Below, piece by piece: positions 1 to 64,000 of a stretch of DNA of 64,000 bases. The position numbers and the translations under genes were made by a program. Source of the stretch: Lentimicrobiaceae bacterium. GTDB lineage: Bacteria; Bacteroidota; Bacteroidia; Bacteroidales; Lentimicrobiaceae. Positions within the stretch are counted from its first letter, which is position 1. Every line of letters starts with the position of its first letter. Location of the stretch: assembly GCA_020636745.1 (NCBI GenBank), contig JACJXH010000006.1, positions 132,555-196,554 on the forward strand, written 5' to 3'. The notes under the pieces were generated by a model, which saw nothing but the letters and a program-made list of their open reading frames with translations, was not told where the DNA came from and did not search any database.

Positions 1-523
1 CCGGGAAAGGTTTGATCTAAATCGGATTGCACCAACTGAAAATGACACTTTGTTCAGGCATCAGCTGGTTCATGGTGATGTGCACGATCCCACTGCAGCC
101 ATGCTGGGCGGCGTTGCAGGTCATGCCGGGTTGTTTTCAGATGCATTGGATGTTGCTGTTATAATGCAAATGCTTTTGCAGAAAGGTGTGTATGGCGGAG
201 AAGTATATCTGGATACAGCGGTTGTTGCTGATTTTACAAAAGTGCAATTTGCCGGCAATAATAACCGCAGAGGCATGGGTTTTGATAAGCCCGCGCTTAT
301 TCCCGGACAACCCGGCCCAACCTGTGATAGCGCCTCGCCTGCCAGTTTCGGTCACACAGGCTTTACCGGTACCTATGCCTGGGCCGACCCAGTAAACAAC
401 CTGATTTATGTGTTTTTGAGCAACCGGGTTTTTCCTGATGCCGGAAATAATAAAATTACTCAGATGAATATCAGGACCAGGATTCATGAAGCTATATATG
501 AGGCCATTACTAAAGGTATGTGA
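1..523 (+). CDS. Serine hydrolase / beta-lactamase-family domain, 3' end only (gene starts before the window; often the C-terminal half of a GH3-serine hydrolase fusion in Bacteroidota)
   Basis: Frame is open from position 2 (RERFDLNRIAPTENDTLFRHQ...). Motifs GDVHDPTAAMLGGVAGHAGLFS, FGHTGFTGT and YVFLSNRV are typical of class C beta-lactamase-like hydrolases. Confidence 0.8.
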   Translation, partial: RERFDLNRIAPTENDTLFRHQLVHGDVHDPTAAMLGGVAGHAGLFSDALDVAVIMQMLLQKGVYGGEVYLDTAVVADFTKVQFAGNNNRRGMGFDKPALIPGQPGPTCDSASPASFGHTGFTGTYAWADPVNNLIYVFLSNRVFPDAGNNKITQMNIRTRIHEAIYEAITKGM

Positions 524-647
524 CAAAAGCCTGCCTTTACAACCAAAAAAAAATATTATTTTGGTTGAACACCTTTGATGGTATATTGTTTACGGAGCAT
601 TATCTGGTTTCTGAACCTAATTAACACAATATAAAAAAACAAAAAAA

Positions 648-1145
648 ATGGCTAAAATTACATTGGGAGGCAATCCCATCAACACTATCGGAAATTTACC
701 TGTAGTCGGAAGTACTGTTCCTGATTTTAAACTTGTAAAAACAGATCTCAGCGAGTTGTCGGCTGATGAACTCAAAGGTAAAAAAGTGGTTTATAACATT
801 TTTCCAAGTTTGGATACTGCTGTTTGTGCTTCATCTGTAAGGCGTTTTAATTCCGATGCTGGTAAGCTTAATAATACGGTGGTGGTGTGTATTTCCAAGG
901 ACCTCCCTTTTGCACACAGTCGCTTTTGCACTACTGAAGGATTAGAGAATGTTGTTTCTGCCTCTGATTTTCGTACCGGCAGTTTTGGTAAAAGTTTCGG
1001 TGTGGAGATAATTGATGGCCCTTTGGCCGGACTTCATTCACGTGCAGTCGTTGTTGCTGACGAAAACGGAGTGGTTAAGTACGCCGAGCAGGTTCCTGAA
1101 ATTGCTCAGGAGCCTGATTATGAGAAAGCGTTAAATGCCATCTGA
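648..1145 (+). CDS. tpx: Thiol peroxidase (atypical 2-Cys peroxiredoxin)
   Basis: NIFPSLDTAVCASSVRRFN, ISKDLPFAHSRFC, LHSRAVVV and EIAQEPDY motifs; 165 aa. Confidence 0.95.
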   Translation: MAKITLGGNPINTIGNLPVVGSTVPDFKLVKTDLSELSADELKGKKVVYNIFPSLDTAVCASSVRRFNSDAGKLNNTVVVCISKDLPFAHSRFCTTEGLENVVSASDFRTGSFGKSFGVEIIDGPLAGLHSRAVVVADENGVVKYAEQVPEIAQEPDYEKALNAI

Positions 1146-1160
1146 GATACGATAAACAGA

Positions 1161-1194
1161 AACTAAAAAGGGCGCTTATGCGCCCTTTTTAGTT
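1161..1194. terminator. Bidirectional intrinsic terminator between tpx and the convergent beta-propeller gene
   Basis: Perfect 15-bp inverted repeat AACTAAAAAGGGCGC-ttat-GCGCCCTTTTTAGTT. Confidence 0.85.
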
Positions 1195-1248
1195 GAATAT
1201 AGATTGAGATGTGAATACCATACGTATGTAAACTAAATGAGAATAGAG

Positions 1249-2100
1249 CTAGTTATACTTGTATGCTGCTACGGAGTTGTGAAAAAATGTTGGCACAAAT
1301 AAAATCATCCTGGTCCTGTCAAAGCCAATATCTGCAGCATTTATTTTAAGAGGAGTTGTATCGAGTATAAGCTTCTTCTCTGAACCGGGTTGGGCAAAGT
1401 AGATATGACCAGCCCAGTCAGAAAACAGATAGGTTTCAATACCAATTGCTTCTATGCCGTCAATTCCCCCTGTATTTTCAATAAATGAGCTTACCTCAAG
1501 TGTCTGCAGATTTAATGCTGCTATTCTGTTTTGCTGTCCGCAAAGCAAAAGACCTTTCTCAAGAAACAGTCCATTGCTGGCTTTAACTTCTGGCGAGTCG
1601 GTGAGAATCTGAAGTTTATGATCTTGTAATTTAAATATACAATCTCCTTTGCTGTCCGAAACATATACAATGCCATCGCTGCTAACTGCAATATCATTCA
1701 GGTTAATGGCTCGCGGGTGTGTGTAACGATTCGCGATAATTCCTGTTTCCAGACTAATTTCAACAACTTCATCTATGTTTGTTACATATAATTTGCCATG
1801 GGTTATGCCCATCCCTTTAGGTGCACTTAATCCTGTAGCCCATTGGTTATTGATGGTTTTTCCGTCGACACTTAATTTGGCAATATACCCGTTTTCATCT
1901 TTTGACCATGGATTATGATTAACACAGGAAACGTATAGTACATTTTCATGTGCATCATACAGCACAGATTCAGGTGTTAACAAATTGTCACTGGCTTCCC
2001 ATAATTTTGTGATGGCAGTGTCCTGAAATGATGATTGGGCCGAAACCAGTGAAGCTGATACAAGAAGTATAGCTGTAAAAGTGATGAATATGTTTTTCAT
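1249..2100 (-). CDS. Secreted SMP-30/gluconolactonase-like six-bladed beta-propeller protein
   Basis: Signal peptide; TPESVLYD, LSAPKGMGI, NLNDIAV..DG.VYVSDS, GIDGI and AADIGFD blade motifs. Confidence 0.75.
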   Translation of the reverse strand: MKNIFITFTAILLVSASLVSAQSSFQDTAITKLWEASDNLLTPESVLYDAHENVLYVSCVNHNPWSKDENGYIAKLSVDGKTINNQWATGLSAPKGMGITHGKLYVTNIDEVVEISLETGIIANRYTHPRAINLNDIAVSSDGIVYVSDSKGDCIFKLQDHKLQILTDSPEVKASNGLFLEKGLLLCGQQNRIAALNLQTLEVSSFIENTGGIDGIEAIGIETYLFSDWAGHIYFAQPGSEKKLILDTTPLKINAADIGFDRTRMILFVPTFFHNSVAAYKYN

Positions 2101-2237
2101 TGTTAAAAAAATAAAATGGTTTGTGGATAGTACGGTTTGATATTCAATTAATTAAACAGTTGGCCATTTGAAAGGTTTAGTAGTTATTTAGTTTGTTTAA
2201 AGTTTTGAAAAATTATGCCAGGATAACAAAAAAGAAT

Positions 2238-2245
2238 TATCTTTG
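2238..2245 (+). promoter_or_regulatory. Bacteroidota sigma-ABfr -7 promoter element upstream of tRNA-Leu
   Basis: TATCTTTG matches TAnnTTTG, 10 nt before the mature tRNA 5' end. Confidence 0.7.
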
Positions 2246-2255
2246 CGCCTCCTTA

Positions 2256-2337
2256 GCGGATGTGGCGTAATTGGTAGCCGCGCCAGACTTAGGATCTGGT
2301 GCCGAGAGGCGTGGGGGTTCGAGTCCCTTCATCCGCA
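2256..2337 (+). tRNA. tRNA-Leu (anticodon TAG), long variable arm, CCA not encoded
   Basis: Acceptor stem GCGGATG/CATCCGC, anticodon arm CCAGA-CTTAGGA-TCTGG, variable arm TGCCGAGAGGCGT, T-arm GGGGG-TTCGAGT-CCCTT. Confidence 0.97.
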
Positions 2338-2338
2338 C

Positions 2339-2366
2339 AAAAAAAACCGCTTTTGCGGTTTTTTTT
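2339..2366. terminator. Bidirectional terminator between tRNA-Leu and msrA
   Basis: AAAAAAAACCGC-tttt-GCGGTTTTTTTT hairpin with A/T tracts on both sides. Confidence 0.8.
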
Positions 2367-2388
2367 ATGTCTGGTCCAAATGGATTAG

Positions 2389-3036
2389 TTATTGCTTTGA
2401 AAATCTGTCTCCAAATACTTTTTGAAACTTATCTAATTTCGGGCCTATTACAAATCTGCAATATGGTGCCTGCTTATTGTTGTTGTAATAGTTTTGATGG
2501 TAATCTTCGGCTTTGTAAAAAGCTGTAAATGGGCTGATTTCAGTTACCAGTGGTTTTTCCCAGGCTCCACTTTTATTGAGTTTTTCTTTGTATTCTTCTG
2601 CCAGCTTTTTCTGGTTTGTATTATGGTAGAATATCACTGAGCGGTATTGGGTGCCTATGTCAGCACCTTGCTGGTTTAGTGTGGTAGGGTCGTGTGTTTT
2701 CCAGAAAACTTCAAGTAATTCGGTAAAAGATATGATATCCGGATTATAAATAATCTGGGTAACCTCAGCATGCCCGGTAGCGCCTGAACTTACCTGTTCA
2801 TAGGTAGGGTTAGCACGTTTACCTCCTGAATATCCTGATTCTACTTGTATGACTCCTTTAAGTTGAAGAAAAATAGCTTCAGTACACCAAAAACAGCCAG
2901 CGCCAAAAGTAGCGGTGTCAGTTGCAATTTGTGGATTCATAGTACGGATGTTATTATGTGTGCTTTCAGAAGTGCAGCCTGTCTGTATCTGAAAAATTGA
3001 TGCGAGAATCAGAATGAAAATGGTGGATGATTTCAT
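2389..3036 (-). CDS. msrA: Peptide-methionine (S)-S-oxide reductase with N-terminal signal / probable lipoprotein leader
   Basis: FGAGCFWC catalytic motif; GYSGG, GHAEV, HDPTTLNQQGADIGTQYRS and AEDYHQNYY. Confidence 0.95.
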   Translation of the reverse strand: MKSSTIFILILASIFQIQTGCTSESTHNNIRTMNPQIATDTATFGAGCFWCTEAIFLQLKGVIQVESGYSGGKRANPTYEQVSSGATGHAEVTQIIYNPDIISFTELLEVFWKTHDPTTLNQQGADIGTQYRSVIFYHNTNQKKLAEEYKEKLNKSGAWEKPLVTEISPFTAFYKAEDYHQNYYNNNKQAPYCRFVIGPKLDKFQKVFGDRFSKQ

Positions 3037-3208
3037 TTTGTTTCTTCATTAAACATAAAATATTGCAGGGTGTTCAAAAACTATGCCCTGAAATGATGAA
3101 TGTTTCGCAAGCATTAACAGGATGAAAGCACATATATTGAGGTAAATTTCAGGGTGTTTTGCAGGTTTTTTCCTTTAATAAGGTCTGAAATTTAAATAAA
3201 GAATTAGA

Positions 3209-4552
3209 TTAATGACCTTTTCTTACGATATACAAATGCCCCAGAAGCGCTCCGTAATTATCATATAAGCATGAGATACTTAAATCAACCATGATTTCGC
3301 TGCCATCAGGAATCTCCTGTTTGAGCTTACCCTGCCAAACCCCATTTGTTTTCAATTCGTTTAAATGGATTTCTTCGTCGTTGGGTTTGGCCCAAAGGTT
3401 GCGGATGAGTACAGCGGCTATTTTTGAAACAGCATGCTCTTCTTTGGTCAGGTATAAGCTTTCGGCTGATTTATTCCAGTAAGTAATTATGCCCTTATGG
3501 TCAGTAGCATAAACTGCTTCGTTGATTTTTGAAAGGATGGCCGCATGAAAAGTATTCATGTGATCGTCATTTCGTTGATGAATCATATCCGACAGCATTC
3601 TCTCCTGACTAAATATATTTATAATCATGCTTTGCAATGTCTTGATATCAGGGTCGTTATCGTTTATTGCTTTAATATATTCGGGGTCTTTGTTCTTTAG
3701 TGCCAGCGAAATGTATCTGATGGGCAGAATGTAATACCTGTTTAAATACAATCCAATAAAAATGGTAAATACGAAAATGCTTACCATCATGCCTATCAGC
3801 AGCAAAAACTGATGACCTGATAATACCTTCATTAATTCTGGCTGTGTTTGAAGTTCTACGGTTGCTACAGCTTCATTGTCCCAGCCGTATAAAGGTAAGT
3901 CAGATGTATAAATTGATGTTTTTTTATTGATAACTGACTGGGCCGGTTGGGCTTCCTTTTTTATTTCAACCGTGCCGGGTTCATGCAATATGAGGTTTTT
4001 AGAGTATTCCTCATTTATGTACCTGCCTGCAAATAGCCAGCCTGGTGATGTTCCGGCTTTCTCCTGATTGGATAAAGCAACTTTTATTGCAGAAATGGCA
4101 AAAAGAGAATCATTGTCCCATATAAAATATCTGGTGATTTTGCCATCGCCAAGTGACTTGTGAAATATACTTGTATCTGATGGCAGTAAGTGCGTTTTCC
4201 GATGGTTATTATTGCAAAAAATTTTTGAAGGCTTGATGTTGGCATCAGTGACTATCAGAAATTGTAATCCAGTAGCATTTAGTTGATGTTGAATGCTGGT
4301 GATATCGTTTTCTTCGTTTGCGGCTTCAGACAATATCGTTTTGTTTGATGCAAATTGACAAACCGCGTGATCGGTTGAATTTTCATTAATAATGATTTGA
4401 CTTTGCAACTGGTTTAACTGAGTTTCAGCATATGTTCTTTTAATCCGTTCTACGGATGCACTGAAATACAGTTGAAGAAAAATAATGAAACCTATACTTA
4501 CAAACGCAATAATTGAGATAAGTACAACAATCTTGTTTCTTAGAAATTTCAT
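3209..4552 (-). CDS. Membrane sensor: TM - periplasmic (CHASE4-like) domain - TM - cytoplasmic PAS domain, no output domain
   Basis: Two hydrophobic segments; GWLFAGRYIN resembles CHASE4; C-terminal PAS (EAVYATDHKGIITYWNKSAESLY...GVWQGKL...); stop follows immediately after the PAS domain. Confidence 0.65.
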   Translation of the reverse strand: MKFLRNKIVVLISIIAFVSIGFIIFLQLYFSASVERIKRTYAETQLNQLQSQIIINENSTDHAVCQFASNKTILSEAANEENDITSIQHQLNATGLQFLIVTDANIKPSKIFCNNNHRKTHLLPSDTSIFHKSLGDGKITRYFIWDNDSLFAISAIKVALSNQEKAGTSPGWLFAGRYINEEYSKNLILHEPGTVEIKKEAQPAQSVINKKTSIYTSDLPLYGWDNEAVATVELQTQPELMKVLSGHQFLLLIGMMVSIFVFTIFIGLYLNRYYILPIRYISLALKNKDPEYIKAINDNDPDIKTLQSMIINIFSQERMLSDMIHQRNDDHMNTFHAAILSKINEAVYATDHKGIITYWNKSAESLYLTKEEHAVSKIAAVLIRNLWAKPNDEEIHLNELKTNGVWQGKLKQEIPDGSEIMVDLSISCLYDNYGALLGHLYIVRKGH

Positions 4553-4996
4553 AGATTCCTTTATTATTATGGGGTAGATTGGTTAGCTCAAGCCCGGTAG
4601 TAATTTCCCGGATGAAATCTTTTATGAGTTAATCTTATTTTTTATGAATTGTAACAGCTGATTTAATTCTTTTTTTTGCCAGATGCTTTTTTGTTTTTTT
4701 TAAGTTGATGTGATTTGTTTGACGAAGATTTTATTGAGTCATGATGTTTATTTTCAAAAGCTCTGATATTGTATTAAATGTAATTGTATCTTAGAGGATG
4801 GGGTTGTGACGCCTGCTATATTTTCCATTGTGTTTTTAAATTTTGTTGCTGTTTTATTATTTAATTTTGTGTGGCAGCCTGCCAGCCTGAATTCAAGCAA
4901 CTGATTACATTTGATTAAATTACCTATTAATATTGAACAATCTGTTTGCTCTTTCACTTAAACAGGCACTAGAATATCCAGCTAAAAACAGGGACA

Positions 4997-6910
4997 ATGA
5001 TTTCAAAATTCAAATATATATTGAAGCTCTATTTGCTTGCTCTTATTGCGTTGTTGTTATCCTCTGATGCTTTTTCCCAGCTCAGCTCAGGAGGTACGCC
5101 ATTGCTCTTTGCCAACCCTGGTTTGTTCCGGAATGAAAGTATTGTCAGGCTCGAACACCCCGACGCCCAAATGCTTGAGTTGGAAGATTATAAAAATGAA
5201 TCATCTGGCTTTCCCGAAAGAATGGGCGTTACTATTCCTGTAAATCTGAACCCTTCAACTTCAGGCCAGGTTTCCAGTTTGGTTGATGGAAGTAAGATAT
5301 GGACAACTGTCATTTCAGTCGAAGGAGCAGTTGGTTTGGGTTTGTATTTCAGCGATTTTAAACTTCCAGCTGGTGCCCGTTTGTTTATTTTTTCACAGGA
5401 TAAAAAGCAAGTTATTGGAGCCTTTACGGAAAAGAACAATAAACCTGACGGGCTTTTTTCGACTGAAATTATTAAGGGAGAAAATATTACTCTTGAATAT
5501 TTTGAACCGAATGGCTCATTTAGCTCTTCTCCTTTTACCATCAGCGAAGTGCTTTATGTTTATAAACCAATGTATTTTGCCGGCGAACGCAATTTAAAGG
5601 GTAGCAATTCAGGTTCATGTGAAGTAAACATGGCTTGTAGTGAAGGCGACAACTGGCGAAAACAGGGCAAAAGTGTTGTAAGAATTCAGATTAAAAACGG
5701 GAATGCTGCATATTGGTGCACAGGAACCATCATCAATAATACCGCAGGTGATTTTTCCCCGCTTGTTTTAACAGCCGACCATTGTGCCCGCTCCTTCTCA
5801 GAAACCTACGCCACTCCTTCTGATGTTGCCCAATGGATTTTTTACTTTTTGTATGAAACACAATCCTGCGATGATGAAACCGTAGAGGCTTCAAAAAGTC
5901 TCACAGGTGCTGTTAAACTGGCAAGTAGTTCTCCAAATGGCAACGATGGAAGTGATTTTTACCTTGTTACCTTAAATGAACCCATACCAGCCAGCTATGA
6001 GCCATTTTACGCCGGATGGAGCAGAACCGGTGAAATGAGCCCGGCCGGTGTGGGTATTCATCATCCTGCAGGCGATGTTAAGAAAATCTCAACTTATACA
6101 GCTCCTTTAACATCAAGTGAATGGGGTGACGTTGCGGGAACGCATTTCAGAGTTGTTTGGAGTGCAACGGAAAATGGCCATGGAGTTACCGAAGGTGGCT
6201 CATCAGGCTCTCCAGTTTTTGATAACATGGGCAGATTGATAGGGCAACTAACCGGAGGTGAGTCGGGGTGCTCAAATCTCACCGGCCCTGATTATTACGG
6301 AAAACTGGCATTCTCGTGGGAATCAAACGGTATCGCAGATTCGGTCAGGCTTAAACCCTGGCTCGATCCGTTAAATACAGGTTTAACCAGTATCAACGGC
6401 TCATTTAATTCAAATATGGCTTTGGCCAGATTTAAAGCTGATACAGCCATTATCCTTGTTGGAACTACATTAGATTTTTTTGACCAGTCAACGGGCAACC
6501 CTTCGCTTTGGAACTGGTATTTTGAAGGCGGCGAACCCCGTACTTCAAATATGCAACATCCCAAAGGAGTGGCTTATAATCAAACAGGCCTCTTCGATGT
6601 AAAACTTAAAGTTACCAATGCTTTTGGCGCTGACAGCTTGTTGCGCGAAAATTATATTAAAGTTGTGCCTCGTATTTACCCAAATCCGACGCAGGGTGAA
6701 TTTTTTGTAATGATGGGTGACGAATCAGATGAGTCAACCCGGATTAGTATTGCAGATACACAAGGTAGAATTGTTTATGAAAGTCCTGCAGGAGTGCCTG
6801 CTCAGCCATTTTACAGGCTGAATATGTCAGCATTAAAGGCGGGCTTTTACCTGGTAACAATACAAAATCGGTTTTTTACTGAATCTGCGAGGTTGTTATT
6901 GGTTCATTAA
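4997..6910 (+). CDS. T9SS-secreted lysyl-endopeptidase-like (trypsin-fold) serine protease with PKD domain and type A CTD
   Basis: Catalytic triad motifs LTADHC, SDFYL and TEGGSSGSP; PKD-like segment FFDQSTGNPSLWNWYFEGG; CTD IYPNPTQG...LKAGFYLV. Confidence 0.9.
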   Translation: MISKFKYILKLYLLALIALLLSSDAFSQLSSGGTPLLFANPGLFRNESIVRLEHPDAQMLELEDYKNESSGFPERMGVTIPVNLNPSTSGQVSSLVDGSKIWTTVISVEGAVGLGLYFSDFKLPAGARLFIFSQDKKQVIGAFTEKNNKPDGLFSTEIIKGENITLEYFEPNGSFSSSPFTISEVLYVYKPMYFAGERNLKGSNSGSCEVNMACSEGDNWRKQGKSVVRIQIKNGNAAYWCTGTIINNTAGDFSPLVLTADHCARSFSETYATPSDVAQWIFYFLYETQSCDDETVEASKSLTGAVKLASSSPNGNDGSDFYLVTLNEPIPASYEPFYAGWSRTGEMSPAGVGIHHPAGDVKKISTYTAPLTSSEWGDVAGTHFRVVWSATENGHGVTEGGSSGSPVFDNMGRLIGQLTGGESGCSNLTGPDYYGKLAFSWESNGIADSVRLKPWLDPLNTGLTSINGSFNSNMALARFKADTAIILVGTTLDFFDQSTGNPSLWNWYFEGGEPRTSNMQHPKGVAYNQTGLFDVKLKVTNAFGADSLLRENYIKVVPRIYPNPTQGEFFVMMGDESDESTRISIADTQGRIVYESPAGVPAQPFYRLNMSALKAGFYLVTIQNRFFTESARLLLVH

Positions 6911-7021
6911 CAGGTGACTTTTGTGCCTGTGCTGGCTGGCTTTGGCTTGTTGTGTGTAAACGCATTTTGAGAATGTGTACAACTGAATGCTCATCCTTTT
7001 GATGGCAGTAACTTTGCGCAC

Positions 7022-8041
7022 CTACCGGTCTTTCCAGCGCTCAATTTGCAGATATACAGTGTCGGATTGTCCGTTAATAAAAGTGCGGTTCGGAATATCC
7101 ATTCCTGACGGAAGTGTTTCAACACTTTTCCAGTTTCCACGGGTAACTTTGTAGGATATCAGTTCTTCGTCAGTAAGAAGCGTAATCATTCGTTTCCCTG
7201 TACTATCCGGTTTAAAGATATATTGTTGTTCTCCCGGATTCCAGTTGTTGAAGTCTCCCGTCAAAAAAATTGGATCTCCGGCAGATGTTAATGCGGGAAG
7301 CTTATTGATTACAAATGTTACTTTCCCGGTCTTTTTATATTTAATGCTTTTCCACTTTTCAATTTTTACAAAAAGTGTGTCTTTTCCGTCGAAGCAAAAT
7401 TGGCGGTTGTCAATGTCGCGGCCACTGGCATTGGTTTCTACTGTCCACCAATCGCCAAGTGTAAATTTGAAATACAAGCAATCACCATAGTTGTCAATGT
7501 TAATGTAATAAAAGCCTTTGGGGTGTTTTTGCAGTGAATAATTAATGTTTCCGGGATTCCAGTTGTTAAATTGACAAGCCATGTAAATAAGAGCGTCCTG
7601 GGGTGTGTTGTCAGGAAGCTGACGTATGACAATTACTTTTTGAACACAGTTCATAGGCTCTGTGTCTCCCCAGCATTCAACCTGATTAATTTGGGTTTCT
7701 TTTTCTCCATAGTTGAGACTTCTGTTTTTTATATCGTATCCGCATTGGTTTTTCTCAACGCGGGTCCAGTCGCCTCTGGTGAATTTGTAGTTTAGTTTGC
7801 CAATTCCACGTGGTAAAGTAATGGAATATGTACCGTCACTTTGGCGTGTCATCCGGTATTTGTCATCGCCCGGATCCCAATTGTTGAAATTTCCGGTAAT
7901 GAAAATATCACTTCCTTCGGGTGTATTGAGGGGTATCCGGTCTATAATTACCTGTTGTTTGTAACAGGAAGATAACAACGCGGTTATCAGCAAAAGAAAG
8001 CTGATTTTTATGGTTTTGTTTTGAAAAGTCAAGTTCTTCAT
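7022..8041 (-). CDS. Lipoprotein made of three tandem CBM20/CBM48-like (starch-binding-fold) domains
   Basis: Lipobox LLSSC after start MKNL (ATG 8041). Three repeats: IFITGNFNNWDPG, IYMACQFNNWNPG and IFLTGDFNNWNPG, each followed by (Y/F)K(F/V)T(R/L)G.W..VE...G.DI.NR. Confidence 0.75.
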   Translation of the reverse strand: MKNLTFQNKTIKISFLLLITALLSSCYKQQVIIDRIPLNTPEGSDIFITGNFNNWDPGDDKYRMTRQSDGTYSITLPRGIGKLNYKFTRGDWTRVEKNQCGYDIKNRSLNYGEKETQINQVECWGDTEPMNCVQKVIVIRQLPDNTPQDALIYMACQFNNWNPGNINYSLQKHPKGFYYINIDNYGDCLYFKFTLGDWWTVETNASGRDIDNRQFCFDGKDTLFVKIEKWKSIKYKKTGKVTFVINKLPALTSAGDPIFLTGDFNNWNPGEQQYIFKPDSTGKRMITLLTDEELISYKVTRGNWKSVETLPSGMDIPNRTFINGQSDTVYLQIERWKDR

Positions 8042-8048
8042 CTTGATA

Positions 8049-8819
8049 TTATTTGTCAAGCCATTGAATAAATTCCTGTGCCTTTGCACGACTTACATAA
8101 ACGGGCTCTGGTGAAGCGGGGTTTAATTCAATGAGCAATCTGCCATTGAAGTACCGACTAACTTTTCCAATGCTTTTTATGCATGCAATGCATCCACGGT
8201 TCACTCTGAAAAATTGTGCAGGATCCAATTGCAGGCTTACCTGGTCCAGCGTATAATCAATAATAAACCGGTTGTTGCTTGCAGTAACCAGAAACACGAC
8301 ATTGTCTTCAGCATAAAACCATGCAGCGTCTTCAACCGGAATGTGTTTTATTTGGTCACCTAACCTGGCTATAAACCTTGTTTTGTAATTTTTATCGCCA
8401 GGCCTGAGGAGCTGTTCAAGCATGCTCAGGTCTATTGCCGGCTTGTTTGTTGATTTGTACAAGTTACTCACTGCTTCAAATTTTTGAATTGCTGCAGCTA
8501 AATCTGATGGTTTAACAGGCTTAAGTAAGTAATCAATACTGTTGACTCTAAACGCCTGAATAGCGTATTCGTCATATGCGGTGGTAAATATTACCGGGCA
8601 AAGTATTTTTTCCTGCCTGAAAATCTCAAAGCTCAACCCATCTGAAAGTTGAATGTCAAGGAAAATCAAATCGGGCAGGGGATTTGCCCTGAGCCATTGC
8701 ACAGTGTCCTCAATCGAATCAATGCATTCGAGTATGTCAACATCGTCACAGGTGGTATTCAATAACCTTATGAGTTCCTGTTGTGCAAAAGGTTCGTCTT
8801 CAACAATCAATACTTTCAT
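8049..8819 (-). CDS. LytTR-family DNA-binding response regulator
   Basis: Receiver motifs IVEDE, LIFLDIQL, FTTAYDEYA and DYLLKP; LytTR domain FFRVNRGCI..I..I. Confidence 0.95.
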   Translation of the reverse strand: MKVLIVEDEPFAQQELIRLLNTTCDDVDILECIDSIEDTVQWLRANPLPDLIFLDIQLSDGLSFEIFRQEKILCPVIFTTAYDEYAIQAFRVNSIDYLLKPVKPSDLAAAIQKFEAVSNLYKSTNKPAIDLSMLEQLLRPGDKNYKTRFIARLGDQIKHIPVEDAAWFYAEDNVVFLVTASNNRFIIDYTLDQVSLQLDPAQFFRVNRGCIACIKSIGKVSRYFNGRLLIELNPASPEPVYVSRAKAQEFIQWLDK

Positions 8820-8824
8820 AACAG

Positions 8825-9862
8825 TCAGATTAAGGGGACTTTAACAACAAACTCGTTTTCATTTTCTGTTATCTCAACGGGTCTGCCTGTAAGATAGGCA
8901 TATCTGCTGATAATGTTTTTTAAGCCTATTTCTGATGAAATCACTTCTGTGTTTTTTTTCTGAAGGTTGTTTTTTACCACAATGCTTGCATCCTGATTCG
9001 AGGTAATGGTTATCTCAAGCGGTTTTTTTTGAGATATGATATTGTGCTTGATTGCGTTTTCTACCAGCAACTGCAAAGTCATGGGCGCAATCAGTTTGTG
9101 CAGAAGGTCGTCAGAAATCTGAATGACAACTGTAAGTTTGTTGTCAAATCTTAGTTGATATAGGTATACGAACGATTTGATAAACCTGACTTCTTCGCTT
9201 AGTAAGATAGTGTCGCGGCTTTTGTTTTCTAATACATATCTGTAAACATCAGAAAGATCGCGTATAAAGTTGGCTGCTTTTTGCTGGTCTTCAAAAATTA
9301 ACGATGACAAGGTGTTAAAGCTGTTGAAAAGAAAATGCGGATTTAATTGAGTCCTTAAAGTTTCGAACTTGTATTCTGCATTTTCTTTTTTGTAACGCTC
9401 CATCTCAGCAATATTCAATTTCCATTTGTTGAGAAGAAAAAGCGCAAATTCAGTGAATGCTGGTATGATAACCAGAATTATTATGTAATACAGGGTGGTA
9501 AGAATCTGGTCGCTTAGTTTGATAAATACCGATTTGATGAAATATATATTGACAAGAAAACTCAGCAGAAAAATAACAGCAGACATGAAAGGCAGATTTA
9601 TGCCAAGTTCAATGCCCAGTCTGCGCGTCGGACTCTTTTCCCAAGGTAGTATTCTGTTAAGCTTTTGTTTGATGAAGAAGACAATTTCAAGCGTTAAAAC
9701 AGTGATGAAAGCTGCGCCAATGTATTCTTCTAAGGGTCTTAATATTAAGTAATTGCGATAAAGTAATCCAAAGATTACATCAAGAAGCATCTTGAGCGGG
9801 AAACTCAGCAGAAGCGTTGACAACAACCTTAATAAAGGTTTTTTGAAGATGTTGAAAATCAT
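8825..9862 (-). CDS. LytS-type sensor histidine kinase with ~4 TM helices
   Basis: LRTQLNPHFLFNSFNTL H-box and LQLLVENAIKH N-box. Likely start is ATG 9862 (MIFNIFKK); the 57 extra upstream codons in the ORF track run across a DNA hairpin. Confidence 0.9.
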   Translation of the reverse strand: MIFNIFKKPLLRLLSTLLLSFPLKMLLDVIFGLLYRNYLILRPLEEYIGAAFITVLTLEIVFFIKQKLNRILPWEKSPTRRLGIELGINLPFMSAVIFLLSFLVNIYFIKSVFIKLSDQILTTLYYIIILVIIPAFTEFALFLLNKWKLNIAEMERYKKENAEYKFETLRTQLNPHFLFNSFNTLSSLIFEDQQKAANFIRDLSDVYRYVLENKSRDTILLSEEVRFIKSFVYLYQLRFDNKLTVVIQISDDLLHKLIAPMTLQLLVENAIKHNIISQKKPLEITITSNQDASIVVKNNLQKKNTEVISSEIGLKNIISRYAYLTGRPVEITENENEFVVKVPLI

Positions 9863-10062
9863 CTCGGGTTGAAAATTAAGCTTCAAAGGTAATAAATTGA
9901 TGTAAGGAGCTGAAGTCTTCGTTTTTGTTCTGAAAGAACAGGTGTTGCCATTATCCTGAAAAGTACCGGTAAGATAGCCGGTACTTTCAGGGTAATTGTG
10001 TGGTAATGCCATGTTATTCAGAGCGATTGACATTTTTACTGTATTTTTTTGTGTTTATATGA

Positions 10063-10395
10063 CTATTTGGAAATGTTGAAGCTCGAGATAGGTTCATTGT
10101 CTTTTTCAACGCAAACCTTGTATTTCCCTTCAGGAAGTTCATTCATATGAAAGCGGATGTACCTGGTTTTTTGCTTCTTAACTCTGGTGGTCATCAAAGG
10201 TGTTCCTGATTCACTGTAAATTCTTATTTTTAACAAGTCGTCAGATATTTTGGCGACATAAACGTCTACACTCTCTGGGTTAGTCTGAAAAATCTGAACT
10301 TTGGTTGCGGAGGCGGTTTTGGTTCCATCGGTTGCTGCAGAAAGGCTGAGCGACATCATCAGGGCAATGGCTGTTGAAAGAATTAAAGTTTTCAT
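10063..10395 (-). CDS. Small secreted beta-sandwich protein resembling a stand-alone T9SS-CTD/DUF3244-like fold
   Basis: Signal peptide MKTLILSTAIALMMSLSLSA; KIRIYSESG and FHMNELPEGKYKVCV patterns. Confidence 0.65.
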   Translation of the reverse strand: MKTLILSTAIALMMSLSLSAATDGTKTASATKVQIFQTNPESVDVYVAKISDDLLKIRIYSESGTPLMTTRVKKQKTRYIRFHMNELPEGKYKVCVEKDNEPISSFNISK

Positions 10396-10442
10396 GGCTT
10401 TGGGTTTTAAGTTTGTTTATCAGTTATTTACTGTTGATGAAA

Positions 10443-10533
10443 CAAAGATATATCGCCATGAAGGTCAGCGAAACGCATTTCATGCGAACCGACATTCAAC
10501 GTGTGTGAATTGATTGAATAAACAGGTGAAGTG
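10443..10533 (-). promoter_or_regulatory. -7 promoter element plus three 21-bp-phased 9-mers (candidate LytTR binding sites)
   Basis: TATCTTTG on the minus strand at 10443-10450. Minus-strand 9-mers CGGTTCGCA (10483-10491), CAATTCACA (10504-10512) and CACTTCACC (10525-10533). Confidence 0.6.
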
Positions 10534-10605
10534 TTGAGCAGATTTTGGTATTTGCCTGAATTACAGCTCTTGTGAATTCAGGTAAAGCAAAATTAAGGAA
10601 TGAAT

Positions 10606-11607
10606 CTAATAATTATTCAGGGTTTCATTCATGACATCAGTAAACAGCTGCTTCAGGCTAATGCCCACGCTGGCGGCCTGCCGGGGAACGATACTTGCCT
10701 CGGAAAGGCCAGGTATTGTATTGACTTCCAGAAAATAAAATTGCTGACCTCCCGGAAATGTTTCAGGGGTTAAAATATAGTCAATTCTTACAATTCCCTT
10801 GCAGTTCAGCTTTCGGTAAAGCATGGCAGAAATTTCACGGCATTGGATGGCCAGTTTTTCATCAATGGGTGCTGGCGAAATTTCATCAGCCATTCCATCA
10901 GTATATTTTGCTTCATAGTCAAACCACTCCTTATGACTTACAACCAAAGTAAGCGGTAATATATTCAGCTTGCCATCTTTTTCATAAATGCCACAGGTAA
11001 TTTCGGCTCCCGGAATAAATTCCTGAACGAGTGTTTCATCGTCAACTTCAAAAGATTTTGAAATAGCCGCCTGTAACTCACCGGCTTCTTTTACCTTTGA
11101 AATGCCAATGCTTGACCCATTACTGTTGGGCTTTACAAAGCATGGAAGTCCTGTGTATTTTAGTATTTCGTCCTCGTTTATCCGGTCGCGGCGATGCAGA
11201 TAAAAGGTTTTTGCCACATTTATACCTAAGTTACTTACAAAGCCGTTGCAGAAAAACTTATTGAACGTAAGTGATGAAGTTACTCTGCCGCAAGTATTAT
11301 AGGGTACATGCATCATATCAAGATAGCCCTGTAGCTTGCCGTCTTCTCCCGGTGTGCCATGAATACCAATGAAAGCAGCATCAAAATGAATTACAGCGTC
11401 TGGCAACCGAAGCGAGAAATCATTCAAATCGATATTATATTCCTTGCCCTGTTCAGTTGTATAAACCCATCTATCCCTGTTTATTGTAATCTGATAGGTG
11501 TTGAACAATTCATTATCCAGTTGGCTTGCTATTACTTTTCCGCTTTTTACAGAAATGTCAAATTCTTCAGAATAGCCTCCGGTAAGCAGTGCAATGTTTT
11601 TTTTCAT
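10606..11607 (-). CDS. ddl: D-alanine--D-alanine ligase
   Basis: GGYSEEFDISVKSG, IHGTPGEDGKLQG, FVKPNSNGSSIGISKV and LEVNTIPG; start taken at MKKNIALL (11607). Confidence 0.95.
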   Translation of the reverse strand: MKKNIALLTGGYSEEFDISVKSGKVIASQLDNELFNTYQITINRDRWVYTTEQGKEYNIDLNDFSLRLPDAVIHFDAAFIGIHGTPGEDGKLQGYLDMMHVPYNTCGRVTSSLTFNKFFCNGFVSNLGINVAKTFYLHRRDRINEDEILKYTGLPCFVKPNSNGSSIGISKVKEAGELQAAISKSFEVDDETLVQEFIPGAEITCGIYEKDGKLNILPLTLVVSHKEWFDYEAKYTDGMADEISPAPIDEKLAIQCREISAMLYRKLNCKGIVRIDYILTPETFPGGQQFYFLEVNTIPGLSEASIVPRQAASVGISLKQLFTDVMNETLNNY

Positions 11608-11650
11608 AATTGTTTTATGCAAGAAGTTGAATCTCTTTGGTTGCAGAATG

Positions 11651-11703
11651 CAAAATTATCATATTCCGGCTTTTCTTAAGCCCGCCAATTATTTATATCT
11701 TTG
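11651..11703. promoter_or_regulatory. Divergent -7 promoter elements for ddl (minus) and the PASTA operon (plus)
   Basis: CAAAATTA (TAATTTTG on the minus strand) at 11651-11658 and TATCTTTG at 11696-11703. Confidence 0.55.
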
Positions 11704-11797
11704 CTCGCTGCGCAATAAATTGCAGCGGGCAAAGTTAATTAACCTATCCGGCTGGTGTATTTCTTTTAAAAGATTTTTTCGGCTAAATGGCAACTTC

Positions 11798-12631
11798 ATG
11801 AATTTTTTCGAATTTATACAAACACGCGTTTTTCTAAAGCACTTCATCTTAACGGTGGCGCTAACTCTGTTAATCATTATTTTGGTGTTGGGTGCACTGA
11901 AATGGTATACACATCACGGAGAATCAGTTCAGGTGCCTGCTCTTGTGGGATTGACGCCTGAGCAGATTTCGCAACTCGAAACCATCAGTAACTTTGAGGT
12001 CATTGTTGTCGATTCTGTTTTTGATTCAAGGCAACCTAAGGGTACCGTTATTATTCAGGACCCGCAGCCGGGATCTAATGTTAAACGCATGCGCAAGATT
12101 TACCTTACTACAGTGGCTGTATTGCCTGAACAGGTGAATATGCCTAATCTGGTGGATCTGACTTTAAGGCAGGCCAGTGCGACATTGGAAACTTATGGTT
12201 TAAAACTTGGGAATATCAGCTATGTTCCCGATATTGCTGAAAATGCGGTATTGGCACAGTTATACAGAAATCAGAATATTGAACCGGGAACGGGTATTCT
12301 TAAAGGTTCTGTTATTTCGTTAAAAGTCGGACAGAGCATGGGAAATGGCCGCTACCAGATTCCGTTTCTGATCGGAAAAACCCGTGATGAGGCTAGGAAA
12401 ATTCTTGAGCGAAATTATTTAAGTGTGGGGGAGGAAACTTTTGAAGATGATGCCGAGCCGGCAACTGCCAGAGTTTATTCGCAAAGCCCGTCTTTTGTGC
12501 GTGGTATGATGCTTAATGCCGGCCAGCAGGTAAGTCTGGTGTTTCGCGACCCTGTTATCTTTGATTTTGATACTTACCTCGAAAATATGGGCGCAGATAC
12601 ACTGGGAACTGTTAGTGATTCTGTATATTAA
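11798..12631 (+). CDS. PASTA-domain protein (N-terminal TM + three PASTA repeats, no kinase)
   Basis: YTHHGESVQVPALVG, QDPQPGSNVKRMRKIYL, MPNLVDLTLRQA and IPFLIGKTRDEA; start taken at MNFFEF (11798). Confidence 0.9.
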   Translation: MNFFEFIQTRVFLKHFILTVALTLLIIILVLGALKWYTHHGESVQVPALVGLTPEQISQLETISNFEVIVVDSVFDSRQPKGTVIIQDPQPGSNVKRMRKIYLTTVAVLPEQVNMPNLVDLTLRQASATLETYGLKLGNISYVPDIAENAVLAQLYRNQNIEPGTGILKGSVISLKVGQSMGNGRYQIPFLIGKTRDEARKILERNYLSVGEETFEDDAEPATARVYSQSPSFVRGMMLNAGQQVSLVFRDPVIFDFDTYLENMGADTLGTVSDSVY

Positions 12632-12670
12632 TTGAGAGCGTTGATTTGCTGTTTTTGAACCAAGAATTAT

Positions 12671-14686
12671 ATGATGAGAAGTAAAATGAAGCACATTTTT
12701 TATTTTGTCATTTTAACAATATTTTGTCGTGGCATTGTAAATGGTCAGGAAGTTATCACTGGAATAGTCGTAAATCCTATGGTTGCTGAAAAAGCCAAAC
12801 AACAAAAGGCTTCGGTTGAGTTAAATACTCCGCTTTTGATGCCTTTTTTTGACGATTTTTCTGGTGCAACTGTTTTTCCGGATCCTGCACGCTGGATAGA
12901 TCAGGATGCCTTTATCAGCGATGATTATGCTGTTTACCCTCCTACAGTGGGTGTCGCAACACTTGATGCTATTAACCATCTGGGAAGATTACATGACAAC
13001 GCCAGCCCTTTTGCTTTTATGGCCGATTATTTGACCTCACAACCAATCAGGCTCGATTCGGTGTTCTCTCCTGTGCCCAGGGCTATTACACGTGCTGATT
13101 CTGTTTATTTTAGTTTTTATTATCAGCCACAGGGTAATGGTAATGCTCCAGCCCGCGCCGATTCTTTGGTCCTCGAATTTTTAGCCCCGGGCGAAACGCA
13201 AACCCTGATTTTTCCTGTTGATACGGTTATTAATGGCGTTGATACTATTGTAAATGATACTGTTATTATCGAAGGCTGGCGTAAAGCCTGGAGCTCTCCG
13301 GGGCAAAGCCTGAGTAGTTTCTATAATGAAGATAGTACCTGGTTCAGGCAGGTGATTATTCCTGTTAGTGATAGTGCTATGTTTTACACTTCAGGATTTC
13401 AGTTCAGATTTCGGAATTATGCCAGCCTTGCCAGCTCCATATTGCCCGATTGGCAAAGCAATGGTGACCAGTGGAATATTGATTATGTGTATTTGAACAT
13501 TGGACGTAGCCTGGCTGATACCCTTCACCGGGATATTGCTTTTGCAGCTAAAGCTCCAAGGATGTTAAAGAATTATACCTCAATGCCTTATAATCAATAT
13601 CGGTTTAATTTTATCAATGAAATGGTGGATAGTATTCATTTAAGAATTACCAATCTTAATAATATTAACTACAATGCATCTTACCGTTTCGAGGTAACCC
13701 GCGAAAACAACGAACCTGTATTTAACTATAATGGAGGAAATTATTTTATCGCACCTTTTTCTACCGACGGTTACACATCGCATCAGCCATTTGCACATCC
13801 GCCTGTTAATTTTTTATTTCCCATAGGTACTCAGGAGAAGGTGTATTTTACAACAACACATATTCTTAATACTGAAGCTAATCTTAGCCGCAGACAAAAT
13901 GATACAATCAGGAATGTTCAGCTGTTTTCAAACTATCTTTCTTACGATGACGGTACGGCAGAAGCAGGCTATGGTCTTACCCCTCAGGGTGCGCAGCTTG
14001 CATATCGCTTCAAATTAAATGGCCCCGATTCACTTGTTGCTTTGCAGATGTACTTTAATAAAACTCTCAAAGGTGGAAATGTTAAAAGTTTTTACCTGAA
14101 TGTGTGGAACGACTTTTTTGGAGAACCCGGAGAGCTCATCTATTCTAAGTTTGGGTACGAACCTTCTTATGAAGATAGCCTTAATATGTTTTTTACCTAT
14201 AAACTTGATAGTGTCATAAAAATTCAGGCAGGTCAGTTTCCTAACCTTACTTTTTATGTGGGTTGGGAACAAACCACTGATGATAACCTGAATATAGGCT
14301 ACGATAAAAATAATGATGCATCAGCCGATATATTTTATAAAACCTTCGGAGGATGGAGCCAGAGCCTGTATAAAGGTGCTTTAATGATACGTCCTGTTTT
14401 GGGTAAAGAAAAAGTTGTTGGCATTAGTGAAAATGATTTTGAAAAATCATTGAATGTATATCCAAATCCCAGCCATAATGGTTATGTAGTTTTACAACTT
14501 CCGGCAGGAGAAAAGGTAACGGATTTAAGAACTACAGTTTATAATTCAACAGGTAGTCTGGTTGTGGATAAAGTATTCAATCGTCAGGAAGATTTTAGCC
14601 ATCTGTCATCAGGCTTGTATGTAATTCAGGTGTTGAATGCTGATGGCGCATTGGTTGGAAGAAGTAAATTGCTGATCAATCGCTAA
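12671..14686 (+). CDS. T9SS type A sorting-domain protein of unknown function
   Basis: Signal peptide; LMPFFDDFS, GVATLDA, DQWNIDY and YLSYDDGTAEAGYG; CTD LNVYPNPSHNG...LSSGLYVIQV. Confidence 0.8.
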   Translation: MMRSKMKHIFYFVILTIFCRGIVNGQEVITGIVVNPMVAEKAKQQKASVELNTPLLMPFFDDFSGATVFPDPARWIDQDAFISDDYAVYPPTVGVATLDAINHLGRLHDNASPFAFMADYLTSQPIRLDSVFSPVPRAITRADSVYFSFYYQPQGNGNAPARADSLVLEFLAPGETQTLIFPVDTVINGVDTIVNDTVIIEGWRKAWSSPGQSLSSFYNEDSTWFRQVIIPVSDSAMFYTSGFQFRFRNYASLASSILPDWQSNGDQWNIDYVYLNIGRSLADTLHRDIAFAAKAPRMLKNYTSMPYNQYRFNFINEMVDSIHLRITNLNNINYNASYRFEVTRENNEPVFNYNGGNYFIAPFSTDGYTSHQPFAHPPVNFLFPIGTQEKVYFTTTHILNTEANLSRRQNDTIRNVQLFSNYLSYDDGTAEAGYGLTPQGAQLAYRFKLNGPDSLVALQMYFNKTLKGGNVKSFYLNVWNDFFGEPGELIYSKFGYEPSYEDSLNMFFTYKLDSVIKIQAGQFPNLTFYVGWEQTTDDNLNIGYDKNNDASADIFYKTFGGWSQSLYKGALMIRPVLGKEKVVGISENDFEKSLNVYPNPSHNGYVVLQLPAGEKVTDLRTTVYNSTGSLVVDKVFNRQEDFSHLSSGLYVIQVLNADGALVGRSKLLINR

Positions 14687-14697
14687 GAATTCATTTT

Positions 14698-15765
14698 ATG
14701 GTTGATGAGCTGAATTACATGGAAGAAGAACATGATTCACCTGAGTTTGTTGATGATGAAAGTGTTGAAAATGAGCTGTATGAGCATCATCGTATTGTAG
14801 CTGATCGCAAACAGGGCCTCATCAGAATTGATAAATTTCTGATGACCAGAATTGAAAATGCTTCGCGTAACAAAATACAGCAAGCCGCTAAAGCTGGTAA
14901 TATTCTTGTAAATGGCGAGGCTGTTAAGCAAAATTACAGAATAAAACCACTTGATGTTATTTCAGTGGTGATGGCGCATCCTCCGCGAGAAACTGAGGTT
15001 TTGCCTGAAAATATTCCGCTCAATATAGTTTATGAAGATGATTACTTATTGGTAATCAATAAAGAAGCCGGTATGGTTGTACATCCCGGGTATGCTAATT
15101 TTGAAGGGACAATGCTTAATGCTTTGGTGTGGCATCTGAGAAATCAGCCAGGCGCATCGCCGGATGCCATGCCGTTATTGGTGCATCGAATTGATAAAGA
15201 TACCTCTGGCATCATCCTGGTGGCTAAAACGGAAGAAGCACAGTCGAAACTGGCCAAGAATTTTTTCGATCACACTATCCGTCGCACTTATCAGGCTTTA
15301 GTCTGGGGAACTCCTAAAGAACATGAAGGAACCATTACAGGCCATGTTGGACGCAATTTGACCAATCGTTTGATAATGGCTGTATTTCCTGACGGAGAAC
15401 ATGGTAAACACGCCGTTACCCATTACAGAATATTGCGTAGCTTTGATTATGTAAGTCTGGTTGAATGCCGCCTTGAAACTGGCCGCACTCATCAGATTCG
15501 TGCCCACATGAAATATATAGGCCATCCGCTGTTTAGTGATGAAAGGTATGGAGGTAGTAAAATTCTGAAAGGAACTACCAGCGGATCGTATAGGAAATTT
15601 GTTGAAAATTGTTTTGAAATGCTGCCAAGACAGGCTCTTCACGCAAAGTCTTTAGGATTTGTTCACCCTGTTACGGGATTGCAAATGCAGTTTGACTCAG
15701 ATCTGCCAGCTGATATGGCTTCGGTGATTGAAAAGTGGGAAAAGTATATTTCTGCGCGAAGCTGA
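14698..15765 (+). CDS. rluD: RluA-family 23S rRNA pseudouridine synthase (RluD-like, with S4 domain)
   Basis: RIDKFL S4 start; LVINKEAGMVVHPG; catalytic LVHRIDKDTSG; LETGRTHQIRAH; RQALHA. Confidence 0.9.
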   Translation: MVDELNYMEEEHDSPEFVDDESVENELYEHHRIVADRKQGLIRIDKFLMTRIENASRNKIQQAAKAGNILVNGEAVKQNYRIKPLDVISVVMAHPPRETEVLPENIPLNIVYEDDYLLVINKEAGMVVHPGYANFEGTMLNALVWHLRNQPGASPDAMPLLVHRIDKDTSGIILVAKTEEAQSKLAKNFFDHTIRRTYQALVWGTPKEHEGTITGHVGRNLTNRLIMAVFPDGEHGKHAVTHYRILRSFDYVSLVECRLETGRTHQIRAHMKYIGHPLFSDERYGGSKILKGTTSGSYRKFVENCFEMLPRQALHAKSLGFVHPVTGLQMQFDSDLPADMASVIEKWEKYISARS

Positions 15766-15827
15766 TTCAAGTGGATTGATATTAATTTTTCCACCCCATT
15801 TTTAACAACTTAGAATGATGTTAGTTT

Positions 15828-15863
15828 AACAAAAACGCCTGCTGAGAAGCAGGCGTTTTTGTT
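15828..15863. terminator. Bidirectional terminator between rluD and gcvP
   Basis: Perfect 16-bp inverted repeat AACAAAAACGCCTGCT-gaga-AGCAGGCGTTTTTGTT. Confidence 0.85.
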
Positions 15864-15891
15864 GATAACATGAACTTTGTCAGGTTTTTCG

Positions 15892-18780
15892 TTATTGCTC
15901 ATAAGCAGAAACAGGAGCGCAGGTACATACCAGATTTCTGTCGCCATAAGCATCATCAATTCTTGTAACTGAAGGCCAATATTTGTCCGTTTTATCGCAG
16001 GCGACCGGGAAAGCTGCTTTTTCGCGGCTGTATGGCAGGGCCCAGTTATCATCAGCAACCATACATAAAGTATGTGGCGCTTTTTTAATCACATTCACCT
16101 GTCTGTCAGCTTTACCTTCAATTATTTCATTGATTTCCTGACGGATACCAATCATAGCATCAACAAAACGATTGAGTTCTTCAAGTGGTTCACTTTCAGT
16201 TGGTTCAACCATAAGAGTGCCATGTACAGGGAATGCAACAGTGGGAGCATGGAACCCATAATCCATCAATCGTTTGGCAAGGTCAATTACCTGTAGGTCG
16301 GCTGTGCGGCTGAATTCGTTGCAGTCGAGAATCATTTCGTGGGCAACTCTTCCATTTTTACCGGTATATAAAATTTTATAATGCCCTTCGAGTTTGGTTT
16401 TCAGGTAGTTGGCGTTAAGTATGGCCAACTTGGTGGCTTCTGTAAGTCCGGCACCTCCAAGCAATTTAATGTATCCATAAGAAATTGTAAGAATAGATGC
16501 ACTTCCAAAAGGAGCTGCAGCCACAGCAGTAATGGCCGTGTCACCTCCGGTTTTTACAAATTTATGACCTGGCAGGAATGGTTTAAGATGCTTGGCTACG
16601 CCAATGGGGCCAACTCCGGGGCCGCCACCGCCATGGGGAATAGCAAAAGTCTTGTGCAGGTTAAGATGGCAAACATCTGCCCCAATATAGCCCGGACTGG
16701 TTAAGCCGACCTGAGCATTCATGTTGGCTCCGTCCATGTAAACCTGGCCTCCATTGTCGTGAATAATCTTGACAGCTTCAAGAATTCCTTCTTCAAAAAC
16801 ACCGTGTGTTGAAGGATAGGTTATCATACAGGCGGCAAGAGTATCTTTATATTTTTCTGCTTTTTCCTTGAGGTCAATCAGATTGATATTACCCATTTCG
16901 TCGGTTTTCACCACGACCACTGTCATGCCTGCCATGGCTGCACTTGCCGGGTTGGTGCCGTGAGCTGATGCAGGAATAATACATACGTTGCGGCCTGCTT
17001 CGCCACGGCTGTGGTGGTAGGCTCTGATGACAAGAAGTCCTGCATATTCGCCTGAAGCACCTGAGTTTGGCTGAAAAGACATGCCTGCAAACCCTGTAAT
17101 TTCGCACAATGCTTTTTCGAGATTCCGAATCATCAGGTGATATCCTTCAACTTGTTCTTCAGGAACAAACGGGTGTAAGGCATTAAACTCGGGCCAGCTG
17201 AGTGAAAACAATTCGGCTGCAGCGTTAAGCTTCATTGTACAGGAGCCCAGTGGTATCATGGAACGGTTAAGTGATAAATCTTTGCCCTCTAATTTTTTCA
17301 GAAAACGCATCATACCCGTTTCAGAATGATAGCTGTTAAAAACAGTGTCTTGTAAGAAGGCAGATGTGCGTCTGAATTGATCCGGTATGGTTTTAATCTG
17401 GCAGCAGTCTTCCGGAATGCAAACATAATCTTTAAACTCTTTACGGGCGGCAGATGCAAAAATATTGACAAGTGTATTTACATCTTCCAGATTAGTGGTT
17501 TCATCCAGACTAATGCCAATTACGCGTTCGCTGATGTATCTGAAATTAATTTCATTTTCGAGGGCCAGCTTCCGAAGTTCGGCCATACGAACTGTTTCAG
17601 GAACCTGAATGCGAACTGTATCGAAGTAAGTTTCATTCAATTGCGTATACCCATATTTTAAAACTTCAGTAGCAAGCACTCCTGTCAGAATATTGATGCG
17701 ATCAGCAATTTGATGCAAGCCCTCAGGGCCATGATAAACGCCGTACATTCCACTCATGATTGCCAGTAAGGCCTGTGCTGTACAAATGTTTGAAGTAGCC
17801 CGTTCGCGTTTGATGTGCTGCTCGCGGGTTTGAAGTGCCATGCGCAGCGCCCTGTTGCCCTGAGCGTCAACCGATACGCCTATGATTCGCCCCGGCATAT
17901 TGCGTTTGTATTCTTCCCTGGTGGCAAAGTAGCCTGCATGAGGTCCGCCAAAGCCCATAGGGAGGCCAAAGCGCTGATTAGTTCCAACCACAACATCTGC
18001 GTCCCATTCGCCCGGAGGAGTGAGTAAAACCAGGCTCATTAAATCGGCCGCAACGGCCACCATTACTCCTTTATTATGAGCTGCATTTACAAAATCGCGG
18101 TAATCATATATTTGTCCTTGCTCATCAGGATATTGAATGATTGCTCCAAACCAGCTGTTGTCAAATTCAATGGTTTGCCAGTCGCCGGTTTCAACTTTTA
18201 TTCCAAGAGGCTCTGCTCTGGTAATGAGTACATCAATTGTCTGAGGAAATAATTTGTCAGAAATAAAGAAACGGTTTGCACCTGCTTTTACAGCTTCTCT
18301 TGAGCGGGAATTGAAAAGCATGATCATGGCTTCGGCAGCCGAAGTTCCTTCGTCAAGCAATGATGCATTGGCAAGAGGCATGCCGGTCAAATCACTAATC
18401 ATCGTCTGGTAAATCAGCAGGGCTTCAAGTCTTCCCTGCGATATTTCAGCCTGATAAGGGGTGTAGGCTGTGTACCAGCCCGGATTTTCAAGTATATTGC
18501 GCTGTATAACTCCGGGAGTTATGCTGTTGTAATAACCCAACCCGATATACGTTTTGAATAATTTATTTTTTGAACCTAATTGCTTCAGGTGTGTCAGATA
18601 TTCATGCTCGTTCATGGCATCAGGAAGGTTGAGTGCTTTGGGTAACCTGATGGATGCAGGAACAGTTTCATCAATTAATGCGTCGAGGCTCTGGGCGCCA
18701 ATTGTTTTAAGCATGTCACCAACCTCATTTTTTCTGGGGCCGTTGTGACGGTTGATAAAGTTATTTGTTAGTTTCGACAT
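15892..18780 (-). CDS. gcvP: Glycine dehydrogenase (decarboxylating), glycine cleavage P protein, single-chain form
   Basis: WYTAYTPYQAEISQGRLE, ATSNICTAQALLA, MIPLGSCTMKLN and PLP site HLNLHKTFAIPHGGGGPG; 962 aa. Confidence 0.97.
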   Translation of the reverse strand: MSKLTNNFINRHNGPRKNEVGDMLKTIGAQSLDALIDETVPASIRLPKALNLPDAMNEHEYLTHLKQLGSKNKLFKTYIGLGYYNSITPGVIQRNILENPGWYTAYTPYQAEISQGRLEALLIYQTMISDLTGMPLANASLLDEGTSAAEAMIMLFNSRSREAVKAGANRFFISDKLFPQTIDVLITRAEPLGIKVETGDWQTIEFDNSWFGAIIQYPDEQGQIYDYRDFVNAAHNKGVMVAVAADLMSLVLLTPPGEWDADVVVGTNQRFGLPMGFGGPHAGYFATREEYKRNMPGRIIGVSVDAQGNRALRMALQTREQHIKRERATSNICTAQALLAIMSGMYGVYHGPEGLHQIADRINILTGVLATEVLKYGYTQLNETYFDTVRIQVPETVRMAELRKLALENEINFRYISERVIGISLDETTNLEDVNTLVNIFASAARKEFKDYVCIPEDCCQIKTIPDQFRRTSAFLQDTVFNSYHSETGMMRFLKKLEGKDLSLNRSMIPLGSCTMKLNAAAELFSLSWPEFNALHPFVPEEQVEGYHLMIRNLEKALCEITGFAGMSFQPNSGASGEYAGLLVIRAYHHSRGEAGRNVCIIPASAHGTNPASAAMAGMTVVVVKTDEMGNINLIDLKEKAEKYKDTLAACMITYPSTHGVFEEGILEAVKIIHDNGGQVYMDGANMNAQVGLTSPGYIGADVCHLNLHKTFAIPHGGGGPGVGPIGVAKHLKPFLPGHKFVKTGGDTAITAVAAAPFGSASILTISYGYIKLLGGAGLTEATKLAILNANYLKTKLEGHYKILYTGKNGRVAHEMILDCNEFSRTADLQVIDLAKRLMDYGFHAPTVAFPVHGTLMVEPTESEPLEELNRFVDAMIGIRQEINEIIEGKADRQVNVIKKAPHTLCMVADDNWALPYSREKAAFPVACDKTDKYWPSVTRIDDAYGDRNLVCTCAPVSAYEQ

Positions 18781-18968
18781 GGATGAAAGATATTATTGGT
18801 GGTGTTAAATTGCAGTTGAATTTCGTGGCAAAGATAAAGATTATCAAATACCTGCTGAAATTTCGATGGGATTCTTTATTGTATGTATAGTATTGTTAAT
18901 TAGAGATATACAGTATTTTGAATATTTCATTTTTAAGAATCAGGATTTGTGTTTAAGGGATTTTATAA

Positions 18969-19004
18969 AAAAAATGGCTACCCTTTAAGTGATAGCCATT
19001 TTTT
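18969..19004 (-). terminator. Intrinsic terminator downstream of hppA
   Basis: AAAAAATGGCTA...TAGCCATTTTTT inverted repeat. Confidence 0.75.
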
Positions 19005-19022
19005 ACAGTAAATCAAATCCGT

Positions 19023-21557
19023 TTATTGATTGATTCTCATTTTATAGAATGACCTCCAGACAAAAACAAGGGCAGTTATCAGGAAGAAGATTCCGATGTA
19101 ATGGGCAACAGGCCGGAAACGTTCAGCAAGTGCAATTTCCATGGCCAGAAGTCCGAATAAAGTGGTAAACTTGATAATAGGGTTGAGTGCTACGGAAGAA
19201 GTATCTTTGAAAGGATCACCAACTGTATCGCCAACCACTGAGGCTGCATGAAGTTCTGTGCCTTTTTCCTGCATATCCACTTCAATAACTTTTTTGGCAT
19301 TGTCCCATGAACCGCCTGCATTTGCCATAAACACAGCCTGGAAAAGACCAAAGAATGCGATTGAGATCAGGTAACTGACAAAAAGAGAAACCGGAAGTGA
19401 ATAATTGAGTGTTTGAGAGGCAATCATTCCGGGTTCCAGACCTGTAGGCGATGAAAGGAATGCAAATGCAAGGGCAAAGGAGAAAATGGCTATAAAAATG
19501 TTCCACATCCCTTTTTGAGCATAAACAGTACAAATTTGAACAACCTGTTTTGATTTTTCAACATCGGCCTTTTTAGGAGCATTGGGGTCAAGGTTAATGT
19601 TTTTCCTGATAAACTCAACGGTTCGGGCTGCCCCGGTTGTCACTGCCTGAACAGAAGCTCCGGTAAACCAGTAAATAACAGCGCCGCCCAACAGGAAGCC
19701 CAGAATTGAATATGGATTCAGCAGATTCAGAATTTCTTCGGGTTTTACGCCAAGGGTTTCTTTGATAACCAGAATCAGGGAGAATATCATGGTGGTAGCC
19801 CCTACAACAGCTGTACCTATCAATACAGGCTTAGCTGTTGCTTTAAAAGTGTTTCCGGCACCATCATTTGCCTCAAGATAATATTTCGATTTCTCGAAAT
19901 CGGGTTTAAATCCGAATTCCTTTTCAATCTCAGCACTTTTTTGTGCTTTGTCTTCTTCAATTAATGAAAGTTCATAAATTGACTGGGCATTGTCGGTTAC
20001 AGGTCCATAGCTGTCAACAGCAATAGTTACAGGCCCCATTCCAAGCATACCAAACGCAACAAGACCGAAGGCAAAAATAGATGGGTAAACCATAAAATCA
20101 CTCAAACCAAAAGTGCTTGCATAATAGGCAATAAACATCAGCAAGAAGAATACCATGCCCATCCAGAATGCACTGAAATTACCGGCAACTAATCCGGAAA
20201 GTATATTCAGCGAAGCGCCACCTTTTTTCGAAGCTTCAACCACTTCATTCACGTGGGTTGATTTAGGGCTGGTGAATAATTTGGTAAATTCAGGAATAAG
20301 AGCAGCGCCAAGCGTACCGGTGCTGATTATCACCGATAAAGTAATCCAAAGATTATTGGGAAGATCACTAATGGTGAGTTTGCTAATGATGAAAGTAACT
20401 ATAATGGAAAGAATAGAGGTTATCCAAACCAGCGATGTGAGTGGTTTCTCAAAATCAATATCATCGGCATTGCTGTATTTGGCTTTTGTAAGAGCCCCAT
20501 TGATCCAAAATGAAACAATTGAAGTAACAATCATGAGAATGCGCATCAGGAATATCCAGGTGAGTAATTTAACCTGTAAAATGCCTGATAAAGTGGCCAG
20601 AGATTCAGCACTGGTGATGTCAAAATTAGCTACATTCAGACTAACAGCCAGATTGGTAATAAATTCGGGGTTGAAATCAGCAATAGATTTTAAGCCATAG
20701 CCAACAGCCAAAAGAATAAAAGAGATTAATGCAACACCGGTAACTCCGTAAGTTTCAAAACCATCGGCGGTAGGGCCTACACTGTCGCCGGCATTGTCAC
20801 CAACACAGTCAGCAATTGTACCGGGGTTTCTCGGATCGTCTTCCCCGATTTTAAAGATAACCTTCATCAGGTCGGAACCGATATCGGCTATTTTGGTGAA
20901 AATACCACCTGCTATTCTTAATGCTGAAGCGCCCAATGATTCACCAATGGCAAAACCGATGAAACTGGCTCCGGCATATTCGCCCGGTACAAACATCAGA
21001 ATAATGAGCATCATCATTAATTCGAGAGAAATCAGTACAACACCGATACTCATTCCTGCATTCAGAGGAATGTTCAACAGTTTAATAGGTTTTCTCTCCA
21101 AAGAAGCAAATGCCATTCTTGAATTTGCCAGGGTATTCATTCTGATTCCGAACCAGGCAACACTGTATGAACCCAAAATACCTATGACAGTCCATCCAAG
21201 AATCATTAAAACGCCACCGAATCCAAAGTGAGATTCTGACAAAAAGCCAAAATAAAAGGCTACTGCCGAGCCTATGAAAATGAATAAAATTGCAAGAAAT
21301 TTCCCTTGTTGAATCAGGTAAGTTTTACCTGTTTCATAAATTACATGGGCCACATCCAGCATCGATTGATGAGCTTTGATTCTTTTTACCTTCAGGAATT
21401 GGTATAGCCCAAACAAAAAACCAGCTAGTGTGATTAGAAATCCCCAGTACAAAAGAGGCTCTTCGTGAATTCCAGCCGGAATTACAAGGTTAGCTTCACT
21501 TGCTTTCGTAATTGCCGGCAGGAGTGCGACAGCCAGCATTGTCAAGATTCTCTTCAT
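19023..21557 (-). CDS. hppA: Membrane-bound cation-translocating pyrophosphatase, K+-independent signature, long divergent type
   Basis: GGIFTKIADIGSDL...EDDPRNPGTIADCVGDNAGD, DSYGPVTDNA, GNTFKA and VGDTVGDPFKDTSS; 844 aa. Confidence 0.95.
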   Translation of the reverse strand: MKRILTMLAVALLPAITKASEANLVIPAGIHEEPLLYWGFLITLAGFLFGLYQFLKVKRIKAHQSMLDVAHVIYETGKTYLIQQGKFLAILFIFIGSAVAFYFGFLSESHFGFGGVLMILGWTVIGILGSYSVAWFGIRMNTLANSRMAFASLERKPIKLLNIPLNAGMSIGVVLISLELMMMLIILMFVPGEYAGASFIGFAIGESLGASALRIAGGIFTKIADIGSDLMKVIFKIGEDDPRNPGTIADCVGDNAGDSVGPTADGFETYGVTGVALISFILLAVGYGLKSIADFNPEFITNLAVSLNVANFDITSAESLATLSGILQVKLLTWIFLMRILMIVTSIVSFWINGALTKAKYSNADDIDFEKPLTSLVWITSILSIIVTFIISKLTISDLPNNLWITLSVIISTGTLGAALIPEFTKLFTSPKSTHVNEVVEASKKGGASLNILSGLVAGNFSAFWMGMVFFLLMFIAYYASTFGLSDFMVYPSIFAFGLVAFGMLGMGPVTIAVDSYGPVTDNAQSIYELSLIEEDKAQKSAEIEKEFGFKPDFEKSKYYLEANDGAGNTFKATAKPVLIGTAVVGATTMIFSLILVIKETLGVKPEEILNLLNPYSILGFLLGGAVIYWFTGASVQAVTTGAARTVEFIRKNINLDPNAPKKADVEKSKQVVQICTVYAQKGMWNIFIAIFSFALAFAFLSSPTGLEPGMIASQTLNYSLPVSLFVSYLISIAFFGLFQAVFMANAGGSWDNAKKVIEVDMQEKGTELHAASVVGDTVGDPFKDTSSVALNPIIKFTTLFGLLAMEIALAERFRPVAHYIGIFFLITALVFVWRSFYKMRINQ

Positions 21558-21866
21558 AAGTTCTGCTATTAATTTGAATTTAATTTTAAGTTTTACAAAT
21601 ATAGAGAAGTCTGCATGAATAACAATGCAAGCTGAGGCCTGTTTTTTTTAACTGAGCCTCTATTTATCAACAGTTTCACGGGATTTTCAGTCTGTTTTTC
21701 CTGCGTTTTTTATTTGTATTTGCCTGATTCCGCAATCGTTTGCGAAATTTTTATGTTCATCTGATCTAGTATTTCATTTTGTGAATAAATTTTTATTTCA
21801 GGCAAATTGCCCACCTGTTATTTTTATTTTCTATTTTTATCAATCCAAAACAAGTTGCAATTCCTG

Positions 21867-22454
21867 ATGGAAAAAATTCCGCTTAAATTATTGGGTATGA
21901 TTAACAGCCAGTCGCAGAGTGGGGCTTACACACTCATTCTGGGCGAGACTGAAGGTAAACGCCGGTTGCCTATATTAATCAATGGGTTTGAGGCTCAGGC
22001 TATTTTATTTCATATTGAACAGATTAAAATTCCCCGGCCCCTTACGCATGATTTGTTTAAAAATTTCTCTGATGCATTTGGCATTTCTCTTGCCGAAGTC
22101 ATTATAAGTAAGTTTGCCCAAGGGATATTTTATGCCACATTGGTATGTGATGACGGAAAAGAAATTAAAGAAATAGATTCTCGTACTTCTGATGCCATTG
22201 CTTTGGCTGTCAGATATAACTGTCCTATATACACTTACGAAGCAGTGCTGACAGGCGCCGGTGTTTCAATTGATGAGGAGCCTGATATTGATGATTTGGC
22301 AACTGGTGGACTATCAGACTCTGATGAGCATGATTATGATAAATTTTCAATAGAAGAGCTCGAAGAGATGATGAATGAAGCTATAGAAAAAGAAGAATAT
22401 GAAAAGGCTTCATTGATTCGCGATTCCATTACCAGAAGAAAAGCAGGCAAGTAA
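21867..22454 (+). CDS. Bifunctional nuclease (DUF151) domain protein with C-terminal UVR motif
   Basis: RRLPILI.GFEAQAI, RPLTHDLF and IDSRTSDAIALAVR; C-terminal A.E.EEYEKASLIRD; start taken at MEKIPL (21867). Confidence 0.9.
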   Translation: MEKIPLKLLGMINSQSQSGAYTLILGETEGKRRLPILINGFEAQAILFHIEQIKIPRPLTHDLFKNFSDAFGISLAEVIISKFAQGIFYATLVCDDGKEIKEIDSRTSDAIALAVRYNCPIYTYEAVLTGAGVSIDEEPDIDDLATGGLSDSDEHDYDKFSIEELEEMMNEAIEKEEYEKASLIRDSITRRKAGK

Positions 22455-22523
22455 ATCAGCACTGATACTTTATTTCTTATTTCAGTTTTAATCAGTCATT
22501 TACCTTTCTGGCAAATACCTTAT

Positions 22524-22588
22524 AAAATAATTCCCTGATTTACAACATGCAATTGTTTGTTTTGCATGCCGGAAATCAGGGAATTTTT
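22524..22588. terminator. Long hairpin between the convergent nuclease and permease genes
   Basis: Outer stem AATTCCCTGATTT/AAATCAGGGAATT with inner stem CATGCAA/TTGCATG, flanked by A/T tracts. Confidence 0.7.
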
Positions 22589-22628
22589 GTGTATTCAGCT
22601 GATTGAAGCGTAAAAGGTATGTTTATTA

Positions 22629-23885
22629 TCAGTGACTCACTTCGCTTACAGCCTTAGGGTCATGTTTGTGTTTAAACAGAAAAGCAAACAAGATGGCAAT
22701 TACCAATGCATAAATAGCAAAAACCAGCCAGATTGAATGCCAGTCTTTAACATTATCAGCTAAAGTGAAGAATTTTAAAATTACAAATCCACTGATAGTA
22801 CTGCCTAATATTGCTCCAAACCCGTTTGTCATCATCATAAACAAGCCCTGAGCACTTGATCTGATAGAAGAATCGGTTGAAGTTTCAACAAATAATGAAC
22901 CTGAGATGTTGAAAAAGTCGAAAGCCATGCCGTAAATGATGCAGGATAATATGATCATCCAAAGTCCGTCGGATGGATTGCCGTAAGCGAAAAGGCCAAA
23001 CCTGAGTACCCAGGCAATCATGCTGATAAGCATTACATTCTTAATTCCAAATCGTTTCAGAAAGAATGGGATTGCCAGAATAAACAAAGTTTCAGACATT
23101 TGTGAAATAGACATAATGATTGTGGAATATCTAACTACAAATGAGTCGGCGTATTCAGGTATCAGTTTAAAATCATCCAGATAGACATCTCCGTATGCAT
23201 TGGTGAGTTGCAGTGCTGCACCCAGAAACATGGAAAAAATAAAGAAAAAAGCCATTTTTCGCGACTTGAATAATTTAAAAGCATCAAGACCCATGCGCTT
23301 GGCAAATGTTAACTTTTCAGATTTATTGCCAAAAGGCGGACATTTGGGTAACGAAAATGAATAAAGGCCCAATAAAACTGAAACTAATGAAGCCAGGTAA
23401 AATTGATTTTCAGAGCTTTTGTTTCCCGATAGATTGACAACCCACATGGCTACTATGAATCCAATGGTACCGAATACCCGGATAGGAGGGAAGCTTTTAA
23501 TGACATCAAACCGTGCATTTTTAAGTGCAGTGTAAGCAATTGAATTTGAAAGGGCGATAGTTGGCATATAAAAGACCATGGCTATCAGAATGACCCAGAA
23601 AAAAGCAATAGGATTGTTGATTTGCGGAATGAAAAACAGTGCAAGACCACTTAAAATGTGAAGAATGCCATAAAGTTTTTCGGCATTCAAAAACCGGTCA
23701 GCTATTATTCCGGCTATTGCTGGCATAAATAATGAGGCTATTCCCATTGTTGAGAATATGATCCCGAAATCATCACTGGGCCAGTTTTTTGTTTGAAACC
23801 AATAATTCCCAATTGTAATTAACCATGATCCCCAAACAAAAAACTGGAAGAAATTCATGATAACAAGCCGGTTTTTGATACCCAT
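22629..23885 (-). CDS. MFS nucleoside:H+ symporter (NupG/XapB family)
   Basis: RLVIMNFFQFFVWGSW, YMPTIALSNSIAY, FPPIRVFGTIGFI, SQMSETLFILAIPFFL and HGMAFDFF-like YGMAFDFF; ~12 TM. Confidence 0.9.
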   Translation of the reverse strand: MGIKNRLVIMNFFQFFVWGSWLITIGNYWFQTKNWPSDDFGIIFSTMGIASLFMPAIAGIIADRFLNAEKLYGILHILSGLALFFIPQINNPIAFFWVILIAMVFYMPTIALSNSIAYTALKNARFDVIKSFPPIRVFGTIGFIVAMWVVNLSGNKSSENQFYLASLVSVLLGLYSFSLPKCPPFGNKSEKLTFAKRMGLDAFKLFKSRKMAFFFIFSMFLGAALQLTNAYGDVYLDDFKLIPEYADSFVVRYSTIIMSISQMSETLFILAIPFFLKRFGIKNVMLISMIAWVLRFGLFAYGNPSDGLWMIILSCIIYGMAFDFFNISGSLFVETSTDSSIRSSAQGLFMMMTNGFGAILGSTISGFVILKFFTLADNVKDWHSIWLVFAIYALVIAILFAFLFKHKHDPKAVSEVSH

Positions 23886-23990
23886 AATGTGGAGGAATGT
23901 TTTATTAGTATTTTTTTTAGCGGGAGCTAAAGTACTAAGATTTGTACAAAAATCAAGGTGTCCGGTTTGTTTACTTTAAGGATATTTTAT

Positions 23991-24028
23991 AAAAATTTCA
24001 GGGGACTACCGTTTAGGTAATCCCCTGA
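23991..24028 (-). terminator. Intrinsic terminator of the INDIP-repeat gene
   Basis: TCAGGGGA-ctaccgtttaggtaa-TCCCCTGA stem followed by a U-tract on the minus strand. Confidence 0.7.
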
Positions 24029-24105
24029 TTCATTGAGAGAGCAACAAAGGAATATTGTTTCACCAAAAACAATTTCATTTACTGTTATCCCGGTTGTATT
24101 TTGGT

Positions 24106-24528
24106 TTACATCGCCTGATGGGTTTTTTGCAGCTCGATTTCGGCGATTTTCAGGATGTCACAAGGAATATCATTGATGTATTTTTCTTCTTCCAGGCAGA
24201 TTCCCAGTGCTTTAGCTGGAATGTATCTGCTGGCTATGGCTGAAGTTTCAAAAGGAATATCATTGATGAACTTTTCTGGTTCAGGCATCTGATTTATCGC
24301 AGGTAGAAAACGGCTGCTTATTTCGGATGTGTTAAACGGAATGTCATTGATAAATTCTTCTGAATCTACAAATGCAAGCATCTGAGCCGGATTATCAAGG
24401 ATTGTTAATGAGTCAATGTCAAGTGTTATTGTGGTGGTTGTAACCGGCGATGAATTAATTCTGATGGCAAACGATGTTTCACTGATGATTGTCAGTAAAA
24501 AGACCAAAGTGGTTATAATGGCTTTCAT
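24106..24528 (-). CDS. Small secreted protein with three E-x-[FY]-INDIP repeats, function unknown
   Basis: Signal peptide MKAIITTLVFLLTIISETSFA (ATG 24528); repeats EEFINDIPFNTSEI, EKFINDIPFETSAI and EKYINDIPCDILKI. Confidence 0.7.
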   Translation of the reverse strand: MKAIITTLVFLLTIISETSFAIRINSSPVTTTTITLDIDSLTILDNPAQMLAFVDSEEFINDIPFNTSEISSRFLPAINQMPEPEKFINDIPFETSAIASRYIPAKALGICLEEEKYINDIPCDILKIAEIELQKTHQAM

Positions 24529-24572
24529 GGTTGTAAATATTAAGTTCAACATTATGTTGTTCAGTATGTCCT

Positions 24573-24590
24573 TAGCTAATAATGTGCCAG
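24573..24590 (-). promoter_or_regulatory. Candidate sigma-54 (-24/-12) promoter
   Basis: Minus strand CTGGCACATTATTAGCTA has GG-N10-GC spacing, ~45 nt upstream of the ATG. Confidence 0.4.
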
Positions 24591-24826
24591 AGTTTGTAAG
24601 TGTATGAAAATGAGAAGTATAAGATTAGTGTTTAATTGCATTTCAGTTGAATGTGTTCATTTTCGGATAGTGTTTGGCCGCTGGCGAACAAAGGTGTTTT
24701 GCGGCCATTTGTTGAAGCACAATTGTACCTGCAGAAAAAATCAGATATGTATAAATATTGTTATTTCAGCGTTTTGCTGATGGTTTAATGGTGTAAGAAA
24801 GAGGGGGAGCAGCCTTTAGAGCTTGA

Positions 24827-27800
24827 TTACATGGGTGGAATTTGTTTTTTTCTTTGTTTTCTGAAAATCTCTGAAAACTTGTCAAATTCGTATCTGTAAT
24901 AAACGCCAATACCTTGTTTATAAGTAGATACGGACGAACTGATGTCGTAAGGGTTGTTGGCTTTGTTAAACGCTTTAACCCTAAACCTGCCGTCAGGTGT
25001 AATTTTTACATCAATGTTAACATCACCAACAATATTACTGGTGTTTTGTGTTGAACCTGTGGTGGTTACTCCTAAGTTTCCATCAATAGTTACGCGGTCG
25101 TTAAACAAATGGGTAGAAAGAGCGAGTTCAAGTTCTTCGGAAGAAAGAGCGTCAGCAGTCCGGTAATTGAGTCCGATATCTATATCTTTACTTATCTGCG
25201 AAAGCATGTTGCCTAATTGATTGGTGAGCATCTCAATGGAAGAAGAGCCCACCGTACTTGCCAGAGAAGTGTTTTCAGACGAAAAACTGAAAGATTTCAG
25301 CATCAACAGGGAAACCATTTGTTGAGTCATCACTACATTGTTGGTTGTATCAATAGCTGAAAAAACCATTTGTCTGAGCCTTTGGTCGGCTTCTGGCAAA
25401 CGGATGCTAAATCCGATATCAGGGTTATATAGGTTATTGTTGAGGCTAATGATACAGTCAACAGCTTCTGATTTGCCGGCATAATCAGGGTTGTTGGCAA
25501 GCTCGGGTATTCCCTTCAGCGACGCTTTGAGCTTATATACCGCTTTTAAGTTAATATCTGCGTCGTACGGACTTCCTTTGAAAGAGATGAGGCTGCCCGG
25601 CTCTATTGAAAATACCCTGTTGAGTACATTGCGAAGTGTAAACAGGAATGTTCCCTCATTCATTCTGTAATCGCCAAACATGGTGATATCTCCGCGAGTG
25701 TCTATCCCCATTTGTATGTTTCCACTTCCGTTTGCTTTGATATTTCCAATGTCTTCGGGTAAAAAAATCTGGATTCCTGCATCTTTTGTAACATCAAGTA
25801 TCATATTCAGGTTAACCCCTGAAGTATTGGCTTCAAAGGTCTTTTGCAGAATATCAGGCCCGGCTTTGTTTACAAATCTTATATATTCATTTTCGGTGGC
25901 ATCAACTGATAGGTTAATGGGTATGACAATATTGGTATTGGGCTCCGATTTTACATTGATATCCATCTTGATGTCAGAAAATGGTCCTTTGATTTTAACT
26001 GTGCCGGTAGCAAAGGCGCTTCCATAAAATAGCTCATTGTTTTTAAGAGTTGTGTTAAGCCCGGCCAGGTTATTGGCATTCACCGTAATATCGAGCAGCA
26101 TATTGCTGAAATACTGGTGCGTAAGTCTGAAGTCACATTTGCCGGTGTTTCCTAAAGAATCGTAAATTGTGATATTTCTGGCAGAAATCAGGTCAGGTGC
26201 AATGGTTACCTGATCGGCAAATGAATAGGTTACATTCAAATAGTCAATTTTCATCTGAGTGCGCAACAGCTGGATGCTTCCTGTAAATGAAGGTTCGGAA
26301 AAGGAGCCGTCAAGTTTTATATTGCCGGTAGCCATGCCCTTTAAATTTGAGGCAAAACCTTGAAGAAAAGGATTGAGTGAAGCCAATTTATAGTTGGTGA
26401 GTCCTATATCCAAATCAAAATTATTCTTTAATTTCTTGCCTGTGTATATATATCCCTTCACAGTTATGGGATTATGAGTGCCAATATTGCCCTTGTATAT
26501 TATTTTTCCGTCAATTTCGAGTCCTGATTTTTCATTATCCCAGCGGCTTAACAGGTGCGCATCGCCCATTTTTTCTTCGTTGAATGCAAGGCTATTTATA
26601 TTGATATCGGATTGAAGAGTGCGCGCATTGTAAAAATCATTAAGAGAAATATTGCCGCTAAGAAAACCGTCAAAATTCAGGTCGTCATTGCGAATCAGCA
26701 TATCAGCATTTGAAATGTCGAGATTGTCGAAATACAGACTAAAAATGTCAGCCGGATCTTCAGAGATTTTCCCGTCAATCCTTAGTTTCTGCTTATTTCC
26801 TGAAATAATCAGATTGTTAATGGCAACAGAAGTGGAGTCAATCAAAATGTCACCTTCCTGATGAGCCATCCAGGGAAGATTGTTGATCACAACATCAACA
26901 TTTGATAAATTAGACCTGATGACCGGGAATCCGGCAAATAAAAATTGTCCGGAAATATCACCACGGTTTTTTAAGATAGAATCCTGATTTTGCCATGTAA
27001 ACTGATATCTGATGCTATCACCCTGCATATAGGTGTCGATTGAAAAATTTTCAATGCCCAGTTTGGCAGGGTCATCTGCTGTTGGCTCTTTTAAAAGGAT
27101 GGATTGCGCTCCTGTGTTAATACTCATCGACCTTCCGGTGTTTTGTCCGCGAATATACCAGTCGGAAATCAGCAGCCCTTCATACCTGAACTGGCTGGCT
27201 TCGCCATTGAGTAAAATGGTGGAGGTGGTAGAGTTATAACTGCCAAAAAGATTGGCATTTGTGAGCAATTTAAATTGCGGTAAAAATAATTCTGTTAAAG
27301 GGGTGATATTTTTTATGTTAATTTCATAATCAAAAAGTTGCTCAATCTCAACATGGCGTTCAGCTTTATCTGCAAATTGCACAGAAGGGAGGTAGGTGTT
27401 GATGATGTTGTTAAGCGAACTGTAAAACCCGAGAAAAGTGTATTTCCCATTAATGACAGCGTCCAAAAAATCGGATTTCAATTGTAAGGTTTTATTTTCG
27501 TTTGCACTTTTATTCGTGGAAAGCAGTAACTCCTTAAGCTCATATTTTTTATTTTTTTCGATATAAGTTGTGCTGTCAAACCTTAAGGTTCCTGTCAGAT
27601 TGTCGATGTTGGACCCTTTAAAATCAAAATCCATGGTGGAGCTAAGGCATGAAGTTGAGTCTCTTTCCCATAAATTTAACCGGTGCAAATAAGCATTGGT
27701 GACTTTTGATTTGAAATTGAATCGGGGCAAACTATCACTAAAATCTACCAGTCCCAGAAAATCAAGTTTGATCAGATCGTCATTCAGGTTTAGGTTTCCG

Positions 27801-29272
27801 TTAAATTTTCTGTTTTCAAGTTTTCCATCAATGGTTATTCCATTAAACTCATTTCCAAGTAGCTCAATTTTCGAAACATTGGCTTTTAAATACAGATTTA
27901 TATCTTTATAGTCAATGATTATTCCATTGATAGATGAGGAGAAGTCGACAAGCCCTAGTTTGCCTGATTCGGGAAATGTTTTCCCCAAATCCCAGTCAAT
28001 AAGACTAAGGTGACCGTCGTAGGCAATATTATTTTTACTGATAGTTTTCAGGCTTAAGTCTGTTTTCAGTGTTCCCAATCCGGTTTTAAAATCTGCCGAT
28101 GATACAAAATCGTTGATAAACCCGGTAAAATAGCCTGTGACACCAATAATACCTGCGTTTTTTGCAGCCTCCGGTATTTCCAGATTTTTATAACCAGGAA
28201 GTTTAAAGTTGGCAAGATCGTAATAATCGGTTTTGAATTTTTTAACCTTCAAATGGATAAATGTTTCAGTAATATCGGGTAATCCGTCCATATTAACATT
28301 GCCTTTAAAAATGGTTTGTTTCCCCAAGGCAAGCTGCAGGTTTTTTGATTTGAGCGATGCCACAGTCCCTTTTACAAGTCCGGCAATTTTAATTTCATTG
28401 TCCATTCCCTTTATTTCAGGTGCAAAGTAGCTGATGTCGTTGAGGTTAAGGGAGGTTTCCCTGAAGTCGCCGGTCATTTTTACACTGTCAATGAAGCTGT
28501 TGTAGGCATTGAACCCCGAATGACTGAAAGAAAGGTTCATTTGTATGTGACTGGCCGGCGTAAGAATATGCAGGTTATTTGCACTTATTTGAGTGGGTTT
28601 TACTGAAAAAACAGCAGATAAATCGGTTAGAACAAAACCTGATTTCTCCTTTAATGAAAGTGTTTTCAATCTGGCAGTGATGCTGTCTCCGGCAATAGCC
28701 AGTTTTCGGATGTCAAGGTTTAGGTTATTGATATTCAAATGGTTGTAATCAACGCCGTCGGAAATGGGTTGATATAATTCGTCGTTGTACGAAAAACTGC
28801 AATCTTTGAGCCTGATTCCAGAAATGCCCAGTTTCCATGGCTTCAGGGTAGTGTCAGCCGGCGTGGTGTCATGAGGGCTGAAATAGTCAACTATAAACGA
28901 ATAATTCATCGCACTGTCAGCCGCTTGTCTTACCAGATTGATTTCGCCCTGATGAAGGCTAATGGCATAGATTCCAATAAACCGGTTTTTACGGTTGAGC
29001 TTACCTAAATCGAGCCTGAGTGATCGTGCTTTTAGAATATTGCGGTAATGCTTGTCGGTTATTCTGATGTTTTGCAGTTCAATGTCGAGAAACCATGAAA
29101 TGTCAAGTCCTCCAACCTGTACAGTTGTACCCAGCTCTTCCGATAGGTATTTAGCTGTTTTCTGAGCCATCCATGTTTGTACACGCGAAGTTCTGAAAAC
29201 GCCGTAAATGCTGAGCAATAACATTGCCAGCGAAACAATTACGATGAATGATATGTTAAGTGTCTTTTTGAT
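24827..29272 (-). CDS. tamB: Translocation and assembly module TamB (AsmA-like N-terminus, DUF490 C-terminus)
   Basis: N-terminal anchor followed by VQTWMAQK; C-terminal GDYRMNEG.FLFTL, FNDRVTIDGNLG and YKQGIG...EFDKF; ~1480 aa. The 5' end is uncertain: first ATG at 29224, but the anchor helix extends to an ATC at 29272. Confidence 0.9.
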   Translation of the reverse strand: MKKTLNISFIVIVSLAMLLLSIYGVFRTSRVQTWMAQKTAKYLSEELGTTVQVGGLDISWFLDIELQNIRITDKHYRNILKARSLRLDLGKLNRKNRFIGIYAISLHQGEINLVRQAADSAMNYSFIVDYFSPHDTTPADTTLKPWKLGISGIRLKDCSFSYNDELYQPISDGVDYNHLNINNLNLDIRKLAIAGDSITARLKTLSLKEKSGFVLTDLSAVFSVKPTQISANNLHILTPASHIQMNLSFSHSGFNAYNSFIDSVKMTGDFRETSLNLNDISYFAPEIKGMDNEIKIAGLVKGTVASLKSKNLQLALGKQTIFKGNVNMDGLPDITETFIHLKVKKFKTDYYDLANFKLPGYKNLEIPEAAKNAGIIGVTGYFTGFINDFVSSADFKTGLGTLKTDLSLKTISKNNIAYDGHLSLIDWDLGKTFPESGKLGLVDFSSSINGIIIDYKDINLYLKANVSKIELLGNEFNGITIDGKLENRKFNGNLNLNDDLIKLDFLGLVDFSDSLPRFNFKSKVTNAYLHRLNLWERDSTSCLSSTMDFDFKGSNIDNLTGTLRFDSTTYIEKNKKYELKELLLSTNKSANENKTLQLKSDFLDAVINGKYTFLGFYSSLNNIINTYLPSVQFADKAERHVEIEQLFDYEINIKNITPLTELFLPQFKLLTNANLFGSYNSTTSTILLNGEASQFRYEGLLISDWYIRGQNTGRSMSINTGAQSILLKEPTADDPAKLGIENFSIDTYMQGDSIRYQFTWQNQDSILKNRGDISGQFLFAGFPVIRSNLSNVDVVINNLPWMAHQEGDILIDSTSVAINNLIISGNKQKLRIDGKISEDPADIFSLYFDNLDISNADMLIRNDDLNFDGFLSGNISLNDFYNARTLQSDININSLAFNEEKMGDAHLLSRWDNEKSGLEIDGKIIYKGNIGTHNPITVKGYIYTGKKLKNNFDLDIGLTNYKLASLNPFLQGFASNLKGMATGNIKLDGSFSEPSFTGSIQLLRTQMKIDYLNVTYSFADQVTIAPDLISARNITIYDSLGNTGKCDFRLTHQYFSNMLLDITVNANNLAGLNTTLKNNELFYGSAFATGTVKIKGPFSDIKMDINVKSEPNTNIVIPINLSVDATENEYIRFVNKAGPDILQKTFEANTSGVNLNMILDVTKDAGIQIFLPEDIGNIKANGSGNIQMGIDTRGDITMFGDYRMNEGTFLFTLRNVLNRVFSIEPGSLISFKGSPYDADINLKAVYKLKASLKGIPELANNPDYAGKSEAVDCIISLNNNLYNPDIGFSIRLPEADQRLRQMVFSAIDTTNNVVMTQQMVSLLMLKSFSFSSENTSLASTVGSSSIEMLTNQLGNMLSQISKDIDIGLNYRTADALSSEELELALSTHLFNDRVTIDGNLGVTTTGSTQNTSNIVGDVNIDVKITPDGRFRVKAFNKANNPYDISSSVSTYKQGIGVYYRYEFDKFSEIFRKQRKKQIPPM

Positions 29273-29426
29273 AACTTTGCAATCAGATTATTTTGAAAAC
29301 CGGGGTTCTCAGCCAATGTTCGTCAGATAAGGCTTTAACTTACAAAAGTCTTAAAAATCACGATACAGGCTTCAAGCCGGTTAAAATTAATTTTTTTACT
29401 AATTTGATCCTTTTGTAATAAAAAAT

Positions 29427-30446
29427 ATGCCAGCATATATTCTAGGAATTGAATCGTCATGCGATGATACATCAGCAGCAGTTATTTGTGACGATGTTAT
29501 CAAATCAAATGTTATTGCCAATCAACTGGTACATTCCAATTTTGGAGGTGTTGTGCCTGAACTGGCTTCACGTGCTCATCAGCAAAATATTATTCCGGTC
29601 ATTCATGAAGCCATGAAGCGGGCCGGCATTCAAAAAAATGAACTCAGTGCTGTTGCTTTTACACGTGGGCCCGGTTTATTGGGTTCTTTGCTTGTAGGAA
29701 CTTCATTTGCCAAAGCTTTCGCGCTGGCTTTGGATATTCCCTTGATTGAGGTGGATCACATGCAGGCTCATATTTTAGCACATTTCATTCAAAACCCTGA
29801 ACGTACAAATAAGGTGCCATCCTTCCCTTTTCTTTGCCTTACAGTTTCAGGAGGCCATACACAAATTGTAAAGGTGAGTAATTATTTTGAAATGGAGATA
29901 ATTGGCCGGACAATTGATGATGCGGCCGGTGAAGCATTTGATAAAGCAGCTAAAATCATGAGTCTTCCCTATCCTGGCGGGCCACTTATCGATAAATTCG
30001 GGAAAGAAGGCAATCCCCTGGCATTTAAATTTGCCCGCCCTTCCATTCAGGGTCTGGATTATAGTTTTAGTGGTTTAAAGACTTCTTTTCTATATTTTTT
30101 GCGCGACAGATTAAAGGAAGATGCTGATTTTATTGAAAAAAACAAGAATGATTTATGTGCTTCCATTCAGCATGCCATTGTTTCTTCGTTGATGGAGAAA
30201 GTTTTATTGGCTGTGAAGCAAACTGGAATACACCAGGTGGCTGTTGCCGGAGGAGTTTCGGCCAATTCTTCCTTACGGGGTACTTTCATCAGCCTGCAGG
30301 AGCAGGGTAAAATTGAAGCATTTATTCCTGAATTTCAATATACTACCGATAATGCCGCCATGATTGCGGTTGCAGGATATTTCAGATATCTGAATAAAGA
30401 TTTTGCTGATTTGTCGCTTTCGCCTTATTCAAGATCCGGGGTTTGA
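29427..30446 (+). CDS. tsaD: tRNA N6-adenosine threonylcarbamoyltransferase
   Basis: LGIESSCDDTSAA, GGVVPELASRAH, HMQAH, VSGGHT, DDAAGEAFDK, FSFSG-like YSFSGLKT and TDNAAMIA. Confidence 0.97.
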   Translation: MPAYILGIESSCDDTSAAVICDDVIKSNVIANQLVHSNFGGVVPELASRAHQQNIIPVIHEAMKRAGIQKNELSAVAFTRGPGLLGSLLVGTSFAKAFALALDIPLIEVDHMQAHILAHFIQNPERTNKVPSFPFLCLTVSGGHTQIVKVSNYFEMEIIGRTIDDAAGEAFDKAAKIMSLPYPGGPLIDKFGKEGNPLAFKFARPSIQGLDYSFSGLKTSFLYFLRDRLKEDADFIEKNKNDLCASIQHAIVSSLMEKVLLAVKQTGIHQVAVAGGVSANSSLRGTFISLQEQGKIEAFIPEFQYTTDNAAMIAVAGYFRYLNKDFADLSLSPYSRSGV

Positions 30447-30527
30447 TTTGTTTTAATTGTTTTGAGCCAGCCATGCATTGGCTGTGATGGATAATATCGG
30501 ATGAAAAGGTTTAATTAGTTTTATTTA

Positions 30528-31379
30528 TCATTTTAATTCGATAAAGCCCTGACCCTTGCTTTTTCTGATCATGCCTGAGTTTCTGTCGTAGGTGTAGGGC
30601 TGTATTGGCTGACTTTTATCGGGCATATGTTGTGTAATGTAACTGTTCAGCAAATAGTCAAAAAGATATCCTGCATATTGATATCCGGTGTTTGAGGCAT
30701 AATAGTACACCTGGTCAGGTGTGAGCGTGTCAATGGTGTAATAGTATTTTACTTCTCCTGTTAGAGGAAAATATCTGAATCCTCCATCAAAATAATCGGT
30801 ATATGTTTCACTGGCGTATAAGACACGTTTTGCAGTATCATTCTGATTTAAATGTGATAGCTCAAGCCAACTGTTTACGTTTAAAGCAGTAATGAACAAT
30901 CCGTAATTGTAATTTTCCTCATCGCTGTAACTGGCTTCATCGCTGATAGAGTCGTAAAACTCTTCAAGTTGCAGCTGAGCCAGATTTACTATCATTGCTT
31001 TTGATTTATTGTTGATAAAATCTCCGGTTGAAGCTTCCCTGTAAACGGTGTAACCGAGTTGTCTAAGTCCGCGAGATAAACCATTGATATAAGCGTTAAA
31101 GAAGCTGGAATCATTCAGATACTGAATCAGATCGCTGTTAAAAAACAGCAGAGAATCCTGGACTTCAGCAGGTAATTGATTGAAATTATCAACTGGAGGT
31201 ATTTTGTAGCTGTATTTATACATAAAATCAGGAGCCAGCAGCAAAACTGCTACGGGCTCCTTTTTCTTCATAAATTCAGCTGCAAGTTGTCTTTCAACAC
31301 TGCACGATCCTGTTAATAACATCAGCATAACAGCCAAGGCAGCTATCAAAGACTTTCTGATAAATGGTTTTATTTGCAT
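30528..31379 (-). CDS. Hypothetical lipoprotein
   Basis: Lipobox LLTGSC; long ORF in the same operon as fprA; no recognisable domain. Confidence 0.7.
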   Translation of the reverse strand: MQIKPFIRKSLIAALAVMLMLLTGSCSVERQLAAEFMKKKEPVAVLLLAPDFMYKYSYKIPPVDNFNQLPAEVQDSLLFFNSDLIQYLNDSSFFNAYINGLSRGLRQLGYTVYREASTGDFINNKSKAMIVNLAQLQLEEFYDSISDEASYSDEENYNYGLFITALNVNSWLELSHLNQNDTAKRVLYASETYTDYFDGGFRYFPLTGEVKYYYTIDTLTPDQVYYYASNTGYQYAGYLFDYLLNSYITQHMPDKSQPIQPYTYDRNSGMIRKSKGQGFIELK

Positions 31380-31393
31380 AATAAATGCTTCGA

Positions 31394-32620
31394 TTAGCAT
31401 TCAGAATCAACAATTAATTCCTGCTCTAACAAAAGTTTGCCAAAATTATTGCCATATGCCCGTGCTTTTTCTAACTCGTTGCTATGAGGTGTAAATTTAA
31501 TAAATAAACTTTCGCCAGCCAGCTTAAGTTTGAGCGTGGTCAGGTTTGATTCCATCAGTTTGAGTCCTTCACCACTCCACCCGTATGAACCGAAAGCTCC
31601 GGCAAGTTTCCCTTTATCCCTTAAAGGATTGATGAGCGCAAAAACCTGATAAATCTGAAGAAGAATATTTTGATTAATGGTAGGTGTTCCCAGGATAAAG
31701 CCAGCGGCTTTTGATAGTTCTTCGTCAATTTCACCAAGAGGCATGGTTTCAATGTCGTGTAAACGAACGTCAATTTCGCCTGCACTTCTAATGCCTTCAG
31801 CTATACTCTCAGCCAGTTGAGCCGTGTTGTGGTAAGCAGATACATATCCAATAAAAACCCTTCGCTTGTCGGGTAGCTGCAGAGCCTGTCTGGCCAGTTC
31901 TTCTGAAGTGTTGACTGCATTTTGCCAGGTGCTGCGCAAAATAGGGCCATGTCCGGTGCAAATTTGTTCAATATCCAGCGGTCGGATTTTTTCAATGGCC
32001 TTAACCATAAATTTGCTGTAAGGTTTAAGAATTACATCAAAGTAATACTTAAAAGCATCAGCGTAATCACCCACCAGGTCGTCAAACATCAGCTCGCTGC
32101 AGTAATGAGCACCAAAGGAATCGCAGGTAAACAATACTTTGTCTTCTGTCAGATAGGTGTAAATTGAATCAGGCCAGTGCAGATTGGGCGCTCCGATAAA
32201 TTTCAATGTTTTATTGCCCAGCGAAAGGGTATCTCCGTCTTTTACCTGCTTGCTCTTAAATTCATAACCAAGCATATCTTTCAGGTACCTCAGTGCATTC
32301 CCACTCCCAATTACAGTTGCATTTGGGGCAATTTTAAGCAGATTGTGAAGGTTTCCCGAATGATCCGGTTCAGTGTGATCAAGAATAATATATTCAATAT
32401 CGGAGGGATTACATACGCGTTCAATCTTATTGCGGTATGTGTCCCAGAATTTTTCCTTGGTGGTTTCGATAATGGCAGGTTTTTCTGCATCGATAAAATA
32501 GGAGTTGTAGGTTGTGCCATATTTGGTCTCCATTACTACATCAAAAGTTACGATGTCGTAATCAAGCACACCTATCCATTTTACATCATTAGTCACATCA
32601 AGAATTTGTTTGTCTTTCAT
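31394..32620 (-). CDS. fprA: Flavodiiron protein (A-type flavoprotein; O2/NO reductase family), core two-domain form
   Basis: GTTYNSY, DHTEPDH, LHWPDS, FTCDSFGAHY and CTGHGP; flavodoxin motif AFGSYGWSGE. Confidence 0.93.
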   Translation of the reverse strand: MKDKQILDVTNDVKWIGVLDYDIVTFDVVMETKYGTTYNSYFIDAEKPAIIETTKEKFWDTYRNKIERVCNPSDIEYIILDHTEPDHSGNLHNLLKIAPNATVIGSGNALRYLKDMLGYEFKSKQVKDGDTLSLGNKTLKFIGAPNLHWPDSIYTYLTEDKVLFTCDSFGAHYCSELMFDDLVGDYADAFKYYFDVILKPYSKFMVKAIEKIRPLDIEQICTGHGPILRSTWQNAVNTSEELARQALQLPDKRRVFIGYVSAYHNTAQLAESIAEGIRSAGEIDVRLHDIETMPLGEIDEELSKAAGFILGTPTINQNILLQIYQVFALINPLRDKGKLAGAFGSYGWSGEGLKLMESNLTTLKLKLAGESLFIKFTPHSNELEKARAYGNNFGKLLLEQELIVDSEC

Positions 32621-32657
32621 TGAAATCAAAGCTTAGTTTAGTGGTTAATTTTAGTTG

Positions 32658-35339
32658 TCAAAACTCTATACTCATCTGCACGGCATCGTCATCAGGAGGC
32701 AGTTTATGGTCCCGTGGCGGCAATTCAACAGTGTGTTCGGTTATTTGTTCTTTCTGTTCTTCAGAAAGTTCTTCTGTTTGTTCGCTTTCAGGTGGTGTAT
32801 AGGGAAGAGGTTCCAGTTGTTTTATTTTTTTTACAGCATATGTTGTAAGCCTTTTGCCTTTTGCTTTTGGGCTTTTTACATCAATAAATTCCGAGGCTAT
32901 AACTTCTTCGTCGTCCAATACCTTGTTGTTGATTTTGTCGTCAAACACAATCACAAAACGTGGAAGCCAGTCAGTTGAAACTTCAATAAGCTTTGAATCA
33001 GGCTCTTCTCCAATAAAATCAGTTTTTTTGTCGGTAATTTCAACCTGGAATCGTTTGAGATAATAAAACTCTTTTTCTCCATTGTAATACACTGCACTGA
33101 CAGGCTTGGACTCGTTGAATTTTTCGATGATCAGCATGTCTTCATCAAAGTGATTGGCGATGTCAAAATTGTAAAGCCGGTATTGGCCTGATTGCATGAT
33201 GGTGAGGATTTTATCGTCGCCTGAGAAAGCGCCCAAATACCGGCCTCTTCCTTCGGTATTCAGCCTTCTGATGGAGTCATCAAACCATATATCGCGTGCT
33301 CCAAGCGTTGATACCCCTGCTTCGGATAGTGAAATCTTTTTAACCGGATATTTGGTGAGCGTGTTGCCTTGTGAGCTTCTGCCTTTGATAGCTAAATCGC
33401 CAAAATTAAAGTCGAAAACAGGTTTTTTAAGTTTGGGCCTGGGTTTTAAAATAACTTTAATAACCTCTGCTTCGCCGTTAGGATTGGCCGTAAAGTATAG
33501 TACTTTAGACCCTTTAGTGCCTTTGGTCAGCACATATTCCTTGTCGCGGGTAACTCCCAGCACCGAAAACCGCTTGATAAATGCTCCTCCGGCTTTCCCG
33601 TCCTGATAAACCATATTATATACAGTTCTGTCATCATTTTTGCGGAAAATGTCGATGTGAATGACCTGTTCGCCAACGAATACTTTTTCAGTAACTTTTG
33701 TTACAATAAAGGTTCCATCTTCCCTGAATACAATAATATCATCGATATCAGAGCAATCGCAAACAAATTCATCTTTTTTGAGGCTTGTGCCTGCAAACCC
33801 TTCAATTCTGTTTACATACAATTTTTGATTGGCAGCAGCTACCATCACAGCCTCAATGTTATCAAAGCTTCTTAATTCAGTCCGTCGTTCTCTGTTTTTT
33901 CCGTATTTTCTTTTGATATTCCTGAAATACTCGATGGCATATTCAGTCAGGTTGGCCAGATAATGCTCTACCTGAGCTTTTTCATCGTTCAGGTTTTTAA
34001 TGATCTCATCGGCCTTGAATGAATTGAATTTGGAGATTCGCTTAATTTTTATTTCTGTCAGCCTTAGGATATCCTCCATTACAATTTCACGGTAGAATTG
34101 TGGTTTATATGGGTCGAGTCCATGGTCAATAGTTTGAAGAACTTCTTCCCAGCTACCGCATTCTTCAATGTCGTGATAGATTCTGTTTTCAATAAAAATC
34201 TTTTCAAGCGAAGCAAACAGCAGGTTTTCCATCAATTCCTGCCTTCTTATCAGTAGTTCTTTTTTGAGTAGTTCTACTGTATTAAAAGTCGATTCTCTCA
34301 GGATTTCTTTGACACCGATGAAGCGGGGTTTCCCATCCTGAATAATGGTATTGTTGGGAGAGATGGATACTTCGCAATCAGTAAAGGCATATAATGCATC
34401 TATGGTGGTGTCTGGTGATACACCAGGGGTCAGGTGTATAAGTATTTCAACAACATTGGCAGTGTTATCGTCAATTTTCCTGATTTTAATTTTGCCTTTT
34501 TCGCTGGCATTAACGATGCTGTCAATCAAACCTCCGGTTGTAGTACCAAAAGGGATTTCGGTAATGACCAGTGTTTTTTTGTCTAACTGGCTGATTTTTG
34601 CCCTTAATCTTACTTTGCCGCCTCTCAGGCCATCATTGTATTTTGAGCAATCGGCCAGTCCTCCGGTAATAAAGTCGGGGTAAAGCTCAAAATCTTTTTC
34701 CTGTAGTACTTTAATGGAAGCATCAATAAGTTCATTGAAATTATGCGGAAGAATTTTTGAGGCAAGTCCAACTGCAATGCCTTCAACTCCCTGGGCGAGT
34801 AATAGCGGAAATTTTACGGGTAAAGTGACCGGTTCTTTGTTTCGTCCGTCGTACGACATTTTCCACTTGGTTGTTTTGGGGTTGAAAACAACTTCAAGTG
34901 CAAATTTGCTGAGCCTTGCTTCTATATACCTGGGGGCAGCAGCATTGTCGCCTGTAAGAATGTTGCCCCAGTTTCCCTGTTGGTCAATCAGCAAATCTTT
35001 TTGCCCCAGCTGAACCAGTGCATCTCCAATAGAGGCGTCGCCGTGAGGGTGGTATTTCATGGTGTGACCTATAATGTTGGCCACTTTGTTGTACCTGCCG
35101 TCGTCCAACTCATCCATAGCATGTAAAATTCTGCGCTGAACGGGTTTTAGTCCATCAAGTATCTCAGGTACGGCTCGTTCCAGAATTACGTAGGATGCGT
35201 AGTCCAGAAACCAATTTTTGTACATGCCTGATAGCTGAATGGTTTTGTGCATTTCAACAATTTCGGCAACAGGCTGTACTTCAGGGCTTTCTTCCTGGTT
35301 ATCTCCTGTAAAATCGTTAATATTCTCCTCTTCTGTCAT
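32658..35339 (-). CDS. parC: DNA topoisomerase IV subunit A (Bacteroidota type)
   Basis: GMYKNWFLDYASYVILERAVP, DGLKPVQRR, YHPHGDASI and catalytic AAAPRYIEARL; start taken at MTEEENIN (35339). Confidence 0.93.
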   Translation of the reverse strand: MTEEENINDFTGDNQEESPEVQPVAEIVEMHKTIQLSGMYKNWFLDYASYVILERAVPEILDGLKPVQRRILHAMDELDDGRYNKVANIIGHTMKYHPHGDASIGDALVQLGQKDLLIDQQGNWGNILTGDNAAAPRYIEARLSKFALEVVFNPKTTKWKMSYDGRNKEPVTLPVKFPLLLAQGVEGIAVGLASKILPHNFNELIDASIKVLQEKDFELYPDFITGGLADCSKYNDGLRGGKVRLRAKISQLDKKTLVITEIPFGTTTGGLIDSIVNASEKGKIKIRKIDDNTANVVEILIHLTPGVSPDTTIDALYAFTDCEVSISPNNTIIQDGKPRFIGVKEILRESTFNTVELLKKELLIRRQELMENLLFASLEKIFIENRIYHDIEECGSWEEVLQTIDHGLDPYKPQFYREIVMEDILRLTEIKIKRISKFNSFKADEIIKNLNDEKAQVEHYLANLTEYAIEYFRNIKRKYGKNRERRTELRSFDNIEAVMVAAANQKLYVNRIEGFAGTSLKKDEFVCDCSDIDDIIVFREDGTFIVTKVTEKVFVGEQVIHIDIFRKNDDRTVYNMVYQDGKAGGAFIKRFSVLGVTRDKEYVLTKGTKGSKVLYFTANPNGEAEVIKVILKPRPKLKKPVFDFNFGDLAIKGRSSQGNTLTKYPVKKISLSEAGVSTLGARDIWFDDSIRRLNTEGRGRYLGAFSGDDKILTIMQSGQYRLYNFDIANHFDEDMLIIEKFNESKPVSAVYYNGEKEFYYLKRFQVEITDKKTDFIGEEPDSKLIEVSTDWLPRFVIVFDDKINNKVLDDEEVIASEFIDVKSPKAKGKRLTTYAVKKIKQLEPLPYTPPESEQTEELSEEQKEQITEHTVELPPRDHKLPPDDDAVQMSIEF

Positions 35340-35378
35340 ATTTTCTTTAGCATGCCTTTGCATGCAAGCGTATTAAAA

Positions 35379-37445
35379 TCAAGCCGAAACGGCCTTATTT
35401 TTTCTGAATGTTCTGAGTAATATAACTTCTCCGGCAATGCACAGCAAAGCTGCAATGATGAGCCACTTCCAAAGTTCTTTCTTTTGCTGGCTATCCGAAA
35501 TAATCTCATTCAGTGGTTTTCCACCGGGCGTTAATATTGTAAATTCTTTATGTTCTTCAGCAAGTTTTTCTATAGCGGAATTGTCTGCCAGACTTAAATC
35601 AGATTCATTCCGGTTGTAGTTAAAAGCGAGTTGTGTTGCAAGTTTCTGGCCACTTAATACTTGATAAATACCAGCCTCTTTAATCTGATCGTTCATAAAG
35701 ATGACGCTTTGTCCTTCCATTCTTCTGAACTCAGGGATAAAAGCATTGGATTCATTATTTGCCGAAATTTTAAAGATATTGTCTTCTGCTGGCCTGATGT
35801 TTCCCAGGTTGATTCCTTCTGATGTGCCGGTGTAATACATCATGGGTACGGGATGCCCGCTGTTGAAGGCAATATTAAGCATGGCAGGCACAAACAGGGC
35901 ATGTCTTGGCCAGTTACCGGCATTATCTCTGGCAGGTACTGCGCACAGGTAAACACGTCCTTCGCCGGTATTTGTTGTGATTAAAAATGGGTCTCCGTTG
36001 TTCAGCGTCATCAGCACTTCACTACTTCCTGTGCTTGATGCTGATATTTTGAAGTGCCGGCTGATAAATGGTAAGTCAGTATTTTCTTCGCTCAGGCCCT
36101 GTTTCTCAAAAACATCCTTGAAAATACTATGTTTCATGTTGACTGATGCAACCGCACTGCGAGCTGAATCAATTTTTATGAGTTGATCGGTCTTTAATGA
36201 AGCCAGAAGTTGGTTTAATGAGTTAAGATCTGCTCCTAAGGATGGGAATATGAATAGGTTACCTCCCTGATTGGTATATTTGATTAATTCCTGAATAGCC
36301 CCGGAGGATAATTGTTCAACGTCATTTAATATAATTAACGGGTAATTGCTAAGCGTTGAATAGTCAGTTTGTTTAGCCTGAATTGTTGAAAAATCAATCA
36401 CTGAATCAAGGGCAAAAACTGAATGTAAGTAGGCGTTGTCATCTTTGCTGTTGATAGCCAGAACCGGAATTTTGTCTGAAACCCTGAAGGTAAAATAATA
36501 ATTATCATCATAAGTAACCGGATAATCGCTTATTTCAACCATTCCTTGAATGATTCCGGCCTGGGTATTATTAAAAGGTAATTCAATCAGGGTGTTTCCG
36601 CCAGCTTTTACTGATACAGAAGCAACTGCCCGCTGCTGCCCGTTAATCATCAGTTTTAGAGGTATTTTTTCAAGATCTGATGTGGCTGTATTTTTTACAC
36701 TTGCCATGAGCTTTACCGTTTGATTAAGCCTTATAAACGGGTTCTCAAACCAACAGGAATCAATGTATAAATTGTTGGTATTTGCTGATTGGATTGGTAC
36801 GGCATAAAATGCAATGCCCTCAGTAGTCTCAGGCCAATGAGCCATTATTGTACTCTGTTGAAAATCAGAAATAATATAGGCTGACTTCGATGGTGTGCGA
36901 TGAGCATTGAGCAAATCGGCTTGTCTCGGTGCAATTTCTGCAAGCGATCTCACTGATGGAGAAGGCTTCACATCCTTGAGCATTTCTATAAATTCGTCTT
37001 TTGTAACAAGCCGCTGATGTTTGCCTTCAAAATCATTGGTAAGCAATTGAAATAAATCGTCAGGTTTATAAGCAGCCGCAATTTCACTGGCCGCCATCTT
37101 TGCTTCATCAATCAGGCGGCCTTTTGTGCCTGAGGCTTCCATACTGAATGAGTTGTCAATAAATATACTGACAACACTGATTTGGCCGGGTGCAGTTTTT
37201 GTTGCAGAAGGTAAATATGGTTGAGCAAAAGCCAGCACCAAAAAAACTATGGTTAAAATCCTGAGCAAAAGGACCAACAGATGCAGCAACCGGGATTGTT
37301 TTTGCGTTTTTTGCTGTAGCTCTCGCAGAAATCTGACATTGCTGAAATATACTTTCCGGTATTTCCTGAAATTGAAAAGATGGATAGCAATGGGTATCAA
37401 TACCGCAAATAGTCCAAAAAGTAAATAGGGATTAATAAATAGCAT
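35379..37445 (-). CDS. BatA N-terminal-domain membrane protein with vWA-like domain
   Basis: F.NP.LL.GL..V.IPI.IHLFNFR.Y..VYFSNVRFL, LAFAQPY, IFIDNSFSM and C-terminal LWKWLII.AL...AGEV.LLR. Confidence 0.85.
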   Translation of the reverse strand: MLFINPYLLFGLFAVLIPIAIHLFNFRKYRKVYFSNVRFLRELQQKTQKQSRLLHLLVLLLRILTIVFLVLAFAQPYLPSATKTAPGQISVVSIFIDNSFSMEASGTKGRLIDEAKMAASEIAAAYKPDDLFQLLTNDFEGKHQRLVTKDEFIEMLKDVKPSPSVRSLAEIAPRQADLLNAHRTPSKSAYIISDFQQSTIMAHWPETTEGIAFYAVPIQSANTNNLYIDSCWFENPFIRLNQTVKLMASVKNTATSDLEKIPLKLMINGQQRAVASVSVKAGGNTLIELPFNNTQAGIIQGMVEISDYPVTYDDNYYFTFRVSDKIPVLAINSKDDNAYLHSVFALDSVIDFSTIQAKQTDYSTLSNYPLIILNDVEQLSSGAIQELIKYTNQGGNLFIFPSLGADLNSLNQLLASLKTDQLIKIDSARSAVASVNMKHSIFKDVFEKQGLSEENTDLPFISRHFKISASSTGSSEVLMTLNNGDPFLITTNTGEGRVYLCAVPARDNAGNWPRHALFVPAMLNIAFNSGHPVPMMYYTGTSEGINLGNIRPAEDNIFKISANNESNAFIPEFRRMEGQSVIFMNDQIKEAGIYQVLSGQKLATQLAFNYNRNESDLSLADNSAIEKLAEEHKEFTILTPGGKPLNEIISDSQQKKELWKWLIIAALLCIAGEVILLRTFRKNKAVSA

Positions 37446-37530
37446 ATCAGATTAACAAAGGCAAAATTCATTGGTATGCAAAATTAAACAAATCCGCGTT
37501 GAATTGAAGCTGTCTGAAAGATAAGATCAT

Positions 37531-37558
37531 AAAAAAAGCCTGCATTTATCAGCAGGCT
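37531..37558 (-). terminator. Terminator of the downstream ferritin-like paralog
   Basis: AGCCTGC-atttatca-GCAGGCT stem with a U7 tract on the minus strand. Confidence 0.75.
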
Positions 37559-37580
37559 ATAAAGTTATTTTGAGCCATGT

Positions 37581-38036
37581 TTAGTGACACAATAAAAGAG
37601 AGTCGTTGTATTCAATTTCAACGCCTAATTTGTGTTTTGACTCTTCCTCGGCCAGTGTTTTTAAAATTTTGCTGGTTTCCTGGTCATGGGCTCTGGATGC
37701 TAAATCGCAGAATAGCTGTGATGATGCCCTGAGCTTTCTCATGGCAAGTACAAGTTCTTCAGAATAAGAGCGTTTTTTGGATGTGTCTATCTGAATAGTG
37801 TAATCACTGAGTTTGAAATCTTGCAATTTTTCACTGATATTTTCAACCGGGCCATTTTCTCTTACACGTGTTAGTTTGCTTATATGAGCAAATTCATCAC
37901 GCGCATATAGCTCAAAGGTCTGTCTGATTTTAGAATTTCGGGCTATATTGGAAAGATGAAGATAAAAATCTGCGGTTTCCTTTTCCGACTTTATCGCATA
38001 AAGCAGAATTTCATCGATTGAGCTTGCGTTTTTCAT
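37581..38036 (-). CDS. Rubrerythrin-like ferritin-fold protein, paralog with a degenerate di-iron site
   Basis: AIKSEKETADFY, DEFAH and EEESKH; aligns end-to-end with the upstream paralog. Confidence 0.8.
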   Translation of the reverse strand: MKNASSIDEILLYAIKSEKETADFYLHLSNIARNSKIRQTFELYARDEFAHISKLTRVRENGPVENISEKLQDFKLSDYTIQIDTSKKRSYSEELVLAMRKLRASSQLFCDLASRAHDQETSKILKTLAEEESKHKLGVEIEYNDSLLLCH

Positions 38037-38129
38037 AGGGCTGTTGGTGCTTAGAGGTTAATACAGCATTTATATTTCCCGGTAGTTTTCTTATTAATCC
38101 CTGATTATGAAAAAAGTAATAGGTTAAAA

Positions 38130-38159
38130 TAAAAATAGCCTGTTGAATAAACAGGCTAT
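38130..38159 (-). terminator. Terminator of the upstream ferritin-like paralog
   Basis: ATAGCCTGTT-gaata-AACAGGCTAT stem with a U-tract on the minus strand. Confidence 0.75.
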
Positions 38160-38179
38160 CAAGGTGATATGGTGTGAAT

Positions 38180-38635
38180 TTAATTCTCTTTTAATACCGA
38201 TTGGTCGTATTCAAGCTCAAAACGCAACTTGTGTTTGGCTTCTTCCTGGGCAAGCGAGTTGAAAATAGCGCTTATTTCTTCGGTAGGTGCCTTAGCCGCA
38301 AGATCAAGGTACATCCGGAAAGCTGCTTTCTCTTTTTTCATGGCCAGAACCAATGCTTCATGATAAGTCATTTCGGGGCCTGGCATTACGTCAATGATAT
38401 AATCACTGATTTTTAAATCCTGTATTGTTTCTGTTGAAATCTTAAAAAGACCTTGCTCGCGAACAGTTATCAGCCTGGCTTTGTGTTCCATCTCTTCCTG
38501 CGCATATTGCTTGAAAATCTGTTTCATCTCAGTATTGCGCGATTGTGCTGATAATCGGCTGTAGAAATCAACAGCTTCCTGTTCAGCATTAATGGCAAAA
38601 AGAAGAATTTCATCAATAGATTTAAATGGCTCCAT
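38180..38635 (-). CDS. Rubrerythrin-like ferritin-fold (di-iron) protein without rubredoxin domain
   Basis: Two E...ExxH units: AINAEQEAVDFY/EEMEH and AMKKEKAAFRMY/EEAKH; start taken at MEPFKS (38635). Confidence 0.88.
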   Translation of the reverse strand: MEPFKSIDEILLFAINAEQEAVDFYSRLSAQSRNTEMKQIFKQYAQEEMEHKARLITVREQGLFKISTETIQDLKISDYIIDVMPGPEMTYHEALVLAMKKEKAAFRMYLDLAAKAPTEEISAIFNSLAQEEAKHKLRFELEYDQSVLKEN

Positions 38636-38856
38636 ATTATGTAGATTTGGGTAAAGTCTTATGCAAAAATAGTGATATATCATTCATTCGTTGAGGTTTT
38701 TATTGTCAATTGAGATTTTCAGTGTAATACTTATCCGGACTTTTTAAGGATTATGCCGTTTTAAAAGTTTATCTGAAGGCTGAAAATGAAATGCAGGAGA
38801 GATGAGAATGAAAAGCCTGCTGCAACAATAAAGCAAAGAGGAGGAACGGAACAAAT

Positions 38857-38881
38857 AAAAAAGCCCCGGAAAACCGGGGCT
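38857..38881 (-). terminator. Terminator downstream of gdhA
   Basis: AGCCCCGG-aaaa-CCGGGGCT stem with a U-tract on the minus strand. Confidence 0.8.
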
Positions 38882-38920
38882 CTGGGTTATCCAACATAGT
38901 ATATGCTGGAAAATTAGCTC

Positions 38921-40258
38921 TTAGATGACTCCCTGATCGAGCATAGCGTTAGCCACTTTAAGGAAACCTGCAATGTTAGCACCCTTAACGTAGTTGATAT
39001 ATCCGTCAGCCTGAGTTCCGTATTTAACACACTGCCCATGAATGTTTTTCATGATCTGGTGCAGACGCATATCTACCTCTTCGGAAGCCCAGTTAAGTTT
39101 CATTGAGTTTTGTGACATTTCAAGACCTGAAGTAGCAACACCACCAGCATTAACAGCCTTACCCGGAGCAAACATAACTTTATGTTCCTGGAAAGCTTCA
39201 ATAGCTTCGGGAGTTGAAGGCATATTAGCACCTTCAGCTACACAGTAAACGCCGTTTTTAATAAGAGTGAGGGCGTCTTCCTTGCCAAGTTCGTTCTGGG
39301 TTGCGCAGGGTAATGCAACATCGCATTTAACTTCCCATGGGCGTTTTCCCTGATGGAACTGGGCATTCGGGAATTCGTAAGAATATGGTTTAACGATATC
39401 CTGGTTTGAAGCTCTGAGTTCAAGCAGGTAGTTAATTTTCTCACCTGAAATACCATCTGGATCGTAAATGTATCCGTCAGGTCCTGAAATCGTTACAACT
39501 TTTCCACCAAGTTCATTCACTTTGGTTACTGCACCCCATGCAACATTACCAAAACCACTAACTGCAACAGTTTTACCTACGAAGTCCTGACCTTTGGTTT
39601 TGAGCATTTCCTGAGCAAAATAAACAGCGCCAAATCCTGTAGCTTCAGGTCTGATAAGGCTACCGCCCCAGCTGATTCCTTTACCGGTTAGAACGCCGGT
39701 ATGCTCACGTGCAAGTTTTTTGTACATTCCGTACAGGAAGCCAATTTCGCGTCCACCAACACCTATGTCACCAGCAGGTACATCGGTTTCCGGGCCAATT
39801 ATTTTCCATAATTCCAGCATGAATGACTGGCAAAAACGCATAATTTCGGCATTGGATTTTCCTTTAGGGTCAAAATCGCTGCCACCTTTACCACCACCCA
39901 TAGGCAGTGTGGTAAGGCTGTTCTTGAAAATTTGCTCAAAACCGAGGAATTTCAGGATACTGAGATTCACACTCGGGTGGAAACGAAGTCCGCCTTTGTA
40001 AGGGCCTATTGCGTTGTTGAACTGAACCCTGTAGCCAAGGTTTACATGTACTTTACCATTGTCATCAACCCAGGGCACTTTGAAACTTAAAATACGGTCG
40101 GGCTCAACTATGCGCTCGATTATACTGGCTGTTTCAAATTGAGGGTTCTCATTGTAGATATCTTCAATGGACTCCAGAACTTCGCGTACCGCTTGCAAGT
40201 ACTCAACTTCACCCGGATGTTTTTTTTCCAGGTCGGTCATGATTTTTTCCAGATTCAT
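38921..40258 (-). CDS. gdhA: NAD(P)-specific glutamate dehydrogenase
   Basis: GPYKGGLRFHPSV, MGGGKGGSDFDPKGKS, DVPAGDIGVGGRE, RPEATGFG, GFGNVAWG and EGANMP. Confidence 0.97.
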   Translation of the reverse strand: MNLEKIMTDLEKKHPGEVEYLQAVREVLESIEDIYNENPQFETASIIERIVEPDRILSFKVPWVDDNGKVHVNLGYRVQFNNAIGPYKGGLRFHPSVNLSILKFLGFEQIFKNSLTTLPMGGGKGGSDFDPKGKSNAEIMRFCQSFMLELWKIIGPETDVPAGDIGVGGREIGFLYGMYKKLAREHTGVLTGKGISWGGSLIRPEATGFGAVYFAQEMLKTKGQDFVGKTVAVSGFGNVAWGAVTKVNELGGKVVTISGPDGYIYDPDGISGEKINYLLELRASNQDIVKPYSYEFPNAQFHQGKRPWEVKCDVALPCATQNELGKEDALTLIKNGVYCVAEGANMPSTPEAIEAFQEHKVMFAPGKAVNAGGVATSGLEMSQNSMKLNWASEEVDMRLHQIMKNIHGQCVKYGTQADGYINYVKGANIAGFLKVANAMLDQGVI

Positions 40259-40502
40259 CTTGTGGATGTTTAGGATGATTAATTTATGTGAATTTTGTAA
40301 CAGTGTTAACTAAATAACAGCGCAAATTTATGGGATAAAAAACGAGATTTCCAAATTTCCCAAAACTTATTTTATTGTTTATTTTTTTTGTTTTACACTA
40401 AGTTAATTTTTTCGTTTTCAGATACTTTAGACTAATTCTAAACTTGTGCCTGAGTAAGCTGATTACAAGCACCGAAGAATTCTGCCGCAGATGTTTTTTT
40501 GT

Positions 40503-41153
40503 TTATTCAAAACTTTTGGTTTCAATCAGAATATCGTCTTTATAAATGGATTCCTTAATAAGTTTTCCATTATTGTTATACTCGCGCCCAACACCATTCC
40601 TTTTATTTGATGCATAAGGGACTTCAATCCACAGTTTGCCATTCTGGTGAAACGCCCGTTGCGTTCCATTTCCCTGGTGATAATTGCCGTCGCCTATTCT
40701 GAATCCAAATTCATTGTAATAAGTCCATTTTCCGTCATAAAGCCCCTTTTTATAGCCACCTTCTATTTTAACCACTCCGTTTTCGTGATACATTAAATAG
40801 GTGCCGTCAAGCGTATCGTTGCTGTATGTGCGTTCTTCAATTTTAAGGCCGGAGGTGTTCCAATTGACAGATAGTCCGTTACGAAGACCGTTTTTATACA
40901 TTTCTTCTGCTTCTTTTGAGCCATTGAAATACCAACGTGTGGTTTTTCCTTCCAGCTTATTATTCAGGTAGGAAGCTTCCAGCTGCTTTTTACCGTTGTC
41001 GTAATACCAGGTGCTTACTCCTTGCTGTTTTTTGCCTTTGTACTGCTGAACCGACTTCAGCCGTCCGTCAGGGTAGTATTCTTTTTTTTCTCTTTTGCAG
41101 GAGGTAGTTAGAAACAAGCAGGCCAGGAATGCAAGTAATATTTTTATTTTCAT
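40503..41153 (-). CDS. Lipoprotein with MORN-variant repeats (YwqK-like annotation family)
   Basis: Lipobox FLTTSC; repeated G....(W/Y)Y.NG.(K/L)..E..Y.N units. Confidence 0.85.
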   Translation of the reverse strand: MKIKILLAFLACLFLTTSCKREKKEYYPDGRLKSVQQYKGKKQQGVSTWYYDNGKKQLEASYLNNKLEGKTTRWYFNGSKEAEEMYKNGLRNGLSVNWNTSGLKIEERTYSNDTLDGTYLMYHENGVVKIEGGYKKGLYDGKWTYYNEFGFRIGDGNYHQGNGTQRAFHQNGKLWIEVPYASNKRNGVGREYNNNGKLIKESIYKDDILIETKSFE

Positions 41154-41160
41154 TTTATTT

Positions 41161-43053
41161 TTAGTTTTTACCGACGGGTGCTTCAGCAGTTATTGATAAA
41201 TTTCGGATGGTGAGCTTTTCGCGATTTTTATTCCACACATAAACTTTCATTCTGTTGTGGAGTAATGCTGATGATGGTAACCAGATTGTCTGTCTGACTT
41301 GACCCCAGCTCCCGGGCAGGCAGAAAAGGTTGAACCGGGCACCCAGATAATGTACTGTTTCACCAGCGTCATTGTGAAATGATACAACCAGCACAGATTC
41401 ATTCTGTGGATTTGATGCGAATACTTCTGCTGATGCAACGAGTTGAATGCCGGTTGGTATGGGTAAATCGGCTGGTATTCCTTCATAACCCGGGCTATAT
41501 TCAAGGCTGTCTAATATAAGGTAATTGTCTGGCAGATCTTTGTTTTGTTGTTTTGTTACCCTGAAGAGGGTGTCAGCTTTCGGGCCATGGCACAAATCAT
41601 GCTTACGCTGATATAAAGTAGCTTCTGATAATCCTCCGAAATTGGTATCGGAAAGAATGCATGGGAAGCGGGCTTGAATCATGTCCTTAATCTCTAACGG
41701 AACTGGTTTGGTCCAGGCATACATGAAATATTCTGTCCGGCACTGATTAAGAATAGTTGAAAGGCTGTCGAGATATGTACCGCCTCTGTTGTCATATTGC
41801 TCGAATGTTGTTTTGCCTTGAGGCGTTTGTAAGAGATAATAATCGATATACCATGGGTTATTTACGCTGATAGCCCTGGTTATTTTATCCTGCCCGAATT
41901 GCTGATTCCATCCGGCTATAGTTTGTGCTATGCCCCTGAACTCGCCAAAATGCTGGCTGGTGTAATAATTATTTCCTGCAATGGTTTGTGAAGTGCCGCT
42001 GATTAATACAACAAGCACCAACTGATTTAAGCGCCTGGCCGATATTTTCTCTGTAAAGGAGAACAGCAGCGCCAGAAAAAATGGAAAGGAAAATATTAGG
42101 ACACTGTGTTGCAATACCGGATTCACATAGCGTGAATAAAAAAATCCGACCAGGAAAGGTAGGATAAAAAACAACAACGCAAACAGGTGGAATTTAGTTG
42201 GTTTGATAAATTGACCGGAAAAGAGAAATAATACTGCCATGGATACTGCTACGATCAATAACATGATAATGGAATCGTTAAACACATAAAAAATATGTTT
42301 AAACAGCCAGGCCGTTTCAGGTTTGTCGAGCCACTGACCAACACCGCCGATGCTTAAATGGTTGAGCGTTATGTAAATATGAGGAGAGAACAGGGCGGCA
42401 GCCAGTAAGCCGGCCAGCAGATAATGTATTATTCTGTCTTTTTTTAAATAGAACAGTCCCGTTATTCCAATTATTAAAGCCAGTAAAAAGCTGAAATAAT
42501 GATTATACATGCAGGCTGCAGCGGCAAGTGCATATGCCAACGCATCACGTTTCAAAGGTTTTTCGTCAAACAACAATTTTGTCCAGTACCAGGTCATGAT
42601 CAGGCTGAAAAGTAATCCTGAGCCATAAGGGCGGGCAATCTGGCTGTATAGCAGAGGAAATTGAAGAAATGCAATAAAAGCGCCGGTTAATAAGCCCGCC
42701 GCCGGGTTGAACCACCTTGTAAACAGCCTGATGGCCATGAAAGTGGCTAATACTCCACCCAGTGCAAAGGGTAAGCGGACAGCCGTTTCACTCATGCCGA
42801 AAAGTTTTACCCAGTAGTAAAGAAATACCTGAATTCCTCCGGGGTGGCCATCAACATAAAAACCTTTAGACACCAATTCGCTGAATGAACTGTAGCGGAC
42901 TCTTAGTAAGGCACTTAACTCATCGTTTGAGTAAGAAAAATTAAGTCCGGTTAAACGCAAAGCAGCCGCAACTATCAGTATGGCAATTACAGATAACCAA
43001 TAATTGTTCAGTTTGCTTTTTAACAATGAAGTCAGGTGTTCCGGAAGTTTCAT
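41161..43053 (-). CDS. GT-C fold glycosyltransferase (family 39 / ArnT-PMT-like)
   Basis: SYSNDE, DGHPGG, RLPFAL.G and YSQIARPYG; many TM segments plus a periplasmic C-terminal domain. Confidence 0.85.
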   Translation of the reverse strand: MKLPEHLTSLLKSKLNNYWLSVIAILIVAAALRLTGLNFSYSNDELSALLRVRYSSFSELVSKGFYVDGHPGGIQVFLYYWVKLFGMSETAVRLPFALGGVLATFMAIRLFTRWFNPAAGLLTGAFIAFLQFPLLYSQIARPYGSGLLFSLIMTWYWTKLLFDEKPLKRDALAYALAAAACMYNHYFSFLLALIIGITGLFYLKKDRIIHYLLAGLLAAALFSPHIYITLNHLSIGGVGQWLDKPETAWLFKHIFYVFNDSIIMLLIVAVSMAVLFLFSGQFIKPTKFHLFALLFFILPFLVGFFYSRYVNPVLQHSVLIFSFPFFLALLFSFTEKISARRLNQLVLVVLISGTSQTIAGNNYYTSQHFGEFRGIAQTIAGWNQQFGQDKITRAISVNNPWYIDYYLLQTPQGKTTFEQYDNRGGTYLDSLSTILNQCRTEYFMYAWTKPVPLEIKDMIQARFPCILSDTNFGGLSEATLYQRKHDLCHGPKADTLFRVTKQQNKDLPDNYLILDSLEYSPGYEGIPADLPIPTGIQLVASAEVFASNPQNESVLVVSFHNDAGETVHYLGARFNLFCLPGSWGQVRQTIWLPSSALLHNRMKVYVWNKNREKLTIRNLSITAEAPVGKN

Positions 43054-43080
43054 ATTGAGAATGAGCGTATAAGGGATAAT

Positions 43081-43821
43081 TTAGGTATTGCTGTGTTGCT
43101 TTACAACCTCAAAAAGCAGGATTCCGGCTGCAACCGAAACGTTTAATGAACCAATTGTCCCGCGCATCGGAATATTCAAAACTTCATCGCACCGGCGAAG
43201 ATATTCGCCTGAAACACCATCTTCTTCTGAGCCCATGATGATGGCAAGCGGTCCGGTTAAGTCGGTATCATAATAATTTGATTTGCCTTTTTCAGAGGCG
43301 GCAACTATTTTCAAGCCGCTCTGCTTTAGGTAATCTATTGTATTTTTCAGGTTGGAGCTTCTGTGAACCGGAATGCTGTTGAGCGCTCCTGCTGAGGCTT
43401 TCATGGCATCGGCACTGATAGGAGCGCCGCCTTTTTCCGGAATAATCAAACCATGTGCACCCGCGCATTCAGCTGTGCGGGCAATGGCTCCCATATTTCT
43501 GACATCGGTAATTCTGTCAAGAATAATAAAAAGAGGTGTTTCCCCTTTGTCGAAAACAGAAAGCAGTAAATTTTCAATGGGTTGAAAAATGACCGGAGAA
43601 ACAAAGCAGACAACCCCCTGATGATTGCCGCGTACAAGCCGGTTAAGCTTTTCTATGGGTACATATTGATAAGGAATGTTGTTTTCGTTGATGAGTTTTC
43701 GGAGCTCAGGAACAAGTTCGCCTTTAAGCCCCTGTTGTAACATCAGTTTGTCAATTTCTTTACCGGCAGCAATGGCCTCTATGACCGGACGCATGCCATA
43801 TAACATGTTGTTGTCTTTCAT
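43081..43821 (-). CDS. rlmB: 23S rRNA (guanosine2251-2'-O)-methyltransferase
   Basis: YGMRPVIEA, NHQGVV, ILDRITDVRNMGAIARTA, IMGSEEDG and SLNVSVAAGILLFE. Confidence 0.95.
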   Translation of the reverse strand: MKDNNMLYGMRPVIEAIAAGKEIDKLMLQQGLKGELVPELRKLINENNIPYQYVPIEKLNRLVRGNHQGVVCFVSPVIFQPIENLLLSVFDKGETPLFIILDRITDVRNMGAIARTAECAGAHGLIIPEKGGAPISADAMKASAGALNSIPVHRSSNLKNTIDYLKQSGLKIVAASEKGKSNYYDTDLTGPLAIIMGSEEDGVSGEYLRRCDEVLNIPMRGTIGSLNVSVAAGILLFEVVKQHSNT

Positions 43822-44032
43822 TATTGAGTCTTGATTCTGTTTTCAGACTGCAAATATATACTTTTAAGAAGTGTGAGGCGCTTTAGGATTAATCGCTTGC
43901 ATGAATGAGATTACTTCTCTACTTTTGTTAGAAAACCTGATAATCATACTAAGCTTTTATTGATGCGGTAAATCAGTATTCTACCATTTATCCTGAGCTA
44001 TTTCAACAAAAAATTCAGAAGGTTCTTTTATT

Positions 44033-47000
44033 ATGCAAAAATTCCTGGTTTATAAATCTTCTGCCGGATCTGGCAAAACATATACACTGATGCTTGTTTA
44101 TCTGAGCATTGTTTTAAAAGAGCCTGCCAGGTTCAGAAATATTCTGGCCATTACCTTTACAAATAAAGCCGCCAATGAGATAAAACAGCGTATTGTTTCC
44201 AGTCTTAAAATTATCATTGAGATGCAATCAGAACCAACGGAAGGAAAATTGGTTCATCTCATTCAATCTCTTCAACAGCGCACTGAACTTCCATTTGAAG
44301 AATTGCGTGCAAATGCCGGAAAGGTGCTCTCGCTTATTTTGCATAACTATGGCGATTTTGCGGTTTCAACCATTGATAGTTTTATGCATCGTATTATCAG
44401 GGCATTCTCATTTGACCTGAAGCTTGCAATGAATTTTGAAGTAGAGATGAATACCGATTTGTTGCTTGCCAACACCGTTGATGCACTTTTAGCTGATGTA
44501 GGAAAAAATGAGCAATTGACTCAAGTGCTTGTTAAGTTTGTACGTGAGCGTGCCGAAGAAGATGAAAGCTGGCAAATTGATCGTGATTTGCAATCTTTTG
44601 CCGATAATCTTTTTAACGAAGATGCTATTGATTTTCTGAAACCAGCCGGCGAATTTTCGGCCGATAATCTTGATTCGCTCAGGAAAAAGTTAACTCAGTT
44701 TCTATTCGATTACAAGGAAGAAATTGTTAATCTGGCCACTGATGCAATGAAATTAATAGAAGCACATGGCATTGATCCTGATTTATTTTCGAGAGGGAAT
44801 ACGGGTATCTATAATTATTTTAAAAAACTGAGTCAGGGGTTTATTAAAACAGAAGTAAATTCCTATGTGGCCAAAACCATAAATGATGGAGTCTGGCTTA
44901 GTGCAAAAGGGCAAAAGAGTGCTCAGGGACAGGCTGTTCTTTCTATTGCAGATGATTTACTGGGATATTTTAAAAGTATTGAAGCGGTCAGGCAAAAAGA
45001 CTCAGGCAGATATGAACTTTATCTTAATCTGCGCAGAAACCTTTATCCAATGGCTGTTTTGGGCGAGCTCAGCAACAGGCTTCAAAATGTAAAAAAAGAT
45101 TTAAATGTGGTTTCCATTGCAGAATTTAACCGCATTATTTCTTCTATCGTTATGAATGAGCCTGTGCCATTTATTTATGAACGTACAGGCGAAAAATATC
45201 GCCATTACCTGATTGATGAGTTTCAGGATACTTCAGTTTTACAGTGGAACAACCTTCTGCCGCTTATCGATAATTCATTGTCGCATGGGGCTTTAAATAT
45301 GATAGTCGGAGATGGAAAACAGGCTATTTATAGGTTTCGCAACGGAGAAGTTGAACAGTTTGTAAAATTGCCTGAAGTGGATAACCCATCAGGAAGCGAA
45401 GTGCTTAGTCAGAGGTCTAAATCGCTTGAACGCGAATATTTACCTAGTGTTTTGGATTCCAACTTCAGATCAAAATGCGAGATTGTTGACTTTAACAACA
45501 GTTTTTTCAATTTTTCATCGAAAAGCTTTCTTCCTGAATATAGCCAGGTGTATGAGGACTCAGCGCAGAAGTCAGACCCTCTCAATAATGGCGGGCAGGT
45601 TCAGATTGAATTTTTTGATGGTGATAAAAAGGAGTTTTCGGCATATAATTGCCGCAGGGCATATGAATTAATTGATGAGTTGAAGGATTCGGGTTATTCC
45701 CCGGGAGATATAACCATATTGTGTCGTTCAAATAAGGACTCATCGCAAATGGCCGCTTATCTTAATTCACAGGGAGTAAAAGTGGTTTCTTCTGATAGTC
45801 TGTTGCTTCGTCATTCACCTGAAGTGAATTTTATGATGAACTGGCTGACCCTGATGACTGACCCCGAAAATGTGATTGTTCGCTCTGCAATTGCTATGTA
45901 CCTGTTTAATCATCCTGCTGATTCAGCAAATACGCTGCATACAAATCTTCAAAAGGCTTTGGATATTTCAGGATTTTACAAATTGCTTGAAGAGAATGGA
46001 TACCGGGTTTCTTTCATAAACTTCGGGCAAATGTCACTTTATGATACTTGTGAAGAACTCATCCGGATTTTCGGGCTACACCTTAAATCACCGGTGTATA
46101 TGCAATTTTTCCTTGATGAAATTCTCTCTTTTACATCAGGAAAAATGGCTGGAGCTGTTGAATTTCTTGAGCATTGGGAACAGAAAAAGAATAAACTGTC
46201 GGTTGTACTGCCATTATCTGATGATGCTGTTCAGATTATGACCATTCATAAGTCAAAAGGACTTGAATTTCCTGTGGTAATTTATGCTTTTGCTGATGAT
46301 GCTTATAAGTTGACAAAAAAATCAGCATGGGTTAATCTGAATGACCCATTGCTGACCGAAATGCCGGTAGCAATGCTCAAACTGGATAAGTCGTTGGAAA
46401 AGACTGATTTTGCAAGTCTTTATACAAAAGAAGACCAGAAGTCGCGACTTGATTTGATGAATATGGTATATGTGGCTTTTACACGGCCGGCTGAAAGATT
46501 ATATGTACTTACTGGAAAAATCCCCGAAAAGGAAACTGAAAAGGAAGTCAGAAGTTTGACAGCATTAATTGTTGATTTTTTAAAAGCTGCCGGGCTGTTT
46601 GAAGTTTCAAAACTGAGGTACACTTTTGGTGATTCAGGCGTTGTAGTCCAGGAATCAAACAATGTTTCAGGAAGTAATGGACTGGAGTGTGAATTTTTGT
46701 CAAGTAATTGGCAACAACGATTGGTTTTTGCAGGAAGAGCTCCTCAAATTTGGCAATCGTCTACTCCTGAAAGTGCGCAATTGTCCGGCAATTTGCTTCA
46801 CAAGGCCCTTGCCGGAATTATTTACCCGTCAGATCTCGATAAAACGATAAATAAATTACTGAACGAAGGCGTAATCGTTCCTGAAGAAGTTCAGGTTTTG
46901 CGACATCGGCTTGGGCTGGTGTTGAGTCATCCTGATGTCGCCCGTTTTTTTGGACAGGAAGGAAAAATCGCAGTTGAGACTGAAATTCTTGCTCCGGGAG

Positions 47001-47206
47001 GTAAAAGTTACAGGCCCGACAGAGTTGTTTTTCTGCAAAATGAAACGCATGTGGTTGATTACAAGGCAGGAGCGCCGGTTCAATCGCATAAAGGCCAGGT
47101 GCTCAAATATGCTTCTCTTCTTGAGGGTATGGGTTATCCGCGTGTGAGAGCCTGGTTAGTATATCTGAATCAGCCTGTCGAGGTTATTGAAATGGTAAAT
47201 GGCTGA
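44033..47206 (+). CDS. UvrD/AddA-like ATP-dependent helicase-nuclease
   Basis: SSAGSGKT, AITFTNKAANEIKQR, IDEFQDTS, VGDGKQAIYRFRNG, IMTIHKSKGLEFP and YVAFTRP; C-terminal PD-(D/E)xK nuclease RPDRVV...VVDYK. Confidence 0.92.
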   Translation: MQKFLVYKSSAGSGKTYTLMLVYLSIVLKEPARFRNILAITFTNKAANEIKQRIVSSLKIIIEMQSEPTEGKLVHLIQSLQQRTELPFEELRANAGKVLSLILHNYGDFAVSTIDSFMHRIIRAFSFDLKLAMNFEVEMNTDLLLANTVDALLADVGKNEQLTQVLVKFVRERAEEDESWQIDRDLQSFADNLFNEDAIDFLKPAGEFSADNLDSLRKKLTQFLFDYKEEIVNLATDAMKLIEAHGIDPDLFSRGNTGIYNYFKKLSQGFIKTEVNSYVAKTINDGVWLSAKGQKSAQGQAVLSIADDLLGYFKSIEAVRQKDSGRYELYLNLRRNLYPMAVLGELSNRLQNVKKDLNVVSIAEFNRIISSIVMNEPVPFIYERTGEKYRHYLIDEFQDTSVLQWNNLLPLIDNSLSHGALNMIVGDGKQAIYRFRNGEVEQFVKLPEVDNPSGSEVLSQRSKSLEREYLPSVLDSNFRSKCEIVDFNNSFFNFSSKSFLPEYSQVYEDSAQKSDPLNNGGQVQIEFFDGDKKEFSAYNCRRAYELIDELKDSGYSPGDITILCRSNKDSSQMAAYLNSQGVKVVSSDSLLLRHSPEVNFMMNWLTLMTDPENVIVRSAIAMYLFNHPADSANTLHTNLQKALDISGFYKLLEENGYRVSFINFGQMSLYDTCEELIRIFGLHLKSPVYMQFFLDEILSFTSGKMAGAVEFLEHWEQKKNKLSVVLPLSDDAVQIMTIHKSKGLEFPVVIYAFADDAYKLTKKSAWVNLNDPLLTEMPVAMLKLDKSLEKTDFASLYTKEDQKSRLDLMNMVYVAFTRPAERLYVLTGKIPEKETEKEVRSLTALIVDFLKAAGLFEVSKLRYTFGDSGVVVQESNNVSGSNGLECEFLSSNWQQRLVFAGRAPQIWQSSTPESAQLSGNLLHKALAGIIYPSDLDKTINKLLNEGVIVPEEVQVLRHRLGLVLSHPDVARFFGQEGKIAVETEILAPGGKSYRPDRVVFLQNETHVVDYKAGAPVQSHKGQVLKYASLLEGMGYPRVRAWLVYLNQPVEVIEMVNG

Positions 47207-47286
47207 ACAAAATTGAGCTATTTTTAGTATACAATGAGTTTTGATTGTTTTCATTCGCCGGTTTTAATAATTGATACCTTTGCGCT

Positions 47287-48336
47287 ATGGTGATGAAAAT
47301 AGATGCTTCACGGTTATATGAGCTGAAGGTTGCGCTTCCATTGATTGATGTGCGCTCTCCGCTTGAGTTCGAACAGGGGCATATTCCCGGCGCTGTAAAC
47401 ATTCCTTTGTTCAGCAATGAAGAGCGGGCTAAAGTTGGTACGCTTTATCATAATGCGGGTCGCGAGGCCGCCTTGTTGCTGGGCCTTGATTTTGTTGGAC
47501 CGCAAATGTCGGGGTTTGTCAAAAAGCTCAACGGACTTTGTCATCATAAACCCAAAGAGGTTATTGTTTATTGCTGGAGGGGCGGGATGCGAAGTGGTTC
47601 AATGGCCTGGCTTTTCAGTACTGCTGGCTTTAAAGTACATCTTCTTGAAGGAGGTTACAAGGCTTACAGGGCTTTCATTCGTGAATTGTCCGGTGCTGGT
47701 AAGCCCATTGTCGTATTGGGCGGAATGACAGGTTCAGGCAAAACTGAGATTTTGCATAAGCTGCAGGAGAAAGGCGAACAGATAATTGATCTGGAACGAT
47801 TAGCCTGCAATAAAGGTTCTGTTTTTGGGTATCTTGGACAGCCGGTTCAACCAACTAACGAACAGTTTGAAAACGACTTGTTTGAAGCATGGAATAAACT
47901 TGACTCAACAAAACCGGTATGGATTGAAGATGAAAGCCGTTCAATAGGTGCTGTGGGTATTCCCGGGCCGTTTTTTGAACGTATGAAATTATCGCCCATG
48001 TTAATGATTGATGTGCCTCCGCAAGTAAGGGTTCAGCGGCTTGTTCATGAGTATGCGGTGTTTGACAAGGCATTGCTTGCCAATGCTCTTATAAAAATTG
48101 CACAGCCTCTCGGAGGGCTTGTTTATAATGAGGCATTGGTTGCCATCGAAGAATGCCGGTTTGCCGAAGCCATAAACCTTGTTTTGGGGTATTATGATAA
48201 AACCTACCGGAAAGCTCTTCAAAAGTTTGTCAATCGCGAAATTTTTGAAGTTAAAACTGATACCGGCGATGCAAATATAAATGCCGGATTATTATTAAAG
48301 ACTAAACCAAACATGATCAAAGTGCCCTTTTTGTAA
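47287..48336 (+). CDS. mnmH: tRNA 2-selenouridine synthase (rhodanese + P-loop)
   Basis: IDVRSP.EF..GHIPGAVNIPLF, YCWRGGMRS, LEGGYKAYR, GMTGSGKT, IDLE.LA..KGS.FG and EDESR.IG. Confidence 0.95.
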   Translation: MVMKIDASRLYELKVALPLIDVRSPLEFEQGHIPGAVNIPLFSNEERAKVGTLYHNAGREAALLLGLDFVGPQMSGFVKKLNGLCHHKPKEVIVYCWRGGMRSGSMAWLFSTAGFKVHLLEGGYKAYRAFIRELSGAGKPIVVLGGMTGSGKTEILHKLQEKGEQIIDLERLACNKGSVFGYLGQPVQPTNEQFENDLFEAWNKLDSTKPVWIEDESRSIGAVGIPGPFFERMKLSPMLMIDVPPQVRVQRLVHEYAVFDKALLANALIKIAQPLGGLVYNEALVAIEECRFAEAINLVLGYYDKTYRKALQKFVNREIFEVKTDTGDANINAGLLLKTKPNMIKVPFL

Positions 48337-48393
48337 TTCACATTCTAAAGGGCGAAATCATTTTTATTATTTATAGCTTTCAGATCTTTTTCT

Positions 48394-50601
48394 ATGAACC
48401 AGATTTATCTTGACTATAATGCGACGACTCCCATTGCACCTGAAGTAGCCGCTGAAATGCGCCCATTTATTGATGAGTTTTTTGGAAATCCATCCAGCAG
48501 TCATCTTTTTGGAATAAAAACCCGCGGCGCGGTTGAAAAGGCCCGGTCAAGGGTTGCAGCTCTTTTAAATTGCCGGCCGCAGGAAATAGTGTTTACCAGT
48601 GGGGGTACTGAATCGAATAATATGGCAATTAAAGGTGCTGCTTTTGCAATGCGTGCTCATGGGAATCACATTGTCATTTCTGCTGTTGAGCATCCGGCCG
48701 TCACCGAAGTTACCCGGTTTCTCGAAAATCATGGATTTGAGATTTCTATTGTACCGGTTGACCCTATGGGTATGGTTGACCCGGATGATGTGAAAAAAAT
48801 GCTGCGTCCTGAAACAATTCTAATTTCGGTTATGCATGCCAATAATGAAGTTGGTACAATTCAACCCATTGCTGAAATTGCGGATATTGCCCGTAGGCAT
48901 GGAGCTTTGATGCATACCGATGCGGCGCAATCATTGGGTAAAATTCCGGTTGATGTTAAAGCACTGGATGTTGATTTGCTTTCGGTTGCCGGACACAAAC
49001 TATATGCTCCTAAAGGGATTGGGGTTTTATTTATCCGTCATGGGGTAAAAATTGAAAAGCTGATGCATGGGGCTGACCATGAACAGAATTTGAGGGCAGG
49101 AACCGAGAATGTTCTCGAAATTGTTGGACTGGGCAAGGCTTGCGAAATTGCAGGCCGCGACTTGGAAAACAATCTGATTCATCTGGCAAAAATGAAAAAC
49201 AGACTGTACAGGGGGTTGACAGAAAAACTGGGAGAGCTTCATGTAAATGGTCATCCTGACCGTTGTTTGCCCAATACACTGAGCATTGGGTTTAAGAATC
49301 TGAATGCTGTAATGCTCCTACAGGCAATGGAGGGCGTGGCTGCTTCGGCTGGAGCTGCATGTCATACAGGAACAACCGGCGATTCATCTGTTTTAGGGGC
49401 GATGAAAGTTTTACCTGAATTTTCGCAGGGAACTATAAGATTCTCAACAGGCCGTAATACAACCGAAGCTGAAATTGATGAGGCTGTAGAACAGATTGTG
49501 CGTGCTGTTCATTCCTTTGCACCTGAATCAGGTGCTCAGTCTTCTTTTTCAGAAAATAATGATACAGTCAGGTTAACTCAATTTACACACGGATTGGGTT
49601 GTGCCTGTAAAATGAGGCCTGCCGATCTGGAAAAAGTACTTGCCAATATGCCTGCTGTTCATGATCCCAGGGTTATGGTTGGCGCTGATAAGCGCGATGA
49701 TGCTGCGGTTTACCGTTTAACAGATGACCTGGCACTGGTTCAGACAGTTGACTTCTTTACACCTGTTGTTGACGACCCATATACTTTTGGGGCCATTGCT
49801 GCCGCCAATTCGCTCAGCGATATTTATGCAATGGGGGCTAAGCCTGTTTTTGCGCTCAATATAGCCGCTTTCCCTGTAAACCGTCTGCCATTGAATGTGT
49901 TGGAGGCTATTCTGAAAGGTGCATCAGATAAAGCATCCGAAGCTGGTATCTCAATCCTTGGAGGACATTCTATTGAAGATACAGAGCCGAAATTTGGCAT
50001 GGTAGTCAGTGGATTGGTTCATCCTGATAAAGTGCTGTCAAATGATGGTGCCCGGCCTGGTGATTTATTGATTCTGACGAAACCTATCGGAACTGGCATT
50101 ATTGCTACTGCAGCCAAGCAGGGCATTGCTGAGCCGTCGAGCATTTCATTGGCTATCAAAAATATGGCTTCACTGAATAAGACAGCAGCCGAGCTTATGC
50201 TCAAACGAAAGGTAAATGCTTGTACTGATGTAACCGGATTTGGACTTTTAGGGCATTTGCATGAGCTTACAGCCGGATCGGGCGTCAATGCCGAAGTAAG
50301 GTTTAATGACATCCCGTTTATTGAAGGTGTTCAGCAATTGGCTGCAGCGGGTGCAATACCGGGAGGGACAATAGCAAACACAGATTTTGCAGCTGATTTT
50401 ACCGACTTTGGTGTGCTTTCTCAAACTGATAAATACCTGCTTTGCGATGCCCAGACTTCGGGGGGCTTGCTTATTGCGCTGCCTGCTGACGAGGCCGGAA
50501 TTCTTCTTGCCGACCTGATTGAGCATGAAATTATGGCTGCTATTATCGGAAAAGTTACCGGTTGGGGAGAAGGATCAATTCAGGTGGTTTTTAATTCATA
50601 A
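48394..50601 (+). CDS. selD: Fusion of NifS/IscS-type PLP cysteine desulfurase (selenocysteine-lyase-like) and Cys-form selenophosphate synthetase
   Basis: N-half: YLDYNATTP, FTSGGTESNN, HTDAAQS, AGHKLYAPKG (K202) and SAGAACH (C323). C-half: THGLGCACK (C403/C405/K406), DDAAV, QTVDFFTP, ANSLSDIYAMG, GGHS, TDVTGFGLLGH and DAQTSGGLL. Confidence 0.93.
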   Translation: MNQIYLDYNATTPIAPEVAAEMRPFIDEFFGNPSSSHLFGIKTRGAVEKARSRVAALLNCRPQEIVFTSGGTESNNMAIKGAAFAMRAHGNHIVISAVEHPAVTEVTRFLENHGFEISIVPVDPMGMVDPDDVKKMLRPETILISVMHANNEVGTIQPIAEIADIARRHGALMHTDAAQSLGKIPVDVKALDVDLLSVAGHKLYAPKGIGVLFIRHGVKIEKLMHGADHEQNLRAGTENVLEIVGLGKACEIAGRDLENNLIHLAKMKNRLYRGLTEKLGELHVNGHPDRCLPNTLSIGFKNLNAVMLLQAMEGVAASAGAACHTGTTGDSSVLGAMKVLPEFSQGTIRFSTGRNTTEAEIDEAVEQIVRAVHSFAPESGAQSSFSENNDTVRLTQFTHGLGCACKMRPADLEKVLANMPAVHDPRVMVGADKRDDAAVYRLTDDLALVQTVDFFTPVVDDPYTFGAIAAANSLSDIYAMGAKPVFALNIAAFPVNRLPLNVLEAILKGASDKASEAGISILGGHSIEDTEPKFGMVVSGLVHPDKVLSNDGARPGDLLILTKPIGTGIIATAAKQGIAEPSSISLAIKNMASLNKTAAELMLKRKVNACTDVTGFGLLGHLHELTAGSGVNAEVRFNDIPFIEGVQQLAAAGAIPGGTIANTDFAADFTDFGVLSQTDKYLLCDAQTSGGLLIALPADEAGILLADLIEHEIMAAIIGKVTGWGEGSIQVVFNS

Positions 50602-50677
50602 AGGCAGATCCTGATTTTCGGCAACTTATTATCTTTAGTTTTAAGTTAACCTGGAATATTGTGTTTATTTGATAAAA

Positions 50678-50772
50678 TGTAAAACCGGCTGTAAGCTCAG
50701 GTTCCCCGAATATCTCTTATAGTTGAAATAGGGCACAAGTCAGGAACAATTCAAAGCTAACAGCCGGTTCGT
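50678..50772 (+). ncRNA. Probable 6S-like RNA (compact Bacteroidota / 6S-Flavo-type)
   Basis: Intergenic rod: AACCGGCTGTAAGCT (50683-97) pairs with AGCTAACAGCCGGTT (50755-69) with one mismatch; inner GTTCC/GGAAC stem, internal bubble, apical CTTAT/ATAGG stem. Family assignment is from recall only. Confidence 0.55.
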
Positions 50773-51069
50773 AAGGGAAGATTTACAAGTATTTTTAATA
50801 AACTTTGAAACAGAAGTTGTAGTTACTTATTTATGTCTGGTATGTAAAAAAGTAATGCGCCGGGTTTGAAAATAATTAAAAATAATTTACATTACGTTGA
50901 TTTATAGTAAAATATGTGTTTAATAAATTTACAATTAATAGGGTGGTGGTAAAATTACGGTGTGTTATCGGATAGTTCACATTTGAGTGTTATAATGCAG
51001 GGAAAATGGTTGTTGCTCTGATGGCGTCAGAGGGAGGGGGCATTCACGGAGAATGTTTGATTGTTTGTT

Positions 51070-51960
51070 TTAAACATCCCGCTTTGGTTCAGGTTTGTTT
51101 TTCCATCGCTTATGCGACCAAAGATAATAAGCCGGTTGCCGGCGAATGTCATTTTCAAGCAAAGCAGCATAAGTGCTGAGGATTTCCCGCTCGCTTTTTT
51201 GTTCCTGTGGTTCGGATATTGGAATAAACTGAGCTGTATAATAACCCCGCTTAACTTTTGTGATGGATAAATAGACCACAACTGAGCCTGTTGCCCGTGC
51301 CAATTTAGCGCCTCCGTTGAACAAAAGGCTGGGTTGATGAAGAAAGTGAAAGCAATAATCAGGGTCTTTATGATTGGGCGACTGGTCGCCAATAAAAATA
51401 TAAAGTGCCGGATAATCTTTTTTACTGAGAATAAACCGGCCGGCTTTGCCCATTGAAAGCAATTTCATGCCAAATTTGCCCCTGATTTTATTCATAAGTA
51501 TTTCGGTTATTTTATTGGAGAGGGGCTTGTATAAAGTGTAAATGCTAAATCCGAAATAAAGTGGCAGCATTATCCCCCATTCCCAATTACCATGATGACC
51601 CGCAAGAGCTATTACATTGAGTCCCCTTGAATGATAGTCATTGATCATTTCTGGATTTTCAACTTTGAATCGTTTTTTTGCTTCTTCTGATGTTAATCCC
51701 TGGCTTTTGATTACTTCAGTAAATACATCAAAAAAATGCACGTAAAATTGGTTGACCAGCTTTTTAATTTCTTTGTAGTTTCTTTCGGGAAATGAACGGG
51801 CTAGGTTTTGAACAATAACGTCGGAGCGGTAATGAAATATTCGGGAAGCGCAAAATCGTAAGAAGGAAGCCTTAAAGTACAGAAGTTTTAATGGCAATTG
51901 TCCGGACAGCCTCGTTAATGTGAAAAGCAGAAAAGCAATTGATTTGTGTAAAAAATTCAT
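51070..51960 (-). CDS. Lipid A / lysophospholipid acyltransferase (LpxL/HtrB family)
   Basis: YRSDVIVQNL..SFPE, GH.GNWEW, YKPLSN, FIGDQSP and YYLWSHKRWK; start taken at MNFLHKS (51960). Confidence 0.9.
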   Translation of the reverse strand: MNFLHKSIAFLLFTLTRLSGQLPLKLLYFKASFLRFCASRIFHYRSDVIVQNLARSFPERNYKEIKKLVNQFYVHFFDVFTEVIKSQGLTSEEAKKRFKVENPEMINDYHSRGLNVIALAGHHGNWEWGIMLPLYFGFSIYTLYKPLSNKITEILMNKIRGKFGMKLLSMGKAGRFILSKKDYPALYIFIGDQSPNHKDPDYCFHFLHQPSLLFNGGAKLARATGSVVVYLSITKVKRGYYTAQFIPISEPQEQKSEREILSTYAALLENDIRRQPAYYLWSHKRWKNKPEPKRDV

Positions 51961-52200
51961 TATCCGATATTTATAATCTTTGTTCTGGTAGCCTTCTCTG
52001 GTCTTCAAAATTACAAAATTACTTAATGATAGTTTAAAAATGAGTGTGGACTTCTGGTTTTATTAACTTTCGCTTGCATATTTGGAAACTTCAGAAATCA
52101 AAACAGCCTTTAGCTTGTAATTCTGCTTGATTTCTCACCTTTAAAAAATTGACGGTAATTTCTAAGAAGAGTGAGGATGTTTTCTGAAATACTGTCCTTT

Positions 52201-53046
52201 TTATTTTTTAAATCGTTCTGTTTGTGATTTTAAGTGCCTGGCGCCGGGAACAAAAGTATATCCTATCATGGTTGTAAGGTCATTTCCTATCCTAAACCCG
52301 ATGTCAAGACTTCCATGGCCGATGCTCCAGCTTATACCTGTTAGCAAAAATGGATTAATCTTACTGGAAGTATTTCCTTCGGTGGTAGAAGTATTGTTGC
52401 TGATTTCAACTCCAAGGTTAGGGTTAATCCTAAGTTTTTTAACCGGAAAATAAATTTTACTACTCATGCCTATGCTTGAAATGCTTGTTGAGGCGGAGTT
52501 TTCAAGATACCCGTTTTTACTTATGGAGTAAGTCGCGGCCAAATCCCATCGGTTAAGAAGTAAAAAGAAACCGATGCGCGTGTTGAATGCTATGTTTATA
52601 TATTCCGAGGTGTTTAGCTGAAACAACCCTCCCAGATAAAAAAACCAGGGATGTTGATTTGTTCTTAAGGAATTTACAGATGGTATATTCTGCGGAATAA
52701 TACTGTTTAAATCCCATTTTTCGAGCAAAAGAGCATTGTTGTTTTCAAGGTTTCTTCCCCAGAGTTCATTTTTTTCTTCATATTGCACAACTATCAGAGA
52801 ATTTTGCCATGAATTGGTCAGAATGTTCATGATTGCATACTTGTCGCTTATTTCCAGTGTATTGTATTCTGGTGTTGCTACTATGGTCAGGGTGTTGTAT
52901 TTATCAAGGTCGGCCGATTTAAAGTAGGTTGAATATTTTTGCAAAACGGATTGATAAAATGACTGAAATGCGCCAGATGAATTCTGGGCCCATACAGGCT
53001 GCATACTTAGCTCAATAAAAATCAATACCAGTATTACTTTTTTCAT
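52201..53046 (-). CDS. Hypothetical secreted protein with C-terminal outer-membrane beta-barrel-like domain (operon gene 5)
   Basis: Signal peptide; alternating hydrophobic beta-strands; ATGA overlap with the upstream gene. Confidence 0.7.
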   Translation of the reverse strand: MKKVILVLIFIELSMQPVWAQNSSGAFQSFYQSVLQKYSTYFKSADLDKYNTLTIVATPEYNTLEISDKYAIMNILTNSWQNSLIVVQYEEKNELWGRNLENNNALLLEKWDLNSIIPQNIPSVNSLRTNQHPWFFYLGGLFQLNTSEYINIAFNTRIGFFLLLNRWDLAATYSISKNGYLENSASTSISSIGMSSKIYFPVKKLRINPNLGVEISNNTSTTEGNTSSKINPFLLTGISWSIGHGSLDIGFRIGNDLTTMIGYTFVPGARHLKSQTERFKK

Positions 53047-54491
53047 TTGTATTGTTTTCTTTTACCAAAATAGAAACTCCGGCCGATGGAAAAGCCAAAA
53101 GTGGATGGGTTATCTTTAGAAGCTGCAACATTTATATCCCAGAAAATGTCATAGCTTGCTGTTCTTTTGCGGTTCATAAAGCTGGGCCCTGCTGATATTT
53201 TGAAATATAGCGCTTTTATATCTTTCCCAAAACTTGCATTTACTCCTGAGCCATAAACCAACACTTTCCAACGATAATAAGCCGAAGCCCCAATGTTTAC
53301 TCTTGTTAAACTATTCGAATTTTGAAATCCTAAGTCGACAGCTACATTAGACGACTTGCCGATAAAGTATCCCATTCTTGTGTTGAAGCTTGCATATCCG
53401 GATGTAAACATTCCGCCTGCATATGCCAGCATTTGAAAATTATCAGATTCTGGGTTGTTTTTTTTATTTTGATTACTCTGATGAGGCTCTTTTTGTACAT
53501 TGATTTTACTATTTACCATGTCCAGCCTTTGTGAAAGAAATTTTTTCTTTTCATTTGCTTCCGGCGTATTTCCCGTTTTTAATAGAGCTTTTTCTATTGC
53601 TTGTGATGATTGTTTTAGCATCCCTGCTTTTTCAAGGGCTATACTGTAACCTAAGTATGGTAAATACTCTTCCGGAAAAAAACTGATAATTTCTTCAAAC
53701 TGAAGCATTGATTGTAAGTTCATGTTTCTGGCAACCAGTTTGTTGGCTGTCTTTAATTTGTTGATATAGTCGTTTTTTGTGAAGCTGGTGGTGGTATTTT
53801 TGGTTTTATAAGTTGAATTGAGTGAGGCTGCATTGGCAGATATCCATGCAGGGGCAAATGAATTATCCGTATTTCCACGGATTGCTTCTGAAAGTTGTTC
53901 GTGGCCAATTAAATTGAATAATTGAGCTGTAAAATACCGCACTTCCTGATTTTGTGCATTGTTTTGCCATAATTTGTCCAATTTCATAAAGGCTGCATCA
54001 ATAATTCCATTTATTCCAAGGGCATAGGCAAATTCCGAAGCGAGTGTAATGTTATTTGAGTCAATGGCGGCCAACTGGGCGTATGTTGAAACAGCACCTC
54101 TTATATCGCCCGAAAGCAACATCATACGCGCTTTGTTTATACTCATGGGCTCACGTGTAATAACACTGTTAACTGACGCTGATGTGGCAACGGCCTGCGG
54201 CTTATTATCTTCATTAAATGTTTCTTTTTCACCATTTTGATAGATTATCATCCTGATGCTATTACGTGGAATTGTGTAAACAGGACCTTTGGGGTTGCTA
54301 TATTTTCTGTATTCAATTTCCGATTCTGAAACTTTTGCTACGGTGGCTTCTATTATGGTATGATCCGTTTTGTAAATGTAGTCCTGGCCCGATAACAGTA
54401 ACGGCGAAATTATAAATGCAAATAGGCATAAAAGCGAAAGCCCGGTTTTCGGCACTATAAAGTTCGGAGGTGTAACTTGCCAGTCTTTCAT
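53043..54491 (-). CDS. Hypothetical protein: small N-terminal beta domain + TPR-like helices + C-terminal beta-barrel-like domain (operon gene 4)
   Basis: QDYIYKTD..I.A.V.KV.ESEI.Y.K N-terminal module; TPR-like FEEII..FP..YLPYLG..IALEKAG; terminal strand FGFSIGRSFYF. Confidence 0.7.
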   Translation of the reverse strand: MKDWQVTPPNFIVPKTGLSLLCLFAFIISPLLLSGQDYIYKTDHTIIEATVAKVSESEIEYRKYSNPKGPVYTIPRNSIRMIIYQNGEKETFNEDNKPQAVATSASVNSVITREPMSINKARMMLLSGDIRGAVSTYAQLAAIDSNNITLASEFAYALGINGIIDAAFMKLDKLWQNNAQNQEVRYFTAQLFNLIGHEQLSEAIRGNTDNSFAPAWISANAASLNSTYKTKNTTTSFTKNDYINKLKTANKLVARNMNLQSMLQFEEIISFFPEEYLPYLGYSIALEKAGMLKQSSQAIEKALLKTGNTPEANEKKKFLSQRLDMVNSKINVQKEPHQSNQNKKNNPESDNFQMLAYAGGMFTSGYASFNTRMGYFIGKSSNVAVDLGFQNSNSLTRVNIGASAYYRWKVLVYGSGVNASFGKDIKALYFKISAGPSFMNRKRTASYDIFWDINVAASKDNPSTFGFSIGRSFYFGKRKQYK

Positions 54492-54498
54492 TGGTTAT

Positions 54499-55839
54499 TC
54501 AGAGTTTGAGTTTTTCCTGATAACTATAACTGATATTGTTAATTACATCTGTATATCGTTCTTCGATGATCAATTGAACTTCGTTTCGCGATTGCTTAAA
54601 AAAATCGGCCAGTTCTTTGGCATCGCTTTCCATTTGGTTTGCCAATTGCTTTCTCTCTTTTTCTTTTGCCGATATTTGTTTTTTTAGAGAAGATATTTCG
54701 CTTTTGTAGAGTTTGCTGTCGCTTTTATAGGACTCAAGTTTCGCTTTTAAGGGCTCTGTCTGAAGGTTGATTTCTTTGTCCCGATTGCTTATGTATTCCA
54801 CTTTTTTATTCCATGTCGGTATCATTGCATTGATCTCCGAAAGAAGGTTAAAGTGCCATATTTCCAGTTCTGTTAATGGCAAAATGTAATCAGCAATATT
54901 TTGACTAAATTTAATGCCACTGAGCTTGATTTGGGTTGGTTTTGTCCCCTGCGATGGGTCTGTTTCAAATGATTTTATTTGCTGAGAAGTTAAATTGTAG
55001 GTGTTTTTTACCGCCGAAATTTCATTTTCTCTGATTTCCTGTAGCTTTTTTGTAATTGCTAAACCATCTTCAATTACCTGGGTTTTCACTTGTTTGTACC
55101 TGATTCGCAATTCATTTAATTGAAGTTTTAATGCATTTACTTCTGCTGAATAGCGTTTTGAATCTATATTTTTCTTTTCCCGCAATTCTTTTTCTTTTAA
55201 ATCGATTTGTTTCTCAATTTCATTGATTTTTGCAATGGAGAGTTTTATCTGTGTATCCCAGTTTTCAATGTATTTTGTTAGATCGTTTGATTCTTTTTCA
55301 ATAAAAGTTAGCAACTGCCCGATAGGCGCTACATAACTGAAAGCTGTAAAATCGAGGTTGTTCAAAGTTGAATTATGGTCAGTTATACTGGTGGGCGCAG
55401 CTTGAAATGATGGGTTTGGCTGAGGGGCAGTTTTTGCTGCAGAAGCGGTTTCTGTAACAGGTTGTATTGATACAGGTGGTGTTTCGGCAACGGGAGGAAT
55501 CTGAGTGTAGTTCTTCTCAACAGCTATTTCAGGATTTGATTTATTCTCATCTTTATTTCGTTCATTTTCCATGGCAATCGGTAATGGCAATTGTTTGCTC
55601 TGGGCTTCTTTCATTGCTTCAATTACCGGATCTGATACATTTTCCCTTAAACTCTTTAATTGTTTTTCGCTCAAGTCGAATTGCACGATTGAACTCTGGA
55701 TTACATCAATAATTAGTTCGTCGGCAAGCTGTGCTTTTGCCATGCGTAATATTGTACTATTAGTAAGAGTGTCGGAGCTTTGGGCATGCAGACTTAATGC
55801 AAAAAACAAACTGATAATCAACAATAGAGCTCTTCTCAT
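54499..55839 (-). CDS. Hypothetical secreted protein: LTN..I helical module + Pro/Thr-rich linker + duplicated long coiled coil (operon gene 3)
   Basis: Signal peptide; LTNSTILRMAKAQLADELII...; K/E-rich heptads with internal duplication DSKRYSAEVNALKLQL / DSKLYKSEISSLKKQI. Confidence 0.75.
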   Translation of the reverse strand: MRRALLLIISLFFALSLHAQSSDTLTNSTILRMAKAQLADELIIDVIQSSIVQFDLSEKQLKSLRENVSDPVIEAMKEAQSKQLPLPIAMENERNKDENKSNPEIAVEKNYTQIPPVAETPPVSIQPVTETASAAKTAPQPNPSFQAAPTSITDHNSTLNNLDFTAFSYVAPIGQLLTFIEKESNDLTKYIENWDTQIKLSIAKINEIEKQIDLKEKELREKKNIDSKRYSAEVNALKLQLNELRIRYKQVKTQVIEDGLAITKKLQEIRENEISAVKNTYNLTSQQIKSFETDPSQGTKPTQIKLSGIKFSQNIADYILPLTELEIWHFNLLSEINAMIPTWNKKVEYISNRDKEINLQTEPLKAKLESYKSDSKLYKSEISSLKKQISAKEKERKQLANQMESDAKELADFFKQSRNEVQLIIEERYTDVINNISYSYQEKLKL

Positions 55840-55861
55840 AGTATTATTGATTTTAAATGTA

Positions 55862-56938
55862 TTAAGGTGTGTCAGTTGAGCGGTTTTTCATTGCTTTCTT
55901 CATGGCCATTATGACTTCAGAGGAAACTTGTTGATTGGAAAGCTCAATCATGGCATCTACACTCAGGTTGAAATTTGGTTTTGAACGGTTAATTCTTTCA
56001 ATAATCTGATTGTCAGAAAGTCCGATGATTACTAATTCAATGATTGATTTATTGGTAAGTGTTTCCTGAAAAGAGGTTACTTCGGGTTTTATCGATTTGT
56101 CATTTTCTTGCGGGATAGTGAAGTCTGAACCTGAGATACGGATCATCTGTTTGGCTTCCGGATTATAAATGATCAATCCGTAAAAATAACTGAGAAAACC
56201 TCCTGTTTTATCAGTCAATACTGCCAGTTTGTTGTCTTTAATGGTACAAACCATTTGTTCAGAAGAGAAAAATATCCTGTTTTCTGTTGTGTCAACGGCA
56301 ATGGATTTAACATGAGTGCCTGATGGGAAAGAAGCTATTGCTGTTAGCTTTTTGTCCTTGGGATTGTACTGAAAAATGGCATTCTGATTGGAAAAAACAA
56401 TAGAATTGTTGCATTCAGCTACGGATAAAATGGGGTATGGCATTTCAAGTAATTTGGCATACTTTCCTTTGCCACCCAGAGCATAAATCGAATATTTGTT
56501 TTTGACATTATTTTTATCATAAATGTACATCGCCTGTCGCCCGCGGCTGATTCCCATTCCTTTGTCAGGCAATTTATACAATTGTGCCAGGTTGCCCGAT
56601 GCATCCATATAACACAGTTTGTCATCTGTGATAACCATTAATAGACTGTCAGGTGTAAAAGCAAATGAATTGATGGTGGTCTGGCCTTTGTTTCCGTAAG
56701 GAGCAAGCCCGCCCCATCCTAACTGGTAGAAGCAGTTAGTGGAAGAGATGAGAATTAAGTTTCTGGAAGTGAAATCAATAGAGTGGGTTAAGCCCTGATT
56801 CAAATTGATGTCTTTGAATAGCTGGCTGTTTAACAAAATTTCATAGCGGGTAGAATCGCTGCCAGAGGCAAGGGCAAAAGCTAAAGAAATATAAATGTAA
56901 AAGCAGAGGCTCAAAAATATTTTTACAAGCTTACCCAT
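55862..56938 (-). CDS. Hypothetical secreted beta-propeller-like protein with C-terminal LTN..I helical module (operon gene 2)
   Basis: Signal peptide; short beta-strand repeats (SFAFTPDS, SIAVDTTENRIFFSS); C-terminal LTNKSIIELVIIGLSDNQII...SEVIMAM. Confidence 0.7.
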   Translation of the reverse strand: MGKLVKIFLSLCFYIYISLAFALASGSDSTRYEILLNSQLFKDINLNQGLTHSIDFTSRNLILISSTNCFYQLGWGGLAPYGNKGQTTINSFAFTPDSLLMVITDDKLCYMDASGNLAQLYKLPDKGMGISRGRQAMYIYDKNNVKNKYSIYALGGKGKYAKLLEMPYPILSVAECNNSIVFSNQNAIFQYNPKDKKLTAIASFPSGTHVKSIAVDTTENRIFFSSEQMVCTIKDNKLAVLTDKTGGFLSYFYGLIIYNPEAKQMIRISGSDFTIPQENDKSIKPEVTSFQETLTNKSIIELVIIGLSDNQIIERINRSKPNFNLSVDAMIELSNQQVSSEVIMAMKKAMKNRSTDTP

Positions 56939-56950
56939 ATGACAGTTTGG

Positions 56951-58099
56951 TTATTTTTTACCGGTCAGGTTATTCCAGAAATCCAAAGCAGTTGAAGTGT
57001 ATCCATAAACGGTTTCAGCTCCATGAACCAGGCCAAGAACAGGCTTGGTAATAAAGCCGGTAACCTGACCAGTGATAGCATTTACAGCCGTTGTACTTGT
57101 GGCGTTGATGACAACCTGCCCTGGCAGATTATTCGCACTCTCAAGAGCCTGATTGTCGTTTCCACTTGCGAGGTTATTTACAACGCCCTGAATGCCGGAG
57201 ATGGTTTCATTGGTCGTGTTCAGCATAAAATCTCCGATTATGCCCGGTAAACCAGGGGCTTGCCCAAGGGCTGTCAGTAAAGCAGCTTCTCCAACAGAAG
57301 TGCCGGCGGGTATTGTGCCACTTTCATCTATGTATTGGTTAGTGCCAACCTGCTGTGTTTCATTAAAACCCATATTATTCCACCATTCATCGCGTTGGCT
57401 TATTTGTTCCGAAGTTGTAAGCAACTGAACTGTTGAGCCTGTAATATCAGGCTCTGATGTGTTTACATTGGCAGCAGTATTGCTGTTATTGGGCTCATTT
57501 ACCGGTAATGTTGTTTCAAGTTCGTTCAACTGGTTGAAATAAAACTGATCAAATTCATTATCTCCGGTAAGCGGAAAGTCCTGTATTGGAAGTAAATTCT
57601 CCATATTGACCGGATTGCCAAGTGATTGCATTCTTTGCAGATAATTGTTTATCCAGTTCTCAATCTCCTGGCTTTGGTGAGGGGAGAAAAAAGCATTTCC
57701 CTGCATTAGTCCATCAATGGATACATATCCGGGAGCGTTGTAGTCCAGTTCAAAATTTGCAACAATATCAGAACCTGAGCAAGGGGTACATGTATAAAAT
57801 ACTCTGCACATGCCTATATACTGATTGTCATCATTATATATTGGTGTACTTACTTCGTAACTCATAATAAGTTGCCTTAATGATTCACAATCGCTCTGAG
57901 TGGGTATTGAGGGGGGGAATGTGATGGGTTGTATATAAGGAGTATATGATCCACACGGGCCGGCATATGTCAGGGTTGCTGTAAAATTCCAACCCTGAGC
58001 AGATAAAATTTTATCAAAACCAGAGAAAATAACAAGATTGAAAATGAGAAATGACGTAATTATAAAACGCTGTTTTTGCGTAAAGTAACGACCTTTCAT
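56951..58099 (-). CDS. Hypothetical secreted acidic protein with Cys-rich N-terminus and Gly/Ala/Thr-rich hydrophobic C-terminus (operon gene 1)
   Basis: Signal-like N-terminus; five Cys (GPCG, DCE, MCRVFYTCTPC); C-terminal amphipathic helices. Confidence 0.7.
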   Translation of the reverse strand: MKGRYFTQKQRFIITSFLIFNLVIFSGFDKILSAQGWNFTATLTYAGPCGSYTPYIQPITFPPSIPTQSDCESLRQLIMSYEVSTPIYNDDNQYIGMCRVFYTCTPCSGSDIVANFELDYNAPGYVSIDGLMQGNAFFSPHQSQEIENWINNYLQRMQSLGNPVNMENLLPIQDFPLTGDNEFDQFYFNQLNELETTLPVNEPNNSNTAANVNTSEPDITGSTVQLLTTSEQISQRDEWWNNMGFNETQQVGTNQYIDESGTIPAGTSVGEAALLTALGQAPGLPGIIGDFMLNTTNETISGIQGVVNNLASGNDNQALESANNLPGQVVINATSTTAVNAITGQVTGFITKPVLGLVHGAETVYGYTSTALDFWNNLTGKK

Positions 58100-58219
58100 T
58101 GGCGCTGAATAAAGTGCTAATTTAATGTTTTTATAAGAAAAGTCAAGTGTTTTGTTGATTTATCATTTGATGGGAATGGAGCCGTTAACTTTAATAGTTT
58201 TTTACAATATTAAACACAT

Positions 58220-58263
58220 AAAAAGACCAGTCCGGGAAATTTGTATTATTTCCTGAACTGGTC
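58220..58263 (-). terminator. Intrinsic terminator of the TED-like lipoprotein gene
   Basis: GACCAGTCCGGGAAAT...ATTTCCTGAACTGGTC imperfect stem followed by U5 on the minus strand. Confidence 0.7.
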
Positions 58264-58280
58264 GTAAGATCATGACTAAA

Positions 58281-59786
58281 TTATGGGTCGATTCTTAAGA
58301 AAATACACTGTGTGGCAGGAACTCCTGAAGGAGATTCGAGTGCTACTCCTGCCCAGCCTCCGGGCAGTGGAACATATCCTTCACCGTTGGCAGCAGCTGC
58401 TAAATACATTGCAGTAGCTATAGCTGTACCAGCCGGAACCTGACCATGTTCAGCCATATTCCATGTTGGATCTTCAATTTTCCAGAAAGCCTGCTGGATG
58501 TCAGACCATGTATATCCCGGAAACATATTGAGATGGTTGATTAACCAATTAGCTTTATCCCAGCTTAAATCTTTGCATGGGCCAGTCATAAATTCTGGAT
58601 ACAGAGAACTGCGGACATCTAAGGTGTATGTTTCTGGTAAGGCGATAGTTACCTGCCTGTTGAAACAGTTCACGCCATAGCTTATGTTGCTTATATCGTA
58701 ACCATCACCTATGCCTGAAAGTGTTACATCGAAATATCCTACAACATTATCCTGCAGAGGAATTATACCCGGGATATGGTTAATTGTTGTAACAGTGCAG
58801 GTCACTGGCAAATTCATATATGGAGGTAATTGCAGGTCGGTGTTACTCAGATTGCAACTGCCTAATACAAAGTCAACCACACCATCTTCTCCTGCATCAA
58901 TGGTTTGATCATCTTCAAATTCCCATTCATGGAATTTTAAATATTCAAATACATTGCCAACTTTTACCAGAACCCAAAGCTCAAATTTAAAGAGCTCTCT
59001 GTCAATTGATAAATTATCAGGATATCTTACGCATACCGGAGCTCCAACTCCCCAATTGGCATCTTCATTGTCATTGGTGAAATCCTCATTGTTAGGAACT
59101 GGTGTCCACACCTGATTAACCATCTTTAACGCATTAATTTTAAAGATGGCAGGCATATCGATTTGTAAGCCTGTACTTTGGTTTTCGTAATTTGAGCCTA
59201 TATAATCTGCCGGATGTTTGAAGCAGATATCTCCGAAGAAACATTGTTCACGAATCACGATTTCATCAAATTGAGCCCAGTTAAAACCAAATTTATCGTA
59301 AGAGTCAGGCATATAGCACAATACTTCTACCGGAATTTCTGCTTTTGAAAATGCACTAACTGAAAAATCAAATGAAACATGGCTTGTTGTGTATTCAGCA
59401 TACTCAGCTTGTTCGGTAGGCGTTGCCATTATTAATGTTCCATCAACTTCTGTATACAATCCAAAGAACTCAACAGTATAATTGGTTGGTGAATCGTCTG
59501 GATTTACATCAAGTTTGATTGCCTGAGTGTACATATTTCCATCAAGCGTAAATACCTGAGGCCAAAAATCTCCTTTTCCTTCAATGGTTATTTTGGCTAC
59601 TGTCGGAGTTAAAATATTTCCATTGTCATCTGTGGGGCAAAGCCAATCGCTTTTTAGACCGGTACTCGGGTCTACTTTAATAGCTGAAAATGTTACTTCC
59701 TGTTGTCTTACAGTTGTGTCGGTTTCCTTTTTTTGGCAACTGAACATGGCGCCTATTGCCAGAATAATAAATAAAATCTTTTTCAT
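58281..59786 (-). CDS. Surface lipoprotein with beta-sandwich stalk and C-terminal thioester-domain (TED)-like region
   Basis: Lipobox AMFSC; NCFN (C374), IQQAFW (Q431/W435) and TQCIF (Q493) occur in TED order. Confidence 0.7.
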   Translation of the reverse strand: MKKILFIILAIGAMFSCQKKETDTTVRQQEVTFSAIKVDPSTGLKSDWLCPTDDNGNILTPTVAKITIEGKGDFWPQVFTLDGNMYTQAIKLDVNPDDSPTNYTVEFFGLYTEVDGTLIMATPTEQAEYAEYTTSHVSFDFSVSAFSKAEIPVEVLCYMPDSYDKFGFNWAQFDEIVIREQCFFGDICFKHPADYIGSNYENQSTGLQIDMPAIFKINALKMVNQVWTPVPNNEDFTNDNEDANWGVGAPVCVRYPDNLSIDRELFKFELWVLVKVGNVFEYLKFHEWEFEDDQTIDAGEDGVVDFVLGSCNLSNTDLQLPPYMNLPVTCTVTTINHIPGIIPLQDNVVGYFDVTLSGIGDGYDISNISYGVNCFNRQVTIALPETYTLDVRSSLYPEFMTGPCKDLSWDKANWLINHLNMFPGYTWSDIQQAFWKIEDPTWNMAEHGQVPAGTAIATAMYLAAAANGEGYVPLPGGWAGVALESPSGVPATQCIFLRIDP

Positions 59787-60697
59787 TTTTTGATGATTTT
59801 AGGTTGGTACTGGTCCGGGATGAAAGTGAGAAATTCACTTTTAAGGATGTGTTTTGTATGCCGGACATAAATCGTATTTCTTCGTCATTGATACTGACGA
59901 TAAACCGGAGGTAAATCGGAAATTTTTTTGTTCCTGGTTTATGCATAATGACTATAAAAGCCATTGGTGAAGTGATCTGCAATTTTTCATTTTGCTTTTT
60001 TTTCTCAGGCTGAAAAAGTAATTGGGTTATATGATGATAATTGACGTTTGGGCTTCATCTTTATTGGTAAGCAGTTCATATGATGGTGAATTCATCCGAT
60101 GGTTTGTTTTGATAACTGGCGGTTATTAGTTAACTCATTTGGTTTATTATCATCTGTGATAGCGTCTATTAACCAGGCCTGGTTTGAGCCCGATATGGAG
60201 TTAAGGGTATCAGAGAAAATAGAAAATGCAGACTTTCTCAGTTTGGTAGATGTTAGTGACGGGAGACAGGTTGAAAAGATGGCTAATTAGCCCGTGAAGC
60301 ATTGAAGAGCAAATAGTAACCAGATTAGACTGTGCCGGAAATTAGAAAATACAATTAAGCTAAGTAACAGAAATGGTGAGTAAGCATTAATTAAGAAGCA
60401 CTAATTATCTAAGGAGATGCCGTAATTTAGTTAAACGGGTAAGGAAAAGTATAAAAGTTATTGAATAAGGCGAAATTGTATAGTAAAGAGATTTATATAG
60501 TAGGTAATAGAATGAAATGGCATTACAAACGTATAATGTATTAATATGAAAGTCAATACGTATAAATACTGATTAATAAAAGTAATTAGATATATATGAG
60601 CCTGATGCAATATAACACTGTTTAAAGGTATTGTATAGCTGTTAGTTAGCAGTTTGTTTAACTGAGGGGTCTTTTGAAGTAGATTACGATAATGCAC

Positions 60698-60728
60698 AAA
60701 AAAGCCTGTATGGTTAATACAGGCTTTT
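60698..60728. terminator. Terminator downstream of mscL
   Basis: AAAAGCCTGTA-tggttaa-TACAGGCTTTT. Confidence 0.8.
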
Positions 60729-60751
60729 GAAAAAGTTTAAATAAAAACTGA

Positions 60752-61156
60752 TTATTTATTATTTTTTAGCAGGTCGCGAATCTCTGTGAGTAATTCCTGA
60801 TCTTTGGTTGGAGCAGGAGGTGGGGCAGGAATGGCTTCTTCTTTCTTCTTGAAACTGCTCATAGCTTTAATGGCCATGAAAATAGCAAATGCAATGATGA
60901 GGAAATCAATTACATTCTGTATGAACATGCCGTAATTCAATGTAACAGCTGCTGTTTCGCCAACGGCTTCCTTAAGGGTATACGCTAAATCTTTAAAATC
61001 CAGGCCTCCCAGTAAAACTCCAAGAGGTGGCATCAGAATATCATTTACAAAGGAGGATACTATTTTTCCAAAGGCGCCTCCGATAATCACAGCGACAGCA
61101 AGGTCAATTACATTGCCTTTCATCGCAAATGCTTTAAACTCATTTAATAGCTTCAT
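60752..61156 (-). CDS. mscL: Large-conductance mechanosensitive channel
   Basis: [54 protein letters not shown] and [10 protein letters not shown]. Confidence 0.97.
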
Positions 61157-61174
61157 GTTGTTTGTTTTAAGGGG

Positions 61175-62077
61175 TTATTGTTTGATTGTTGCCTGATAAT
61201 GTTTCACAGCATAGGTTAATCCAATTCCAAAAGTTTGTTTAAACTGTGTCCGGGGTCCGGTTTTGCCGTCTTTGTCCATAATCTGTATGTCGTGGTCATA
61301 AACTGTTTGTAATCCAATGTAGGTGGAAATTAGTTTATTAACTTTGAGGATGAGCAATGCTTCCCAGTTAATGTCAATATTCTGAGGGCGGTCTACATAA
61401 TTTGAGAAGAGTTCAAGTTTGCTCTTCAGATTTACGTTGGTGATAATGTCTTTTTCAAAAGTTGCTTTAAGTGAAGCGCCAAATTCTGGTCTGATGGTTT
61501 TTCCCGGATCAACGCCATAGGCTCCTGCGTCTGATAATCCTTTATCGCCAACAATGGTTAACCTGCCTGTAACAGGCAGCAACGAAACAGACAAATACGG
61601 ATAGGGTTTATAATCCATACCAAGTCCGAGCATCAGATAACCGGGAGCCATAAAGGTTGAAATCAGCACTGAGTCATTGGGGTAGTTGAACCCATCGGTA
61701 AATTGTGTTCTGAAACTAAGGTTGGCGCTTAGGAATAAATGCTTGTTAATGACATTATGCCCTACTTTGGATACAAAATCAATTTTATCATCACTTTTTC
61801 TCACCTTGGCATCGCCTTGTTTGATTAAGCCATAAGCCAAATCAAGTGAATTGTCCCAGGTTGTCCTGGCTTTTTTCATATTGGCAATTAAATTAATAAA
61901 TGAATTGCCTCCCAAACTGTTTTCACCTCCGGCAGCCCAGTTGGTTAGTGAAACCTGCGAAAAAGAAAGGGATGTTTTGATGCCTGTTGTCCAGAGTTTG
62001 GTGGTGTCGGCTGTTTGAGATAAACCAGTTAGCGATGCAGCCATTACAATAACGAAAGAGAGTAGTGCTTTTTTCAT
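61175..62077 (-). CDS. DUF3078-family outer-membrane beta-barrel protein
   Basis: FSQVSLTNWAAGGENS, WDNSLDLAYG, RKSDDKI, FRTQF..GFNY, FMAPGYL and NIDINWE. Confidence 0.85.
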   Translation of the reverse strand: MKKALLSFVIVMAASLTGLSQTADTTKLWTTGIKTSLSFSQVSLTNWAAGGENSLGGNSFINLIANMKKARTTWDNSLDLAYGLIKQGDAKVRKSDDKIDFVSKVGHNVINKHLFLSANLSFRTQFTDGFNYPNDSVLISTFMAPGYLMLGLGMDYKPYPYLSVSLLPVTGRLTIVGDKGLSDAGAYGVDPGKTIRPEFGASLKATFEKDIITNVNLKSKLELFSNYVDRPQNIDINWEALLILKVNKLISTYIGLQTVYDHDIQIMDKDGKTGPRTQFKQTFGIGLTYAVKHYQATIKQ

Positions 62078-62149
62078 ATATTTAATTTAAAGATAAACTT
62101 GCAATAATAATCATTTGTTGTTCTGTTATTTCTTCAGCATTTCATGGCA

Positions 62150-62953
62150 TTATCCCCCGTAGCTTGATTTAATATTAGGGTTAAAGTTCCCGTCAGGGCC
62201 TTGGTCAAGACTAAAGTTGATAGAGATGCTCATTCTTGTTCTGACTGCTTGTTGATGAATGGTTCCTGGCATCCATTTAATCAGATGTACCAATCGTAAA
62301 GCTTCTTCGTTGCAGCCGGCCCCAAGCGAATTTAGTACGATTGTATTAGAAATTCTGCCATGAGGTTCAACAATGAACCCTATTTTAACAGTGCCGCTCA
62401 AATTTTGTTTAATGGCTGCTTCCGGGTAAACAAGGTTGGCAGCTACGAAACCAGCAAGATTAATATTTTCTCTGGTAAAAATAGGGTGGGGGGCTGTTTC
62501 AAGATTTTTGTACTGATATATGGTGCCTGATGTGTCAACAGGCTCAAAGGGGAAAAGAATTTCAGAGTATCCTCTTTGTTTGCACAAACGCTTGTATTTG
62601 CGCAAGTTAAATTCTATTTCAAATTGAATGCTGTCTTCATTGGGGATGCCTCTGAAGGTGCCAGGCTCCCATTCTATCATTTTAAAAATCCGCATGGTCT
62701 CTAGGTCGCATTCAGGCGAAACACGGGCTTTATACCGGGTAAAAGTAACTTGTCCTTTTTGATCGATTTTTGCAGAAATAATAACATTTCCTTCAGTTTT
62801 TGCCTGTAAGGCTGTTTCAGGATAAACTAATTCCTGTTCTGTGAATTGCCTTAGTTGTGCTTTGCCGCCATAGGGTTGTGGAGGTATATATTCCTGAGAA
62901 AAAGCATAGTAATTCATTAAAAGGAGACATACGGCAGCCGGTATTTTACTCAT
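62150..62953 (-). CDS. Energy transducer TonB-family protein with two tandem TonB_C domains
   Basis: LVYPETALQAKTEGNV...CDLETMRI.KMIEWEPG and LVYPEAAIKQNLSGTV.IGFIVE..G...GCNEEALRLV.LIKWMPG. Confidence 0.85.
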   Translation of the reverse strand: MSKIPAAVCLLLMNYYAFSQEYIPPQPYGGKAQLRQFTEQELVYPETALQAKTEGNVIISAKIDQKGQVTFTRYKARVSPECDLETMRIFKMIEWEPGTFRGIPNEDSIQFEIEFNLRKYKRLCKQRGYSEILFPFEPVDTSGTIYQYKNLETAPHPIFTRENINLAGFVAANLVYPEAAIKQNLSGTVKIGFIVEPHGRISNTIVLNSLGAGCNEEALRLVHLIKWMPGTIHQQAVRTRMSISINFSLDQGPDGNFNPNIKSSYGG

Positions 62954-63273
62954 GATGATATAGTTTTAGTAAAGATAGTAAGAAATGGCATTTTGTCAAT
63001 ACATCAAAGGCTTATTATACATTAGAATGAGGGGAGTTTGTTGTAAAGATTGACAGCGGACTTAATGTTTGATGCCGGGCAAAATGGAATCCAAAACAGG
63101 AAGGATATGATTAATTGTTCTTTTTATTGACTTCTTTTTGTCGATAGTAGAAGCGATCATATGCATAAAGTTTGATTTTAATCAAGAGCTAACGCATATG
63201 AACTGTAAGCAGGCTATTTAACTTTTTATCACCTGCAAATGTTGTAAACACCTGACAAGCAATGCGCCCAGTA

Positions 63274-63957
63274 TTAATCGGGAAGGTCGCCGGGTGTAAT
63301 TATTTGATTTCCTGATAATGCTATCATCTGTTCAATTTGGTCAAATTGATTTTGTTTTAAGGAAAAATCAATCTTCCCTTGGTTTATCAAACTAATAGTA
63401 TCGCTTACAGAGGTTAATGATTCCGTAATATGAGAACTTACAATAATTGTTTTACCTCTGGCTGCAAGCACCGGAAGTATTTGCTGTACTTGCCTTACAG
63501 CTTCAAAGTCGAGTCCATTGAACGGTTCGTCCAGTATCAGTAGCTTTCTGTTAAGTGCCAGAATTCCCATAAAGCTTAATTTTTTAAGCATACCGGTTGA
63601 ATAATTATCTACAATTTCGTCTAATGGAAGTTTAAAAATATGATTCCACTTCTCAACATTGAATGACGGGTTTTTTAACATAAAAACCTGAAGATATTCT
63701 TTGCCGGTTATCATTGGATAAAAGTAGGGGGATGTTTCCATAAATCCACAGGCTGACTGATGAATCCGGCTATTATTCAGGGTTATACCACCGCTGTTGG
63801 GCCTGAGCCATCCTGCTATAAGATTGAAAAGGGTTGTTTTTCCAGCACCGTTCATTCCAACCAAACCATGCACTTTGCTGGTTTCAAGCTCCCAATTCAA
63901 TCCGTTGATCACAAGTGGTTTGCCGTAGCTAAAGGTCAGGTTATGAATGTTTAACAT
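63274..63957 (-). CDS. ABC transporter ATP-binding protein
   Basis: Walker A GMNGAGKTT, signature YSTGMLKKL, Walker B LLILDEPFNGLD and H-loop SSH; start taken at MLNIHNL (63957). Confidence 0.92.
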   Translation of the reverse strand: MLNIHNLTFSYGKPLVINGLNWELETSKVHGLVGMNGAGKTTLFNLIAGWLRPNSGGITLNNSRIHQSACGFMETSPYFYPMITGKEYLQVFMLKNPSFNVEKWNHIFKLPLDEIVDNYSTGMLKKLSFMGILALNRKLLILDEPFNGLDFEAVRQVQQILPVLAARGKTIIVSSHITESLTSVSDTISLINQGKIDFSLKQNQFDQIEQMIALSGNQIITPGDLPD

Positions 63958-64000
63958 GAATAATTTGTGTAAGTTGAACAATTGCTTTCTTTGAATATAC
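63941..64000 (-). CDS. 3' end of an upstream gene (probably the ABC permease), truncated by the window edge
   Basis: Open frame VYSKKAIVQLTQIIHVKHS* overlapping the ATPase start; only 20 codons are visible. Confidence 0.35.
   Translation of the reverse strand, partial: VYSKKAIVQLTQIIHVKHS

Follow-up and report, generated by a model that had tools for sequence, protein, structure and literature searches.

A probable two-gene 2-selenouridine operon of mnmH and a NifS-SelD fusion in a Lentimicrobiaceae bacterium

Natural NifS-SelD (NifS-SPS) fusions have been published for Geobacter sp. FRC-32, a second bacterial case, Acanthamoeba and Naegleria (PMC2398784; PMC4561486). In those and in the fusion described here, a NifS-like part is N-terminal and a SelD part C-terminal with no stop between them, and the role inferred for both is that the NifS part delivers selenium to SelD. 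The SelD half here is of the Cys type, as said of all the published fusions except that of FRC-32. The published bacterial fusions, one or two cases, come from selenoprotein-bearing genomes, whereas the present one is the sole SelD of a genome without selenocysteine (Sec) machinery and stands in a probable, conserved operon with mnmH. Fusions of this kind are thus known from Zhang 2008 and Mariotti 2015, and our locus is a tidy and fairly ordinary example.

The same two activities were combined in vitro from E. coli, where SelD was used with IscS, CsdB/SufS and CSD and such NifS-like proteins handed selenium to SelD (Lacourciere et al. 2000, as cited in PMC4561486). Both systems share the proposed flow from Sec through enzyme-bound selenium to the SelD Cys17/Lys20 loop and selenophosphate. 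The E. coli enzymes, as cited there, are separate proteins without a dedicated partner, but the two halves here are covalently joined, and the linker of ~15 aa leads straight into the catalytic loop of SelD.

Two other systems link an accessory enzyme with SelD. SclA at the selD locus of Enterococcus faecalis is, like our NifS half, a class-V PLP lyase linked to selD, in an organism with no selenoproteins, as here (10.1101/2020.02.07.939272; NF040779). SclA, however, is unfused, belongs to another subfamily and serves a selenium-dependent molybdenum hydroxylase, not 2-selenouridine (Se2U). The Ndh-SelD fusions (Zhang et al. 2008) also bear an N-terminal accessory domain on a Cys-type SelD and often lie near selU, but they pair a flavoprotein (NADH-dehydrogenase-like) with a CxxC loop, in contrast to the PLP desulfurase and the GLGCACK loop here.

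We analysed a window of 64,000 nt of a genome that the initial annotation had placed in Bacteroidales, and database matches agree with this host (Lentimicrobiaceae). Both annotated ORFs are present on the + strand, as are all features below, and profile scores and catalytic residues bear out their naming as mnmH and a NifS-SelD fusion. The mnmH gene (selU/ybbB; 47287..48336) encodes 349 aa and passes both equivalog models, NF008750 (371.3 bits, cut-off 241) and TIGR03167 (349 bits, cut-off 219.75), which span residues 16–324. Its Rhodanese Pfam domain (residues 16–128) holds Cys96 (codon 47572-47574) in the motif YCWRGGMRS, and a Walker A P-loop, GMTGSGKT (residues 146–153), is encoded at 47722-47745. 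From its sequence, the product is MnmH, the tRNA 2-selenouridine(34) synthase, and is predicted to convert s2U34 to Se2U34 with selenophosphate.

The two genes are separated by a 57-nt spacer (48337..48393) in which no terminator-like site was found, so they are likely co-transcribed. A candidate Bacteroidetes-type −7 promoter box, TACCTTTG (47275..47282), lies 5 nt 5′ of the mnmH start, though it is weak, position-only evidence because the window has no excess of the motif (73 copies found vs ~80 expected). An Rfam scan of 46500-52500 gave zero matches and thus points to neither a riboswitch nor a known sRNA within the operon or next to it. The only tRNA in the window is a tRNA-Leu.

The gene order helicase-mnmH-fusion is kept across the genus. 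The mnmH gene is directly 5′ of the fusion in 10/10 of the closest relatives whose flank is available and likewise in more remote members of the genus, and the earlier proposal of a two-gene selenouridine module holds for all same-genus loci with enough flank. The best explanation is a chromosomal, vertically inherited operon of two genes for 2-selenouridine at the tRNA wobble position.

The fusion is a single uninterrupted frame of 735 aa (48394..50601). Pfam, profiles and alignments assign residues 1–373 (48394..49512) to a NifS/IscS-type (group I) PLP cysteine desulfurase, with Aminotran_5 over residues 4–362 (263 bits). This half has the class-V aminotransferase fold, His100 (48691-48693), the PLP Lys202 (48997-48999) in a GHK motif and the catalytic Cys323 (49360-49362) in the mobile SxGxAC loop. 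The initially quoted K202 and C323 are exact, the former following H201 and the latter lying in SAGAAC. H100, D176, Q179, H201, K202, C323 and R349 are invariant in 75 fused homologues.

The NifS half scores below the cut-offs of both the NifS model TIGR03402 (458.6 bits vs 530.75) and the IscS model TIGR02006 (383.6 bits vs 643.2), and is by its sequence a separate subfamily, neither canonical NifS nor canonical IscS. It matches IscS (1p3w) at about 1e-97 to 5e-97, and its matches to rat and human Sec lyase (SCL) are weaker (2e-65 and 2e-62, respectively). By these matches it is nearer the IscS-type desulfurases than the eukaryotic Sec lyase. Beside the nearest unfused NifS relatives, from Geobacter, Syntrophobacterales, Dehalococcoidia, Gemmatimonadota and Desulfobacteraceae, there is neither NifU nor SelD nor any further selenium gene.

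Judged by the SclA-type model, the Asp position and the structure-sequence matches, the NifS half bears no recognisable mark of Sec specificity. It scores 126.7 bits against the SclA-type Sec lyase model NF040779, below the cut-off of 525. After the PLP-stacking His, its EH100P101AV has an invariant Pro and no Asp; at this place human Sec lyase has Asp146, its specificity-determining residue (10.1101/2020.02.07.939272). Only V106, K222, A305, A321 and T347 separate the fused-clade NifS halves from the outgroup, and none of the five is a known specificity determinant.

This resemblance to an ordinary cysteine desulfurase without Sec-specific features would suit a selenium carrier, in which a Cys323 persulfide made from abundant cysteine captures selenide or selenite-thiol adducts and presents the S-Se to SelD. 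Such a carrier would also suit an organism in which both Sec-tRNA synthesis and a dedicated source of Sec are lacking. However, the genome has CysK, which could make free Sec, and selenocysteine was the substrate when NifS-like proteins were combined with SelD in vitro, as cited in PMC4561486. The sequence itself fits the carrier and the lyase equally, and we hold the carrier to be unlikely.

Residues 389–735 with the stop codon (49558..50601) are assigned by profiles and alignment to a Cys-type SelD (selenide, water dikinase). The half passes the SelD models TIGR00476 (402.4 bits, cut-off 125) and NF002098 (373 bits vs 299), with Pfam AIRS at residues 435–542 and AIRS_C at 554–731. E. coli SelD (3u0o) aligns to it at 3e-82 over 3u0o residues 4–335, and GLGC403AC405K406, invariant in the 75 homologues, aligns with E. 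coli GAGC17GCK20. Since that alignment begins at 3u0o residue 4, C403 corresponds to Cys17 and K406 to Lys20. C403 (49600-49602), C405 (49606-49608) and K406 (49609-49611) have ordinary codons with no TGA, confirming the complete Cys-type SelD described at first. D435, D436, D453, N472 and D476 are invariant as well, and the invariant catalytic residues of the 75 homologues indicate that both halves are under purifying selection. Sec-type fusions were sought among the relatives and rejected, the in-match stops all being terminal and every fusion examined being Cys-type.

The halves are indeed joined by a linker, SFAPESGAQSSFSEN (49513..49557), but it spans about 15 aa (residues 374–388 by the 3u0o alignment), not the ~20 first given. 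Its sequence is poorly conserved, with a column identity of 0.37 across the 75 homologues, vs 0.75 for one half and 0.71 for the other. Its length, judged from the alignment, is tightly constrained: the span from the last NifS helix to the invariant L394 is 19–22 aa in 74/75 homologues. An AlphaFold2 model of the fusion has a mean pLDDT of 87.4, and its low-confidence, flexible parts are the Cys323 loop (322–329), as expected of a mobile loop, the linker (pLDDT < 50 at residues 378–389) and the Cys403 loop. The pTM of 0.68 leaves the relative position of the NifS and SelD domains unfixed. Both parent enzymes, NifS-type desulfurases and SelD, are dimers.

The same uninterrupted ORF, with both halves in one frame, is present in all 37 relatives' loci examined, including that of the cultured Lentimicrobium saccharophilum, whose orthologue is WP_062044593.1, so the fusion is almost certainly no assembly artefact. 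An artefact by a frameshift or missed stop, or two genes with SelD from an internal start, might be read from RefSeq, where a single L. saccharophilum locus has both a fused model of 732 aa and a model of SelD alone with 342 aa, and from one MAG annotated with a 384-aa ‘partial’ desulfurase. Against the one-frame ORF of those 37 loci, which come from no fewer than eight phyla, the kept linker length and over 100 database clusters of ~735 aa, this explanation is hardly credible, though the sequence would still allow some internal initiation.

This abundance in metagenome-derived genomes outdates the initial view that such fusions are noted sporadically. The fusion is common in uncultured anaerobes, and much commoner than Zhang 2008 and Mariotti 2015 report. 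Unfused mnmH-selD pairs with the same gene order occur in five other Bacteroidales; their SelDs read GAGCGCK or GAGUGCK and share 42–48% identity with the SelD half of the fusion. A branch separates them from the 37 fused SelD halves, which all fall on its other side and form one group (SH-aLRT 92). The fused unit behaves as one piece that spread laterally across phyla.

We extended the selenium traits to the whole genome, which is 95% complete. The initial annotation noted no selA, selB or tRNA-Sec in the window, and the same is found genome-wide: there is no SelA, no SelB above the cut-off and no tRNA-Sec above the threshold. YqeC was not found in the genome either. A second weak SelD match is ThiL, not SelD. 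An ARAGORN ‘tRNA-Pyl (cta)’ was considered as a recoded tRNA-Sec and rejected because Rfam sees no tRNA at the site and SelA and SelB are absent. Since the fusion is the sole SelD and SelA, SelB, tRNA-Sec and YqeC are missing, selenophosphate most likely serves 2-selenouridine only. SelA is likewise found in 0/37 genomes of the genus.

MnmA and CysK are both encoded. The pathway was first called self-contained, which is overstated, as it also depends on MnmA to make s2U and on a supply of free Sec. A separately encoded SufS is the housekeeping desulfurase, and a search for other NifS copies found none of group I; the NifS half is therefore the only group-I desulfurase of the genome.

In Bacillus subtilis, YrvO is a desulfurase dedicated to MnmA. 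The NifS half, as the sole group-I desulfurase of an MnmA-bearing genome with its cysteine-desulfurase catalytic residues all intact, could similarly be a sulfur donor for MnmA-dependent s2U or other thio-cofactors, with the SelD fusion reflecting only co-regulation. But Bacteroidales relatives and genus members without SelD and MnmH have no NifS-type gene and only SufS, and MnmA is, to our knowledge, near-universal among bacteria, so the sulfur supply evidently needs no NifS. Moreover, the NifS half is joined to SelD, not MnmA, by a length-constrained linker that adjoins the SelD catalytic loop, and the fused unit crossed phyla as a single piece. The sulfur donor is thus very unlikely.

Throughout the genus, the fusion and mnmH co-occur or are lacking together; the three members that do not carry the fusion have neither mnmH nor another NifS-type gene. 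No mnmH lies within 4 kb of the fusion in Zixibacteria, Calditrichia, Anaerolineae, Phycisphaerae, KSB1 and others. Its neighbours there are unrelated housekeeping genes (YjeF_N, enoyl-CoA hydratase, SbcC, KAS, peptidase M1, ABC-2, GDSL lipase, asparagine synthase and ferredoxins) with no shared partner gene among them. Thus, outside Bacteroidales, the link between the fusion family and MnmH is not general.

These settings would fit selenophosphate feeding, also or mainly, an undescribed selenium use with MnmH as one client among others, and orphan SelDs near desulfurase-like genes have been described (PMC5029168). Here and genus-wide, however, mnmH is immediately 5′ and shares the presence and absence of the fusion, and YqeC is missing from the genome. 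We regard such a further use as quite unlikely for this organism.

The reading that we favour, with some confidence, is a two-gene Se2U operon whose fusion takes selenium from free Sec, passes it from Cys323 to Cys403 and makes selenophosphate for MnmH. The PLP enzyme of the NifS half would take selenium from free L-selenocysteine and keep it bound to the enzyme as a perselenide on Cys323, in the mobile loop. From there the selenium would reach the Cys403/Lys406 loop, flexible and N-terminal in the SelD half and only ~15 residues past the end of the NifS fold, and the SelD half would make selenophosphate with ATP. MnmA would make s2U34, and MnmH would convert it to Se2U34 with selenophosphate. 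As the organism has no Sec-tRNA machinery, free Sec would come from unspecific synthesis by CysK or from uptake.

We infer Sec as the substrate, a direct Cys323-to-Cys403 transfer and Se2U as the sole product, and the hand-over of selenium from free Sec between the two cysteines is plausible. Selenide that can be reached by CysK can be reached by SelD too, so the need for a detour through Sec is not obvious. More tentatively, with the balance slightly against it, the whole fused clade may be a hard-wired selenium relay, in which the Cys323 perselenide passes to Cys403 within the protein or the dimer and no selenide is released. The papers searched give no biochemical data on any bacterial NifS-SelD fusion.

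How SelD receives its selenium is still called unclear, as is the way in which cells supply selenophosphate synthetase without free, toxic selenide (PMC11431864). The covalent pairing of NifS with SelD in nature is ‘Rosetta-stone’ evidence for a route from the one to the other and makes a convenient, tractable single-protein model for the selenium acquisition of SelD. Our survey adds that the literature, with its two bacterial cases, far understates how common the fusion is, that the fusion behaves as one laterally spread unit and that in Lentimicrobiaceae it most likely belongs to a selenouridine-only lifestyle, in contrast to the selenoproteins that earlier work predicted alongside such fusions. 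The known picture of selenium metabolism is unchanged and the biology of the locus is otherwise ordinary. If the relay is true, selenouridine-only organisms without tRNA-route Sec would draw their selenium from scavenged or CysK-made free Sec, telling it apart from sulfur and never releasing selenide. The fusion of the cultured Lentimicrobium saccharophilum would then be the first direct handle on the in vivo selenium supply of SelD.

The fused NifS-SelD ORF of the window (48394–50601, 735 aa) starts 57 nt after mnmH (47287–48336, 349 aa) in the same direction. The mnmH product scores above both curated MnmH equivalog cut-offs (NF008750, 371 bits versus 241; TIGR03167, 349 versus 219.75) and contains the rhodanese Cys96 in YCWRGGMRS and the P-loop GMTGSGKT, so the identity given by the initial annotation holds. 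Its two-gene module, with the fusion directly after mnmH, is borne out by gene order and genome context.

The fusion matches the Pfam domains Aminotran_5 (residues 4–362), AIRS (435–542) and AIRS_C (554–731), and exceeds the SelD equivalog cut-offs (TIGR00476, 402 bits versus 125; NF002098, 373 versus 299). Over its whole length the NifS half matches IscS-type desulfurases (1p3w, 5e-97), and eukaryotic selenocysteine lyases are poorer matches (3a9x, 2e-65). E. coli SelD (3u0o, 3e-82) matches the SelD half from its own residue 4 on, so C403 and K406 are equivalent to Cys17 and Lys20. The catalytic residues first read from the DNA are exact: K202 in AGHK, C323 in SAGAACH and C403/C405/K406 in GLGCACK, with ordinary codons throughout and no UGA. 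A linker between complete halves was also rightly proposed, but not its length of ~20 residues, as the 3u0o alignment leaves only about residues 374–388.

In 75 homologues no catalytic residue of either half varies, and column identity averages 0.75 over the NifS half and 0.71 over the SelD half, against 0.37 in the linker. The last NifS helix lies 19–22 residues from the invariant L394 in 74 of the 75. Overall confidence of the AlphaFold2 model is high (mean pLDDT 87.4), with pLDDT below 50 in the loop 223–235, the Cys323 loop 322–329, the linker 378–389 and the Cys403 loop 403–405; its pTM of 0.68 is too low to fix the domain arrangement. Both cysteine loops correspond to mobile elements in structures of stand-alone NifS/IscS and SelD.

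Five positions alone (V106, K222, A305, A321 and T347) split the fused-clade NifS halves from outgroup NifS, none of them a known specificity determinant. At residue 222 (window 49057–49059), beside the flexible loop 223–235, all fused NifS halves (100%) have Lys, against 47% of their nearest unfused relatives and 2% of the outgroup NifS, whose usual residue is Pro. The SelD loop (residues 400–406, window 49591–49611) reads G(L/M)GC(A/G)CK in every fused half and GAGCGCK or similar in 14 unfused Bacteroidota SelDs (loci L135–L148). The catalytic loop is less glycine-rich in the fused SelDs.

An uninterrupted ORF of ~735 aa is found in most of 36 same-genus genomes, in five or more further families of the order, in 15 named species representatives of other lineages and in each of the top 120 database clusters, several of them bearing the JGI name 'cysteine desulfurase NifS/selenium donor protein'. 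This recurrence makes an assembly artefact unlikely. Stops counted within some matches are terminal stops only, and every copy read is Cys-type. The nearest named relatives are Lentimicrobiaceae and Lentimicrobium MAGs, in agreement with the proposed Bacteroidales host. The cultured Lentimicrobium saccharophilum (G001) encodes a 732-aa fusion (WP_062044593.1). Its locus (L038, G001:C2:686000–694000) also has a SelD-only public model of 342 aa (WP_394330767.1); the database annotation is inconsistent, and no stop separates the halves.

The mnmH gene is immediately upstream of the fusion in 10/10 closest relatives with enough flank, as well as in L. saccharophilum and other more distant members of the genus. 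Directly upstream of mnmH, a UvrD/RecB/AddA-like helicase (44033–47206, 1057 aa) is syntenic with both genes throughout the genus; no functional link to them is obvious. By this linkage and synteny, the module is an old chromosomal one and not mobile. Genus members have either both the fusion and mnmH or neither, and the sole exceptions (G028 and G033) are explained by contig ends.

Other Bacteroidales families have unfused mnmH-selD pairs (G042, G045, G049, G051 and G060). One genome of the order (G058, C24:16225–22884) carries selA, a NifS-like gene (33% identity to the NifS half of the fusion) and selD as separate genes in a row, a possible unfused counterpart tying a desulfurase to SelD in a Sec-using relative. 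Another (G060; C32:83474–85666, C36:12204–14354, C39:6045–7409) encodes SelA, the fusion and an unfused Sec-type SelD (in-frame TGA in GAGUGCK), the last directly after mnmH. It thus has two SelDs, which may serve different selenium traits.

The window is contig C10:132555–196554 of a 3.70-Mb, 95%-complete assembly, where the fusion is the sole SelD and ThiL the weaker second match. The absence of selA, selB and tRNA-Sec, noted initially for the window, extends to this whole assembly by profile, Rfam and ARAGORN searches: SelA was not found, no SelB exceeded the cut-off (the top match being an EF-Tu-like GTPase domain only), and no tRNA-Sec was seen at the Rfam gathering score or by ARAGORN. 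None of the 37 genomes of the genus has SelA. YqeC, marking the selenium-dependent molybdenum hydroxylase trait, was not found in the genome either.

ARAGORN called an 88-nt 'tRNA-Pyl' (anticodon CTA) on the minus strand at C1:184355–184442 of the host genome G000 (locus L131, 1149–1236), flanked by genes of two fold-type-II PLP enzymes. With no Rfam tRNA match there at E <= 0.01, this call is probably false. Seven 70-nt 'tRNA-???' calls, ~380–525 bp apart on the minus strand at C12:40955–43591, resemble a repeated element more than tRNA genes.

The genome has MnmA, maker of the s2U precursor, and CysK. In enterobacteria, CysK can unspecifically make free selenocysteine from selenide. The other class-V PLP enzymes are SufS (TIGR01979, 585 bits) and SerC, so a check for further NifS copies leaves no group-I desulfurase besides the NifS half; SufS is there for Fe-S housekeeping.

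The best-supported explanation is a selenocysteine-to-Se2U route via the fusion, for which we infer the substrate, the direct transfer and the Se2U-only product; its gene content, mnmH linkage and intact catalytic sites are present in the genome. The PLP half would take selenium off free L-selenocysteine and Cys323 would hold it as perselenide. The selenium would then move to the adjacent Cys403/Lys406 loop for phosphorylation by the SelD half, and MnmH would apply the product to MnmA-made s2U34. A role of the NifS half as sulfur donor to MnmA is disfavoured, since NifS-type genes are missing altogether from relatives that lack the selenium trait; the genus members lacking the fusion and mnmH (G003, G024 and G031) have SufS only.

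Three points weigh against certainty of the selenocysteine route. The NifS half lacks a Sec-specific signature (SclA model, 127 bits versus a cut-off of 525), and its Pro101 occupies the place of Asp146, specificity-determining in human Sec lyase (10.1101/2020.02.07.939272). Why a cell with available selenide would take the selenocysteine detour is not obvious, and we also considered the NifS half as a selenium carrier loaded through persulfide chemistry. At the loci examined outside Bacteroidales, mnmH is not linked to the fusion; an additional client of its selenophosphate beyond MnmH was considered too. A genuine intramolecular selenium relay in the fusion is plausible at somewhat under even odds.

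Downstream, a long imperfect hairpin (50683–50770; AACCGGCUGU.AGCU ... AGCU.ACAGCCGGUU) lies between the fusion stop (50601) and a convergent acyltransferase gene ending at 51070. It folds best on the minus strand (-37.5 kcal/mol, z = -4.15, 0/200 shuffles as good) with a U-rich run after it, versus a z of only -2.0 on the plus strand. No Rfam family, 6S RNA included, matches it at E <= 0.1. The hairpin could act as terminator of the minus-strand gene or be a small RNA.

The fusion's distribution, when checked, spans many lineages (Zixibacteria, Calditrichaceae, Caldisericaceae, Anaerolineae, Phycisphaeraceae, 'Deltaproteobacteria', KSB1 and several Bacteroidales lineages), yet only 2/401 genomes of an even, mostly high-quality phylum sample have it full-length. 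Clustering at 50% gives roughly ten full-length representatives, and those retaining the region keep the SAGAACH-type and G[LM]GC[AG]CK motifs. In quick trees, one branch (SH-aLRT 92) sets 37/37 fused SelD halves opposite the 14 unfused Bacteroidota SelDs, and one 39-member NifS cluster (SH-aLRT 91) holds 36/37 fused copies and three apparently unfused sequences, one ended by a contig end. Identity to the window's SelD half is 42–48% for unfused SelDs and 55–60% for fused copies of other phyla. The simplest reading of these quick trees would be a single fusion event, then lateral transfer of the whole unit and, occasionally, fission.

The NifS-SelD architecture is already known and the novelty here is descriptive. 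One survey (Zhang et al. 2008, PMC2398784) found a single case of it, the Sec-type protein of Geobacter sp. FRC-32, and none in GOS ocean sequences; the window's fusion and every copy read here are Cys-type. Two prokaryotic fusions, with Acanthamoeba and Naegleria, were explained by one horizontally spread bacterial fusion (Mariotti et al. 2015, PMC4561486); these were predicted to go on making selenophosphate in genomes that contain selenoproteins, unlike the probably selenouridine-only lineage here. A fused SPS-NifS was noted in Spironucleus (PMC6006210, PMC6397501), and our literature search turned up no biochemical work on any bacterial fusion. What is new is that the fusion is abundant in uncultured anaerobes, has a constrained linker length and a cultured host available, occurs in a probably selenouridine-only lineage, and follows a helicase-mnmH-fusion order conserved in Lentimicrobiaceae.
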